A stretch of DNA of 64,000 nt, from contig CAWEHK010000052.1 of assembly GCA_963808625.1 (NCBI GenBank), positions 9,105-73,104 of the forward strand, in the 5' to 3' direction. Origin of the DNA: an uncultured delta proteobacterium (GTDB lineage Bacteria > Desulfobacterota > Syntrophobacteria > Syntrophobacterales > Syntrophobacteraceae). Below the pieces are notes generated by a model. The model ran no database searches. It had not been told where the DNA came from and worked only from the letters and a program-made list of their open reading frames with translations. Of the stretch, positions 1 through 64,000 are shown piece after piece (within the stretch, counting starts at the first letter, position 1; each line of letters starts with the position of its first letter). The translations under genes and the position numbers were made by a program.

Positions 1-1038
1 CGCCATTGACTATGAGATGCAGGATGAAGTGGTGACCGAGGAGGTCGGCGCGATCATCGTGGCCACGGGTTTTGATCTCTTCGATCACAGTCGCTACGGG
101 GAGTACGGCGGCGGTCGTTATCCGGACGTCATCTCCGGTCTCCAGTACGAACGCATCCTGAGCGCTTCGGGGCCGTTCGGCGGCCATATCCGAAGGCCGT
201 CCGACGGGCGGGAGCCGAAGGACATCGTGTTTATCGCCTGTGTCGGTTCCCGCGATGCCTCGGTGGGACGCCCCTATTGCTCGGGAGTCTGCTGCATGTG
301 TCATCGCCAAGCAGGCCATCCTGACGCGGGACCATTTGCCGGAGTCAAACGCTTACGTGTTCTACATGGACATTCGCGCTCCCGGCGAAGAACTACGACG
401 AATTCGTGCGCAGGGCCCAGGAGGAATACGGCGTCCAGTACATCCGCGGCCGCGTCGGCATGATTTACCCCCGGGGAGACCGCCTGGTGGTCCAGGGGGC
501 TGACACCCTGCTGGGGGTTCAGGTCGAGGTGGAGGCGGACCTGGTGGTGCTGGCGACCGGGATCGAGGCCGCCGCCGGCGCCAGGGAATTGGCTGAAAAA
601 TTGCGAATTTCCTACGACGAATACGGCTTTTTCATGGAGAGCCACCCGAAGCTGCGCCCGGTCGAGACCAATACCGCCGGCGTCTATCTCGCGGGGGTTT
701 GCCAGGGTCCCAAGGACATCCCGGCGGCGGTCGCCCAGGGCAGTGCTGCCGCTTCCAAAGTGCAGGCGCTGTTTGTCAGGGATACCATCGAAACCAGCCC
801 GCAGGTAGCCCTGGTGAGCGAGCGGGCCTGCATCGGCTGCGGCAAGTGCCTCGAGGTTTGTCCGTATGGGGCCATCGCCTGGAAAGAGCTGCGGGGCGGC
901 ATCAAAAAAGCGGATGTACTGCCCAGTGTCTGCCAGGGTTGCGGCTTGTGCAATGCGACCTGCCCGCCCAAAGCCATCCAGTTGCAGCACGCAACGGACG
1001 ACCAGATTCTGGCCGAGGTGAATGAACTGTGCGGCTGA
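1..1038 (+). CDS. hdrA: Heterodisulfide reductase subunit A, C-terminal part (5' end outside window; frameshifts near 300-400)
   Basis: ORFs 17..463, 240..503 and 406..1038 join into one HdrA sequence: GAIIVATGF, CVGSRD, YCSGVCCM, AKQA, FYMDIR, ADLVVLATG, HPKLRPVET, GVCQGPKDI, and two CxxCxxCxxxCP ferredoxin motifs. Confidence 0.92.
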
Positions 1039-1049
1039 CGGTGGTGCGG

Positions 1050-1165
1050 GATGGGGGGACGGGGAGACGCGGGAGAGACGGAGACACGGGGAGAAGGGAG
1101 ACACGGGGAGAGGGAGACAGGGAGAAGCGGGGACGGGGGGATGGAGTGATGGGAAGAGGGGAGCG
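1050..1165 (+). repeat. Purine-rich degenerate tandem repeat (GGGGAGAC/ACGGGGAGA units)
   Basis: ggggagacgcgggagagacggagacacggggagaagggagacacggggagagggagacagggaga between hdrA and flxD. Confidence 0.75.
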
Positions 1166-1184
1166 TTGATCGAGGAAGGAAGCA

Positions 1185-1712
1185 ATGGAGAACGTTAAAG
1201 CCGGTGTAGCAGCCACCGCGAACCAGGGCCTTCGCATTGTCGGCTTTCTGTGTAACTGGTGTTCTTACGGAGGTGCGGATACGGCGGGAGTCTGCCGTTT
1301 CAAACAGCCAACCGACCTGCGCATTATCCGGATTCCGTGCACCGGCCGCATGGACCCCTTATTCGTCGCCAAATCGCTCATCTACGGAGCCGATGGCGTG
1401 CTGGTTTCCGGCTGCCATCCCCGGGACTGTCACTATGCCGTAGGGAATTTTTACGCGCGGCGGCGGCTGGAAGTGCTCAAGCAATTTCTTCCTTTCATGG
1501 GCATCGAGCCGCGCCGGTTTCGCTACACGTGGGTGTCGGCTTCTGAGGGTCAGCGCTGGCAGCAAGTGGTCACTGAATTCTCTGAGGAAATTCGAGAGCT
1601 CGGTCCCAATCCGGGAGTCCGTGGGGTGGGTGATGGGCAGGCGGCGGCGCGACTCGGACTTGCAGACCCTTCGCTTCGGCAAGCCTGGCAATCAGACCGC
1701 AGAGTCCGCTGA
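1185..1712 (+). CDS. flxD: MvhD-family [2Fe-2S] subunit (FlxD)
   Basis: FLCNWCSYGGAD, IRIPCTGR, GADGVLVSGCHPRDCHY, WVSASEG; lies between hdrA and the flx genes. Confidence 0.92.
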   Translation: MENVKAGVAATANQGLRIVGFLCNWCSYGGADTAGVCRFKQPTDLRIIRIPCTGRMDPLFVAKSLIYGADGVLVSGCHPRDCHYAVGNFYARRRLEVLKQFLPFMGIEPRRFRYTWVSASEGQRWQQVVTEFSEEIRELGPNPGVRGVGDGQAAARLGLADPSLRQAWQSDRRVR

Positions 1713-1768
1713 GATCGCAGAGAAAGCCAATGATTCTCTCTGCGGACTCTGTCGCTGCTCGTGTGGTG
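1696..1768. repeat. Dispersed palindromic repeat, family A (ACCGCAGAG...CTCTGCGGT)
   Basis: accgcagagtccgctgagatcgcagag is almost the reverse complement of ctctgcgatctcagcgtgctctgcggt in the copy at 18506-18590. Confidence 0.7.
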
Positions 1769-1864
1769 GAAAAGTAAACATTTGAACCTTAAGGGGCTTG
1801 AAATGAGTGGCCCGCCAGCGCGGGGGCAAGGGCGGCAACGAGGGCGAAAGAACGGGAAGAAAGC

Positions 1865-2845
1865 GTGGCAAAAACCGAGAGAGAATCACAGAGCCGACTA
1901 TTAATCGAGCGCGTGCAGGCCGTGTTACCGGAGCTGGAGGTGGTGATCGGCTGGACCCAGGGGTTTGATCTCCTTCATACGGCCCCGGTCTTCGTGCGCG
2001 ACGCCGCATCGGTGGAGAAGCTCATCTGGAGTCCGTTCTGCGCTCAGAACCTGACCGGCTATCTCGCCAAGACCCCGGCCATCCAAACCACCGACAAGAC
2101 CAAGAAGATCGGCATCTGTGTCAAGGGCTGCGACAGCCGCTCGCTGATTGCGCTCGTCCAGGAGAAGTTTGTCCAACGGGATTCCCTCTACATCCTGGGG
2201 ATTCCCTGTGAGGGCGTGGTGGACTGGCGTCGCGTAAGGCGGCAGTTCCCTCTTGCGCAATTCGGGTCAGCGAGAATAGCAGACGGACACTTGCTGCTCG
2301 AGGGCGGTAGCGAGTCTCACCGCCTCAAGCTCGAAGAGGTGCTTGCGCGCAGGTGCCTGCGGTGCGCCTATCCGAATCCGCTCGTCCACGATGTACTGAT
2401 AGGTGAGCCGGTAACGCCCCGGGTGACGGTCGCAGAGGCTTATCAGGAAGTAGCGGCGCTGGAGCAATTGCCCTTAGCGGAGAGGCTCGATTTCTGGCGC
2501 ACCGAACTGGATCGATGCCTGCGCTGCTATGCCTGCCGCAATGCCTGTCCCCTGTGCGTCTGCCAGGATCGCTGCATTGCCGAAACCCGGGAGCCCAAAT
2601 GGCTTAGCCAGTACGTGAATGTTTCCGAGAAATTCCTCTTTCATTTCATTCACGCGTTGCACCTGGCCGGCAGGTGCACGGAATGCGGCGAATGCGAGCG
2701 CGTCTGTCCCATGGAGATCCCCGTGACCCTCATGAAAGAAAAGCTGAGCCGGATTGTCACGGAACTCCTGGGCTATGAAGCGGGCATCGATCCGGAAGCG
2801 TCTCCCCCGCTGCTCACCTTTTCTCCGGAGGAGAAAGGAATCTAA
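1865..2845 (+). CDS. flxC: 4Fe-4S dicluster protein (FlxC; FrhB/FdhB-like)
   Basis: VKGCDSRS, CLRCYACRNACPLCVC, HLAGRCTECGECERVCP; operon context. Confidence 0.88.
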   Translation: MAKTERESQSRLLIERVQAVLPELEVVIGWTQGFDLLHTAPVFVRDAASVEKLIWSPFCAQNLTGYLAKTPAIQTTDKTKKIGICVKGCDSRSLIALVQEKFVQRDSLYILGIPCEGVVDWRRVRRQFPLAQFGSARIADGHLLLEGGSESHRLKLEEVLARRCLRCAYPNPLVHDVLIGEPVTPRVTVAEAYQEVAALEQLPLAERLDFWRTELDRCLRCYACRNACPLCVCQDRCIAETREPKWLSQYVNVSEKFLFHFIHALHLAGRCTECGECERVCPMEIPVTLMKEKLSRIVTELLGYEAGIDPEASPPLLTFSPEEKGI

Positions 2846-2876
2846 GGAGTTGTCCAAGAATGAGAGATCTTCTTTC

Positions 2877-2955
2877 ACCACGGAAACACACGGAACACCC
2901 GGAAGAACAGGATTGATTCTTTGGTATTTTCCGTGTCTTCCGTGTGGTCCGTGGT
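2877..2955. repeat. Dispersed palindromic repeat, family B (CCACGGAA...TTCCGTGG)
   Basis: accacggaaacacacggaacac ... ttccgtgtcttccgtgtggtccgtggt inverted arms. Confidence 0.7.
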
Positions 2956-3020
2956 TTGAAATAGAGGGTCCCAACGAGAACTGGAGTTTGCGGATTTGTG
3001 CTGAGATGAGGTAACCCGTA

Positions 3021-4105
3021 ATGCCTGGCAAAGTGTATATTGCCGACGAAAATCTGACAAAAGTACTGGCAAAGTGGTCGGAGAACCTGGATCTCTGGGT
3101 GCCGGCGGCATCCGGTACGGACCGGGGGCCAGTCGGAATTCGTGCGCTACCTCCTGGGTAGGCCTTGTCCTGAAACGCCAGAGCCTCATGCCCCCGAAGA
3201 AGATCCTTCTGCCCCAGGGAGAAGCACTCTTTACGTTTGCTTACCGGAAGGACCCGCAGGACCCCTCGAAGAGTGCGCGTGCACCTCGATGATCTCGTCT
3301 CCTCGACCCCTCCCGCCAGACCAGTGCTGGTGTTTGGCGCCTACCCGTGCGATGCTCGAGGGTTTCTCACCTTTGATCGGGTTTTCATCGCCGGCCCTAC
3401 GTCGATGCCATCTACCGCAAGCGCCGTGAGAGTGCCTTTTTTGCCACCCAGCTTTGTGTCGAAGGCGACGAGGCCTGTTTCTGCTCATCCGTCGGCAGCG
3501 GCCCTGCGGATATGGAAGGGAGCGATCTGCGGCTGACGCCCATTGCCGGTGGTTACCTGCTGGAAGCATTGACCGAACGGTCCGCCTTGGTCATCGAAAG
3601 CGTGGCTTCGCTGGCTTCTCCGCCGTCGGCAGCCCAGGAGAAGGAAGCCGCAGAGGCTGTTGCCCAGGCCGCCCGGCAGCGCTGGGGGGAGCCTTTGCCG
3701 GAAGGGATTGCCCGGGATTTTATGGCCCGCTTCGAGGACCGGGGCTACTGGCAGGAGGTGGCGGAATCATGCCTCAGTTGCGGCATCTGTACTTATGTCT
3801 GCCCAACCTGCTACTGTTTCACCATCACCGATGAAATCAAGGATCTGCAGGGAGAACGTCTGCGTTCTTGGGATTCGTGCATGTTTTACCAGTACACGTC
3901 TGAGGCCAGCGGCCACAACCCGCGCCCCACCAAGTTTGAACGCTATCGCAACCGGGTCGGGCATAAGTTCAGTTATATCCCGGAAAAGTACGAAGGCTTG
4001 ATCGGGTGTTGCGGCTGCGGGCGGTGCATTCGCTCCTGCCCCGTTTCCATCGACATCCGCAGGGCCGTGCTGGGGCTCAAGGAGGACGCCTGTGCTTGCG
4101 CTTAA
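3021..4105 (+). CDS. flxB: AsrA-like 4Fe-4S protein (FlxB), several frameshifts in the 5' half
   Basis: ATG at 3021 after GAGG; fragments MPPKKILLPQGEALF, VFGAYPCDARGF, CLSCGICTYVCPTCYCF, RSWDSC, CCGCGRCIRSCP. Confidence 0.85.
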
Positions 4106-4922
4106 CCCCTACTGCCCGGAACTGGCCACGGTCCGGGAGGTTATCCGGGAGACCGCAAACATCCATACGTTGCGCATAGCCCTGGACGATGAGGAAAAGA
4201 TGCGGGCCTTTCAGTTCCGCCCGGGGCAGGTGGCGCAGCTATCCGTTTTCGGCGTCGGCGAGTCGACCTTCGTCATCAATTCCCCGCCCACGCGCAAGGA
4301 CACTCTGCAGGTCAGCGTCATGCGCACCGGCGAAGTCACGAAACGCATCCATCAGCTGAATCCGGGTGACCAGATCGGGGTGCGGGCTCCTCTCGGCAAC
4401 GGCTTTCCGTATGAAGCCATGGAGGGTCGTGACATCCTCTTCATCGGCGGCGGCATCGGCATGGCCCCTCTGCGCACACTGCTCCTCACCATGATTGACC
4501 GCCGCAAAGACTTCGGGGACATCACCGTGATCTATGGCGCGCGCACTCCCCAGGACCTCTGCTACACTTATGAATTCAGTGAATGGCGCGCGGGGAACGT
4601 GAAGCTGGTCCTCACGGTCGACACCGAATCTCCCGGCTGGACCGAGCGGGTGGGCTTCGTGCCGACGGTCCTGGCCGAGGAATCCCCCACCCCCCGCAAC
4701 CGCATCGCCATTGTCTGCGGTCCGCCGATCATGATCAAATTCGTGCTTTTCGGCCTGAAGGAACTGGAATACGAGGACCACCAGATTTTTACGACCCTCG
4801 AGAAACGCATGAAATGCGGCATCGGCATCTGCGGGCGGTGCAATATGGGGTCAAAGTACGTGTGCGTGGACGGGCCGGTATTCAGCATGGAAGAGCTGCG
4901 GGGGATGGCCCCGGAACTGTGA
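4092..4922 (+). CDS. flxA: FAD/NAD(P)-binding oxidoreductase with [2Fe-2S] (FlxA; AsrB/PyrK family)
   Basis: RAPLGNGF, IGGGIGMAPLR, VCGPPIM, MKCGIGICGRC, CVDGPVF. Confidence 0.92.
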   Translation: MLALNPYCPELATVREVIRETANIHTLRIALDDEEKMRAFQFRPGQVAQLSVFGVGESTFVINSPPTRKDTLQVSVMRTGEVTKRIHQLNPGDQIGVRAPLGNGFPYEAMEGRDILFIGGGIGMAPLRTLLLTMIDRRKDFGDITVIYGARTPQDLCYTYEFSEWRAGNVKLVLTVDTESPGWTERVGFVPTVLAEESPTPRNRIAIVCGPPIMIKFVLFGLKELEYEDHQIFTTLEKRMKCGIGICGRCNMGSKYVCVDGPVFSMEELRGMAPEL

Positions 4923-5203
4923 CCTCAGAGCGTAGGATGATAAAAAAACGCCTTCGCATTCACAAACCCGCTCCGAATGATTATATTTGATGGTCGGGAA
5001 AGTCAATCTTTCCTCCTCCTGAGAGAGTCGGGGCACTCCCCTCCGCCCTGGCTCTCTTCAGGTTTAAAGGAGGCTTGTTCCAATCAAAGATCCTCGTTCC
5101 AAGGTCCTTCCCCCCATCGTCAAGGTGCGGGAAACAAAAGTCTCAGGGCCGCGTGGGAAATGAGAGTGATGGTAAAGAAGACTTCATGAAAAAGGAGGAC
5201 ACG

Positions 5204-5698
5204 ATGTCAAAGACCGAAAAGAACCTGAAAGAGGCATTTGCTGGAGAATCCCAAGCCAACCGGAGATATCTGGCTTTTGCCGAAAGGGCGGAGGATGAAT
5301 TTCTCCATGGCGTAGCCAAGCTTTTCCGAGCGGTTGCCGCGGCGGAGACCATCCACGCGCATAAGCACCTGCGTGTTGCCGACGGGGTCAAGAGTACCAA
5401 AGAAAACCTTCAGGAAGCGCTGTCAGGGGAAATGCACGAGTTCAAGAAAATGTATCCTGAGATGATTGCCGATGCGCAGGAAGAAGGCCAAAAATCGGCA
5501 ACGATCAGCTTTACCTACGCCAACGAAGTGGAAAAGGTCCATGCCCAGCTCTATGAAGAGGCCCTGAAGGACCCGGGCAAGTTTCCCGTCAAGGATTACT
5601 ATCTCTGCAAAATCTGCGGCTATACCGTGGCTGACGCGGCGCCTGACAAGTGTCCGGTTTGCGGAGCCAACAAAAAAGCATTTTTCAAGGCCGAGTAG
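5204..5698 (+). CDS. rbr: Rubrerythrin
   Basis: AAGGAGG RBS; NLKEAFAGESQANRRY, AETIHA, EKVHA, C-terminal CKICGY...CPVCGA rubredoxin domain. Confidence 0.95.
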   Translation: MSKTEKNLKEAFAGESQANRRYLAFAERAEDEFLHGVAKLFRAVAAAETIHAHKHLRVADGVKSTKENLQEALSGEMHEFKKMYPEMIADAQEEGQKSATISFTYANEVEKVHAQLYEEALKDPGKFPVKDYYLCKICGYTVADAAPDKCPVCGANKKAFFKAE

Positions 5699-5732
5699 CG
5701 AGGACTTTTTGGGCGGCAGGAAGGACGCGGGA

Positions 5733-6200
5733 TCAACCGCCGAGAGATAGCTGGCGCTCTCGAAACAGCTCAATGTGCTTGCGTTCCTCATTGATAAGTG
5801 CCGTCAGCTGTTCGAGGGTGTTCGAGTCCGTGACAAACGAGGCGATAATCTCGTAAAACATTACGGTATCTTGTTCGAGCCCGATCGCGATCCGGCAGAA
5901 CATCTTAACATCCCGAATGGCATCGAGATCGACTTCATCCATGGAAAAGAGGTGGTCAGCGAGGCCACCTCTGAGCAACGCTCCGCTGAGCTGCTCTGCC
6001 CAACGTTCCTCAGCCCCGTGAGGCAGCGCGCGCTTCATTTTGATGAAGAACTCACGATGGCGCTTTTCCTGCTCAGCAAACCAGAACAGCATTTCCAGGA
6101 GCGCTGGATCAGAAAATTTCGGCATGGCGTTACGGTAAAAATGTTCCCCGTTTTCTTCAATCTGAATGGCAAGGTCAAGGATTTCACTTGCGGAAAACAT
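5733..6200 (-). CDS. Ferritin-like / rubrerythrin-family protein
   Basis: EILDLAIQIEENGEHFY, EKRH, IGLEQDTVMFY, EERKH diiron-type helices. Confidence 0.85.
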   Translation of the reverse strand: MFSASEILDLAIQIEENGEHFYRNAMPKFSDPALLEMLFWFAEQEKRHREFFIKMKRALPHGAEERWAEQLSGALLRGGLADHLFSMDEVDLDAIRDVKMFCRIAIGLEQDTVMFYEIIASFVTDSNTLEQLTALINEERKHIELFRERQLSLGG

Positions 6201-6314
6201 GTTCTGCTCCTCATCCCTGATGTTGGGAAATGATCCTGCTCTCAATGTTTCCGTTTACTTGATGAATTCCTCGCCTGCAAGAGAGAACCGCAAGAGAGAA
6301 CCGCAATAAAGATC

Positions 6315-6343
6315 TTGACAACATTCACCGCTTTGACTACAAG
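6315..6343 (+). promoter_or_regulatory. Putative sigma70 promoter of tRNA-Glu
   Basis: TTGACA-17 nt-TACAAG ending 15 nt before the tRNA. Confidence 0.5.
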
Positions 6344-6358
6344 GACGGCTTACCTTCT

Positions 6359-6436
6359 GTCCCCATCGTCTAGCCCGGTCCAGGACACCGGCCTTTCACG
6401 CCGGCAACACCGGTTCAAATCCGGTTGGGGACGCCA
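6359..6436 (+). tRNA. tRNA-Glu (anticodon TTC)
   Basis: GTCCCCA acceptor pairs with TGGGGAC followed by GCCA; anticodon arm CCGGC-CTTTCAC-GCCGG; T arm with GGTTCAAATCC. Confidence 0.97.
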
Positions 6437-6444
6437 GTGGAATC

Positions 6445-6480
6445 AAAGGGGTTGGCTCACCGCGAGCTGACCCCTTTTTT
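6445..6480 (+). terminator. Rho-independent terminator after tRNA-Glu
   Basis: aaaggggttggctc-accgc-gagctgacccc followed by a T run. Confidence 0.8.
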
Positions 6481-6756
6481 GTTGGTGTGCCCGCAGGACG
6501 TGTTTACAATGAGTAAATTTTTCCAACTGCTACGACATTTATGTCATTGAGAGGTATGTCAAGAGTGTAGACGTGACCCCTCCAAGACTTCTTGATGGGT
6601 ATGAGCGCTGATTTAGGTGCAACACGTGTGAGAGCGTTGCCGAAGCGGCTGCGACCTTCTCGCGGCATAGACCCTTGCTGGACGCGAACATTATGAGCAT
6701 AGTGACGGGAGAGAGTCTGGCCACATCTTCGAGAAATGGGGTGAACCACCAATTCT

Positions 6757-7296
6757 TCAGGGATGGTCGGTGCCATCGGCGGCGGTGTCGCCGCTGAGAT
6801 AAGTCTGGCGAAATTCGGGTTCCTGGAGCAGCAGCAGAATGTGGCTGAGATGGCCAAAACACCCATCGCCATCGAGTGCTTGAATGGCCGCGATGGTTTC
6901 TTGAGCCATTTGCCATACCTGGCGGTGCACGGTGGGGCCGTTTTCACCGCAGCGCACCAACGAATACAGACGCCGGCAACTGAAGGGCCGCACCGGATAG
7001 ATGGCGCAGCTCAGATTGTCCTGTAGGAAGGCACAGCGCGTGTAAATGGACGCTTCTTTCTCCCGGGCGTTCTCTTCGATCAACTCCTGTAATTGGGAAC
7101 GACGCCGAGGGTCCATGCCTTTAAAGTGTTCCAGAATGAGCCAGCCTTCGAGGGTGACGGCATCGACGTTGCCGACGTTGATACAGCAATCGGCGCAGCC
7201 AATGGCGCACACCGCCGTTTCGCGATAGACCCGGGCCTTCTCCTCAAAATCCTGGTAGAGTTCCAGAAGCTTCTTTGCCTTGGTCTCGATATTCAT
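6757..7296 (-). CDS. YkgJ-family cysteine-cluster (CxxxCxxCC) protein
   Basis: CAIGCADCC, CAFL, CAIYPVRPFSCRR. Confidence 0.82.
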   Translation of the reverse strand: MNIETKAKKLLELYQDFEEKARVYRETAVCAIGCADCCINVGNVDAVTLEGWLILEHFKGMDPRRRSQLQELIEENAREKEASIYTRCAFLQDNLSCAIYPVRPFSCRRLYSLVRCGENGPTVHRQVWQMAQETIAAIQALDGDGCFGHLSHILLLLQEPEFRQTYLSGDTAADGTDHP

Positions 7297-7658
7297 TCTA
7301 CTCCCCTCGCATTCAGTTGCGCCGAAGCAGCAGCGCAGGTGGTGGCACAGGAGATCGGTTCCGTACACCCGGCTGCCGGGAAGATTTCGATTGGAAAGAC
7401 TCCTTTGATCGGGTCCATCGCGAGTTCCTTCTGTGATTCACCAGGCTGGTATCCGCTTTGCAGCTGTCTTTGACTTCACCTCACCTTTGTTGAGACAATT
7501 TTCACCGCTTGGCGACCAACCCCGAGCCACCTTACCATAAGGACCGGGGTAGCCTCCAATTCCATACTATGATTCCTGCCCTTGAGGTGCTCACCCCAAG
7601 AGGCAGCTATCGCTGCTCTACCTTCCTCCGATTGCATCGGTCTTCAACGTCAAATCCT

Positions 7659-8042
7659 TCAGACACCACGCGTTGCACCGGAGCGTCTCCACCTTCGCCA
7701 GACCAGCGTGTAAACGATCACATTCGCAGCGACCACGCCGAGTCCAAGCAGTCGCTGAAATGCGCTGGTAAGCCCGAGTGGGTAAATCAGACGGGTCACA
7801 TAGTGTTCGATGAACCCGCCCGCATACCCAGCCTCGCCCGCTTCCTGCAACCACTTGACCTCCAGCGCCGTAAGCGGGCATGTCCGGTCCGTGAACTCGA
7901 TCAACATGCCCCACACCGCTGCCGGAAGATGGAGCCACACCGTCCACCGCCAGCGCAATGCCAACAACCCTCCCAGCATGACAAAAAAGATGAAGGCGAC
8001 GTGGGTGATCAAGACCAGATTGGCAAGGATCAGGCAGCACAC
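7659..8042 (-). CDS. DUF2784-like membrane protein
   Basis: HVAFIFFVMLGG, WLHLPAAVWG, CPLTALE, GFIEHY. Confidence 0.8.
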   Translation of the reverse strand: MCCLILANLVLITHVAFIFFVMLGGLLALRWRWTVWLHLPAAVWGMLIEFTDRTCPLTALEVKWLQEAGEAGYAGGFIEHYVTRLIYPLGLTSAFQRLLGLGVVAANVIVYTLVWRRWRRSGATRGV

Positions 8043-8058
8043 GGTGGTTAGCTCCCTA

Positions 8059-9273
8059 TCAGCATGAGGTCCACGGGATCCGGTTCAGCGCCTGGTCCAG
8101 GTCTTCCCTGAGATCTTCAAAATCTTCGCATCCCACCGAGAGTCTCACCAGTTCATCCGGAATACCCGGCTTCGATCCGCTCCTGGCGTGGAATGGACGT
8201 GTGCGTCATGGAGGCGGGGTGTTCGATGAGGGACTCCACTCCTCCCAGAGAAACGGCCAGGGTGATGAGCTTCACGTTGTTCATGACCGTGACGCCCCCC
8301 TCGAGACCGTTTTTGACGCCGAAACAGATCATGGCTCCGAACCCATCCATCTGCTTTTTCGCGATGGCGTACTGAGGGTGTTCGGGAAGGCCGGGGTATC
8401 TCACCCAACTGACTTTGGGGTGAGTGCTCAGAAACGCGGCGACTCGGCGGGCATTCTCCTGAGCCTTCTCCATGCGCAGGGGCAAGGTGCGGACACCCCG
8501 CAGGATGAGCCACGCCTGGTGGGGGTCCATGGTGCCGCCGAAGAGGTTGAGCATCCTCCGGATTTTCTTGAAATTTTCTTCGTCTTTCGTGACGATCATG
8601 CCTCCCACCACATCGCTGTGGCCATTGATGAATTTGGTGAGGCTGTGGACCACGACATCGGCTCCATGTTCGAGAGGCCGCTGCAGATAGGGGCTCGCAA
8701 AGGTGTTGTCCACCACGAGAACGGCCCCTTGTTGATGAGCGATTTGCGCTGCGGCTTCAAGGTCTGTCAGGATCATGGTGGGGTTGGTGGGGCGTTTCGA
8801 CGAAAACCATAACGCGTTTCTGGGCCCAAGGCTTGTCGGATCTTCTCGGGATCGGAGCTGTCCACAAAGGTGGTCCGGACTCCGAAGCGGGGCAATTCCA
8901 TTTCCAGGAGCACCCGCGTCGCACCATACACGGAAGCCGTTGATACCACGTGAGCGTGCTGGTGGAGGTAAGTCATGAACACGGTGCCGATGGCCGCCAT
9001 TCCCGTGGCGGTGGCCATTCCGCCGAAGCCCGCTTCGAGAGAGACGACATTAGCCTCGAGGGCATTGACCGTCGGGTTGTTCAGGCGGGTATAAATGAAT
9101 CCGGGACGTTTGCCGGAAAAACGAGCGGCGCCCTCTTCCGCATTGGGGAAGGCGAAAGTGGAGCTCTGAAAAATGGGAACGGAGACCTCTCCAAACAGTG
9201 AATCCTTGAGTTTCCCCATGTGGATGGCCCGGGTGGATTTGCCCATGGAGCGAGGAAGCTCTTTTCTTTTCAT
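8059..9273 (-). CDS. PLP-dependent trans-sulfuration enzyme, probably methionine gamma-lyase (frameshifted)
   Basis: VPIFQSSTF, YTRLNNPT, ATGMAAI, VVDNTFASP, HSLTKFINGHSD, AVSLGGVESLIEHPASMTH, LVRLSVGCED across three frames. Confidence 0.85.
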
Positions 9274-9584
9274 ATCTCGGCTCCCGATCGGTAAGGGAAT
9301 GAAGTTTGCTAAATGTATTTCTTTTATAAGAACGCACGGGGGGGCTTTGCAATGGAAAACCGAAGGAAAACTGCCATGGCGGGAGAGGGTTTTCATTGCC
9401 TCCGTCAGGCCTGTGATTCTTGAGAAACCGCTTTCCAGCAAACAAGTATTAAGGATTCATTGGATTGCAGGCATGTGCCATGGAGGCACTGGGACCAAGT
9501 TTTGCTGCGCAGGCGGATTATAGATTGTTTTTATTAAATAAATCGATATTATATGAACGTTGAGCAATTCATTATCACCTTCCA

Positions 9585-9614
9585 TTGACAAGACCTCGCC
9601 TTCCACTCTAAGAT
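9585..9614 (+). promoter_or_regulatory. Putative sigma70 promoter of aor
   Basis: TTGACA-18 nt-TAAGAT upstream of the GAGGAGGAG RBS. Confidence 0.45.
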
Positions 9615-9662
9615 TCCGGTCAACAGGATAAAGCTTACCATTTCATTAATGAGGAGGAGAAC

Positions 9663-11515
9663 ATGAACGGGTATATGGGAAAAACCTTAATGGTTGATCT
9701 ATCAAAGGGGACCATCGAATCCCGGAACATCCCTCAATCCTGGTACGATGACTTCCTGGGCGGGGAGGGCCTGGCCGTCCGGCTTTTCCATGATTATGCA
9801 GACCCGTCCCGGGAACCCTACGATCCGGAAACACCGGTCATCTTTGCCACCGGCCCTTTGAACGGGACGATGGCTCCGGAAGGCGGGAGGCTGGTTGTGG
9901 TCTTTCGTTCACCGGCCACTACCACTTTGGGCATCGCCAATGTGGGAGGGCATTTCGCCCCCGCGCTGAAAAAGGCCGGCTATGATCTGTTGTTGGTAAA
10001 AGGGAGATCGTCCAAACCGGTCTGGTTGAAAATCAAGGATGATCAGGTGAGTATCGAGGATGCCGCCGCCCTCTGGGGCCAAAAGATCAGCCTCACCGAA
10101 GAGGCCATCCAGGGGGAAATGGGTAAAAACGCCCAGGTCATTTCCATCGGGCCGGCGGGAGAGAATCTCGTGCGTTTCTCCTCCCTCATGACGCAGAAGC
10201 ATCGCGCCGCCGGCCGCGGGGGCGGCGGGGCCATTCTGGGTTCCAAGAATCTGAAAGCCATCGGAGTAGTGGGCACCAAGGAAGTTTCCGTGGCCGACCC
10301 TGAAGCCCTGAAAGCGGCTTCCGAAAAGGCCAGGGAGCAGATCCAGGCCGAGGCGTTCACCGCGGGTCTCCTGAAACCTTTCGGGACCCCCGGTTTTTAC
10401 AACGCCATCAGCGCCACCGGGACCCTGCCCACCAAGAACTGGCAGCGGACCACCTATCCCGAATCCCACGAGGTCCTCGGGCCACGAGGCCTACCACAAG
10501 ACCCTGGAAGTCAAACCCTACGCCTGTGCCCAGTGCCACATCGCCTGCGGACGCAAGACCACGATCAAGGAAGGCCCTTATGCCGGCGAGAGCGGAGGAG
10601 GACCGGAATACGAAACCCTGGGGGCCTTCGGCAGCAAGTGCCTGATCAATGACGTCAGCGCAGTGGCCAAGCTGGGGTATGACTGCAACGAACTGGGTCT
10701 CGACACCATCAGCGCCGGTCAGATCCTGGCTACCGCGATGGAGTGGTATGACGGGGGATCCTGACCAAAGAAAAAGCCGACGGGCTCGAAATCACCTGGG
10801 GCAATGTCCCGGTTGCTCTCGAACTAATCCGCAAGATGGCCTACGGGAGGGGATCGGAGACCTCCTGGCCGAAGGCTCAAGAAGGCCGCCGAGAAACTCG
10901 GCGGGGAAGCCATGCGATTATGCCTTTCAAGTCAAAGGATTGGAAATGGCCTCCTGCGGCGTCCAGGCCAGCAAGGGAGAGGCGGTGGTCCATGCCGTCT
11001 CGCCGCGCGGCGCGGACCACCTGCGGCCTTACGCCTCGGTGGTCGATGCCTTCGGCTACCTCGACGAGGAACTGGGGATCACGGAGAAACCGAACCCCCT
11101 CGAAGACGGCCACAAGGCGTGGGTCAAGCCCCTGCAGGAACTCTCCATGGCCACCAACCTCCTGGGGGCCTGCCTGTTCGCCTCGATCTGTCTGGCGGTG
11201 AAAGGCAGCACCTGGGCCGCCCTCTTTACGGCAGTCACCGGCCGGGAACTGTCCCTCCGGGGCCTGCTGAAGGCCGCCGAGCGGGTCATCAACCTGGAGC
11301 GGATGATCAATGCCCGCTACGGCTTCGACCGCAAAGAAGACAAGCTGCCCAAGAGGCTTTTGCAGGAACCGGCAACCGACGGCGTCGGCCAGGGTCAGGT
11401 GGTGGATCTGGACAAGGTCCTGGACAGCTACTATGACGCCATGGGCTGGGATATCATCACCGGCCTGCCCAAACCGGAGAAATTGAAGGAACTAAACCTT
11501 GGCTGGACGATTTGA
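9663..11515 (+). CDS. aor: Aldehyde:ferredoxin oxidoreductase (W/Mo pterin family), frameshifted
   Basis: GYMGKTLMVDLS, LGGEGLA, SIGPAGEN, AAGRGGGGAILGSKNLKAI, GPEYETL, RGADHL, YYDAMGWD. Confidence 0.92.
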
Positions 11516-11605
11516 ATCGTGATCTGAGGACATTCTCGCGATTAACAATAAGCCCTTGCCGGCGTCGGAGGGTGAGCAGTGTCTTTGGCCTTGGTGACCT
11601 CGACC

Positions 11606-12562
11606 CTACCTTGACATGCGCTTTCTCGCCAGAATCGCACGGGCGGCGACAAACGCCCGCACGCCGAGCAGCGCCAGGGCGCCGGCGATGGTCCCCGCGA
11701 GGACGTCGAGGAGGAGCGGCGTCAGCGTCTTGAGCAAGCCGCCGACAGCCGCGATTTCGCCAGTCAGTATGGCAGCGCGCTCGATCAGGTGGTGCAGCGG
11801 CGGGATGCCGTGCGTCAGGATGCCGCCGCCGACCATGAACATTGCCGCCGTCCCGATGACCGCCAGCGCCTTCATCATGCGCGGCGCCGCCAGCAGCAGG
11901 CCCTTGCCGATCGTTTGCGCCAGCGCGCCGGGTCGCTTGAGCAGGTGGAACCCCAGGTCGTCTATCTTGACGATGCCGGCGACGACGCCATAAACGCCAA
12001 CCGTCATGATCAGGCCAATCCCGGAAAGCACCGCAACCTGGGTGGTGAACGGCTGCTCGGCGACGGTGCCGAGCGCAATGACGACGATTTCAGCCGAAAG
12101 CACGAAGTCGGTCCGAATGGCTCCCCTGATCTTGCCAGCCTCGAATGCCGCCAGGTTGACCTCTTGATCGGCCGGCCCGGTGATGTGCCCCGCTTGCGGC
12201 GCTTGCGCTTCATCATTGCCGGCCGGGTGCAACCACCGGTGTGCCAGTTTCTCGACCCCTTCGAGGCACAGGTAAAGGCCGCCAAGCATCAGCAGCGGCA
12301 TCACCGCCCAAGGAATGAGGCTGCTGATCGCCAGTGCCGCTGGCACCAGGATCAGCTTGTTTTTCAGCGAACCGAGGGCGACCGCCCAGACCACCGGCAA
12401 CTCGCGCTCGGCTCGCACCCCTGCCACCTGTTGCGCGTTCAGCGCCAGGTCATCACCAAGGACGCCGGCCGTCTTCTTAACGGCAACCTTGGTCATCAAG
12501 GCGACGTCATCGAGAACGCTAGCAATGTCATCAATCAGGGCAAGCAGGCTGCCTCCGGCCAT
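11606..12562 (-). CDS. DUF808 family inner-membrane protein (YedI-like)
   Basis: LLALIDDIASVLDD, KKTAGVLGDDLALNAQQV, GAIRTDFVLSAEI, AAMFMVGGGI. Confidence 0.9.
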   Translation of the reverse strand: MAGGSLLALIDDIASVLDDVALMTKVAVKKTAGVLGDDLALNAQQVAGVRAERELPVVWAVALGSLKNKLILVPAALAISSLIPWAVMPLLMLGGLYLCLEGVEKLAHRWLHPAGNDEAQAPQAGHITGPADQEVNLAAFEAGKIRGAIRTDFVLSAEIVVIALGTVAEQPFTTQVAVLSGIGLIMTVGVYGVVAGIVKIDDLGFHLLKRPGALAQTIGKGLLLAAPRMMKALAVIGTAAMFMVGGGILTHGIPPLHHLIERAAILTGEIAAVGGLLKTLTPLLLDVLAGTIAGALALLGVRAFVAARAILARKRMSR

Positions 12563-12829
12563 CGAGCTTTCCTCTTCCGTGGGTGGTTACGCCGTGGTCG
12601 CGCCGACCGGGTCAGGTGAGTCATGAACTCCAGGGCAAAACCAACGGCCCTTACTCGAAAACGCCAAAAAGTATTGGTGATCTCAGGTATTTTTTACACG
12701 CCCTTGCACCCCGTTAAAGAATGTTTATTAGAAGTTTGTTAACTTTCCGTATTAATGTGCTCAATTCGTATAACCCGGCAAACCAGTGTCGATATGGCTC
12801 AATAATTATCTCACCTGAGGAGGGTAGCG

Positions 12830-14251
12830 ATGAAGAAAAATGTCGTGCTGTTTGTATTTTTGCTCCTTTTTTCCTCTGCCTTGATAGCCTGGAGCTTTGA
12901 TGACGCGCGGGCCGGTGAAGAGGTAAGGGCCGTTGTCCTTGTGGACAGCAAGTTGTACAAGGAGATAAGGCCTTTGCTCAATACTTACCTCGACTTGGCA
13001 AAGCAGAGGAGGGGGTTCGACATCATCCTCAACAGCGTCAAGGGGATAGACAAGTGGGACCACACGGAAGTGAAGCAGCACCTGATTGCTTTGAAGCAGA
13101 AGTATCCCTCGATGGATGGCGCCCTGCTGGTGGGAAATATCGCTCTCCCGACTTTCTTCAAGCCACGATCAGACATATTTCAGGTCAGGTATTTCACGCA
13201 GTACTACGAGGACCTCGACGGGGTATTCGAGAGACGACAGGCGCCGGGATCCATAGACCCTAAATGTGCGGGTCCCGAGGGCGGCTATTTCTGCAACGTG
13301 TACGATAATTGGACTGTTCCTGAACATGACTTCGATTACATGGAAGACCGAGCCGGCAACGGTCCCGAGATCTGGGTTGCCCTCATGCCCGTGGGCCTCA
13401 CCGATCGTCATGACAACAAATACAAGGATTGGGGACGTCAGCTTGAACCGTATCTCGAGAAGGTCATCGGGTTTTACCGGGGAGAGATTGTCCCTGACCG
13501 GAAAATGTACCAGGTGAGCAACCAGCTCTGGGACCTTTCGGCACAGTGGCATCATTACGGCCCCGAGAACATCGATTTCTACGCGATGAATCCCGACCCC
13601 AAGGGAACGGTGCCTCCCGGTATGCCTTCAGCTTACTATTGCATGAATGGAAGAACCGCGTCTGACTGTTACGTCAGGGCTCCCATGGAGGATTACTCAA
13701 GTTTTGCGGCTTTCTGGGATTATTACCAGACGAGGGAATGGATGGGTGAGGAATGGCAGTCACCTCTGATTTTCAGGGACCATATGCAGGCGAACAACTA
13801 CCAGTTCGTCTGGGCCAACGTCCACTCCGCGTCCTTTGTTTCGGTGCTCTCCTCGGAATGGGCCAGGAATCTCGTCAACGGCGGCCTCGTCTATCTGGCC
13901 TCGGGATGCAACGTCGCCGAGTTCTATCAGCCCAAATCGTCATCTCCCGTCGAGGAATACACATCGGTCCAGGACAACGTTCTAATGTCCTACTTGTACG
14001 GAACTTCGAACTTCATCACCGCCTTCGGCGATCCCTTTTACCGCGGTCACGACGCCAATTTCCAGCACCTGATGGCCTTTGTTCACCAGGGAGACTATCT
14101 CGGCAAGGCCCACCACGAGCGGATGAAGAAGTACCACTGGAAAGATCCGTGGACGGGCGAAGCACTGCGTCTCTACGATCTGAAGGAGAACACCAAAGAG
14201 ATGCTGCTCGGAGACCCCTTCCTCGATCTTCAGGATGCGTCGGGGAATTAG
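12830..14251 (+). CDS. Secreted protein resembling peptidase C25 (gingipain-like, clan CD)
   Basis: Signal peptide; ALLVGN, YYEDLDG, PEIWVALMP, putative His (NVHS) and Cys (SGCN) dyad, terminal MLLGDP. Confidence 0.6.
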   Translation: MKKNVVLFVFLLLFSSALIAWSFDDARAGEEVRAVVLVDSKLYKEIRPLLNTYLDLAKQRRGFDIILNSVKGIDKWDHTEVKQHLIALKQKYPSMDGALLVGNIALPTFFKPRSDIFQVRYFTQYYEDLDGVFERRQAPGSIDPKCAGPEGGYFCNVYDNWTVPEHDFDYMEDRAGNGPEIWVALMPVGLTDRHDNKYKDWGRQLEPYLEKVIGFYRGEIVPDRKMYQVSNQLWDLSAQWHHYGPENIDFYAMNPDPKGTVPPGMPSAYYCMNGRTASDCYVRAPMEDYSSFAAFWDYYQTREWMGEEWQSPLIFRDHMQANNYQFVWANVHSASFVSVLSSEWARNLVNGGLVYLASGCNVAEFYQPKSSSPVEEYTSVQDNVLMSYLYGTSNFITAFGDPFYRGHDANFQHLMAFVHQGDYLGKAHHERMKKYHWKDPWTGEALRLYDLKENTKEMLLGDPFLDLQDASGN

Positions 14252-14318
14252 TCGTTTGATTTAAGACGGGCGCGGGTTTTACCCCTCTGCCTGAGGTCGC
14301 TCAATGGAGGAAAGGAAC

Positions 14319-15461
14319 ATGAAAAAAGGCTTGTTTGTGATCATTTGTCTGTTTCTTTTTTTGGTCTTGGGTGCAACGGGTTCCCAATGCGAAGAAACCA
14401 AACTGATCGTCAGGGATAAAGATGGACTGCGGGAGGCGGGCAGCGTCTTTTTTTTCTATGAATTGGTATGGCCCGGTTACGGGAACTTTGTGTACCCGTT
14501 TCTCAAGGTACACTACACAACTCACACCCATTACACCCCCGGAAGCATCCCTAAGGTCCCTGCTTGCTTGAAGGAAACGCACCTGGAGGTTACTGATTCC
14601 CCGGCTGGCATTCCCCAGAAAGAGGGGAAACCAGCGATTAAGAACTTCACTTTTTCAGAGAAGCACGACTGTGTCACAGGATTTACCTACGCGATTCCCA
14701 TGGACTTGAACGAGGGGCAGATACTCTATACTGCCGCCCATGCGAAGGTCAAAGTCCTTGATTATCTGCAGGACATTCAGACGGCATTGCCCGAATCCAT
14801 GTATATGGCGGCGGTCTCCCCGGGAGATTCCGGCAAACCAAGCTACTTTGACATACAGTTGTTCGGGGAAAACATCCTCGATGGCAGGTATGAGGGCTGG
14901 AGTGCGGACGGAAATGGCATCATTGACTCGCCTTGTTCGGCCCGGGTCTTCTCAAGCTATGAATACCCAAACATACCTGTAGAAGCCGTGTCAATCAGGT
15001 ATAATCTCGATCTGGTCAACTGGGTCCTGAATCAGCACTTCGTTGGCCGCCAGTCAACGGGTAAATTCGGGATTAACACCTGGGCTGACGTCCAGTACGC
15101 CATCTGGAAATTGATCGAGTTTCCAAACAATCAGTATGTGACACATCTCACCCAGGATGCCATTGATTCCCTCATGAACCTTTATAGCTCGGACAGGGTC
15201 CGGGAAATCGTAAATGCCGCTTTGACCCGGGGAGAGGGATTCGTTCCCATGTGCAACGACCAGATGGCAATTGTTGTCGCGCCTAAAAATGGCGCCCAAA
15301 CCGCAATCTTGCAGGCACGTCCCAAAGACCTGGTTAAACCCTGCAGCACAAACGACGGCAACGCCTGGGCTTATGGCAACCAAACCAACTCGTTCCCATT
15401 TCCAGGAGACCCTGACGCTTCCTACTTTGTCTATCAGGTGGAGCCGCCAATCGGAGAGTAG
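14319..15461 (+). CDS. Secreted hypothetical protein with a thioester-domain-like region
   Basis: Signal peptide; YEGWSAD, NLDLVNWVLNQ, DVQYAIWKLI motifs. Confidence 0.55.
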   Translation: MKKGLFVIICLFLFLVLGATGSQCEETKLIVRDKDGLREAGSVFFFYELVWPGYGNFVYPFLKVHYTTHTHYTPGSIPKVPACLKETHLEVTDSPAGIPQKEGKPAIKNFTFSEKHDCVTGFTYAIPMDLNEGQILYTAAHAKVKVLDYLQDIQTALPESMYMAAVSPGDSGKPSYFDIQLFGENILDGRYEGWSADGNGIIDSPCSARVFSSYEYPNIPVEAVSIRYNLDLVNWVLNQHFVGRQSTGKFGINTWADVQYAIWKLIEFPNNQYVTHLTQDAIDSLMNLYSSDRVREIVNAALTRGEGFVPMCNDQMAIVVAPKNGAQTAILQARPKDLVKPCSTNDGNAWAYGNQTNSFPFPGDPDASYFVYQVEPPIGE

Positions 15462-15502
15462 CAGAATTGAAGATGACCGGTGAGGAATCCGACCGTCCAA
15501 TG

Positions 15503-15535
15503 AAAAAAGGGCTTGGCAACATTGGCCAACCCCCT
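15503..15535. terminator. Probable bidirectional terminator hairpin
   Basis: aaaaaagggcttggc-aacattg-gccaacccctttc between convergent genes. Confidence 0.6.
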
Positions 15536-15648
15536 TTCCTTTAATGCAATCTCAGGTGACTCGGAGGGATCAGTTCGTCTGACCATTAAATGAGGTAGAA
15601 TAGCAGGGGTGTGCGCATTGGTACAAAATACACCTGAAATCTTGTCAG

Positions 15649-16200
15649 TCATGGAAGTCCCCCGATGGGTACGAGAGGAAAGTCAATCGTCGGCATGGAT
15701 GCGGATGAACTTCTCGGGCTGCTCAACAAGGCCTCTGCGAACGAGTGGCGTGCGATGCCTGACTTAGGAGGCATAGGAAAGGGGCTGAGACACCGACTGG
15801 CAGGAGTGCCTTCGTAGTGGGCCATGACCATTTGCAACGCTACCAGAAAAAGGATGATGGAGCCCGCTATCTGCAAAGATACGATGGAGAGATGCCACTT
15901 CCCGAGAAGGAATTGGCCCGCTGTAGCTGCAAGCACCAGGGCCATGGTGGAAATCCAGAAGGCCCGGAGCGCAATACTGCGGCGCAGACTGTCATCGGCG
16001 GGACCGGTCACCTTGACGAAAGGACCGATGATCTTGATGGGGCCCAGCATAATGAACAACCTCAGGGTGAACACCTGGTTGATGGGATGGATGAGATGCT
16101 TTCCGGGCGCCACGGATTCAGTCTGTGCCAGGGCCAGCGAGGCGCACAAAACCACCGGTGCCAGCAGTGGGAGTCCTGCGATCACTTTCATTGTTTTTTC
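15649..16200 (-). pseudogene. MarC-family membrane protein, truncated or degenerate
   Basis: FIMLGPIKIIGPF, LQIAGSIILFLVALQMV, FPLVPIGG; the C-terminal TM half is missing. Confidence 0.6.
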
Positions 16201-16272
16201 CATATCCTTATCCTTCTCTCGTCCTTCCACTTCAGGCATCTCCACAGAATGATGGGTCCATAATGCCGGCCC

Positions 16273-16450
16273 GTCATTCCCGCATGCTCCCCGCCTAAAT
16301 GTTCATGAAAGGATGTTTCACCCCCGATGATGAAAATTGATACCCCAAAAGTCCAATGATTTCATGGGGGTTATTTTCACGGTAAAGCCTGCGGGGACAA
16401 GCTTCGACGGGAATCCAGGAGAAAAGGCTGGACGCCCGCCTTCGCACCTG
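16273..16450. repeat. Family C REP-like palindrome (GTCATTCCCGC...GGGAATCCAG) interrupted by nested inserts
   Basis: gtcattcccgcatgct ... gacgggaatccagga...ctggacgcccgccttcgc with about 120 nt of inserted sequence. Confidence 0.55.
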
Positions 16451-16511
16451 GGCTTCAACTTAGGGCTATGTCGGCAGCCTTGGCTTAACTCAGGTGCTCA
16501 TCCGGCTTAGA

Positions 16512-16600
16512 GTCCCCCTTTTCTAAAGGGGGATTTAGGGGTATTTTCGAATACTTAGACTAAAATCCCCCCCAACCCCCCTTTCAGAAAAGGGGGGAGT
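16512..16600. repeat. CCCCCTTT-N-AAAGGGGG double-hairpin repeat
   Basis: tcccccttttctaaagggggatttagggg ... ccccccaacccccctttcagaaaaggggggag. Confidence 0.65.
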
Positions 16601-16681
16601 CCTTCGTTAAGTTGACGCCCATGCGCCTTGGCCGGCATGACTTATGGGTATTCGACAGCCATCTTGCTGGGGTGCTCTGTC

Positions 16682-17040
16682 CTAAGGCGCAGGAACAACC
16701 TGATACGTCAGCGTACTGCCCTGGTAGGCGGGCATGTAATAAGTGGAACCGCACTGCTGATAGGTCATACCCCCGACACAGACCGATGAGCATCCGGTGG
16801 GCTGGCTGGCCACATAAGATCCAACAGCGACTTCCGTGCCGACCACCGCGGCGGTCCTCACCGCAGCCCCCCAGTCCCAGCCGGGGCCGTGACCGACATC
16901 GATGTCCACATCACGGTTGACGTTGACGTTTCCGCTCCGATTCACGTTGACGTTCCGGTTGCGGGCATCCACATTGCTGAGATCGACGTTCATATTGCTG
17001 CGGTTCGCATCCCGGTTGCCCCAATTGACATCAGCTCTCC
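16682..17040 (-). pseudogene. Asn/Val-repeat exported-type protein fragment (no clear start or signal peptide)
   Basis: NRNVNVNRSGNVNVNRDVDIDV low-complexity repeat and C-terminal GC..V.VGGMTYQQCGSTYYMPAYQG..TYQVVPAP. Confidence 0.5.
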
Positions 17041-17042
17041 GA

Positions 17043-17738
17043 TTACGTGTCTTCTCCGAGCCAGCGATACACGATTCCCCCCAGGGCGGCACCCACCAGC
17101 GGCGCCACCCAGAAGACCCAGAGCTGTGCCAACGCCCAGCCACCCACAAAGATCGCCGGGCCGGTACTCCGCGCAGGATTGACCGAGAGATTGGTAATCG
17201 GTATGCCGATCAGATGAATCAAAGTCAGGCAAAGACCAATAGCGATAGGTGCGAACCCTTGGGGAGCGCGTTTATCAGTTGATCCCATAATAACGAACAG
17301 GAACATGAAGGTCAGGACCACTTCCGCAAGCAGTGCAGACTGCATCGCGTATCCACCCGGAGAGTTGGGGCCGTAGCCGTTGGCGGCAAAGCCGGCACTC
17401 AGAGAAAACCCTGCCTTCCCGGTGGCAATCAGATAAAGCACTGACGAAGCGACGACAGCGCCTGCAACCTGAGCAATGATGTATGGAATCAAATCAGATG
17501 TCGGGAAACGCTTGCCGACCCACAACCCGACCGATACAGCGGGATTGAGATGGCAGCCGGATATATGACCTATCGCGTAGGCCATGGTGAGCACCGTCAA
17601 ACCAAAGGCGAGGGACACACCCAACAGGCCGATCCCGACATTCGGGAAGGCGGCGGCAAACACTGCGCTGCCACACCCGCCGAGAACCAGCCAAAAGGTT
17701 CCAAGAAACTCCGCGAACGAACGTTTTGCCAAGCTCAT
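17043..17738 (-). CDS. aqpZ: Aquaporin Z
   Basis: [38 protein letters not shown] (two NPA motifs). Confidence 0.97.
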
Positions 17739-17750
17739 AACATTCTCCTT

Positions 17751-18227
17751 CTAAGTGTTGGTTAAAGCACTTACTGCGAAGAGCACAGCCCGAGCAGAGA
17801 CTTCCTCAGCGGGCGTATCGCTCGAGTTCTCGATCCGGTCAGCCTCGATCAGGTGCGCGCCCCTTGCGCCCTTGGTTTTTTCTGAATTGCCGTGAATCAT
17901 GTCGATCAGCGCCTGGTCATCAACCGGCTTCTTGAAGTAGCCTTTCGCGCCCATTTCCCGAACGCGCTCTCTGCTTTGTGCGTCATCCAGAGCGGACAGC
18001 ACGATCACCGGAACATAGGTCCCTCGGGCCGAGAGGATTTGCAAAAGGTCGAAGCCATCCATGCCGGGCATACAGAGATCCAGAATAAGGCAATCTTGAC
18101 TCGATGGGGTGACCCTCTCCAGAAACTCAGTGGCTGATGAGAACTTCAGAGCGTCGAAACCGGCGACCCTCATGAGCACGTCCATTGCATCCAGTAACGA
18201 TTCATCGTCGTCTATGATGTAGACCAT
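17751..18227 (-). CDS. Single-domain response regulator (FixJ-like receiver)
   Basis: IIDDD, CLILDLCMPGMDG, VIVLSA, YFKKPVDD. Confidence 0.85.
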   Translation of the reverse strand: MVYIIDDDESLLDAMDVLMRVAGFDALKFSSATEFLERVTPSSQDCLILDLCMPGMDGFDLLQILSARGTYVPVIVLSALDDAQSRERVREMGAKGYFKKPVDDQALIDMIHGNSEKTKGARGAHLIEADRIENSSDTPAEEVSARAVLFAVSALTNT

Positions 18228-18284
18228 GCTGTTCCCCTCTGACTCAAGGCTTCGGCACCATCGCTTCAGCACGTGCAGTTGTGT

Positions 18285-18339
18285 ATAGTCATCGTGACGT
18301 GCAGCCGTCTATAACACTTTAGTTCTACGAACCGGCCCC
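18285..18339 (-). promoter_or_regulatory. Duplicated ~55-bp upstream element, copy 1
   Basis: atagtcatcgtgacgtgcagccgtctataacactttagttctacgaaccggcccc; near-identical copy at 20938-20991. Confidence 0.6.
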
Positions 18340-18347
18340 TCTGCTGC

Positions 18348-18476
18348 TATAGATTTTCAGCAAAACAGCTTCAAGATCTGTGGGGCAGGCTTTCCAACCT
18401 GCCTGAGCCTCTTGGCAGGCTGGAAAGCCTGCCCCACATGAGCACTGCCGTGAAATTAATTATCTGAAAATCTATA
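18348..18476. mobile_element. MITE-like element with 13-bp TIRs enclosing a REP-like hairpin
   Basis: TATAGATTTTCAG ... CTGAAAATCTATA perfect inverted repeats; internal tgtggggcaggctttccaacctgcc / ggcaggctggaaagcctgccccaca; half copy near 41545. Confidence 0.65.
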
Positions 18477-18505
18477 CTCGTTAAGGATGAAAAGGTCCTC
18501 TTTTT

Positions 18506-18590
18506 ACCGCGGAGAACGGCAGAGTACGCAGAGAGATTTCGCTATGAAATCATTAGGTTTCTCTGCGATCTCAGCGTGCTCTGCGGTGAA
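18506..18590. repeat. Family A palindromic repeat
   Basis: accgcggagaacggcagagtacgcagag ... ctctgcgatctcagcgtgctctgcggt. Confidence 0.7.
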
Positions 18591-18713
18591 TTCATAAGTC
18601 TGCCAAAACGAAGGTTCTCAGCCTAAACGATTATATATCCATCGACGAAGCGGTTGCACCGATGGGCGCGCCCGCCACCGCGCATGGTTATCCCATGCAA
18701 TTTGCGGCTCCAA

Positions 18714-18846
18714 GCGGGTGACTAAAAAGCCCTTCTCTCCCATCACCCCGGCGAAGGCCGGGGTCCAGAAGGTCTTAAAAAACCTGGATTCCGGCTTTCC
18801 CCGGAATGACGCAAGGTGATTCGGGAGACCTTTTTGGACACCCTCC
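18714..18846. repeat. Family C palindrome inside imperfect inverted repeats
   Basis: tcaccccggcgaaggccggggtccag ... ctggattccggctttccccggaatgac flanked by gggtgactaaaaag / ctttttggacaccc. Confidence 0.65.
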
Positions 18847-18950
18847 AAGAGGGAGTATTTTGGGTTGGTGCGATCAGTTTGGAGAGTATTTCAAGAAGGC
18901 TGGCACGGGGAGGGCTTGGGCATAGAAGCGTTCCCCAGTGCTAACGACTT

Positions 18951-19406
18951 TCAGTAGACCCACTTGCCTCCGGAGAACCGAAAAATTTCAGTGATTTCAG
19001 TCTTGGGCTCACAGGTAAAGGGACCCCGCCTGGCTTCCTCCGCAGTTTTTCCCTGGGCCGCGCAGGTCACTATTTCGTATAAGATCTTGCCGACAAAAGG
19101 AGTGACCTTCTGGTCGGTTTTCTTGATCTCGTACGATTTGGGTTCCTTCACGGCATCGTACGTGGCTATAAACGCCGCATCGCCGCCCGAAGCCTTGTCG
19201 ACCCGCATACTTTTCTCGCCATAATTTCCTTCGGTATTCAGCTTCTTCATCCAGTCCTTCTGAAATTGGACGAAGCTTTTCTCTGCCTGCACCTCGTCCG
19301 CTGCCAGCCCAACGGAGGCGAGACTCGCGACAAGACCCAGAATGAGCAACCCAATTCCTATAAACCTTATCTTATTCACGGCAACCCTTGCCTTTCTCAT
19401 GGTCAT
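18951..19406 (-). CDS. Small exported hypothetical protein
   Basis: Hydrophobic signal segment ending VGLAA; C-terminal ITEIFRFSGGKWVY; directly downstream of the OmpA gene. Confidence 0.7.
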   Translation of the reverse strand: MTMRKARVAVNKIRFIGIGLLILGLVASLASVGLAADEVQAEKSFVQFQKDWMKKLNTEGNYGEKSMRVDKASGGDAAFIATYDAVKEPKSYEIKKTDQKVTPFVGKILYEIVTCAAQGKTAEEARRGPFTCEPKTEITEIFRFSGGKWVY

Positions 19407-19492
19407 TTTCCAACTTTCCTGCTGAGGGGTGGTGGAGGCCTTTTGGGTCACAGACAGGATGCCCGTGACCCAAAAGGATTCTCGTTTGCGCG

Positions 19493-20626
19493 TTATGGCA
19501 TGACTTTCAGCTCAACCCGGCGATTGAGGGCCCGACCTTCGGCAGTCGCGTTGGTCGCTATCGGATCGGTGAGACCATGACCGACGGTCTTCAACCGGCT
19601 TGCAGCAATGCCTTTTGCCACAAAGTAGTCATAAACGGCCTTGGCGCGCCGCTCGGACAGCCCCATATTGTATTGAGGCGTGCCGGTAGAGTCGGTGTGC
19701 CCATTGATCTCAACTTTGATGGTCGGCTTGGCTTTCAGCATCGCCACGGCTTCATCCAAAACGGGTTGAAATTCGGGCTTGATGTTGTACTTGTCGTGGT
19801 CAAAGTTGATGCCTCTCAGCTTGATCACCTCCGCCTTTGCGACCGGCGGAACTTCTTCCGTACAGAACACATCCGTCACGAATTTCTCCATGGCTCCCGG
19901 TTTTTCGAACAGATCCGACGCTTCCACCAGGATGCCCTTGCCCAACTGAGCTATCTGCTTGTTGTTGGACGCTCCCTGTTCTTCGTTTTTCGCAACCATG
20001 CCCTGCCCCCCCATGGTCATATCCTTGACACCGGGTTGGGCAAAAGAAATGACATGGATGGTCAGATTCGGATACTTTTCAACGAGCCGCTTCGCTTCCA
20101 TGACGGGGTCACCCCCAACGTTTGCCATGCCGTCGCTTAACATAATGATTGCCGTCTTTCCGCTCAGCTTGGCAAGCAGCGCCCCCTGCTCGAGCTCGAC
20201 GAAGCCCGGGGCCGTGGGAGTCATCCGACCGAAGATATCCTGCCTGTCTTTGATCGCCTTGATCCCCGCGACAAGGGCAGTCCGATTGTACGCGACCGGT
20301 TCTTGAAGCACCTGGTAAGGAGCGAAAAGTGCAAGGGCCCCCTTATAGCTCAATTCGGGGATCAAGCTGTTCATGTCCGTAAGAAGTTGCTTGGCGAGCA
20401 CCTCCTTGACAAGCCTGTCGGTGTCGTCGGCCTTTCCCTTGATGGTCTTCACTTCTTTGCCGCTGAGCTTCCAGTAGGTCATGTACATGGAACCCGACTG
20501 GTCGACGAAAAGAACGAAGTTGTCCACTTTTGGTCCACATTTGGCTTGGGCGGGAGCACTTCCCAGAAGCATCACCAATGCCAGGATAAGTCCAGAAATT
20601 TGCCACAGTTTTGCTTTGTTTCTCAT
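19493..20626 (-). CDS. OmpA-family protein with N-terminal vWA domain
   Basis: Signal peptide; LFVDQSGSM MIDAS, IMLSDG; C-terminal INFDHDK, GHTDSTG, NMGLSERRA, GRALNRRVE. Confidence 0.9.
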   Translation of the reverse strand: MRNKAKLWQISGLILALVMLLGSAPAQAKCGPKVDNFVLFVDQSGSMYMTYWKLSGKEVKTIKGKADDTDRLVKEVLAKQLLTDMNSLIPELSYKGALALFAPYQVLQEPVAYNRTALVAGIKAIKDRQDIFGRMTPTAPGFVELEQGALLAKLSGKTAIIMLSDGMANVGGDPVMEAKRLVEKYPNLTIHVISFAQPGVKDMTMGGQGMVAKNEEQGASNNKQIAQLGKGILVEASDLFEKPGAMEKFVTDVFCTEEVPPVAKAEVIKLRGINFDHDKYNIKPEFQPVLDEAVAMLKAKPTIKVEINGHTDSTGTPQYNMGLSERRAKAVYDYFVAKGIAASRLKTVGHGLTDPIATNATAEGRALNRRVELKVMP

Positions 20627-20937
20627 CTTTCTCTCCTTCATTTGATTGTAAGTTATGAAATGAAAGTACACCCCTCTCTCTGTTGCCCTCAGGTGGTCGT
20701 CGGGTCGGTGCTGACGCATCATCCTTCCCGCTTATCTTCCGCCGCTTTGCCTGCCGTCCTGGGAGACTTCCAAGGGCCTCAACCGGCACCTTCAACTGGC
20801 GGATTTGCACAAACCAGAGTAATGACAGCCCGGTGGGAGGGGCAAGTCGCTCCGAAAGCTCCCTGGCCGATGCAAACCACGCTCTTCCCCTCGGACCGTC
20901 TAAGCCAGCATCACCGCTTGAGCGCGTCAAAATCCAC

Positions 20938-20991
20938 ATAGTCATCTGACCTGCAGCCGTCTATAGCACTTTAGTTCTACGAAATGGCCCC
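20938..20991 (-). promoter_or_regulatory. Duplicated ~55-bp upstream element, copy 2
   Basis: atagtcatctgacctgcagccgtctatagcactttagttctacgaaatggcccc. Confidence 0.6.
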
Positions 20992-21255
20992 CACATCCTC
21001 TCAATTGCCGGTTGCAGGCCAATTCATGCGCTTGACGGAGAAGCAGGGAGCTCTTGTAAGAGATATCCGTGGTCCGGCCGCTTGCCCGAAGCAGGCGTTC
21101 TTTATCGTTTGATTACGGTAGTTTTTTATCGCATCTCTTGTTTCCGATCAATGATAAAATACGGTAGATTGTAATGAATGGTTCAAATCCATTGCGTCAC
21201 GGTGCCTTTTTAAGGGGGGACCCACTTCAGGCAGGCTCGTTGCCACGGCATCGAT

Positions 21256-21964
21256 ATGTTTTTTCCTGGCATTATGGTTCTTTTGGAATGCCGCGGCATC
21301 CGCCGGAGGGGTGCCAAGAACCCAACATATCGTTCTGCTGTTCCCTTACGAACCCGGGCTGCCCGCTTACGATGCGATGAATGCAGTCATCACGGGAACG
21401 ATCAGGAGGAATACGGCCAACCCGGTCAATATCTATACAGAGTATCTCGACATGGTGCGGTTTCCCGATGATTTGCATCAGAAGAAGCTGTTCGACCTAA
21501 TCCGCGAGAAGTATACCAATACCGGACCGGGGTACTCCATTTTCAGCACGCAACCGGGTGAGGGAGTGATTGGGGGCCGCATGCTCAGCATCGAGCATCC
21601 GGGGGAGGAGGCCGGAGAACTCGCGGTGCGCATCCTCCGGGGAGAGGCAGCCGAGTCCATTGCCCCGATCAGGGACTCCTTTAGCAGCAACCTGTTTGAC
21701 CGGCGCCAGCTCAAACGCCATGGGATACCGGAAAGCAGGCTTCCCGAGGGGAGCCTCGTCCTGTACAAGCAGATTGCCTATGAATTGACGATTGCGGAAC
21801 AGACCGTAAAGATTCATCGCGGCCGTATCACGCAGAAGCTGGGCGCTTCCTCATCGCCGACCCGGTGCGCATGGCCCAAATGGCTGATATCTCCCCGGCC
21901 CAGGCGGGCTGATTTCTCAGTTGCAGCCTCTTCTCAGGGGCATTCCGGTTTGCCGGGAGCTTGA
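21256..21964 (+). pseudogene. Deleted/chimeric two-component remnant (periplasmic sensor fragments fused to a LuxR/FixJ HTH)
   Basis: IYTEYLDMVRF, GVIGG, LAVRILRGE, FDRRQLKRHGIPESRLPEGS then abruptly KQIAYELTIAEQTVKIHRGRITQKL. Confidence 0.65.
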
Positions 21965-22161
21965 ACTGCCTCTTACTCTCCGCATCGACAGTTCGTCTTC
22001 AGCATCCCGATCATAATGTGATAATGCACAACTGTGAAAAGTGAAGTTAGGTTAACAAATCCAGAACCCAGAGAGTGCTTGCCATCTGCTGGTGATATTC
22101 TATTGTAATCCTTAAGTTTTTGATCGCTGATTTTTGAGTGACGTAAGGCAGCTGTCTCCAC

Positions 22162-24310
22162 TTACATTGGCCAAAGCGCTCGCAGGGCCGTGCCCTTATC
22201 GCGGGCTGACTCAATGGAGAATATCCCCGCCGTTAGCTCTACTCTCTCCCTCATCCCGGCCAGTCCGAGACTTCTTCCTGAATTTTGTACAATGGTCGAG
22301 TCCAGATCAAATCCCTTCCCGTCATCTTGAACGACCAACTCGATGGAATCCCGGTTTTTCGCCAGCGAAAGAACCACCCTCTTTGCTCCACTGTGCTTGG
22401 CCACGTTGTTCAGAGCCTCCTGGATGATCCGAAAGATTGTGATCTTCAGGACATCTGGGATCTCCTCTTCCTCGATTCTTGCCGTGAGACCAAGGTGGGA
22501 GTTGGGATGCAAGCTCTGGAACTCCCGACAGAACCACTCCAAGGTTGCAAGAAGCCCTAAATTGTCGAGCATTGGTGGTCTAAGGCCCATATAAATCGAC
22601 CGTGTCTCTTCGATGGAATGCTGCAGAGTGGGGACAAAACGCTCCAGGAGCTTGAAGGCTCCAGCCAGGTCTCCTCTGCCTTTCTTGACCAATACCGTCT
22701 CTATTCCATATTTTAAGGCAGCAAGGGTCTGGCCAATGCTGTCGTGAAGCTCACCGGCAATCCTTCTCCTCTCGTCTTCCTGGGCCGCCATGAGCCGTGA
22801 GGGAATTGATCGCAGTTGACTATTAGCCCTCTCAAGATCCACTGTTCGCTCCTGAACACGGAGTTCCAGTTCGCTTCTGGACTTAAGAAGCTCCTCTTCG
22901 ACCTGCTTGCGCTCGGTGATGTCGCTGTTGCTCCCGCGGCGGCCCAGGAACAAACCCTGGGCATCGAACACTGGTTGACAGAGGTGTCCGATCCACCTCG
23001 TCGTGCCGTCCCGATGAATAATGCGAAACTCCAGTCTGCAGGGTCCGCTGCAATCTGATCCTGCTCTACATGGGCCTCAAACTGGGCCAGATCATCGGGG
23101 TGAACAATGTGGGAAAGCAGCCTGGGGTCGGTTTCAAACTCACTCGCCGCATAGCCGGTGATCCTTTGGCACGATGGCGAGGTGTAGAGAAAATCGTCCT
23201 TCGGGACTCTTCCAATACTCCCAGTCGTAGGTGTTGTCGGCGACAATCCTGTATTTGGTTTCGGATGCTCGCAGCGCCTCCTCTATTCGCTTGCTTTCCG
23301 TGATGTCTTCATAGGTGCCCAAAACCCCTTTGATCCTGCCTTCGGCGTCAAGCAGAGGAACCTTATTGGTACGCAGCCAAATCCTGTCGCCATCCGGCAG
23401 TTGTCTGGGGTTCTTCATAACCGAGTTTCGGGCTGCCGGTTTCCATCACTAAACGGTCATCTGAACGGTAGAGCTCTGCCTGTTCCGCCCAACCCATCTC
23501 AAAGTCGTTTCTCCCGATGATCTCCTCCGGTGATTGCAAACCCGCATCGAGAGCAAACGGGCGGTTGCAGCCCAAGATAGTTGAATCGAGATCTTTCCAG
23601 AAGACTCTTACGGGGATGGTATCCAGGACTGACTGTAACATTTGCTGCGATTCCTGCAGCGCTTGCTCCGCCTTCTTCCGCTCCGCTATTTCCCGGGTGA
23701 GCTGTTCATTCACCTTTGCCAGGGTAACCGTGCGCTCTTTCACCAAATCCTCAAGGCGGTTACGATATCTATCCAATTCCTCTTCCGCCCGCTTGCGTTC
23801 GGTTATGTCCCGTATTGACTCAATGGCGCCAACGATATTTCCCTTTGAGTCGCGCAGGATGCTTGCCGTCCCGAATAGGTATGCAGCACCTCCTTTGAGT
23901 GCCGGCATGTATGCCTCACCTGCAAGCACAGACTCCTTTCTTTCGATACTCTCATACCTTGCTTCGAGTTCCTCTTGAGGTTGGAGGACGAGATCAATGA
24001 GAATAGGCCTTCGCGCTCCGTGGAAAGGCAGAGCATATTCGTAATTGCCTTTGCCTAAAATGTCTTCCGACTTGATTCCTGTCATCTCCTCTATCGCCCT
24101 GTTCCAGGAAATGACTTTGCCTTCTCTATCGATAACAAAGGTTGCATCCGGCAAAAAGTTGATGATGTCTGCAAGTTGTTGCTGAGATTCCTTTAGTGCC
24201 TCCTCCGTCTGCTTAAGCTCGCTTTCTGCCTTTTCAGGTTCGGCAATGCGCTGGCGCAGGTGCATCAATTCGTTAATGAGTTGTTCTTTTGTTTTGTCTT
24301 CGTCTTTCAT
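22162..24310 (-). CDS. Multi-PAS sensor histidine kinase (HisKA_3/NarX-UhpB type), frameshifted
   Basis: Three PAS blocks ([31 protein letters not shown]); [42 protein letters not shown]. Confidence 0.88.
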
Positions 24311-24418
24311 TTCGAGCTTCCTCAAAACCCCTTCCTGCCAAATTGCCCTGTAACGCTGATGCCTTGACAATATGCTGTGGTCATCTGCCGGCGCCGGAAG
24401 AAAGTTGCCAGGGCCCGC

Positions 24419-25722
24419 TCAGCGTCCCATGGCGTAAGCGCAGTAGAGCGGCAGGAAGACCAGCTTCTGTTCGGGAAGCTCGGCATAGGGTGCGGACGAG
24501 AAAACATACCCCGGCGAGCAGTTCGGTTGACTTTCCAGGAGCAGGTGCAGACTGCGCAGGCGTCCCGCGGCGCCGCTCTTGACTTCCACGGGGTGAATTC
24601 TACCGCTCACGGTGATGAGAAAATCCACCTCGGCAGTGCTGCTTTTGGCTTCCCGTGACCAGTAATAGAGCTCTTCCTGCCCGGCCGCCACCAGCTCCTG
24701 CCCCACAAACTGTTCCGCCATCGCCCCCTGGTGGATCGCCAGCAGATCGATTCGCGCGTATTCCACATCCACCGGCATGCCTGACAGATGCTGCATGAGA
24801 CCCATGTCCACCATGATGGCTTTGAACTTCCGGGCGGAAGCGGAAGCCCCAAGGGGAACCTCGGGGGGCGAGGAAGAAGACACTTTTCGAATCACCCGAG
24901 CCAGAGAAAGAAGGTCGAAAGCCTTCTTGATTGTGGGGTTCGTGTAGCCTTCGGCGAGATGAGTATATTTCACCTGCCGCCCGACACTTCTTGCCACCGA
25001 AGACAACACCGCATTGAGACATCGCTTGTCTGCATGGGGCGCGTATTTGGAAAAATCGTGACGAAAAGCGTTGACCAGTTCCGCCTGGACTTCAAGAGCA
25101 TCCCGCATCCTTTCCGACCGGGAATAGGCAAGAACGCACTCCGGCATTCCTCCGATAAACATATAGCGGCGGACCTCCTCCAGCACCATCTGATGAACGC
25201 TCTCCGGAAGTCGGGTGGGAGGAGAAAGGATCTTTTCTGCAGACAACATCCCTTCCCGTGGCCAGCAGGAATTCAGGGAAGGACATGGGACCCATGTCGA
25301 GGAACTGCACCCGCCCGACGGGAAAGGACAGGTCCTTCAGGGCGAATTCGAGGAGCGACCCGGCGGCAATGACATGCAGCTCCGGGCATTCCTCGAGAAA
25401 ATATCGCAGGGCTATGATGGCGCGCGGGCAGGCCTGGATTTCATCCAGAAACAGGAGGTCCTTCCCGGGGACAATCCTGGCATTGATGAGGATCTCGAGC
25501 TCTGACAAAATCCTTGCCGCCGATAGGATTCGGCTCGAACACCCGATGCCAGTCCGGGTGCTGTTCGAGGTCGACCACATGCAATGAACCTTCGAAATGG
25601 TGCCTGCCGAAATCGATCACCGACCAGGTTTTCCCCACCTGCCTGGCGCCGCGAATGATGAGCGGCTTTCGCCTCTCATGGTTCTTCCACGCCAGCAGTT
25701 TTTCGGTTACGAAGCGTTTCAT
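24419..25722 (-). CDS. AAA ATPase with DUF4143 domain, frameshifted
   Basis: GARQVGKT Walker A, LFLDEIQ Walker B, GGMPE, EVDF...PVEVKSG nuclease-like tail. Confidence 0.85.
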
Positions 25723-26327
25723 AATGACTCTCGAATCTCGGGTGTGAGGTGATTAATAGGGAATTGAATCTCCGCGAGGCCGCGTCAGTTGTCACGAGTT
25801 TTCGATCCATGGTGAAGCGGGAGGAAAAACGGGAGGAGTCTATCAGTTTAAGCCCTGCTGGATGATGTCGCTTCAATTCTCCAGGGCGAGGCTGCACTGC
25901 CAACCATCAGCCAGCGTTTGCCGGCGAAGATCTCCACTTGGGCGGGTTGACGGGCTAAAAAATCAAGCTTCGGTTGCAATAATCAGTTCATCAGGCCCAG
26001 GAGCCTGGGCACAAGTTTGGTAAGCGATTTTCGCTTCAAGCCAAAGCCTTTGGGCCGCCTTTGACGGGTTACGGTTGGACCCATTCTCGGCGGCCCTCGC
26101 GGCCGCGACGCCCACGGCGCAAACCATCAGCGCAACTGCAACAAAAACAATTGCTCTCTTTGCCGACCGCTAACTTTCCTGACTCCCTCTAATCAAAGCC
26201 TCCTTGCACGCTGTGAAACCGCCAAGATCTCTGTGACTCCTTCGCAGACTTTGCATAGCACGAGAAAAGTATTTTTCAGACACCAACATCTCTATTTACG
26301 TAATCAACTCCTTACCGAAATTGACCT

Positions 26328-26852
26328 CTAATAATAGGGATACTCCCAGAAATCAGTAAATCCGCCGTCAAAGTAGGTACCGCCCCCGCTTGCCCTTCCC
26401 GTGTAACTGAAAGCCATACCTGCGGTGTTTGCCGGCAGGGATAGTGTCTTGTAGAAATTGATGGGGCCGTCATAAAGGAGGTTAATTTCTGCTTCACTGG
26501 TCAGGCCTATCATGTCCAGGACGGTTCCCTGCACGTCAACCGGGATGATGTCTAAATGGAAGTAATTGACGATCTCGTATTCGCCCCTGATCGGGCCGGT
26601 AAAATGAATGACTCCTGAAATACCAAGCTGGCTTTGATCTCTGTCATACTTATAGTCGAGGGTCAAGTCGTTGCTTTCCCACCTTCCGGACTGACCCTCA
26701 TACTGGGACAGCAAAACCCATTTGCCTTCCGGCACCGTACGACCTGCCGGTTTAACGCTCGGGCTTTGGCACGCCAATAAGATGAAACTCGTCAAAATCA
26801 GGCTCAAAAGCTTACCGCACCGAACCCAAAGCGCTTCCGCAGGTCCCCTCAT
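26328..26852 (-). CDS. Putative lipoprotein
   Basis: Hydrophobic stretch ending in a LLAC lipobox; coherent ~175-aa ORF. Confidence 0.65.
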   Translation of the reverse strand: MRGPAEALWVRCGKLLSLILTSFILLACQSPSVKPAGRTVPEGKWVLLSQYEGQSGRWESNDLTLDYKYDRDQSQLGISGVIHFTGPIRGEYEIVNYFHLDIIPVDVQGTVLDMIGLTSEAEINLLYDGPINFYKTLSLPANTAGMAFSYTGRASGGGTYFDGGFTDFWEYPYY

Positions 26853-26929
26853 CCCTCTCTCCATTCCAAAAACAGTTAACCGCAAGAGACTTCAGTCATA
26901 AAATTGTTTTGGCGTCATGTTGGGATCCG

Positions 26930-28241
26930 TCAAACCTCATTTTGCCGGCGAAGATCTTCAATGCGGCGGGAAGGTTTCAGCGCCTCGAAGGAGCCTTTCT
27001 CTTTCAAACGAATTTTTACGGGAACTCCCAGTTCCTGCGTCAGTTCCTTGCCCAGGCGCAGGCAGAGCTTTTCCATCTCTTTTACTTCGTCCGAGAAGAG
27101 GGCCTCATCCACGTTCAGCCAGACTTCCAGGAAGTCCCGGAGGTCCTCGCTGCGAATCAGAAAGCGGCAGGCATCGGGAAGGTACCCCAGCGTTCTCTCG
27201 AGGAGATAGAGAATCTGTTGATGGTGGATCTTGACGCCTCGGATGACCATCATCTCATCGGTACGGGAGGGAAGCCATGCGATGCGCGAGAGGCTGCGCC
27301 CGCACGGGCAGGTTCCGGGCAGGAGCCGGACCTGGTCTCCCGTGCGCAGGCGAACGAGGGGAAAAGCCCGGGTGGTGAGGGTTGTCAACACCAGCTCTCC
27401 CGCCGCCCCTTCCGGGACCCGTTGACCCGTTTCCGGATCGACCACCTCGGGAAAGAAGTGGTCCTCGCTGACGTGGAGTCCCTGGCGTGCTTCGCATTCG
27501 AAGGCCAGAGCCGGTCCCGGTACTTCGCTCAGGCCGTAGTGCACCCAGGTTTTCACGTGAAGCTCCTCCCTGAGGCGCTCCTGGATGGCGGCATCAGGCG
27601 GCTCTCCCACGAGGATGACTGTTTTCAGGGCCAGTTCATTGGGATTCAGATTGGCTCGAAATACCAGGTGCATCATCTGCGTTGCCGCCGCATGACTGGT
27701 AATCAGGACCGAAGTCTTGTAGTCGCGCAGCAGCATGAGCTGTTTTTCCGGGGTCAGGATCGTCTGCGGGATGACACTGCTCTCGATGGCTTCCGCCCCA
27801 TCCTTGTAGGCTCGTCCCCAATTGATGAGACCGGCGTCCAGATCGATCTGCAGAATGTCGTTTTTCGAGACCCCGGCGGCAAAGAGACGCACGGGCCACC
27901 AGTTCTCGCGAGACCCCGAGGTCCTGCTTGGTGTAGCCGCTCACGGTCGGCTTCGAGGCGCTCCCCTGGGCGGTATGGATGCGCACCACATCGCGCAGGG
28001 GGACGGCAAAGAGGCCATAGGGATAGTTCTCACTGAAATGCTCGCGCGCGGTAAACGGAATGTGCTGCAGGTCGGAGAGAGCTTCCATGCGCGCGGGTTC
28101 CATCCCATTTGCCTGAAACAGGTTCCGGTAGAAAGGGACGTTCCGATACGCGCGGTTCAGCGTGCTCTGGAGTCTTTCCAGTTGCAGTTGGGCGCGCTCT
28201 TCCCCATCCAGGCATTCTTCCCTGGCATTCCAAATGGGCAT
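26930..28241 (-). CDS. Phenylacetate-CoA ligase family protein, divergent paralog (one frameshift)
   Basis: LQLERLQ, NYPYGLFAVP, VVRIH, YGLSEVPGP, EDHFFPEVVDP, GELVLTTLT, RLRTGD, RTDEMMVIRGV. Confidence 0.88.
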
Positions 28242-28244
28242 GGC

Positions 28245-28988
28245 TCAGGCCCTCCCTTCATAGAATTCACGATAATCCTTGCCCAAATAGGCCCGCTTCA
28301 CATCCTGGTCCGCCAGCAAATCTCCGGCCGCCCCATCGAGCACAATCTGACCGTTTTCCAAAACATAGCCGCGATCGGCGATTTGCAGGGCGGCTCGAGC
28401 ATTCTGTTCGATCAGCAGAATGGTCATGCCCTGTTCTTTAAGCTGTAACAGGGTGTCCAGGATCAGGCGCACGAGGACCGGGGCCAGCCCCATCGACGGT
28501 TCATCCAGGAGCATGAGGCGCGGACGCGCCATGAGCGCACGACCGATGGCGAGCATCTGCTGTTCGCCGCCGGACAGGGTCCCGGCGGGTTGTGCGGTGC
28601 GATCGCGAAGCACCGGAAACAGGTCCATAACGGTTTCCAGGTCCGCGGCGACGGCCTGATGGTCGCGCTTTCGATAGCGCAGGTAGGCGCCCAGCCGGAG
28701 GTTGTCGAGAACGCTCATGGGCGCGAACAGCAACCGTCCTTCCGGCACCATCGAAATCCCCCGCTGAACGATAGCGGGAGGCTTAAAGCCTCGAAGAGAC
28801 GCTTTCTCAAAAAGAATCTCCCCTTCCCAGTGTGTGATGAGGCCGCAGATCGCCTGGAGCAGCGTGCTTTTCCCGGCGCCGTTCGCGCCGATGAGGGCGA
28901 TGAGCTCGCCTTCCCGAACCGAGAGGCTGACGCCGTTGATCGCGCGGATCTTGCCATAGTAGCACTTCAGGTTACGAATGCGCAGCAT
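28245..28988 (-). CDS. livF: Branched-chain-type ABC transporter ATPase (LivF-like)
   Basis: GANGAGKS, VPEGR, LSGGEQQMLAIGRALM, LLDEPSMGLAP. Confidence 0.93.
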   Translation of the reverse strand: MLRIRNLKCYYGKIRAINGVSLSVREGELIALIGANGAGKSTLLQAICGLITHWEGEILFEKASLRGFKPPAIVQRGISMVPEGRLLFAPMSVLDNLRLGAYLRYRKRDHQAVAADLETVMDLFPVLRDRTAQPAGTLSGGEQQMLAIGRALMARPRLMLLDEPSMGLAPVLVRLILDTLLQLKEQGMTILLIEQNARAALQIADRGYVLENGQIVLDGAAGDLLADQDVKRAYLGKDYREFYEGRA

Positions 28989-28989
28989 C

Positions 28990-29802
28990 TCAACTCAGCC
29001 CTCTCATATCTTCCTCACTGCCCAGGTAGGCGCAAATGACCGAGTCATTGCACTGAATCTCCCGGGGCGTGCCTTCCGCAAGTTTTTGTCCCTGGTGCAG
29101 CACCACGATTTTGTCTGAAATGCCCATCGTCAGGTCCATATCATGTTCGACGAGAAGGAGCGTGATCCCGCGTGCCCGGACTTGCCGGAGCAGCTCTCCA
29201 AGACGCTGGGTTTCCACCGCATTGAGGCCGGAAGCGGGTTCATCCAGGAGCAGCAGGCGCGGTTGCGTGGCCAGGGCCCGGGCAATCTCAAGAAATCGCT
29301 GCCAGCCGAAAGGCAGATCGGCGCTGCGGTGATCGGCCATCTTTTCCAGGCCGACAAACTGCAATAATTCCCAAGCGTAATCCCGAGCTTCCCGCTCCTC
29401 CCTCCGCACCCCGGGCCAGCGACCGATAGCTCCCCAGAACCCGCAGCGCATCCGCACATGCCGGCCAACCAGGACGTTTTCAAGGACCGTCATACTGCCG
29501 AAGAGTTCGACATTCTGAAAGGTGCGGGAGATCCCCTGCGCTACTATTTCGTGGACCTTGTTCCCTTGAATTTCTCTATTTTCATAGACGATCTGCCCAT
29601 CTTCGGGTTCGTAGGCCCCGGTGATCACATTGAAGAGCGTCGTCTTCCCCGCGCCATTTGGGCCAATCAGCGCGTGGATAGACCCGGGCGCAACCTCGAA
29701 GGTGACATTGTAAAGTGCCTGGATGCCGCCAAAGGATTTGCCGATGGCTTTAACCTCGAGGAGTGGTTGGGAAGTTTCGGTAGTCGGATCACGGTCGTTC
29801 AT
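28990..29802 (-). CDS. livG: Branched-chain-type ABC transporter ATPase (LivG-like)
   Basis: GPNGAGKTT, RTFQN, LLLDEPASGLN, VEHDM, AYLG. Confidence 0.93.
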   Translation of the reverse strand: MNDRDPTTETSQPLLEVKAIGKSFGGIQALYNVTFEVAPGSIHALIGPNGAGKTTLFNVITGAYEPEDGQIVYENREIQGNKVHEIVAQGISRTFQNVELFGSMTVLENVLVGRHVRMRCGFWGAIGRWPGVRREEREARDYAWELLQFVGLEKMADHRSADLPFGWQRFLEIARALATQPRLLLLDEPASGLNAVETQRLGELLRQVRARGITLLLVEHDMDLTMGISDKIVVLHQGQKLAEGTPREIQCNDSVICAYLGSEEDMRGLS

Positions 29803-29809
29803 GAGGCAT

Positions 29810-29862
29810 AGCTCTTGGCTCTTAGCTCTTGGCGGTTGGGGGTTGGTGGTTGGCGGTTGGCT
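29810..29862. repeat. Heptamer tandem repeat (TTGGCGG/TTGGTGG/TTAGCTC)
   Basis: agctcttggctcttagctcttggcggttgggggttggtggttggcggttggc. Confidence 0.7.
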
Positions 29863-30818
29863 CTCGGGAGGCCGCAGGTTGCCGATAGAGGGTCCCCGAT
29901 CGTTCATAAAGATCCAGCAGGCCGCGCGTTAAACCCTGGGGAAGAAAAATCATGATGGTCATGAGAATGAGTCCGTAGACGACCATTTCGTAATCCGTGA
30001 AGACATGGAGCCACTCCGGAAGCATGGTCAAGAGCGATGCGCCCAGCAGTGATCCCCAGATACTGGCCATTCCGCCAATAACGACCATGGTCACAAGCCG
30101 GACTGACACTAAAAAATCAAAAGAATTCGGACTGATAAAGCTGACGAGATGGGCGTATAAAAAACCTGCGAGAGCGGCAAACAGGGCGCTTAACACAAAG
30201 ACCCCAATCTTCAAGCGGCTGGTGTCAATGCCCATTGCCGCAGCCACGTGCTCACCGTCATGAATGGCCCGCAGGCGCCCTTCCCACGCGGGAATCAACG
30301 AGGCGCTCACACACCACGAAGCAGATCAGGACCACCGCCCAAACCAGGAAGAAATAAGCCCTTCCCGAGGTGAGAGGGAGCGGTCCGAGAGTCAGTGAAG
30401 GAATTCCCACCAGCCCGGAATCGCCACCGGTTACGGTGCTCCATTGGCGAATGAGAATGAAGGTGATCATGCCAAACCCTAAGGTGCCCATGCCGAGATA
30501 GTAACCGGAAAGCTTCAGCATCGGCACGGCCACCAGAAAAGCGACCAGCGTGGTCAGAAGAATGGCTGCCGGAAGCGCCAGCCACGGTGACCAGTTCATC
30601 GTGGCAGTGAGAACCGCAGTGGTGTAAGCCCCCAGTCCATAAAAAGCGGCATGACCAAGAGAGATTTGCCCGGCATACCCCATCAGCATATTAAGTCCCA
30701 AGGCAAGCAGGGTATTGATGCCAATAAAGGTCAGGAGCTGCAGATGATAGGAGTTGGTAATCGCCACACCGGCCAGCACAATGGCCAGCAGGAAGAGCCC
30801 ATGTCTCAGCTTGCTCAT
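29822..30818 (-). CDS. livM: ABC permease (LivM-like), one frameshift
   Basis: LGLNMLMGYAGQISLGHAAFYGLGAY, LRAIHDGE..AAAMGI, MVVIGGM, FLPQGL. Confidence 0.9.
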
Positions 30819-30855
30819 AGGACTGAATCACCTTGAAGGAGTGGTTAGTGGGAGT

Positions 30856-30910
30856 CACTAGCCACCATCTACCAGCCACTAGCCACTAATCACCAGCCAC
30901 TAGCCACTAT
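30856..30910. repeat. Heptamer tandem repeat (TAGCCAC/CAGCCAC)
   Basis: cactagccaccatctaccagccactagccactaatcaccagccactagccact. Confidence 0.7.
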
Positions 30911-30912
30911 CT

Positions 30913-31789
30913 CTAAAACCGATGCACGGCCTTGACTCCGAGCAGGCCACTCGGACGGGCATAAAGAATGAGGAGCAGCAGGAAAAAGGCAATGGCATCC
31001 TTGAGGCTTGAAGAAAAGAAGCCTACCCCCAGGGCCTCCAGAATTCCCAGGAGGTTCCCCCGAGCACCGCCCCCCAGGAACTTCCCAGTCCTCCCAGCAT
31101 CGCCGCGCAGAAACCCTTCAGGCCCAGCATCATCCCCATATCGTAACTGCTCATGGTGATCGGAGCAATGAGGACCCCTCCGATGCTCCCCATCCCTGCG
31201 CTCATGGCAAAGGCCAGAAGGACCATGCGCTCGCTGGGGATACCCAGGAGTGACGCCGCTCGTCTTGTTGATGGCACAAGCCTCCATGGCCTTTCCGGTC
31301 AGGGTCTTTCGATAAAATAGTTGCAGGCCAGTCACAATGATGAGAACGACTGCCAGAATCCACAGGCTCTGGGGCAGCAAGGTCGCTCCGGCAATTTCGA
31401 TAGGCGCATGGTGGGTAAAAGACGGGGCACTGTGAGCATCCTTTCCCCAGAAGAGCATGGCCAGGCCTCGCAGCAAAATCGAGGCGCCGATGGTAATGAT
31501 TACCAGGACAATCGGATGGGGTTTACGGACCGTGCGAATGGCCAGACGCTCGAGCAGCAGCCCCACCACGCGAGACCCCGACCACCGAAAGGAAAAACGC
31601 CGCAAGCAGCGGCAGACGACAACCCTTCCAGAAGGTTATCATACTGAGCGCCCCCAGCATCACAAATTCACCCTGGGCGAAATTGATCAGCCCGGTGGCG
31701 TTGTAAAGCATGGTAAAACCCAGGGCGATGACGGCGTAGATCGCGCCATTCGTCAGGCCTGAAAACAGGTATTGAAGAAATTCCTGCAT
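30913..31789 (-). CDS. livH: ABC permease (LivH-like), frameshifted
   Basis: GLTNGAIYAVIALGFT, INFAQGEFVMLGA, TGKAMEACA, LKGFCAAMLGGLG, RPSGLLG. Confidence 0.9.
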
Positions 31790-33018
31790 CAGACAAGCCG
31801 CATTCTAAAACCTAAAGGCCGAGAGTTAAAGCCAAAGCCAAGAGCCAACTCATTGCCGAGCAGTTTCCAGGTTCCTTTTTGAATTTGCACCATCACAAAG
31901 GCATCCGCGCCCAGACCATTGTGGTCCTGCGGTGAGAAGTTAAAGGTGCCGGTGACTCCCACATGTCCCTTAAGTTTTTCCAGGGCGTCACGGAGTTTTT
32001 CCTTATTGCCCTCGGTGCCCGGCAGGGCCTCCGCCAGCAGGTGCATGGCGTCATAGGCGTAGCCTCCAAAGCCGGAGACGGGCATTTGAAAACGCTTCTC
32101 AAATTGTTCGATATACTTGAGCAGCACGGCTCTTTTGCGGGTCGGTGTCGGGCAGTTGCTGGGCGACCAGGATCTTTCCGGTGGGAAGGAAAATCCCTTC
32201 CGCGGCATCCCCGGCCAGTTCCAGGAATTTGGGAGAAGCCACGCCGTGGCTTTGATAGAGCGGGATTTTGATATTCATCTGCTGAATATTCTTGGCAATG
32301 ACCGCCGGACCGGGATTGGTTCCCCAGCAGATGATGGCCTGAGGTTGGGCCGAGCGGATTTTGGTCAACTGTGCCGTCATGTCCGTGTCTTTGGCGCCGA
32401 AGCTTTCCGCCTGAACGATCTCGATGCCATACTTGCGCGGCCTGCGCCTGGAGTTGTTCCTTGCCGCTTTCACCGAAGGCATTCTCGACCGTTAGAATCC
32501 CTATCTTCTTGATATTCTGCTTTTGCATGTGCTGGTAAATGGCGGCCACGGCCAGGACGTCGTTCTGGGCCGTCTTGAACACCCAGGGTTTGATCGGTTC
32601 GGTGATCTTGATCCCGGCAGCACAACTGATCAGGGGGATCTTCTCTTTTTCCACAATCGGCACAATGGCCAGGGTCGTCGGGCGTGAGACTGGGACCGAC
32701 GATAGCGAGAACATTGTCCTTGCTGATGAGTTTGTTGGTGGCGAGCACGGTCTTCGTGGGGTCCCCTTCGGTGTCATAGATCACCGCTTCCAGGGGATGG
32801 CCGTCGATACCTCCCTGGGCGTTGATCTCATCAACCACCATCTCCATGCTTTTCTTTTCCGGATCTCCCAGAAAAGAACTGGGACCCGTAATGGCAAAAA
32901 TCCCCCCGATCTTATAGGCCTCTTTGGACCAGCTCACCGATGGCGTTCCGCGCGATTGACAGGGCCAGCACCAAGGCCATCAAGACACTTCCTTCAACAT
33001 GGCTCCGTTCGGTTTCAT
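31789..33018 (-). CDS. ABC substrate-binding protein (LivK-like), frameshifted
   Basis: YKIGGIFAITGP, DEINAQGGIDG, DMTAQLTKI, GYAYDA, GVTGTFNFSPQDHNG. Confidence 0.88.
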
Positions 33019-33039
33019 GACGGTCTCCTCAGCGCCATT

Positions 33040-33471
33040 TTACATGGCATAAAGTCGCTCTCCGTCAATCACTTTTACCCCATTTTCCAACAAGACCTTT
33101 ACCGCTTCGTCCAGATTATCGAAGCGGAAGATAATGACCGCATTGTTGCCGCTCTGCTGAACAAACGCATACATGTACTCGACATTGACATTGGCTTTGA
33201 AAAGAATCTGCAGGATGTGGTGAAGACCACCCGGGCGATCATCCACCTCGACCGCCACCACATCGGTCTTCCCCACCGTAAATCCGTGTTTCTTCAGGGC
33301 TTCAACCGCTTTGACATGGTCGTTTACGATCAGCCGCAGGATGCCGAAATCGGAGGTATCAGCAAGCGACAGGGCCCGGATGTTGATTGCTGCCTCGGTG
33401 AGGATACCGGTGACTTCCGAAAGGCGACCCGCCTTGTTCTCCAGAAAGACTGAAATCTGTTCTACTCGCAT
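33040..33471 (-). CDS. Tandem ACT-domain amino-acid-binding protein
   Basis: [48 protein letters not shown]. Confidence 0.92.
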
Positions 33472-33581
33472 TGGTAATTCTCCTTTCCTTTTAATGCCAT
33501 GGCTGGATGCCGTACGATCCAGTTAACCCCATCATCCACGAAGTCACACGAAGAGAAAACCCGAAGAAACACTAAGAACTT

Positions 33582-34883
33582 TTAGAATTTGCGATTATCA
33601 ATAACTCGCTGCGCCTTCCCTTCACTTCTCGGGATGCTCTTCGGCTCGACCAGTTTTACCCTGGCGGAAACTCCCAGGTATTCTTTGATATTCTTGGAGA
33701 TCTTCTTCTCAAGATCCTGCAGTTTTCGGACTTCATCCGAAAAGGTCTGCTCTCCCACTTCAACCATGACGGTGAGAATATCCAGGGTACCTTCTCTGTC
33801 CACGACCAGTTGGTAATGAGGCTCAACCCACCGCATCTCCATCAGGACACTCTCGATTTGCGATGGAAACACGTTGACTCCGCGAATGATGAGCATGTCG
33901 TCGGTCCTTCCCGTCACCCGATTCATGCGCACGTGGGTCCGCCCGCAGATGCACGGGTCGGCATTGAGGGAAGTGACGTCGCGGGTCCGATAACGGATGA
34001 TCGGGAACGCTTCTTTGGTAATCGAGGTGAACACCAATTCCCCCTGCGTACCGTAGGGCAGAACTTCGCCGCTTTGAGGGTCGATCACTTCCGGGATGAA
34101 ATGGTCCTCAAAGATGTGGAGCCCGCTCTTCGCCTGCAGGCATTCGATGGAAACCCCCGGCCCCATCACCTCGCTTAATCCGTAAATGTCGATAGCATTC
34201 AAATGGAGTTTTCGCTCAATCTCATTGCGCATGTTCTGCGACCACGGTTCGGCGCCAAAAATGCCGGATTTGAACTTCAGGTCTTCGAACCCGATGCCGT
34301 TTTCCGCCGCGACTTCCGCCAGGTGAAGGGCATAAGATGGCGTGCAGGTGAGGATCGTCGGGCCGAAGTCCTTCATGATGAGGATCTGACGTTTGGTGTT
34401 CCCGCCGGAGATCGGGATAACCGATGCTCCCAGACGTTCTGCCCCGTAGTGGATGCCGAGACCGCCGGTGAAGAGCCCATAGCCATAAGCATTGTGAATG
34501 ATGTCCCCGCGGGAAGCGCCCCCGGCGACCAGGGCGCGGGCCATGAGTTCCGCCCAGGTATCGATATCCCGCGCGGTATAGCCAACCACCGTGGGCTTGC
34601 CGGTCGTTCCGGATGATGCATGGATGCGCACCACGTTATCCATCGGTACGGCGAACATGCCGAAGGGGTAATTGTCTCGCAAATCCTGCTTGGTGGTGAA
34701 CGGGAGGCGCTGCAGGTCGTTCAGAGTCTTGATATCAGCAGGACGGATGCCGACCTCGTCAAATTTCTTCCGATAGAATGGCACCGTCGCGTAAACCCGC
34801 TGGGCAGTGGCTTGCAGCCGGCGCAATTGAATGGCTTCGAGTGCCTCCCGGGGCAGGGTTTCGAATTCGATGTTATAGATCAT
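33582..34883 (-). CDS. paaK: Phenylacetate-CoA ligase
   Basis: [69 protein letters not shown]. Confidence 0.95.
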
Positions 34884-34908
34884 GCGGTTTCGTCCTCCTT
34901 TCTTTTAT

Positions 34909-35123
34909 CCACGAAGTCACACGAAGATCACGAAAACACACTAAGAACAAACCTCTGTTTCTGCCTTCGTGTTGCTTCGTGAGCATTCGTGGATCGTTTT
35001 TCCTTTATCCACGAAGACACACGAAGATGAACGAAGAGCCACGAAGGTCAACGAAGACAAACCAATGGAAGTGAAGGAACAATTCGTGTCACTTCGTTCT
35101 CTTTTCTTCGTGTGCATTCGTGG
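34909..35123. repeat. Two tandem family B palindromic repeats (CCACGAAG...TTCGTGG)
   Basis: ccacgaagtcacacgaag...ttcgtgagcattcgtgg and ccacgaagacacacgaag...ttcgtgtgcattcgtgg; half copies near 33536 and 46158. Confidence 0.75.
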
Positions 35124-35132
35124 ATCGCTTTC

Positions 35133-35168
35133 AAAAAAAAAGCCGTGGAATCTGGGAATCCACGGCTT
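35133..35168 (-). terminator. Second intrinsic terminator in the paaK leader
   Basis: minus strand AAGCCGTGGATTCCCAGATTCCACGGC followed by 9 T. Confidence 0.8.
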
Positions 35169-35177
35169 CACAAAAGC

Positions 35178-35217
35178 AAAAAAACCATGGGTTCCGCAGT
35201 GTGCCTACCCATGGTTT
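35178..35217 (-). terminator. Attenuator terminator (3:4) in the paaK leader
   Basis: minus strand AAACCATGGGT-AGGCACACTGCGGA-ACCCATGG followed by 7 T. Confidence 0.8.
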
Positions 35218-35242
35218 CAGTCGGTGTCCGGTCCGGTTCAGC

Positions 35243-35326
35243 CTACTTCGCCCCACAGGCAGGCTTACTGAAATAAAAGCCTCCCCCAAAACAAAAACGG
35301 TACAAGTAATAGAACCGGTTAATCAT
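35243..35326 (-). CDS. Phe/Tyr-rich leader peptide MINRFYYLYRFCFGGGFYFSKPACGAK (27 aa)
   Basis: ATG preceded by GAGGG; 5 Phe + 4 Tyr codons; overlaps alternative hairpins; immediately upstream of the terminators and paaK. Confidence 0.85.
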   Translation of the reverse strand: MINRFYYLYRFCFGGGFYFSKPACGAK

Positions 35327-35469
35327 GCTGCCCTCGCAACAAAATATTTCCTCACCTTACCGGCAATGATTACCGAGTTTGCAGACCTCTGTCAATACCA
35401 AAAGAACCGCGCCACAAGATGGGCGCTCAAGATGGCAGGTAAGAAACTATATCAAAGCTCGCTCACCCC

Positions 35470-35538
35470 GTCACCCCGGCGGAAGCCTGGGTCCAGAATC
35501 CCTGGAAAAACTTGGATTCCGGCTTTCGCCGGAATGAC
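35470..35538. repeat. Family C palindrome
   Basis: gtcacccccggcggaagcctgggtccag ... ttggattccggctttcgccggaatgac. Confidence 0.7.
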
Positions 35539-35597
35539 GACCAGTGGCGTTTCGAGCACTTTGAGATAATTCCCAAGCGGTCGCCCGCAACTGCCTC

Positions 35598-35716
35598 CAG
35601 CCACTGACCACTGTTCACTGCCTACTCCTTACTCCTTACTCCCTACTCCCTACTGCTTACTGCTTACTGCTTACTCCATACTGCCTACTCCTTACTGCCT
35701 ACTCCCTACTCCCTAC
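35598..35716. repeat. Heptamer tandem repeat (CTACTCC/TTACTCC/TTACTGC)
   Basis: More than ten consecutive 7-nt units running into the stop codon of the TPR gene. Confidence 0.85.
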
Positions 35717-36453
35717 TGCTCACTGCCCTTCTGAGCGGTCGGTGCCTTCATCTTGGAGTTCAGGGATGCGCGCTCATCCTGAAGAAGGGCGGGACTGGGG
35801 TAGTTGCCTGGAGCTTTGAGCAATATTTCATACTGTTCGGCAGCTTTTGCGTATTCGCCTTTTTGGGCGTACAGCCTCGCGAGGTTCCAGTCCGCTTCTT
35901 TCTTGAGCTCTGAGGACTCGGTCCCTTTCAGATTGTTCCAGAGGGCTATCGCCTCATCCGTTTTGCCAAGAGCTTCGTAAGTGAATGCCTGTTGATACTG
36001 GGCCAGGATCTTGAGACCCTGGTCGCCCGCGGCCTGATCGAGCACTTTCTTGTTCCAGTTTAGAGCGTTTTCGTATTGCTGGATTTGAAAATAAGCACGC
36101 GCCAAGTCAAGTTGTGCATCCTTGACCGGTGCGGTTCCGGAATGGTCCGCAAGAAACTTTTCCAGTTCCGGGATGAGCTTTTCCCATGCCTGGCGGGTAC
36201 TATTGTCGTCCCCGGGCCATCTTTGCAGCACTTTTGCGTAGTCAACCTGTGCCCGCCGCTCCTTGGACTGGCCATAGGCATTGAATCCCCAAAAGCCGCC
36301 CAGAACCAAACAGAGGGCCACCAGCCCGGCAAGGATCCGGTTAAAGTGCTGCTCGATCCATTCTTTCGAAAAGGCGGGGGTGGCCGCAAGCTCCAGGGCC
36401 TTTTGTGCCTTCAGGGCTTCCTTTTTCGGAATTTTGATCTTCTTTATTCCCAA
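35713..36453 (-). CDS. Membrane-anchored TPR protein (YfgM-like)
   Basis: Basic N-terminus, one TM helix, TPR-like helices (LARAYF...[17 protein letters not shown]). Confidence 0.8.
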
Positions 36454-36506
36454 ATCCTTCTCTCCCTAAGAGTCCGGTTTCCGTCTTCGCATCTTTGTGT
36501 CAAACG

Positions 36507-37019
36507 TCAGAAACAGAACGTTGTTTCGTCCTTTTCCTCAAATCGGTCAAGTATTCTTTCAATTATTTTCGTGGTGGAAGCATCGGGCACAAGCTCCACA
36601 TGCACCACTCTTCCACCGGTCTTCTGCACTTCCGCCGCGCCGATGGTCTTGTCCAAGGGCCAGTCGGCGCCTTTCACCAGGATGTTCGGTTGCAGCAGCT
36701 CAATCAGCGGGAGGGGGTCGGGGGTGTCGAAAACACAGACGTAGTCGACGCAGTGGAGGGCGGCCACGAGCTCGCATCGTTCCGCTTCCGGGACAATCGG
36801 CCGAAGCGGCCCCTTGATCTGGGTCACGGAACGGTTGCTGTTTACCGCGACAATCAGCAGATCTCCATGACTGCGGGCGGCTTCCAGGTAGCGGACATGA
36901 CCAACATGGAGCAAATCGAAACAGCCATTGGTGAACACCACGCAACGTCGGCGTTCACGAGCTGCGCTGCAAATTTGTTCCAGTTCTTCAATGGTCTTGA
37001 CTTTATCTCTGGCCTTCAT
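36507..37019 (-). CDS. rfaE2: D-glycero-beta-D-manno-heptose 1-phosphate adenylyltransferase
   Basis: VFTNGCFDLLHVGHVRYL, KGPLRPI, LVKGADW, STTKII. Confidence 0.93.
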   Translation of the reverse strand: MKARDKVKTIEELEQICSAARERRRCVVFTNGCFDLLHVGHVRYLEAARSHGDLLIVAVNSNRSVTQIKGPLRPIVPEAERCELVAALHCVDYVCVFDTPDPLPLIELLQPNILVKGADWPLDKTIGAAEVQKTGGRVVHVELVPDASTTKIIERILDRFEEKDETTFCF

Positions 37020-37031
37020 TCCTCCCAGACG

Positions 37032-37499
37032 CTATCTTGTCGTGTTTGGAATGTTACGTATCTGTTCCTCGATTTTGCTGAGCTCCGTCTCGTCCATCTC
37101 GGGGTACAAGCAAAACATGCCACATTCCAGGCCGTCGATAAGGCCTTCACGGTACATCTTCACCCAGAAGGGAAGACTTCCTCGCGAGGATTCCTGCTCG
37201 GGGGAGAGATCGGGGTATTCTACGTAAATCTCCCCTTTAAAAATATCTCTCAACCCCTGGAGCGCTGCCCGACCGTGCCCCGTTCGCTTTCTACCCTGAG
37301 TTTCGAATTGATGAATGGTTATCTCTCTGGTCCCATCCGGAGAAAGGCAAAGGCTGATCTGGCCCCGGCAAGTCGCGGGCTGCTCGAATTCCAGGATTTC
37401 CATCGGGCCGAAGCCCTTGAGGACCGTGAGCAAGTCCTTTACGGACAGATCACCATAGGCGGCCTTCCACAGGATGCCTTTCCACTCGATTTCGGCCAC
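37032..37499 (-). CDS. Hypothetical protein
   Basis: 155-aa ORF with GGAGG RBS, co-oriented in the operon. Confidence 0.7.
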   Translation of the reverse strand: MAEIEWKGILWKAAYGDLSVKDLLTVLKGFGPMEILEFEQPATCRGQISLCLSPDGTREITIHQFETQGRKRTGHGRAALQGLRDIFKGEIYVEYPDLSPEQESSRGSLPFWVKMYREGLIDGLECGMFCLYPEMDETELSKIEEQIRNIPNTTR

Positions 37500-37833
37500 G
37501 TGAAGAGCCTCCGCTTCTCTGCAAGGAAGGTTTGCGCGTTGTCGGTTTCAACTTGAGGTCGAAGTCCAGGTTTTTCATGGCCTCTTGCACCGCATGGCGC
37601 AGATCCAGCTCCCAGAGCGGCACCGTCGCGGAAAAGTCTCTCTCTGTGGCATTCTTGCCAATTCGGCAGGAACTCAGGGGGGGGCTATTCTTCGAGCCAT
37701 CCCGGCTCGCAAAAAGGACCACTCAATAGCGATTGCCTTTGTTCACAACAAAGGGTTGGATGCCGAGCTGTTTGATTTCGGGACAGAGTTCATGGAGTTT
37801 GGACAGGATGACTTCCGTATTGAGTGCTTGCAT
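37450..37833 (-). CDS. Hypothetical protein with in-frame TGA at codon 37 (candidate selenoprotein or pseudogene)
   Basis: MQALNTEVILSKLHELCPEIKQLGIQPFVVNKGNRY-TGA-VVLFASRDG...; TGA at 37725-37723; hairpin CGAGCC-GGGAT-GGCTCG downstream. Confidence 0.5.
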
Positions 37834-37915
37834 GGGATATTCCGTACTCTGGTGAGGGTGGATGCCAATACGCATTAGAGTATGCTCTGCAGGTTCAACA
37901 AGTCACGATCCAAAT

Positions 37916-38480
37916 CTAGCTGGAATTCAAACTCGGGGACCACCCGTTAGCTTCAGATTGGTCTCCAAGTCCAGACGAACATGCGAAAACCGCTACTTCG
38001 TGGTAGCAGGCCAACTGGCGCAAGGCTTCGAACAGGGCGGCCCCTACACTCGTCGCCAAGTTTAGACTCCTTACCCGTGATCTGTCAATGGGGATTTGCA
38101 GGATTCGGTCAGTTTCTGAATCAAGGATATCCGCCGGCAGTCCTCTCGTCTCTGAGCCAAAAACCAGACAGTCTCCCGGCAGAAAATGGAATTCGTAATA
38201 GCGGCGCGAAGCGTGAGCGGAAAAATAAACCATGCGCGGAAAACTCAGCTCTTTGCGGAGTGCTTCCATGCTGGCATGGACCTTAAGCTGCACGTGCGGC
38301 CAATAATCCAGGCCAGCTCGCTTCAGATAGCGGTCCGAGAGTCGAAAGCCCAGAGGTCCTATGAGGTGGAGCGGCGTGTGGGTGGCCGCGCAGGTTCTGG
38401 CAACATTTCCCGTATTCTGAGGGATCTCAGGCTGGTAGAGAGCGACATGCAAAGCGGGCTCGGGTTCCGAAATGTGACTC
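37916..38480 (-). CDS. trmL: tRNA (cytidine/uridine-34 2'-O)-methyltransferase (start approximate)
   Basis: LYQPEIPQNTGNVARTC, LKRAGLDYW, FGSETRGLP, RSLNLA. Confidence 0.92.
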
Positions 38481-38516
38481 CCACCTCGGCTCTCCGGAGA
38501 CCACAACTCCTCTGCC

Positions 38517-38906
38517 TTATTCCTGCCCGGTGCGGACCGCCCGAACGAAATGATTGGCATAGTTTCCTTCGATCACATAAAGATCGCCGTAATAGAAATC
38601 GACATAGCAGGCCCGATGATGGTCCCTTTCGGTAGCCGTCCAGCAGCACCTCTGGTTCCCGAAGACGGGGTCCAGATAGAGTCCGCTGCGACGGTCTTCC
38701 TCACGAACAATCAGCGTGGCGAGTTCCTCCTGGGCAGGATAACGCCAGTCGCTGTATCCTCCGTAATGAGCCTCATTCAGACGGTCAATGTAGGCGAAGC
38801 CATCCTGCCAGACCATGCGGTCGGCAGACGCCCCACGCTGCCACATCAGTTTCGTTTCCAAGTCCTCTACGGCCAATTCTCCCCTTACCACAAAGCGATC
38901 GCTCAC
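38517..38906 (-). CDS. DUF1566 (Lcl C-terminal-like) domain protein
   Basis: DLETKLMWQ, GGYSDWRYP..EEL, FVRAVR; GTG start after AAGGAG. Confidence 0.8.
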   Translation of the reverse strand: MSDRFVVRGELAVEDLETKLMWQRGASADRMVWQDGFAYIDRLNEAHYGGYSDWRYPAQEELATLIVREEDRRSGLYLDPVFGNQRCCWTATERDHHRACYVDFYYGDLYVIEGNYANHFVRAVRTGQE

Positions 38907-39215
38907 TGCCTCTCCTTTAAACAAGTTCCGGGAGTACCCAAAAAGCCATGAAGCTGCTATAAACTCCGTGCTTTCACGGTCCGCCAACTTCTTCAGGGGG
39001 CCGAGACAGAAGGACATCAAGGGGATGAGCGGACCAAAGAGCCACTCATCGTATCCAGGAAGTCCTATAGCAGCCGATGCCCAGCAGCTTCAGAACACGA
39101 TAAAAGTACCAGAGTTTGCCGTTGACGGACATCAAAAAGAGCACAGGATTCGGAAGTCAGAGTCAGAAGGGAGGAGCCAGACAGGTGAAAGACGACATCC
39201 AAAAAGGGGGTACTT

Positions 39216-40047
39216 GTGCCATCATTGTCAGTGCGGAGACGTTGAACTCTACTACGAGGTCCAGGGCGAGGGGTTGCCTTTGCTGCTCATATCCGGGCTC
39301 GGCGGCGGCACCTGGTCCTGGTATGGCCAGGTGCCGCACTTTCGCGACCTCTACCGGACGATCACCTTTGACAACCGTGGTGCGGGACGCTCCAGCATGC
39401 CCCAAGGTCCTTACCGGATGAAACAGCTTGCCGAGGATGCCCGCTGCCTCCTCGATCATCTCGGGATCGCAGGAGCCTTTGTCCTGGGTCTTTCCATGGG
39501 GGGCATGATCGCTCAGGAACTCGCACTCCTGGCGCCGCATCGCATCCGGGCCCTGTTTTTGGGGTGTACGCACGGCGGAGGACCGTCGCGAGTCTCCCCA
39601 GCACCGAAGGTCATTGAAATTCTGCTGAACAATACCGGCCTCAGCCAGAAAGAGATCATCGAGAAAAACCTGCCCATCTTTCTCAGTGAAGCGTGCCGCA
39701 GAGAGAAACCCGAGGTGGTTGCTGCTTATTGCGAAGCGCAGCTCGCCGCCCCCCAACAGCCTGAATACGCCTTTAACGCCCAGCTGGCGGCCATTAACAC
39801 CTTTGATCCTGGTGACCGGCTGGGGTTGATCAAGGTTCCTGCCATGATCGTCGCGGGCAGTGAGGATGTGCTGATCCCTCCCGAAAATGCTCAGGTGCTG
39901 GCGAAACGGCTTCCCCATGCGGAACTGGTCGTCATCCCCGGAGTCGGCCATGCCCTCCATGCCGAATGCCGCGATACGCTGAATTCGCTGGCGGACGAAT
40001 TCTTCAGACGGTCTTTGACCAGTGGTCTCCCTCAAGAAAACGCGTGA
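39216..40047 (+). CDS. Alpha/beta hydrolase (enol-lactonase-like); start frameshifted
   Basis: LYYEVQGEG, DNRGAGRS, GLSMGG nucleophile elbow, GSEDVL, GVGH. Confidence 0.9.
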
Positions 40048-40645
40048 CTTTTTCGCGAAGCAGTTTCTCGCGCCCCTCATAGAAGTGGTCGCAGTGGGGC
40101 AGAACTTCAACAAGAGTCGGCATCCGGCCCTCGGGTGCGCCGACGATCCACTTTTTGAGCGATGCCACCGCGCAGAAGTCGTCCTGATTTCCAACCATAA
40201 TCAGGCAAGGGCACGACGGGGGTGCCAAGCCTCTGAAATCCAAGAAGTCCAATGGTGGCGAAACAAGGATGGCAGTATTGGGCTGAATGCCCAATGCCAT
40301 TGCTTTCAAGCCAATCCACGCCCCATAGGAATACCCTGCGAGATGGAGGTTGTTCTTGCCGTGTTGCTGAATGTATTGGTAGACTGCCAACAAATCCTCC
40401 GCATCCGACTGCGCTCCGCGATGATGGCCGGTGCTCCCTCCGACACCGCGAAAATTGAAGCGCAAGCTCCCCCAGCCGCGATCATGAAAAGCCTTCCGAA
40501 GCGCCGTCACGACATTGTTGTCCATACTGCCGCCGTAAAGCGGGTGAGGGTGACAGACCACGGCAATATCAATCCCATTGCCCTCGTCATAGAGCGCTTC
40601 GAGGAGAAGGTTTCCAGAGGGAATCATCAAAGGTTTTTCTGACAT
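40004..40645 (-). CDS. Alpha/beta hydrolase
   Basis: CHPHPLYGGSMDNNVV, RFNFRGVG, GYSYG, GNQDD, DHFY. Confidence 0.9.
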   Translation of the reverse strand: MSEKPLMIPSGNLLLEALYDEGNGIDIAVVCHPHPLYGGSMDNNVVTALRKAFHDRGWGSLRFNFRGVGGSTGHHRGAQSDAEDLLAVYQYIQQHGKNNLHLAGYSYGAWIGLKAMALGIQPNTAILVSPPLDFLDFRGLAPPSCPCLIMVGNQDDFCAVASLKKWIVGAPEGRMPTLVEVLPHCDHFYEGREKLLREKVTRFLEGDHWSKTV

Positions 40646-40827
40646 GGTTTCCTCCGCATGGGACCTCTTGATGCCTAAAAGAGATCCCCTGTTTTCGAGA
40701 TGAAGCACACTTTTTAGAGCACCCCGCGAGTCCCTGATGACCCTAAAATCTTCTTACTGATTGGAGATGAAAGGCGTTACAATAACAAAAAATATCACAG
40801 GAACCTCAACTTGATGAGGAGAAACCG

Positions 40828-41446
40828 ATGGCAGAAAATCCGGACGACAGCGTTGCCCTGGAGGCGCTAAGAATCGGGAATAAGCTCAGGGAGCTTGCGG
40901 GAAAAGAAGCGCTTCACCCTCCATGATATGACCGCCAAGACCGGCTTTTCCAAGGACCTCCTGGCCCAGATCGAAAGTGGCGAATTCATCCCGCCGATAG
41001 CCACCCTCATGAAACTGGCCAATGCTTTTGGGGTGAGCATGACCTATTTCTTTAAGGATGAGGCGGGAAGTGAAAAAATCGCCGTCACCCGCGCTCACGA
41101 GCATATCCGGATCAAGCGCCGGCCTCACCATCATGAAGGAGAGGTCAACTACATTTATGAAGCGCTTGAAATCAGGAAGGCCAACAAACACATGGAGCCC
41201 TTTCTGGTGGAATTCCCGGTGCAGGATACCAGCGAAATGGTCTTTGTCAGCCACCAGGGGGAAGAATTCCTCCATCTGCTCGAAGGGCAGCTCGAGTTTC
41301 GCTCCATCGATCACGTCGAAGTGCTCAATCCCGGGGACAGCATCTATTTCGAGTCGGATATCAGCCATAGCTTTCGCTGCCTGGGAGAAAAATCGGCGAA
41401 GGCGATCGTGGTCGTCTGGAGCAAGAAGATAGTGCTGGGTGCATGA
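40828..41446 (+). CDS. XRE-family HTH regulator with cupin domain (frameshift near 40900)
   Basis: IGNKLREL.., LAQIESG..PPIATLMKLA, MEPFLVE, HQGEEF, GDSIYFES..SH. Confidence 0.9.
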
Positions 41447-41520
41447 GTAATGAGTGATGAGTGATGAGTGATGAGGGGTGAGTGATTGAGGGGTGAGGGG
41501 TAATTGGTGAGCAGTGGGTG
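41444..41520. repeat. Heptamer tandem repeat (TGAGTGA) followed by a REP-like half element near 41545
   Basis: tgagtaatgagtgatgagtgatgagtgatgaggggtgagtgattgaggggtgagggg. Confidence 0.75.
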
Positions 41521-41635
41521 CCTGGGTGAGGTGTTGAGCAACAGTGTGGGGCAGGCTTTCCAGCCTGCCAATCCGGGGCTGCCTCCTGGCTGCGTGAATA
41601 AAGACTTTGAGGCACCGGTGAGAGGGAATCGAGTC

Positions 41636-42221
41636 ATGCTGGAAATCCGCTTTCATGGCCGTGGTGGGCAGGGCACGGTCGTCGCCACCATCTTGCTGGC
41701 GAAAGCTTTCTTTGATGCCGGCTACTTCGTCCAAAGCTTCCCCCTGTTTGGTGTGGAGCGGCGCGGGGCGCCGGTAGAAGCGTACCTGCGGATCGCTTCC
41801 AGAGAAATCCGGGTCCGCACCAACGTCTACACACCCGACCATGTGGTGGTCCTCGACCAGACCCTCTGGCAGGGCATCGATGTGACGCATGGGCTGAAAC
41901 CTGAGGGTTGGATTCTCCTCAATGCCCCCGGAAACCCGACGCGACTGGAGCGCTTTTCAGGTTATCGGCTGGCTTTTGTAGATGCCACCCGGATTGCGCT
42001 GAAGCATCAACTGGGTACGCGCACTCATCCCATTGTCAACACGGCCATCATGGGTGCCCTTGCGCGCGTGCTCGGGCATGCCCCCGATGGATGCAATCGC
42101 TATGGCCATCGAGGAGGAGATTAAGGACCGGTGTGAGGATAATATCAATGCCGCCCGCGACGCCTATGACGAGGTTCGGCTCGTGGGAATTGTCGATGCC
42201 GCAGCGGGCGCAGAGGTTTGA
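41636..42221 (+). CDS. 2-oxoacid:acceptor oxidoreductase gamma subunit (frameshift near 3' end)
   Basis: EIRFHGRGGQG, FGVERRGAPV, VDATRIA, IVNTAIMGA. Confidence 0.92.
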
Positions 42222-42305
42222 GGATGGTATAATTTCCCTGCATACGGGGTGCATGCTTGGAGTGCGATTCTCGAGTTCATTGGAGAATTGCCGGTCAGGA
42301 TAGGG

Positions 42306-44082
42306 ATGTCCATGGCACAGAAAGAAACGAAACCGGTCCCTCTGTTTATTTCGAAATCCTACCTTACCACCGAGAGCAATAAAACCGGGAACTGGCGGTT
42401 TCTCGACCGCGCTACCATGAGAAGACGGCCCCGTGCAGCGTCGCCTGCCCGGCGGGGGAAGACATCAGCCGCATCCAATTGCTGACGACGCGAGGGCTTT
42501 TCAAGGACGCCTGGGAGACCATCCTTCTCGAAAACCCTTTTCCTGCTGTCTGTGGCCGCGTCTGCCATCATCCCTGTGAAAAGGTCTGTAACCGGCGGGA
42601 GTTCGATGAGGCGATCGCCATTCACACCATCGAGCGTTTCCTGGCAGAAACGGCCGTTCGCATGGGTTGAAACCCGCACTGGAAAGGCTCCCTGCCCGCA
42701 AAGCAGAAGGTTGCTGTCGTTGGGGCCGGCCCCGGCGGCCTTGCTGCGGCCTATTTTCTGGCCCGGCTGGGTTACGCCTGCGATGTCTACGAAGCGATGC
42801 CGGAGCCCGGAGGCGCCCTCGGCTGGGGAATTCCCCCGTATCGTCTTGCGGTTGCGGCAATCCAACACGAAATAGCCCGCATCACCGAACTGGGGGTGCG
42901 CATTCACTGTGGCAAACCGCTTTCGGCGGAGTTCCTGGCACAAGCCGGGGACTCCTACGATGCCGTTTTCGTGAGTGGCGGTCAGGGGCCTGGCGGTCGT
43001 TTGCACATCCCGGGAGAGAGTCCAAACAGTGTCAAGGACGGACTGGCTTTCCTGCAGCGGGTGAAAAGAGGGGATACGCCGGCGCTCCAGGGAATGGTTG
43101 CGGTCGTCGGCGGCGGACAATACGGCGGTCGATGTGGCGCGCTGTGCGGTGCGCCTGGGCGCGAAGGCCGTGATCGTCTGGAGGGGCCGCCGCGAGGATA
43201 TGCCCGCTTTTGAACATGAAATCAAAATGGCCCTCGAGGAGGGCGTGGAAATTCTGGATCTGCGAACACCGGTCCGCATCGAGGCCGGGAATGGAGATTG
43301 GTTCCTTGCCCTGCAGCAGATGAAGGCGGTCCAAACCGATCATAAAGAAGGCTTGGGCGTAGCATCTGATCCGGATAAAATGGAGACCATTCGTGTCAGC
43401 CGGGTCTTCAAGGCCGTGCACGAAGGGCCCGCCGAGCCATGGATGAACCCACCCGATAGTGACGAAGGGCTCCTGGCCTTGGCCAATACCCGGGTGTTCC
43501 GAACGGCTCGGGGACTTCCGGTCATCTTGGGCGGTGACCTGGCAACCCCGGTGAAAGGGGTCTCTCATGCGGTTGCTTCCGGAAAAGAAGCGGCCCTCGC
43601 CCTGGATGTCCTCTTCCGTGATGGCTTCGAGGCCATCCTGCCGCGCCTTACGGCCTGTGCGATCGGTGATGGCCGGTCGCTTTCCATGGAAATCTACCTG
43701 GGTGGGGCCCGTTCGCAGCGAAGCTCCCATGTGGTCCGCTATCAACGAAATCAACATCGATTACTTCCAGTTTACGCCGCGCGTTGCCCAGCCCCGGCTC
43801 CTTAAAGAAGAACGCGTCCGCACCTTTGCGGAAGTCGACCTCCGCATCTCTGCTAATCTGGCCATGCAGGAAGCCGGACGCTGTTTCAACTGCGGCATCT
43901 GCAACCAATGCGACAACTGCCGCCTGTTTTGTCCGGACCTCGCGGTAGTGCGCGACCAGGGCCCAAGAGGGCGGAGCATTGATTATGACTATTGCAAAGG
44001 GTGCGGCATATGCGTCGTGGAATGTCCCCGCAATGCCATGTCTCTCGAAGAGGAACAGGGACTGGGCGGGGACCCGGCATAA
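42306..44082 (+). CDS. GltD/NfnB-like FAD-NAD(P) oxidoreductase fused with POR delta-type ferredoxin segments (several frameshifts)
   Basis: N-terminal KTGNWR; PCSVACPAG, ENPFPAVCGRVCHHPCE, VVGAGPGGL, GGALGWGIP, VVGGG.TAVD, EAGRCFNCGIC..CDNC, DYDYCKGCGICVVECP. Confidence 0.82.
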
Positions 44083-44100
44083 CAAGGACGGGGGAGACTC

Positions 44101-45281
44101 ATGAAACGGGTGCTGGAAGGAAGTGATGCGGTCGCTGAGGCGGTGAGATTGGCCAAAGTCGAGGTCATTTCCGCCTATCCGATTACGCCGCAGACCCATA
44201 TCGTCGAGCGCCTTGCTGAGTTTTGCGCGGACCGGAAGCTCGCGGCCCGGTTCCTGCGGGTAGAAAGCGAGCACTCCGCCCTGGCGGCGTTGATCGGGGC
44301 CTCCAGCATGGGAGTGCGCACCTTTACCGCCACTTCTTCGCAGGGCCTGGCCCTGATGCACGAGCTCCTGCACTGGGCGTCGGCGGCCCGGCTGCCGATT
44401 GTCATGGCCAATGTCAACCGGGCCCTCGCTCCCGGGTTGGAATATTTGGGCCGATCAGACCGACAGTCTCGCCCAGCGCGACACCGGGTGGATCCAGTTT
44501 TACTGTGAAACGGGTCAGGAAACCCTGGACACCACGCTCCAGGCGTTCCGCCTGGCGGAACGGGTGAATTTGCCGGTCATGGTGGTGCTGGATGCCTTCT
44601 TCCTCTCGCACACCTTTGAACCGGTTGACGTTCCCGACCAGGATGCTGCCGACCGCTTCCTGCCGGCTTTCCGCCCCCGGCTCGGCGCTGACCACCGAAA
44701 ATCCCTGTTCCTTCAGCCAGTTGGCTCCTCCGAATGTTTATATGGAAATGCGCCACAGCATTCACGAAGCCATGCAGCAGACGCTCGATGAATTTCCAGC
44801 GCTTGAAGAGGACTTCGAAGCGATCTTTGGACGACGCTACGGCCCGGTGGAAACGATCGCGTGCGAGGATGCGGAAATCATCCTGGTGACTTCCGGAACC
44901 ATTACCAGCACCGCCCGCGAGGTCGTCGATGAACTGCGCTCCCGGGGGGAGCAGGTCGGTCTTCTCAAGGTGAAGCTCTTTCGGCCTTTCCCGGTCGCTT
45001 CCATCCGGCAGGCCCTCGGGAGCGCTAAGAAAGTCGCGGTCATCGACCGTAATTTTTCCTTTGGGGCAAGCGGCATTTTTGCTCAGGAGGTGAGGGCGGC
45101 GCTTTACGGCGCGCCGGAACGCCCGCCGGTCTTCGGCTACATTGCCGGACTGGGTGGGCGCGACGTCACCACCGGCACGATCGAAGAGATTTATTGGCGT
45201 ACCAAAAACCATGCCTTCCCCGAAGAAGAAAGCCTCTGGGTGGGACTTCACGAGGTGGCTCATGAAGCTGGAAATCGTTGA
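44101..45281 (+). CDS. 2-oxoacid:acceptor oxidoreductase alpha subunit (frameshifted)
   Basis: [36 protein letters not shown]. Confidence 0.92.
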
Positions 45282-46146
45282 CCATGACTACATGTACCCG
45301 GGACATGTGGGGTGCCCCGGATGTGGGGCGGCCATTGCCATGCGCTTTGTCCTGAAGGCCCTGGAAGAAAAAACCGTGATGGTGATTCCGGCGTGCTGCT
45401 GGTCGATCATCGCCGGTCCTTACCCGCAATCAAGCCTGCAGATCCCGGTCATCCACACCGCTTTTGAGACCGGCGGGGCGGTGGCAAGCGGCGTGAGGGC
45501 CGCCCTGGATATGAAAGGAGACACGGAAACCACGGTCGTCACCTGGGCCGGCGATGGCGGGACCTTCGATATCGGCTTTCAGGCCCTCAGCGGTGCGGTC
45601 GAACGCAATGAAGATTTCATGTACGTCTGTTACGACAACGAAGCCTACATGAACACGGGGGTGCAGCGCAGCTCGTCGACGCCCTATGGCGCCTGGACGA
45701 CCACCACGCCGAACCGGGAATGGAAGCGGATGCGCAAGAAGAACATCGTCGAAGCCCTCGTCGCGCATCGCATTCCCTATGCGGCAACGGCCAGCATCGC
45801 CTATCCCGAGGACCTCGTGCGCAAGGTCAAAAAAGCAAAGGCCATGAAAGGCTCCCGGTTCCTTCACATCTATGCGAGCTGTCCGACGGGCTGGCGTATG
45901 CCCTCCGAAATGGCGATCAAAATCGCGCGCATGGCGGTCCAGACCAACATCTTTCCGCTCTATGAAGTCGAGGACGGCCTGCACTACACCCTCAACTTCA
46001 CCCCCAAAGGCTACCTGGTTAAGGAGTACTTCCACCTCCAGGGCCGCTTCAAGCATTTGACCGAAGGCGATCTCGACCAGATCCAGCAGATGGTCGACGA
46101 AGACTGGGGGCTATTGCAGAGGAAGGCGGGGATTTTCGCGGTTTAG
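45262..46146 (+). CDS. 2-oxoacid:acceptor oxidoreductase beta subunit (TPP-binding)
   Basis: GCPGCG, AGDGGTFDIG, YDNEAYMNTG, CPTGW. Confidence 0.93.
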   Translation: MKLEIVDHDYMYPGHVGCPGCGAAIAMRFVLKALEEKTVMVIPACCWSIIAGPYPQSSLQIPVIHTAFETGGAVASGVRAALDMKGDTETTVVTWAGDGGTFDIGFQALSGAVERNEDFMYVCYDNEAYMNTGVQRSSSTPYGAWTTTTPNREWKRMRKKNIVEALVAHRIPYAATASIAYPEDLVRKVKKAKAMKGSRFLHIYASCPTGWRMPSEMAIKIARMAVQTNIFPLYEVEDGLHYTLNFTPKGYLVKEYFHLQGRFKHLTEGDLDQIQQMVDEDWGLLQRKAGIFAV

Positions 46147-46239
46147 GTGAAAGCCTATCCACGAAGACACACGAAGAAAGAGCATGAAAACACACGAATA
46201 AGGTCCGTTGGCGGAAGACGCGCGAATAAATGACGTAAC

Positions 46240-48483
46240 TGGTCCGGCCCATTAAGCGGCACCCATCTTTATCAATGGAACACCTCGACGGGCCGCAGGG
46301 CAGCAATTTCTGGGGCATTCCGACCGAAGTGCAGGATGTCAATTCCGTTGAGCGCCATCGCCAGTTTCGACTCAAATGGCGGTGGGAGCGCCCCAGGTCG
46401 AACGCTACTACTTCACTTACGGTCGTCGTTTGGGAGCCAATAAACACTTCGCAGCAGGAAGCGCTAACACCCGGCTTGCGTTTTGCCGTTTGGGCGCCCA
46501 ACGCGCGAAGCGTGGAAGTGGTCTTCGGAAATCCGGCCAGCGGCTACATTGCCAATGACGGCGCCGGGATTGACCCGGCGCAGCCCGTGGTTGCTCTTTC
46601 CCGCCTCGGCTGACGGCATTTGGGAAGGCGGGCCGCAGGGGGATTTTGAAACTTTCAAAAGCCTGCCTTACATGTATCGCATCGTGAACACGCAAGGGCA
46701 GACCGGTCTATCGCACCGATATTTTCTCCCGCAGCCAGATCGGCAAAGGCGACATCAATCCTGCTAAGACGCCTGGCCGGGAACGGTGGACACCTTGGAC
46801 GGCACCGTAGAGTTGCAGCGTGGTAATTGATCCCGATGTGGTGCGCCGCGATTTCGAATCCACGCCTCCCGGAGAAGAGCCGGATCTCATTCCGGCTGAG
46901 GAATTCTGGGCAACGGAATTCACTTCCGGTCTGCCGGTGCCCACCCGCCTCGAAGACCTCGTCATTTACGAGTTGCACGTCGGTTCATTGGGATTTGGCA
47001 AAGCCGGGCCCGGCGATTTGAGTGATGCGCTGCAATTCCTGGATCACCTCGTTGACTCGGTGTGAACGCCGTCGAACTGCTGCCCATGGCGGAGTTTTCG
47101 GGACAATGTCGGGTGGGGCTATGGCGACAGCCACCATTTCTGTATCGAATCCAGTGCCGGGGGACGCGACAAATACCGCCATTTCGTGCGGGAGTGCCAT
47201 CGGCGAGGCATCGCGGTCATCCAGGACGTGGTCTACAATCACTACGATCCTGAGGCGGAGCGCGCCCAGTGGCAATACGACTCGACCGCTCCCGAAGAGA
47301 ATATCTATTACTGGTATGAGGGGCGCTCTTCCGATTACTCGTTCTCCGGAAGGCGGCTATCTCGACAATGGCTCTACCGGCTACACGCCGCGGTTCTGGG
47401 AAGAGATCGTGCGCCAGCAGTTCATCAGCAGCGCCGCCTTCCTCATCGAGGAAATGCACGTGGATGGGCTGCGCGTGGACCTGACGCAGGCGATTCACCG
47501 CGATAACGCGCTCCACGCAGATCGGACGTTCGATCGGCAGCCGCCAACATCTTCGGGCAGAAATTGCTGCGGGAGTGGAGCCGTACGCTGCACATGATCC
47601 GGCCCACGGTCATGCTGATCGCGGAGGACCACACCGGATGGGACGCCGTGACCAAACCGCCGGCTCAAGGTGGGTTGGGCTTCAATGCCACATGGGAGGT
47701 GGCATTCTACCACAATTTGATCGGCGACTCCGACATGGCAGGAGACAAAGCGCGTCTATTGAAGCAAGCGGGATTCGGCGGGAATGAACCGCTCCCGATG
47801 GACGGGTTTGCTGGCGCCCTCTACGGCAGTCAATACGACCAGGTTGTCTTCCACGAATCTCACGACGAAGCCGGCAATGCCGGTGGCACGGCGCGGACGA
47901 TCGTGACAGCCGTCAATGATGCGCCCCTCGTTGGGCGCCACGCGCATCGTGGGCGGAGGCACGCTCTCGCGTGTGCTTCGGCCTGTCCTTGCTCTCGGCG
48001 GGCACGCCCATGTTCTTCATGGGTGAAGAGATCGGAGCGCAGAAGCGTTATACGTTCGACAACTTCCTGGCAAACCGCGAAGACATTCTCGGCGAGCGGG
48101 CCGGGAACGGCAAGGTGCTCTTTCGCTTTTACCAGGATCTCATCACGTCTCAGCCGCCGACTTGCGCTCGATCCGCAGCCACAACATCGACATCCTCCAC
48201 CAGTCGAACCCCAATCGCGTCATTGCCTTCAAGCGGTGGAACGGAGACGAGGAAGTCATTATCGTCGCGAGTCTCAACAACACCTCTTTCGCTAATGGCT
48301 ACGTGATTGAGAAGGATTTGCTGGCTATTCCCAACGCCGGGTGGAAGGAGATCTTCAACAGCGATGCTGCCATCTATGGTGGCCAGAATATGGGTAATCG
48401 GCGGTGCCATTATCCCCTCCAACCAGGGCCGTCTCAACGTGGTGATCCCCGCCAATGGTTTTGTGGTGTTCGTGAAGCAATGA
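46240..48483 (+). pseudogene. GH13 branching-enzyme/trehalohydrolase-like gene, 5'-truncated and frameshifted
   Basis: FAVWAPNA, IYELHVG, VELLP, QDVVYNH, VDGLRVD, LIAED, ESHDE, GTPMFFMGEE, IFNSDA; no start or RBS after the family B half-repeat. Confidence 0.75.
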
Positions 48484-48625
48484 CGTCGAAAAGCGGAGAA
48501 AACCGGGCCGCGTGGCACTGACAATGGTTTAGGGGCCAGCCCCCGACAAAGAACATGAAAGAAAAGGGGATTGAAGGCTTTGCAACTCTCCTGCATGCCT
48601 CTCAGGAGGCAGAAGGACCTCGAGG

Positions 48626-49076
48626 ATGAAGTATTCCGAAGCTAAACCGGGGCGCATCTTCATTTTACGCTTGGAGGATGGGGATATCCTGCATGAGGCC
48701 GTCGAAAGGTTTGCCTCTGCTCATGGGATACAGGCAGCGGCACTGATCGTTCTGGGCGGAGCGGATGAGGGCAGCAAACTGGTTGTGGGGCCGGAGCAAA
48801 GTCGCAGCCAACCCATCATTCCAATGGAACATGTGTTCACCGGCGTTCACGAGGTAACGGGTGTGGGCACGCTCTTTCCCAATGCCAGTGGGCAGCCGGT
48901 CCTGCACATGCATGTCGCCGGCGGACGCAAAGAAAAACGGTCACCGGCTGTGTTCGCCGGGGGGTGAAGGTCTGGCACGTGATGGAAGTAGTGCTCTGGG
49001 AACTGACCGAAACACTGCGCAACGTCTGCCCGACCCCGTGACGGGCTCTGGAGTTCTTGCAGCCATGAAGGCTTGA
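48626..49076 (+). CDS. PPC/DUF296-domain protein (frameshifted 3' end)
   Basis: RIFILRLEDG, EVTGVGT, LHMH. Confidence 0.82.
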
Positions 49077-49220
49077 GAAGCGCGACCTCCTCCTGAAACG
49101 GTTTCTCGTGATCTGTCACCAAAAAGCCACCCGAAAACTCCGGCTTTGAGGAATGACCGTGAAAAGTGGGAATCAACTCCTGGGAAATTGGCCAGAATTG
49201 ACCATCCCTTCAAAGGAAGT

Positions 49221-49249
49221 TTGACGGAGAGATTTTGGTCGAATACATT
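49221..49249 (+). promoter_or_regulatory. Putative sigma70 promoter of the TA operon
   Basis: TTGACG-17 nt-TACATT. Confidence 0.45.
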
Positions 49250-49325
49250 AACACGTAATTACCTAGTATGCAACCATATGGAAAACTTAAGAGATAGAAC
49301 TAAGGAGAGGACAAAGGAAAAAGCT

Positions 49326-49627
49326 ATGCCACTGGTCGGAGTGATTCGCCATGGTCAAATCACCATCCCGAAAGAAGTCCGGGCCGGGCTGGGAATATGC
49401 GGAGGGAGACTGCTGGAAGTTAAGTTCAGAAGAAGACGGAAATGCCGATCAAGCCAAGGTGGCAATCGAAGGATCTCGCGCAAGAAAAGATTTTGCGTCT
49501 ATCAAGAAGCTCCAGTCAAGGGTAGGATGTTGATCCGGCCGAACTGGATGCGGCGATCGAGGCAAGCGATGCGGCCGCCAGGAAAGAGGATCTGAAAAAG
49601 ATGCCGGCCAGCGCCAGCCACTCATGA
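49326..49627 (+). CDS. AbrB/MazE-type antitoxin (frameshifted)
   Basis: VIRHGQITIPKEVRAGLGI swapped-hairpin motif; probable ATGA overlap with the toxin start. Confidence 0.7.
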
Positions 49628-50069
49628 AAGTTGTCCTTGATGCCAATCAATATGTGAGCGCCGTCCTGAAGCCTGAGTCAAAACCGGCCAAGTGGTTCAC
49701 CTGGCGCTGAAAAAGAAAGTGACGATTCTGGCCTCCGAACCAATCCTTGAAGAAATTGAACGGGTTCTTTCTTATCCAAAGTTACAAAAGGTCCATGACT
49801 TCGCCCCGGAAGAAATCAGCCAATACGTTCATGACATCCGAGAAGCTGCTGTGATTACTCCTGCCAAGCTGAAACTGCAGGCAGTGAAAAAGGATCCAGC
49901 AGACGACAAATATCTTGTCTGCGCCGTCGAAGGCAAAGCGGATTACATTGTGTCAGGGGATCAGCACCTGAAAGATCTTGAAGAATATCGGGGAATCCCG
50001 ATAGTGGATCCGGCCAAATTTTTATGGCTACTTTCTCGGAGTGATCGAGGTGCATCGGGTTTGGAGTGA
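49624..50069 (+). CDS. PIN-domain toxin (VapC-like), one frameshift
   Basis: MKVVLDAN, ILEEIERVL.YPK, DPADDKYL.CA, ADYIVSGDQHL. Confidence 0.85.
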
Positions 50070-50200
50070 TCGATGAGCGACAGCAGGAAGATTCTTGAGG
50101 CAAGTCGGCGGAGAAGAAACTGGTAACCGAGGTTTTTCCCCAATGGCCGTTATACACCTTGGTATCAATCGAGGGTCTTTGTGCGTCAGCAGCTTTCGGG

Positions 50201-51574
50201 TCAATTGCCAAAGCTTTGCACCGGGGCCGGGATGCGGCCGCCGAGGCGAATGAAGGCGTCGGCTCCGCCTTGGGTGGAAACGGGGATAATCGTGGCCTCG
50301 CCGAGGAGGCCGCCAAAGAAGGCTTTGTCTCCTGCCTTCTTGCCCGGGACCGGAATGAGCCGAGCGGCGGTGGCTTTGCCGTTGATCATCCCGATGGCCA
50401 TCTCATCGGCGATGATGGCGGCCAGGGTTTCGGCGGAGGTCTCGCCAGGGAGCACGACCATATCCAGGCCGACCGAACAGACGCTCGTCAGGGCTTCCAG
50501 TTTTTCCAGCGACAGATACCCCTTGCGGGCTGCTTCCCCGATGTTGAGGTCTTCGCTCACGGGAATGAAGGCCCCGCTCAAGCCGCCGACGTAGGAACTG
50601 GCGAAGATCCCGCCCTTCTTGACGGCATCATTGAGGAGCGCCAGCACGGCGGTGGACCCGGGAACGCCAATGGCTTTCAAGCCCAGACTCTGAAAGATCT
50701 CGCCGACACTGTCGCCAACATTGGGGGTCGGCGCCAGGGAAAGATCGACCACGCCAAAAGGGACGCCGAGTTTCCCGGCCACCTGCCGGCCAATGAGTTC
50801 GCCAACCCGCGTGACTTTGAAGGCCGTGCGTTTGATGATCTCGGAGAGCTGCCCCAGGTCGGCGTCGGGATTCGCCCGGCGAGCGCGGTCGATGGCTTTT
50901 TTCACCACCCCCGGGCCGCTGACGCCCACATTGATGACGGCATCAGGTTCGCCCACGCCGAGATAAGCCCCGGCCATGAACGGAATGTCCGGCGGGATAT
51001 TGGCAAAGATACAGAGCTTGGTGCAGGCAAGACCGTCCGCCGCGGCGGTGAGCTCCGCCGCGCGCTTGATCGTTTTGCCCATGAGATAGACGGCGTCCAT
51101 GTTGATGCCGGCATTGGTCGAGGCAACATTGACCGAGGAGCAGACCCGCTCGGTTGCGGCAAGGGCTTCCGGAATGGCTTCGATCAGGGCCCGATCGCCC
51201 CCGGTCATGCCCTTTTCGACCAGGGCCCCGAACCCGCCGATGAAGTCCACGCCCGTTGTCTTCGCCGCCTCATCCATGGCAGTGGCGACGGCGACCATCT
51301 GGGGAGCGGAAAAAGCGCAGGCCGCCACGGCGATGGGGCTTACGGCGATGCGCTTGTTCACGACCGGGATGCCGTATTGGAGGCCGACTTCGTCGCACAC
51401 CCTGACCAGGTCCTGAGCCGTGCGGCAGATCTTGTCGCGGATGCGCTGATTAAAGCGATGGTGATCCTGACCCGCGCAGTCCAAGAGGCTGATTCCGAGG
51501 GTAACGGTGCGCACATCCAGGTGTTCATTCTTAAGCATTTCGAGCGTCGAGAGGATCTCGCGGTCGGTCGGCAT
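50201..51574 (-). CDS. DUF711/UPF0210 family protein
   Basis: LDVRTVTLGISL, NKRIAVSP, FANIP.D.PFMAGA, VGGLSGAFIPVSED, VCSVGLDM. Confidence 0.9.
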   Translation of the reverse strand: MPTDREILSTLEMLKNEHLDVRTVTLGISLLDCAGQDHHRFNQRIRDKICRTAQDLVRVCDEVGLQYGIPVVNKRIAVSPIAVAACAFSAPQMVAVATAMDEAAKTTGVDFIGGFGALVEKGMTGGDRALIEAIPEALAATERVCSSVNVASTNAGINMDAVYLMGKTIKRAAELTAAADGLACTKLCIFANIPPDIPFMAGAYLGVGEPDAVINVGVSGPGVVKKAIDRARRANPDADLGQLSEIIKRTAFKVTRVGELIGRQVAGKLGVPFGVVDLSLAPTPNVGDSVGEIFQSLGLKAIGVPGSTAVLALLNDAVKKGGIFASSYVGGLSGAFIPVSEDLNIGEAARKGYLSLEKLEALTSVCSVGLDMVVLPGETSAETLAAIIADEMAIGMINGKATAARLIPVPGKKAGDKAFFGGLLGEATIIPVSTQGGADAFIRLGGRIPAPVQSFGN

Positions 51575-51582
51575 CGTTCCAC

Positions 51583-52134
51583 CTAAACCCGGTGAATGGT
51601 TTCGAAAATGTCCCGGTGCTGGAGACTTATATCCAGCCCCAAATCCTCCGCACGCTGGTAGAGTGCGGCCCGGAACGCGCTGCGATCGATGGCGGCCGGG
51701 ATGTCCACCTCGTAGATCATGACATTGCGCAGCGGATCGTTGCCGCCCCTGAAGATCGCCCTGAGGTCGGTAATGTTAATCCCGAAGCCCGCCAGGACCT
51801 CGGTAATGCCGGCAACGAGGCCAAGACGATCGGGACCGAGCGTCGTAATGACAAAGGGTTCACTGGGCGGCGCTTGCCATTCGCCGCTTTCCTGCAACGG
51901 TTTCACCAGCACGGAAAGTCCCATGGGAATAAGCCGTTCCTCGAGCCTGGCCAGCAAATCTTTCTCGCCGAGCTGCTCCGGTTTGGTGGCAATAAAAATG
52001 CCTACGAATTCGGTTTGCAGGGTGGTTTGGCTTACGTCCTCGATGTTGCACCGGCTTTCGAAGAGGGCTTTGGCTACCGCGGCGATGATCCCCGGCCGAT
52101 CACACCCCAGCACTGAAATCACCATCTTTTTCAT
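51583..52134 (-). CDS. Double ACT-domain protein (GcvR-like)
   Basis: ISVLGCDRPGI, ITTLGPDRLGLV, QHRDIFETIHRV. Confidence 0.85.
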   Translation of the reverse strand: MKKMVISVLGCDRPGIIAAVAKALFESRCNIEDVSQTTLQTEFVGIFIATKPEQLGEKDLLARLEERLIPMGLSVLVKPLQESGEWQAPPSEPFVITTLGPDRLGLVAGITEVLAGFGINITDLRAIFRGGNDPLRNVMIYEVDIPAAIDRSAFRAALYQRAEDLGLDISLQHRDIFETIHRV

Positions 52135-52137
52135 CGA

Positions 52138-52800
52138 TCATTCAGCCCCTGTCGCTTCGGGGAGGTGAGTAAGGTGAAATCCGGCCTCCCTCAAAAAGTC
52201 TTCCACGCCAAATCCGGCCTTGCGGTGTTTGTAATAGCTGATGGTCACATGGGCAAGTTCTTTGTACTGGTGTTCGCGGCTTGCCAGAAGCTTCGGGTAG
52301 CAGCGAGCGAGAGCCTGTTCATTGCTTTCATCGGGCCTTTTCGAGAACAGCTCGCGCCACAATACCGGCCGGGGTTTCTTCATGTAGGTTTCCAGTTTCA
52401 TCTTCTGAATTTCCAGCGGGGTCGAAAGATGCACGACGATTGTGCATTCCCGAAGCCTCGATAACATCCTCTCACCCGTGTAGATGACGCTGCCCGTAGT
52501 GTCAACAACGATGGCTTTGTCCGGATTATCGGCAACTTTCTCCAACTTCTCGAGGATCTTGGCCATGACTTCCATTTCACAGCTCAGGTAGGCGGCTTCG
52601 CGTTCTTTATAGTGGGGCTCGAAAGGAAACCCCATCCACCTGCCGACGACGTCAATGCTGCTGCCCCCTGGCCCCAGTTCGTCACCCAGCCGTGCCGCAA
52701 TCAACTCGTCACAGCAGAAACGACGAAAGCCGGCCCGGGAGAGCTTCCCCGACCAAAATGACTTGCCTGAGCCCGACATGCCCACTAATGAGAGGCGCAT
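52138..52800 (-). CDS. Shikimate-kinase-like P-loop kinase
   Basis: LVGMSGSGKS, VDTTGSV, R...Y near the C-terminus. Confidence 0.75.
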   Translation of the reverse strand: MRLSLVGMSGSGKSFWSGKLSRAGFRRFCCDELIAARLGDELGPGGSSIDVVGRWMGFPFEPHYKEREAAYLSCEMEVMAKILEKLEKVADNPDKAIVVDTTGSVIYTGERMLSRLRECTIVVHLSTPLEIQKMKLETYMKKPRPVLWRELFSKRPDESNEQALARCYPKLLASREHQYKELAHVTISYYKHRKAGFGVEDFLREAGFHLTHLPEATGAE

Positions 52801-52864
52801 GGTCCTTCCACATGGATGGGTATCAAAGGAAAAAAGCCTTGCGGCGACAGCGCCCGGGAAAGTT

Positions 52865-53470
52865 TCACTTACTAAACACTCGCCTGATAGCGCTCCACAC
52901 CTTTTTAATGCCCTGCCATATCTTGGGAAGCAGCCAGATTGCGAGCAGAATAAACGCCGTCAGGAGCACCAGAAAAAGCCATGGGTGGTGCAGAGCAGCC
53001 CAAATCCCCCCGATGACCATCACGTCTTCCGTGATGGATGCCGTCCAGTTGGTAAAGGGTTCCGGCGAGGTATTGATGAGGACCCTGGTGCCGGCCTTGG
53101 TGGCATGGGACAGGGCTGCCATGCCGCCGCCAAGCAGAGCCGCAGCAACTGCGAGAGCGGGATTGACGGGGCCGACCGCGCCTGCGGCCAGGAGCGCCCC
53201 GGCGGGGATGCGGATAAAGGTGTGAATCGTATCCCAGCCCGTATCCACGCCTGGCACCTTGTCGGCAAAAAACTCCACGAGATACATAATGATTGCCGCT
53301 ACGATGACGAGCGGACTGGTCAGGACCTGGAGCTCAGGAGGAAGGACGACGTTGCCGGAAGCGCCGAGGATGCCGAGCATGAGGATGGCGGCATAGAGGT
53401 TGAGCCCGCTGGCCCAACCTACGCCCATCATCAGGGCGATGGTCCTGGTGATCTGATCGAGTTGCTCCAT
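52865..53470 (-). CDS. DUF4126 family membrane protein
   Basis: WASGLNLYA, EFFADKVPGVD..WD, RIPAGA, SPEPFTN. Confidence 0.87.
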   Translation of the reverse strand: MEQLDQITRTIALMMGVGWASGLNLYAAILMLGILGASGNVVLPPELQVLTSPLVIVAAIIMYLVEFFADKVPGVDTGWDTIHTFIRIPAGALLAAGAVGPVNPALAVAAALLGGGMAALSHATKAGTRVLINTSPEPFTNWTASITEDVMVIGGIWAALHHPWLFLVLLTAFILLAIWLLPKIWQGIKKVWSAIRRVFSK

Positions 53471-53496
53471 GGTGTTTCGAGACTCCTTCTGAGGAA

Positions 53497-53550
53497 ACAG
53501 TGGTCAGTGACCAGTGGTCAGTGGCCGGTGATCAGTGGTCAGTGATCAGC
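53497..53550. repeat. Heptamer tandem repeat (CAGTGGT/CAGTGAT)
   Basis: cagtggtcagtgaccagtggtcagtggccggtgatcagtggtcagtgatcagcgat. Confidence 0.75.
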
Positions 53551-54000
53551 GATCAACGGTTCAGCTGGGTGAGTGGCAGGAATATCAGATCCTGCCGATC
53601 TTTTGGTCTTGTGTTCAGGCGTTGGTGTACCGTCCCGGGAATTACCGTTAGCGCACGGCGTCTTACGCAAGCCCTTCAGAATATATCATGTTGTTTGCTA
53701 AGATTGTATGAGAAGTTGAAGGGATCGGGTGAAGCTCCGATAGCCGGATCAAAACCGCCCCGCCCTGCCCCTTCCCTTTGCTTTATCGGCGGAGTTCAGT
53801 TATAAGGGAGCCGAGAAGACACATCCCCTCTCCTGGTTCAGCTTCGTCGCGTCTTTCCTCCCTGCTGCCACTGATTGATCAAGAACGCGTTCAGGGACCT
53901 TCTGAGCCTCTTGCGCTGCTTGTCGATTTCGTGGAATGGTCGAAAATCCGAGTTCATGGGGGTGCGTGGTCCCCAGGCCTTGAAAGGAGTTGCTCCCGTC

Positions 54001-54653
54001 GTGATTGAAGTCCCTGCTCTCTTTGCCGGTTCCTTCATGCTGGCGCTCTCGGGTGCGGTCGTCCCCGGCCCATTGTTTACCTTCACCATCTCGGAATCAG
54101 CCCGGCGCGGCTTTCGGGCCGGACCGCTGCTCATTACCGGTCATGCGCTCCTGGAGCTTCTCCTGGTAATCGTCGTGATTCAGGGCCTGGGGGCGTATCT
54201 GAAAATGCCGCTGGTGACCGGCATCATTGCCTTGCTCGGGGGATTGATCCTGATCTTATTCGGTATCGATATGGTCCGGACGGCTGGTAAGATGTCGCTC
54301 GTAATGAAGGTTGAGGGAACCCCCGGGCCGGCTGCCCCCATCCGATTCTGATGGGAATGATCACCAGTCTGGTCAATCCTTATTGGATTCTCTGGTGGGC
54401 GACAGTTGGGCTGGGTTACCTGGTCGCCGCAATGAAGTTTGGCGCCCTGGGGGTCGCGGTCTTCTTTCTGGGACATATTGCCGGCGATTATGCCTGGTAT
54501 AGCCTGGTGTCTCTTGGTGTGAGCAAGGGCCGGAGTTACCTGAAAGATAGCGGATATCGCGTTCTCATCAGGGTTTGTGGAGTTTTTCTGTGCAGTTTTG
54601 GGGCGTGGTTTTTGTTTTCTGCAAGGACCCATTTGATGGATACATCCTTTTGA
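54001..54653 (+). CDS. LysE-family translocator (frameshifted)
   Basis: ALSGAVVPGP, GHALLE, SLVNPYWILWWATVG, GHIAGD. Confidence 0.85.
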
Positions 54654-54699
54654 GAGGGTGAGACCGATGGCACTTGAGAAGGGGGAGAGGGCTCCATCC

Positions 54700-55134
54700 A
54701 TGGATGAGAAGATACGGCAGGCCATGTTCCGGCAGGTTGCAAAGGAGCCTTTTGCGCAAAAATTCGGTCTAAGGCTTATGGCTCTTGGAGAAGGGTATTC
54801 ACTGGTCGAAATGATCGTCACCCAGGACATGGAAAACATGTTTGGGATCGCTCATGGCGGCGCCCTGTTCGCCCTCATTGACGAAGCTTTTGAAACGGCT
54901 TCCAACTCTCATGGCACGGTGGCTGTGGCCTTGAGCATGACGGTGAGCTACATTGCCCCGCCGGCAACGGGGAGCAAACTCACCGCCGAGGCGAAGGAAT
55001 TCAGCCGCACCCGCAAAACCGCGAATTACGACATCAGAGTTCATGACGAACAGGGGCAATTGATTGCTGCCTGTCAGGCCCTCGTTTATCGCAAGGGAAT
55101 TGCTCTTCCTTTTCTGGAAGAGACTCCTGCCTGA
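54700..55134 (+). CDS. paaI: PaaI-family hotdog thioesterase
   Basis: NMFGIAHGGALFALID.AF..ASNSHG..AVAL. Confidence 0.88.
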   Translation: MDEKIRQAMFRQVAKEPFAQKFGLRLMALGEGYSLVEMIVTQDMENMFGIAHGGALFALIDEAFETASNSHGTVAVALSMTVSYIAPPATGSKLTAEAKEFSRTRKTANYDIRVHDEQGQLIAACQALVYRKGIALPFLEETPA

Positions 55135-55142
55135 AATTCATT

Positions 55143-55365
55143 TCACCGCAGAGACGCAGAGAACGCAGAGAAACGCAGAGAAACGCAGAAAAAACCATTG
55201 CCTATAGAAATATCATAATAAGATTTCAAGAACTTGAACTTTAGCAATACAGGGAGTCAAAGTTGGGAGTTTCTCTGCACTGCCGACATGAGATTTCCTG
55301 TAATTCTGCCAAGCTTTTGCTTTAACTTATTGTTTTTCTCTGCGCTCTCTGCGTCTCTGCGGTGA
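55143..55365. repeat. Family A palindromic repeat with AT-rich spacer
   Basis: tcaccgcagagacgcagagaacgcagag ... ctctgcgctctctgcgtctctgcggtga. Confidence 0.75.
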
Positions 55366-55435
55366 GTTCAAAAACGAGAGATGTTGACCCGAACAAATAT
55401 GACCCATCCAAACTGTAGAAAAAAGGGGCGCTACG

Positions 55436-56227
55436 ATGGAGCAAATGAGTACCAGGGAAATGGCGGATTTCATCAGCAACAACGTGCGGCTCAAGACGGC
55501 ACCCGTGGGAGTGAAGTTTCTCAGGGACCGGGCGGAGTTTCCGGAGAAGACGCGCCAGCCGTCAGTCTTTCTCAAGAAAAGGGTGACCGTTTGCCAGGCC
55601 GTTACCATGGCTCGCGTCTATGGCTGGACGGTCGGGTTGACGAAAGATGATCTGATTTGTATTCCTGCAATGCTGGTGTTTGGCTTCACTTCCGCGCCGG
55701 ATCCTGCGGAAACACTCGGAAAGCTATTCTGCCAGATCGATTTTGCGAAGGATGAGGAAGGGGCCAGAAAGGAAATCGATTCCTTGAGCCGCTTCGCCAA
55801 TGAAGAATACCCGGCCATGGTGCTGGCGCCGCTCCAGAGGGGATTGTTCGAGCCTGACACCGTGGCCCTGTATGGTAATCCCGCACAGATCATGCGCCTT
55901 GTTCAGGCCCTGGTCTATGAAAAGGGTGGGCGCATCCCCGGCAATTTCGGCGGGAAGATCGAGTGCAGTGAATACCTGATCGCTCCGTTCAAGAACCAGT
56001 CCCCCCGCGTCACCATTCCCGGCAACGGCGACCGCATCTTTTCCATGACCCAGGACGATGAAATGGTATTTTCGCTGCCAGGCCCGCTGCTGCCGGAGCT
56101 GGTGGAAGGGCTGAAAGAATCGGGAAAGATGGTGGGCGCTCGCTATCCGGTGACCTTCTACCAGAACTTCCAGCCGGAATTCCCCAAACTCTATAAAGAA
56201 CTGGCCACAGAGCTGGGGATTTTCTAG
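55436..56227 (+). CDS. DUF169 family protein
   Basis: PVGVKF, VCQAV..AR..G, C.PA, PD.V..YGNPAQ.MRL, GDR.F....DDE. Confidence 0.85.
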   Translation: MEQMSTREMADFISNNVRLKTAPVGVKFLRDRAEFPEKTRQPSVFLKKRVTVCQAVTMARVYGWTVGLTKDDLICIPAMLVFGFTSAPDPAETLGKLFCQIDFAKDEEGARKEIDSLSRFANEEYPAMVLAPLQRGLFEPDTVALYGNPAQIMRLVQALVYEKGGRIPGNFGGKIECSEYLIAPFKNQSPRVTIPGNGDRIFSMTQDDEMVFSLPGPLLPELVEGLKESGKMVGARYPVTFYQNFQPEFPKLYKELATELGIF

Positions 56228-56348
56228 ACACCATCCACAGCCGGGTGTGCGACTGGAATATCAGTACTGTCGCCTTGACACCGGCGCGCATAATGGCTAC
56301 AGAAGGCTGACAGAAAAGATTGACCATCATCAATGAAAGGAGAAATCA

Positions 56349-56661
56349 GTGGTTCATATTTCTGACGAAGCGGAAAGGGTTTTACAGGATTATTTCAAGG
56401 ACCAGGAGATCGCGCCGATTCGGATCTTTCTTCACGTAGGCGGGTGATCCGGGCCGCAACTGGCCATGGTTCTGGATGAACCTAAAGAAACGGATGAGGT
56501 TTTCAGTGTCAATGGTTTCACGATGTTGATGGACAAAGAACTCGTTGCGCAAACCAAGGAAGTTACCATTGACTACGGCTATGCAAGGGTGTGGGGCTGG
56601 TTTCAGGTTGACGTCCGAAATCCCGATAGCGGGTGGCGGCGGGGGTTCGTGTAGTTGTTAG
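56349..56661 (+). CDS. IscA/HesB-like selenoprotein (TGA at 56445-56447; one indel near 56580)
   Basis: AAGGAG RBS, GTG start; PIRIFLHVGG-U-SGPQLAMVLDEP; shifted tail GFRLTSEIP..GGGGSCSC. Confidence 0.85.
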
Positions 56662-56703
56662 GGGAGCGGAACGAGAGAAGACCAGTATCTGAGTCGTTAA
56701 AGG

Positions 56704-56738
56704 AAGCGGGGGGCGCAGGCAGCGTCCTCCGCTTTTTT
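56704..56738. terminator. Intrinsic terminator between convergent genes
   Basis: aagcggggggcgc-aggca-gcgtcctccgctt followed by further T residues. Confidence 0.75.
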
Positions 56739-56743
56739 CATCA

Positions 56744-58114
56744 TCATGACCGCTTGTCGTTCTTTTTGGGTGTCTCGGGTACCACTTTTTGCCTGGCGCT
56801 ATTGGAGGGCTTGCTGACAACCTGAACGGTGGAAGGTTTTTCCGGTTCTTTTTGCTTCTTAGAAACGCCCCCATTGGGGGCTGCTGTCGCTTCTTTTCCC
56901 GGCGAGCCTTTCTTCGATAAGGCATCGCCCGCTGCGCTTTCCGATTTCTCGGCTGTTCCCGCTTTCTTGAGCGGCATGGTTTGCTCAACCAGCAGGAGTT
57001 TTGGTTTGCTCCCCGTGGTGCCTGGCTTTGGTTGTTTCACGACCGGCCCGGAGTCCCCGGTTCTTGTCGTCTTCTTTTCCACCTGGGGCTGCTTGGTTGC
57101 TGCTCTATTGCGGGTCTTCGGGAGTCCCTGGGCTTTCCCTGAGGCCCTCAGTCCCTTTGAGCGCTTCAGGTGTGCGGAGTTCCCGTCGCCTGCCGCGGAA
57201 GGGGCTGCGCAAGCCAACCGCGTATTCCTGCCTTGCCCTGAGGTTTCCCGTTTTGCCAGGATCTCTTCGATTGAGCTATTGTCTCCTGAATCCGCATTCA
57301 GCTTTTGAAAGCCTGCTTCCAGAAGTTTTTCCGTTTCGATGGTGCGTACCCAGGGAGCGCGCGCGCCCAGGACTACGGCGATCAGGCGCACATCGCCACG
57401 TTTGGCGGTTGCCGCAAGGTTGAATCCCGAGGCGCAGACGAAGCCCGTCTTGATGCCGTCGACCCCCGGGCAGACCCCGAGCAGGCGGTTGGCATTATGA
57501 TGCGTAGAGTTGCAATAGGTATAGGAAGTCATGGAATGAATGTGGAGCGCCTCCGGGTAGTGTCGAAGGTACGATAAGGAAAGCTTGGATAAATCACGCG
57601 CTGTCGTGACCTGACCTTTGGCGGGAAGACCATTGGGAGTCTTGAATTCAGAATTGAGCATCCCGAGCGCTTTTGCCTTATTGTTCATCTTCTCAACGAA
57701 ATTTTCGACACTTCCCCCTACGTGTTCTGCCGCAGCGACGGCGGCATCGTTCCCGGAAACTACCGCGATGCCTTTGATGAGCTCCTCGAGGGGAACTTCT
57801 CTGCCCGCCCTGAGGCCCATCCTGGACCCTCCTGTGTTGGCCGCTCGAGGGCTGATTCTCACAAGGTCCCAGGGACGAACCTGCCCCTGCTTGATGGCGT
57901 CAAAAACAAGGTAGAGCGTCAGAATCTTGGTGACCGAGGCCGGAGGGATGAGCGCGTCGGCATCTTGCTCATAGAGGACCTGTCCGTCTCCGGCATCGAT
58001 AAGAATGGCAGAACGGGAACAAATATAAGAAGCCCTGGCGTCACTGATTATTGAAAGCAAGGAGAAAGTGACGAGCAACAAGAACAGGGCGGTACCATGC
58101 AACCATCTGAACAT
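56744..58114 (-). CDS. D-alanyl-D-alanine carboxypeptidase (peptidase S11) with long basic tail
   Basis: PASVTK (SxxK), SGNDAA (SxN), GIKTGF (KTG); signal peptide. Confidence 0.92.
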   Translation of the reverse strand: MFRWLHGTALFLLLVTFSLLSIISDARASYICSRSAILIDAGDGQVLYEQDADALIPPASVTKILTLYLVFDAIKQGQVRPWDLVRISPRAANTGGSRMGLRAGREVPLEELIKGIAVVSGNDAAVAAAEHVGGSVENFVEKMNNKAKALGMLNSEFKTPNGLPAKGQVTTARDLSKLSLSYLRHYPEALHIHSMTSYTYCNSTHHNANRLLGVCPGVDGIKTGFVCASGFNLAATAKRGDVRLIAVVLGARAPWVRTIETEKLLEAGFQKLNADSGDNSSIEEILAKRETSGQGRNTRLACAAPSAAGDGNSAHLKRSKGLRASGKAQGLPKTRNRAATKQPQVEKKTTRTGDSGPVVKQPKPGTTGSKPKLLLVEQTMPLKKAGTAEKSESAAGDALSKKGSPGKEATAAPNGGVSKKQKEPEKPSTVQVVSKPSNSARQKVVPETPKKNDKRS

Positions 58115-58169
58115 CTCCGTGACTCCTTCCGGCGTCCCTTGGTCCTGACCTTCTATGGTCTATCTTCCC

Positions 58170-58287
58170 AAGGTGCGGTGCGGCATCCTGTAACCCTATG
58201 GATCACCAGGAGGGACGCTGCAAGCTATCGGTAAAGCCGAGCCCAGGGAGCTGCTCCCCGGCGATGGCTCACCCCATGCCGCACCTT
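58170..58287 (-). ncRNA. Candidate structured RNA / 5' leader of the carboxypeptidase gene
   Basis: Ends AAGGTGCGGCAT / ATGCCGCACCGCACCTT pair; three internal hairpins; TTGACA about 45 nt upstream on the minus strand. Confidence 0.35.
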
Positions 58288-58357
58288 CGCGTCTCATGCG
58301 TCAACTCTATGTTCAGTCTTGCTCGATTTGTCAATAAAAAATGCCTTATGGGAAATT

Positions 58358-58616
58358 AGTGCTGGGTGCTGGGTGCATGGTGTGTGGTGGGTGTTTGGCG
58401 TTTTGGGGAGATTTCATTCACCGGGCTGCCTTGTACAGCACCACGTGAATAAGTGTCCAGATTCAGTGTGTCATATTGGCGAAAGCCGGTATCCACTCAG
58501 CTCTTCTAGATTCCGGTTGCCACCGGAATGACGCTAAAGGATCATGACCACTTCATTCTGTGCACCCAGCACTCAGCACTCAGCACTCAGCACCCAGCAC
58601 CCAGCACTCAGCACCA
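58358..58616. repeat. Inverted heptamer arrays (TGCTGGG)n...(CAGCACY)n enclosing a MITE/family C remnant
   Basis: tgctgggtgctgggtgcatgg...; cagcactcagcactcagcactcagcacccagcacc; internal tacagcaccacgtgaataagtgtcc and gattccgg...ccggaatgac. Confidence 0.7.
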
Positions 58617-58738
58617 AAAGCTCTTCCGTTCACTTAAATTTTGCAATGATATCCAAACATTTGCTATATAGGTTGCAGACAACTCGAGAAGGTGCTTCAT
58701 AACCGCATCGAACGCCTCGAAGGGAAGGAAATGATGAA

Positions 58739-59761
58739 ATGATCGGTCGCATGCTGGATTTCCTGTCCAAGGACATGGCTATGGATCTGGGTACCGCCAA
58801 CACCTTGATCTATGTGCGCGGCAAAGGTGTGGTTCTCGATGAACCATCGATGGTGGCACAGGACAAGGAAACCAAGAAAGTGGTTGCCATTGGCAAGGAA
58901 GCCCGGGAGCTCGCGGGGCGGCATGGCAAAAACATCATCAGTTCTCGCCCGCTCAGAGACGGCGTGATCAGCGATTTTGATACGGCTTCGTTGATGATTC
59001 GTTCGTTTCTGGAGAAAGTCTTCCGGCGCATGCCGCTGTCCCGCCCGAAACTGGTGGTTGCGGTTCCCGCCGGCATCACCTCGGTCGAGAAACGTGCCGT
59101 GATGGAGGCATCGGAGAGGTCGGGGGCGGGAAAAGTCTACCTGATCGAGGAGCCCATGGCGGCAGCCATCGGCACCGGCTTGCCCATCGATAAGCCCATG
59201 GGACAGATGGTTGTGGATATCGGGGGAGGCACCACCGAAGTGGCGGTAATCTCGAAGTTTGCCGTAGCCTGCAGTGAATCCTTGCGGGTGGCCGGGGATG
59301 AGGCGAATGAGGCGATCTGCAAATATATCAGGAGCGAGCACCAGATTTACATCAGTGAGATGATGGCCGAGATCATCAAAATCAAAATCGGTTCCGCCGT
59401 GCCTCTCAAGAAGACCCTCGAGCTCAAACTCCGGGGCAAGGACCTTACTACGAGCATGCCCAAAGTTGTCACCATCACCGATGCGGATGTTCGCACGGCG
59501 ATCAAGGAGCCGACCATGGCAATTGTTGAAGCGGTGCGGCGGGTGCTGGAAAAAATGTCCCCGGACCTTGCTTCGGATGTGGCTGAAAATGGCATCTGGC
59601 TGGCGGGCGGCGGGGCCCTCCTGAAAGGTTTGAGGTTGTTGGTGCATCAGGCCACCGGGCTCGACGTCAAGAAGTCCGAAGATCCGCTTCGCGCAGTCAT
59701 CCGGGGCGCCGGGGCCGTTACCGAGCATTTCGACTTTTATCGCACCGTTTTCCTCAATTGA
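58739..59761 (+). CDS. mreB: MreB-like actin homolog
   Basis: MDLGTANTL, RPLRDGVI, IEEPMAAAIG, VDIGGGTTEVA, LAGGGALL. Confidence 0.92.
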   Translation: MIGRMLDFLSKDMAMDLGTANTLIYVRGKGVVLDEPSMVAQDKETKKVVAIGKEARELAGRHGKNIISSRPLRDGVISDFDTASLMIRSFLEKVFRRMPLSRPKLVVAVPAGITSVEKRAVMEASERSGAGKVYLIEEPMAAAIGTGLPIDKPMGQMVVDIGGGTTEVAVISKFAVACSESLRVAGDEANEAICKYIRSEHQIYISEMMAEIIKIKIGSAVPLKKTLELKLRGKDLTTSMPKVVTITDADVRTAIKEPTMAIVEAVRRVLEKMSPDLASDVAENGIWLAGGGALLKGLRLLVHQATGLDVKKSEDPLRAVIRGAGAVTEHFDFYRTVFLN

Positions 59762-59875
59762 ACGGCGGGAGGCGTCCCCTGTCTCTCAGAGCCCGCCGCT
59801 AATACTTCCCGGCATCGACAACAAAGGGTGCCTGGTGGAAGGGCCTCTTCACCGGAAGCGGATGGTATCGTCACA

Positions 59876-59904
59876 TTGACAGCCTTTGGGCTTTCCGTTA
59901 GCAT
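59876..59904 (+). promoter_or_regulatory. Putative sigma70 promoter
   Basis: TTGACA-17 nt-TAGCAT upstream of the hydantoinase-like gene. Confidence 0.55.
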
Positions 59905-59987
59905 TCCTATGGATCTATTGTTACCCTGAGCGGCAGGTTGCGTGGGGATCGTAAGAATAAATGGTATCTCAGGCGTAGAGGGAAGAC

Positions 59988-61692
59988 ATGATCATCGGAC
60001 TTGATGTAGGCGGCACCAACACGGACGTGGTCCTCATTGGAAAAGATCGCATTCTGCGCCAGACGAAGGTCCCTACGGATCATTCCAATCTCTTTGAAAG
60101 TGTCTGGAAGGGATTGGACGAGATCACCCGGGACGTTCCTGCGGAGAGTATTGGCCGTGTGGTTTTGAGCACCACGCTCACGACCAATGCCATCGTGGAA
60201 AAGAAACTTGTTGCCACGGGCATGATTGTCTGCAGTGGGCCGGGAATCGACCCCGAGCTGTTCCGCACGAACGAGCATTATGCCTGTGTCTCCGGCTCGG
60301 TTGATCATCGCGGACGCGAGGTTCGGCCCATAGATCCCACGGAAATTCGAGCGATCGGCGCGCGGTGGCGCGCTGCGGGCCTGAAGCACGCCGGTATCGT
60401 GGGTAAGTTTTCGGTGCGCAACCCGAAGCAGGAACTCGAAATCCAGGAGATTCTTGGTGGGGATTTCGAGTTCATTGCCCTTGGCCATCGCCTTTCCGGG
60501 AACCTCAGTTTTCCTCGGCGGATTGCCACGGCCTATCTGAATGCTGCAGTTTACCCGATTCACCGGAGGTTTTTTGAGGCGGTGCGGGATTCTCTCGACA
60601 AGAAGGGCCTCCGCATCCCGATCTACATCCTCAAGGCCGACGGCGGCACGATGAGCTCGAGTCGTCCATGGCTTATCCGGGGCAGACCATTCTTTCCGGT
60701 CCCGCGGCCAGCGTGATGGGTTCGCTCCCCTTTGCCTCCGGGACCGAAGAGACGCTGGTTCTGGATATCGGCGGGACCACAACAGACATGGCTGTGCTCA
60801 TCCGTCGAGCCCCGCTGCTCGATCCTGTCGGCATCGAGCTCAGTGGCCACAAGACCCTGATTCGCTCTCTGAAAACGCGCTCCATGGGCCTGGGTGGCGA
60901 CAGTGCGGTGCGGCTGGTGAACGGCGAGGTGGTCATCGGCCCCGACCGCCAGGGTCCTCCCATGGCCTATGGGGGCCAGGTCCCAACCCCTACCGATGCC
61001 CTGATCGTGCTCGGGGAGTTCTCGGATGGCGATGTCCGGGCCTCTTTCAACGGCCTCAAGTCTTTCGCAGACCAACTGGGCATGCCCCTCGAAAAGGCCG
61101 CAGATCGCATCTTCAACCAGGCCTGCCAGAAGATCATGGAAGGGGCGGGGCAAATGATCGCAGACATCAACAGCAAGCCTGTTTACACCGTTCACGAGAT
61201 CCTGGAAGGCTACCATGTGGAGCCAAAAGAGATGCTGGTTTTGGGCGGGCCGGCGCCGGCTTTCGCCGCCAGGTTCGCCGCCTTGACCGATTCTCGGGTG
61301 CGCGTGGTCCCGCAATGGCAAGTGGCCAATGCCATTGGTGCGGCCCTGGCCAAAACCACCTCCGAGGTCACGCTCTTTGCCGATACCGAGCAAGGGATGG
61401 CGGTGGCGCCGGAGGAGGAGTTTTCGCAAGCCGTCAAGAGAGATTTTGACAAGCAGGGGGCAGTCAAGCTGGCCTTCGATCTGCTCCGGAAAAAATGCAT
61501 CAAACAAGGGGCCACGGAGCGGGAAGTCGAAATGGAAGTTCTCGAAGAGCTCAATTCAACATGGTGCGCGGCTTTTACACCACGGGCCGAAATATCAGGG
61601 TTAAGGTGCAGGTCAAACCGGGTCTGATTCCGGAATATCGTGAAATAGCGGAAACCCTGTTTAAGGACGACTCCATGAAGGAGACTGTTTAG
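59988..61692 (+). CDS. Hydantoinase A/oxoprolinase family protein (two frameshifts)
   Basis: IGLDVGGTNTD, LSTTLTTNA, TILSGPAAS, LDIGGTTTD, PTPTDA, VANAIGAA. Confidence 0.9.
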
Positions 61693-61792
61693 CTCCACTT
61701 CGATCGTCGCCAGATTCGAGACTCGAGGGCGAGCGAGCAGGTGGCAGGAACTTGGTCTGCGTAATCAAGCTCCTGAGGAGAGGAACCCAATC

Positions 61793-63115
61793 ATGCTCCA
61801 TACCAAAACAAAAACGGGGCTGGTCTTTTTCCCGGCCTTTGACTGGGCCATCAGCGCCACCCACCCTGAGCGGGAAGAGCGCCTGCTCTATACTCAGGAT
61901 CAGGTGTTTGAAGAAGGGCTTCTCGATGTCGAAGGCATCATTGAATTCAAGCCCGATTTAGCCACGGTGGAAGACATCCGGCGCGTGCATTTCTGCTATC
62001 CGGACGAGCGGAGGGTAATCACGGAATCGCACCTCATCAGTGCCGGCGGCGCCAAAAGAATCGGCATCGAAGTGATGGAGAAGCGCGTTGAGCGAGGGTT
62101 TGCCCTGGTGCGGCCGCCGGGACATCACGCCATGCGGGTGGTCCATGGCGCCCGGGGATTCTGCAACATCAACATTGAAGCCATGATGATCGAGTACCTG
62201 CGGCAGCATTACGGCGTCGACCGGGTGGCCATTGTGGACACCGACTGTCACCATGGCGACGGGACCCAGGACATCTACTGGCATGACCCGGACACCCTCT
62301 TTATTTCGGTTCACCAGGATGGTCGAACCCTCTATCCGGGTTCGGGGTTCCACAATGAAATGGGGGGACCCACCGCGGTCGGGAGCACGGTTAATATTCC
62401 CCTTCCGCCCCGCACTTCTGAAGAAGGATTTTTGTACGTGCTCGATAAGGTGATCCTACCTATCCTCGCGGAATTCAAACCGGACCTTGTCATCAATTCT
62501 GCGGGCCAGGACAATCACTACACCGATCCGATTACGAACATGTGCTTTTCCGCCCAGGGATATGCCGAGCTCACCAGCCGTCTGCGGCCGGACATCGCCG
62601 TTTTGGAGGGCGGGTACTCGATTGAGGGCGCCCTTCCGTACGTCAATGTGGGAATTATCATGGCCCTGGCGGGGATGGATTACAGCAAGGTGAAGGAGCC
62701 CGATTACCAGCCGGACAAAACGCGGCAGTCCCGCGACACCACCCGCTATATCGAGAAACTGGCGACGGCGATCATGGAAGACCGGGAAAAGAACGCCAAT
62801 CTTCGGGAAAAGCATCGAGCCAGCCTGAAATTCGCCAAACGGGAACGAAGTATCTTTTACGATACCGACCAGATTCATGAAGACCAGCGCGAAAATCTGC
62901 GGGTATGTCCGGATTGCAGCGGGGTCCTGGCGATCGATTCCGATACCGATAGAGGAAACAAGATCTACGCGGTGCACATTCCGAGGAAAGCCTGCAAGGC
63001 GTGTCAGGAGCTTGGTTACCAATGGTTCGAATCGTTCGAGGGTAAATATTCTGACGGCGTCTTCCTCCAGGATCGAACCCGCGACGAGTACCTGGTGCGC
63101 GGGAAGAAGCGGTGA
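61793..63115 (+). CDS. Histone deacetylase family protein with C-terminal Cys motifs
   Basis: HPERE, RPPGHHA, GFC, DCHHGDGT, SAGQD, LEGGY. Confidence 0.92.
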   Translation: MLHTKTKTGLVFFPAFDWAISATHPEREERLLYTQDQVFEEGLLDVEGIIEFKPDLATVEDIRRVHFCYPDERRVITESHLISAGGAKRIGIEVMEKRVERGFALVRPPGHHAMRVVHGARGFCNINIEAMMIEYLRQHYGVDRVAIVDTDCHHGDGTQDIYWHDPDTLFISVHQDGRTLYPGSGFHNEMGGPTAVGSTVNIPLPPRTSEEGFLYVLDKVILPILAEFKPDLVINSAGQDNHYTDPITNMCFSAQGYAELTSRLRPDIAVLEGGYSIEGALPYVNVGIIMALAGMDYSKVKEPDYQPDKTRQSRDTTRYIEKLATAIMEDREKNANLREKHRASLKFAKRERSIFYDTDQIHEDQRENLRVCPDCSGVLAIDSDTDRGNKIYAVHIPRKACKACQELGYQWFESFEGKYSDGVFLQDRTRDEYLVRGKKR

Positions 63116-63136
63116 CCCGGCAAGATTAGAGCCAGG

Positions 63137-63287
63137 TACAGCACCGCAAAAAAGGGTGTCCATTACCCCGGTCGTCATTCCCGCATGCTTTTAGCGGGAA
63201 TCCAGAGAATTTGCCCGGCCTGGATTCCCGCCAGAAAAACGCGGGAATGACGTCTCGAATTAGAACACTTATTTATGCGGAACTGCA
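63137..63287. mobile_element. MITE-like element with ~25-bp imperfect TIRs enclosing a family C palindrome
   Basis: tacagcaccgcaaaaaagggtgtcc ... gaacacttatttatgcggaactgca; internal gtcattcccgcatgcttttagcgggaatccag / ctggattcccgccagaaaaacgcgggaatgac. Confidence 0.6.
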
Positions 63288-63326
63288 CTAGAGGGAAGGG
63301 CTAAGAGCCAAGAGCGGGTTTTTGCC

Positions 63327-64000
63327 ATGGAACCTGTCTTTATCAAGAACTACACATTACCCGATCTCGAGAGTTGGGTAGAGAGCATCGGGGAGGCGCG
63401 GTTTCGGGCCCGCCAGCTCTTTCGGCACGTCTACAACCGCCGCATTCACTCCTGGAATGAATGCAGTGATCTGAGCAAGCGTTCCGGACGCAACTGGAGT
63501 TCGGTGCCCGTCTGAACGCCTCGAATGTGGTGGAAAAACGCGAAGCTTCCGATGACACCATCAAGTACCTGTTCGGGTTGCACGACGGACATTTGATCGA
63601 ATCGGTGCTGATCCCGGACCCTCCCCGCTGTACCCTCTGCATCTCGAGCCAGGTGGGATGTGCTTTTCAGTGCCGGTTCTGTCTCACCGGCAGTCTCGGC
63701 TTCAAACGCAACTTGAGCACCGCTGAAATTGTCGATCAGGTCTGCCAGGTGCAGCAGGACCAGGGAGCTCGCCGCAGGATCACGAATATTGTCTTCATGG
63801 GAATGGGAGAGCCGCTTGCAAATTACGCATCGGTTCTGAGGGCTATCCGTATCATGGTTGATCCCAATGGGCTGGCTTTTTCGCATCGCCGCATTACGCT
63901 TTCGACGGCGGGAATGGTCCCGCAACTGCGCCTGCTTGGCAAGGAAAGCCCGGTGAACCTCGCCATCAGCCTGCATGCTCCCGACGATGCCCTCCGCAGC
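63327..64000 (+). CDS. rlmN: 23S rRNA/tRNA m2A radical-SAM methyltransferase (runs off window; frameshift near 63480)
   Basis: FRARQL, IESVLI, CISSQVGC...CRFC.TG, NIVFMGMGEP, ITLSTAG, LAISLHA. Confidence 0.93.

Follow-up and report, generated by a model that had tools for sequence, protein, structure and literature searches.

The locus considered here raises the question of why an operon for a phenylacetate-CoA ligase and an ABC importer is preceded by a short reading frame rich in aromatic codons, and whether the operon serves the breakdown or the formation of aromatic amino acids. It is located on contig CAWEHK010000052.1 (assembly GCA_963808625.1) of an uncultured delta proteobacterium of the Syntrophobacteraceae; the whole stretch of DNA that was analyzed, 64,000 nt in length, is referred to as the window. 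The initial annotation of the window had read the region as a leader-peptide attenuator responding to Phe and Tyr, and the genes behind it as an anabolic salvage route for aryl acids. The two proposals are taken up in turn, beginning with the leader.

Leader ORF and upstream signals

The leader ORF is encoded on the minus strand (35326-35243) and comprises 27 codons, five for Phe and four for Tyr. As the initial annotation had noted, it is accompanied by a GAGGG ribosome-binding site (35335-35331, minus strand), which is located 4 nt upstream of the ATG. A sigma-70-type promoter-like site is predicted further upstream on the same strand (35395-35366, 10/12 matches), with TTGACA at 35395-35390 and a weak -10 element. 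Of the 31,995 ORFs in the genome that start with ATG and comprise 18-35 codons, only seven contain at least nine Phe/Tyr codons.

For the comparison across species, 31 leaders were aligned, i.e. the window leader, those of 27 relatives and three from more distant genomes, while one leader cut by a contig end and the shorter forms were excluded. All 31 carry TTGAC(A) 58-100 nt upstream of the leader start, and an SD-like 4-mer precedes the start in 25. Each leader contains 5-11 Phe codons. In total, 220 Phe codons stand against 36 Tyr codons, and Tyr is absent from 12 of the leaders, which indicates that the paaK leader family senses mainly Phe. The sensing of both amino acids, as proposed initially, therefore holds for Phe, whereas an equal role of Tyr throughout the family is ruled out by the codon counts; Tyr likely contributes to sensing in this genus only.

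The leaders also show a coding signal. In the sensor part of the 31 leaders, Phe accounts for 38.5% of the codons in frame versus 20% and 17% in the other two frames, and stop codons are absent in frame versus 19 and 15 occurrences in the others. Against 219 observed Phe codons, dinucleotide shuffles yielded 141 ± 5 with a maximum of 155 in 500, counts that do not translate into probabilities since the compared leaders are kin. The last Phe (codon 19 in the window ORF) is invariant and is encoded by TTT in 20 and by TTC in 11 leaders. The leader peptide is otherwise little conserved, and its length ranges from 18 to 31. In one relative (L019), the ORF terminates right after the Phe run with RNA segment 2 (see below) intact, so that the peptide tail is dispensable. 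The paaK leader thus combines a short upstream ORF and its start site with a stretch of codons specifying a single amino acid and a conserved frame, as is characteristic of leader peptides.

Three repeat types flank the leader (34890-35128, 35465-35545 and 35610-35725). They are a CACGAA/TTCGTG-rich spacer, a palindromic element and an array of heptamers, for which BLAST against the genome gave 47, 81 and 117 hits, respectively. The CACGAA/TTCGTG-rich spacer lengthens the gap between terminator and first gene to 258 nt, the range across the family being 29-260 nt.

RNA segments and alternative helices

Six RNA segments, all on the minus strand, can be delineated within and downstream of the leader ORF. 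Segment 1 (35282-35277, AGGCUU) pairs with the 5' half of segment 2 (35266-35253), which is located inside the ORF and has segment 3 (35216-35203) as its other possible partner. Segment 3 can pair with segment 2 or segment 4; segment 4, listed here with the first U-run (35195-35178), forms either the 3:4 hairpin or a helix with segment 5 (35168-35155). Segment 5 in turn pairs with segment 4 or with segment 6, which together with its U9 tract (35151-35133) completes a distal hairpin resembling an intrinsic terminator.

The pairings originally suggested for segments 1 to 4 were all recovered. AGGCUU (35282-35277) is complementary to AAGCCU (35266-35261), giving a 1:2 helix of -6.9 kcal/mol, which is the default fold when no ribosome is present. 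The 2:3 helix joins 35264-35253 to 35214-35203 by 12 bp including three G-U pairs (-20.2 kcal/mol), and the 3:4 hairpin (35216-35183, -14.3 kcal/mol) is followed by U7 (35184-35178), two U of which close the stem. The segment count of four, in contrast, did not stand and is replaced by a six-segment relay, as two further helices within the same region had been overlooked. The 4:5 helix pairs 35195-35182 with 35168-35155 (13 pairs and one mismatch, -15.4 kcal/mol). The 5:6 hairpin with its U9 tract spans 35168-35133 (-14.4 kcal/mol), the hairpin proper being 35168-35140 in the minimum-energy fold. Summed over the alternatives, 2:3 and 4:5 amount to -35.7 kcal/mol and 1:2, 3:4 and 5:6 to -35.6 kcal/mol, near-equal values that are indicative of a balanced relay. 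The fold of the region has a z-score of -4.16, and none of 200 shuffles folded as well.

Both helix sets are conserved among the 31 leaders. The terminated set (1:2, 3:4 and 5:6) is 92.0% paired with two-sided changes in 13 of its 26 pairs, and the read-through set (2:3 and 4:5) is 93.9% paired with two-sided changes in 8 of 25, as compared with 28-53% pairing in slid controls. Among the individual helices, 1:2 is paired in 85.6% of the cells (two-sided changes in 2/7 pairs), 2:3 in 98.7%, with one pair being UA in 16 and CG in 15 sequences, 3:4 in 95.4%, 4:5 in 89.3% and 5:6 in 93.2% (two-sided changes in 7/9 pairs). The helices were scored on an alignment made from sequence only; the structures were drawn from the same, related sequences, so that the covariation is strong yet carries no formal probability. 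Upstream of the paaK orthologs, the alignment shows the conserved Phe-rich small ORF together with covarying 2:3 and 3:4 stems, features for which the initial annotation had proposed to look.

At least six T within the next 9 nt are found after 5:6 in 28 of the 31 leaders and after 3:4 in 20, which makes the distal hairpin the more constant terminator; the 3:4 hairpin is a possible first one. A G+C hairpin with a U-tract is hence situated between promoter and first gene, as in intrinsic terminators, even though a simple terminator scan missed 5:6, whose loop is longer than the scan allows. Mutually exclusive terminator and antiterminator helices overlap the ORF. A further hairpin between segment 2 and the stop-codon region (-9.3 kcal/mol) was rejected, its covariation not exceeding that of shuffles and its folding probability being low.

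Taken together, the region is very probably a real and conserved leader-peptide attenuator, with six segments arranged as in his-type attenuators and with Phe as the main amino acid sensed. Conservation, the reading-frame signal and covariation, all drawn from sequence, thereby back the earlier reading of the region as a case of leader-peptide attenuation.

Proposed switching mechanism

With Phe plentiful, the ribosome would reach the UAG codon and cover segment 2, allowing 3:4 to form. Segment 5 would then be free to pair with segment 6, and transcription would end at one of the two U-runs. When Phe is in short supply, a ribosome stalled in the Phe run would disrupt 1:2, and 2:3 could form ahead of the synthesis of segment 4. 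Segment 4, kept free by the 2:3 helix, would capture segment 5, leaving no U-tailed hairpin and permitting read-through. If the leader is not translated, 1:2 would persist and termination would be the default.

Partial transcripts were folded with the ribosome at different positions. In RNA that extends to the end of segment 5, a ribosome placed on the mid-leader Phe makes 2:3 and 4:5 the dominant helices in 29 of the 31 leaders, one placed on the stop codon makes 3:4 dominant in 26, and 1:2 forms in 20 when no ribosome is present. At equilibrium, 3:4 beats 2:3 as soon as segment 4 is complete, whatever the ribosome position, and in the full-length RNA 5:6 wins for every ribosome position. Stalling hence favors the antiterminator in nascent RNA ending after segment 3 or segment 5 but fails to do so at full-length equilibrium, and read-through requires that 2:3 and 4:5 are kinetically trapped. 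As for strand displacement, the sequence offers 3:4 a foothold of only 2 nt on 2:3, and segment 6 has none on 4:5. With the ribosome stalled at the invariant last Phe, 2:3 is allowed under one assumed footprint and blocked under another.

Genes downstream of the leader

The first gene under the leader encodes a paaK-like AMP-forming arylacetate-CoA ligase of 433 aa (34883-33582, minus strand). It scores 640.6 bits against TIGR02155, just below the cut-off of 646.3, and its nearest solved structure is 2y27 (E 1e-157). The following gene (33471-33040, minus strand) encodes a 143-aa protein with a pair of ACT domains (PF19571, E 7.5e-31), which is found immediately downstream of paaK in all 12 loci compared (L182-L193). 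An ABC importer of the LIV family, livK-livH-livM-livG-livF, is encoded next (32937-28245, minus strand), and a second, divergent ligase-like gene, paaK2, completes the operon (28241-26930, minus strand). The full gene order is conserved in nine of the 12 loci.

Frameshifts interrupt livK, livH, livM and paaK2 in this assembly. All ten relatives that have the liv genes carry them intact, and paaK2 is split in one of nine relatives; as copies of iorA and aroF elsewhere in the genome are also split, assembly indels are the likely cause. The P-loop motif of paaK2 is altered, reading TAxG instead of ASSGTT here and in all nine relatives checked, and judging from this motif, the protein may be a partner of the ligase that is inactive or has a regulatory function. 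Further along the minus strand, an ATPase-like gene with a GARQVGKT motif (25722-24419) is split over three frames.

Distribution of the leader

An ortholog of the ligase with 70-95% identity is encoded in 39 of 40 relatives, and the upstream DNA is covered for 33 of these. The full six-segment leader is present in 27 of the 33, and in one more it is interrupted by a contig end with segments 2-6 visible. In three relatives of a single family (L028, L030 and L031), a Phe-rich ORF is combined with four segments, and the single hairpin of this shorter form adjoins the ribosome site of the ligase gene. In two others of the same family (L032 and L033), the leader ORF is lost and one hairpin is located behind a promoter-like site. 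Among more distant orthologs of the phylum, the full leader is found directly upstream in 3 of 21 and no leader in the remaining 18.

A pattern scan of named genomes returned at least 120 loci, most of them chance matches, with at least 91 lacking a Phe/Tyr-rich ORF. An upstream ORF with at least four Phe/Tyr codons is found at 29 or more loci, of which at least 26 clearly represent the paaK-type element and three look spurious. Among the matches listed, the element precedes a paaK-like ligase (72-84% identity) in at least 12 cases, a DAHP synthase in at least one and another ORF in at least one, and 12 have no downstream DNA. The named carriers include Syntrophobacteraceae, Desulfacinum, Desulfosoma and Desulfobacterales, a range that by itself makes the Syntrophobacterales a likely source of the window. 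Two of the carriers, Desulfacinum infernum and D. hydrothermale, are cultured.

Related leaders for other amino acids

At 24 of 30 loci with a paralogous operon of the order livKHMGF-ligase-iorAB, the operon is preceded by a leader containing a Tyr run (22 identified by script and two by inspection). Two of the remaining loci retain the scaffold with few Tyr codons, and four are without the scaffold. In the 24 aligned sequences, the same four helices (2:3, 3:4, 4:5 and 5:6) are 98-99% paired. One such leader, with the run YYYGYF, is located before livKHMGF-ligase-iorA-iorB on the plus strand of contig C10 (70106-70270; L234, L240); it was missed by the genome-wide filter for Phe/Tyr-rich small ORFs and recovered by a profile search. 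A third operon, iorA2-iorB2-liv-ligase, is preceded by a Trp-run leader in three of 20 loci (L275, L291 and L292). In the window genome, the Trp run is absent before the third operon (C50:73244-73284, L293) and the hairpin is retained. In a midpoint-rooted tree of 25 proteins from chosen loci, each of the three ligase types falls into a well-supported clade of its own.

Leader ORFs with hairpins are also found in this genome in front of biosynthetic genes, namely three copies of aroF-tyrA, pheA, trpB2 and leuA. These leaders are located on contigs C33 (near 50615, plus strand, and near 186342, minus strand), C37 (near 21866, minus), C42 (near 17907, minus), C5 (near 14100, minus) and C2 (near 52820, plus). 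Their codons match the downstream genes: Tyr for aroF-tyrA, Tyr/Phe for pheA, WWW for trpB2 and LLLL for leuA. At one further locus (L113), a DAHP synthase is encoded behind the paaK-type scaffold, the ORF of which is rich in Tyr there.

Comparison with known attenuators and aryl-acid pathways

In the hisL attenuator of Salmonella and E. coli, helices A:B, C:D and E:F alternate with B:C and D:E. The paaK leader resembles it in its six alternating segments, the run of cognate codons, the selection of a helix set by ribosome position, and the distal hairpin with a U-tract. Unlike hisL, it senses Phe and is targeted at a ligase and an importer instead of a de novo pathway, and a U-run also follows its middle hairpin in roughly two thirds of cases, making two relayed terminators possible. 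A short Phe-rich leader ORF with a switchable intrinsic terminator is likewise found in pheL-pheA and pheM-pheST of Gammaproteobacteria, but in another lineage and before other target genes. The mechanism is classical and textbook in kind, working like hisL and pheL, and the leader belongs to no Rfam leader family. The sole match to the Rfam family Phe_leader (RF01859) reaches 16.5 bits (gathering threshold 55) and is located on the opposite strand outside the paaK leader. Rfam matches at E up to 10 are chance matches only and include no T-box, and a search of 12 related loci returned one tRNA and no leader family.

A predicted terminator is listed 39 nt upstream of the phenylacetate-CoA ligase gene Sfum_1683 of Syntrophobacter fumaroxidans in Table S8 of PMC2965389, of which all eight phenylacetate rows and 32 of 94 Syntrophobacter rows are considered here. 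The gene for the ligand-binding protein Sfum_1681 follows two genes past Sfum_1683, the same order as in the paaK operon. On account of this gene order, the listed terminator probably corresponds to hairpin 5:6 of a paaK-type leader. Its entry, one among thousands of rows, carries '-' as attenuator annotation, the rows concerned recognize no leader ORF, relay or function, and the portions of the main text covered nowhere mention phenylacetate (PMC2965389). Neither PMC2700814 nor PMC10102598 contains a passage on phenylacetate or indolepyruvate oxidoreductase (IOR), and PMC6167468 provides table rows only. No description of the paaK-leader element was found in the open literature, a scope outside which subscription papers on delta-proteobacterial attenuation and T-boxes fall.

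According to passages of PMC3462420 and PMC4162585, aryl acids feed the synthesis of aromatic amino acids in Methanococcus via IOR. An AMP-forming ligase encoded beside the IOR of Bacteroides is described in parts of PMC13285125 as an arylacetate-CoA ligase that accepts indole-, phenyl- and hydroxyphenylacetate, and a biosynthetic role is suggested there; the same paper also cites a Bacteroides IOR that turns Phe into phenylacetate. The present system resembles the aryl-acid pathway of Methanococcus maripaludis and the Bacteroides cluster in the combination of an arylacetate-CoA ligase with IorAB. It differs in having three paralogous operons, each with an amino acid leader of its own, a form of control that the passages covered do not describe. 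For Desulfococcus multivorans, parts of PMC5109826 tie growth on phenylacetate to another ligase (FadD4) and assign an IOR to the breakdown of phenylpyruvate.

Salvage or breakdown of phenylacetate

Attenuators induced by starvation govern the supply of the amino acid that they sense. For the paaK operon, this would mean that the importer LivKHMGF takes up phenylacetate, that the paaK-like ligase converts it to phenylacetyl-CoA, that IorAB, encoded elsewhere in the genome, reductively carboxylates the latter to phenylpyruvate, and that an aminotransferase finally yields Phe. The two enzymes of a methanococcal-type aryl-acid route, IorAB and an AMP-forming arylacetate-CoA ligase, are both encoded. 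In the window genome, iorAB is located outside the paaK-ACT-liv operon. In 26 of 40 distant loci (four of them chosen for a known iorB), iorAB is found just upstream of the orthologous ligase. Among the 25 such iorAB-ligase loci with upstream DNA, a Phe/Tyr leader precedes iorA in two, and no leader is seen in the other 23.

IorA is present in all 41 genomes, while the ring-opening hydrolase Oah is found in only two. The window genome, which is 84.6% complete, yielded no PaaA/C, and with Dch and Oah below the cut-off no ring-degrading set was recognized in it at this completeness. Phenylacetyl-CoA consequently has an anabolic exit, whereas a catabolic one is not evident in most carriers. Against the anabolic reading, the genome also encodes prephenate dehydratase (pheA), which makes the salvage of Phe dispensable, and oxidative roles are documented for IOR. 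The anabolic role put forward in the initial annotation thus gains indirect support from the Tyr and Trp paralogs, from the distribution of IorA versus Oah, and from the like leaders before biosynthetic genes.

The same attenuator could, however, serve the supply of Phe in a different manner, with the LIV system importing Phe or phenylpyruvate and the ligase either recapturing phenylacetate leaked by IOR or activating another aryl acid. The nearest named models of the importer are indeed branched-chain amino acid transporters, but it is the ligase, rather than the importer, that comes first under the leader and varies least in its presence there; in two of 12 loci, only paaK-ACT is found under the leader within the DNA covered, an arrangement that was counted in favor of this alternative. 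That the ligase falls just under the PaaK cut-off and that Phe is made de novo would also be compatible with it. In contrast, the three ligase clades match the three leader types, as would be expected for three aryl acids, and the ligase is linked to iorAB across the phylum. On balance, this alternative is considered rather unlikely. It is thus likely, though less firmly so than the attenuator as such, that the leader senses Phe and drives an operon for the salvage of phenylacetate to phenylalanine.

Leaders of the TnaC type are marked by a conserved peptide that causes arrest and ends at the stop codon. If the paaK leader worked in this reversed manner, excess Phe or phenylacetate would stall the ribosome and induce a catabolic or fermentative operon. 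The leader peptide is variable, no arrest peptide ending at the stop codon was recognized in it, and 5-11 Phe codons with little other conservation, including one leader that ends after the Phe run, do not fit such a design. The names paaK and iorAB are mostly applied to breakdown, and IOR is described as oxidative in Pyrococcus and catabolic in D. multivorans in the parts of PMC13285125 and PMC5109826 considered. A ribosome at the stop codon nevertheless leads to the terminated fold, the same scaffold precedes biosynthetic genes, and the marker of ring degradation, Oah, is nearly absent from the genomes compared, so that a reversed leader is very improbable. Slightly less credit still is given to a constitutive or protein-controlled terminator pair with the U-rich ORF as a by-product of base composition, since the GCCGTGG...CCACGGC hairpin does occur at several genome sites, some without a leader ORF, and two relatives retain one hairpin without the ORF, but the frame bias, the lack of in-frame stops, the synonymous TTT/TTC change, the covariation of the 2:3 and 4:5 helices and the agreement of codon type with the downstream pathway (Phe, Tyr, Trp or Leu) all argue against it.

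Implications

The paaK leader represents an attenuator family that is not yet catalogued and that relays two hairpins, in a phylum without any such entry in Rfam. In anaerobes, paaK and iorAB are usually read as genes of aromatic breakdown or amino acid fermentation, and a switch responding to starvation points the opposite way. The direction of flux through bacterial IOR is raised as a question for Bacteroides in parts of PMC13285125, on enzyme grounds alone; the set of Phe, Tyr and Trp leaders constitutes separate, regulatory evidence on this matter. It also predicts one substrate each for three uncharacterized ligases and their binding proteins, and the hypothesis can be tested in the cultured carriers Desulfacinum infernum and D. 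hydrothermale.

In its widest form, a proposal to which we give about even chances, Syntrophobacterales would keep three paralogous aryl-acid salvage operons under relay attenuators for Phe, Tyr and Trp. Sulfate reducers and syntrophs would thereby possess an anabolic route, unrecognized so far, for regenerating these three amino acids from phenylacetate, hydroxyphenylacetate and indoleacetate excreted by fermenting neighbors, and many genes annotated as paaK and iorAB in anaerobes may then have been assigned the wrong direction.
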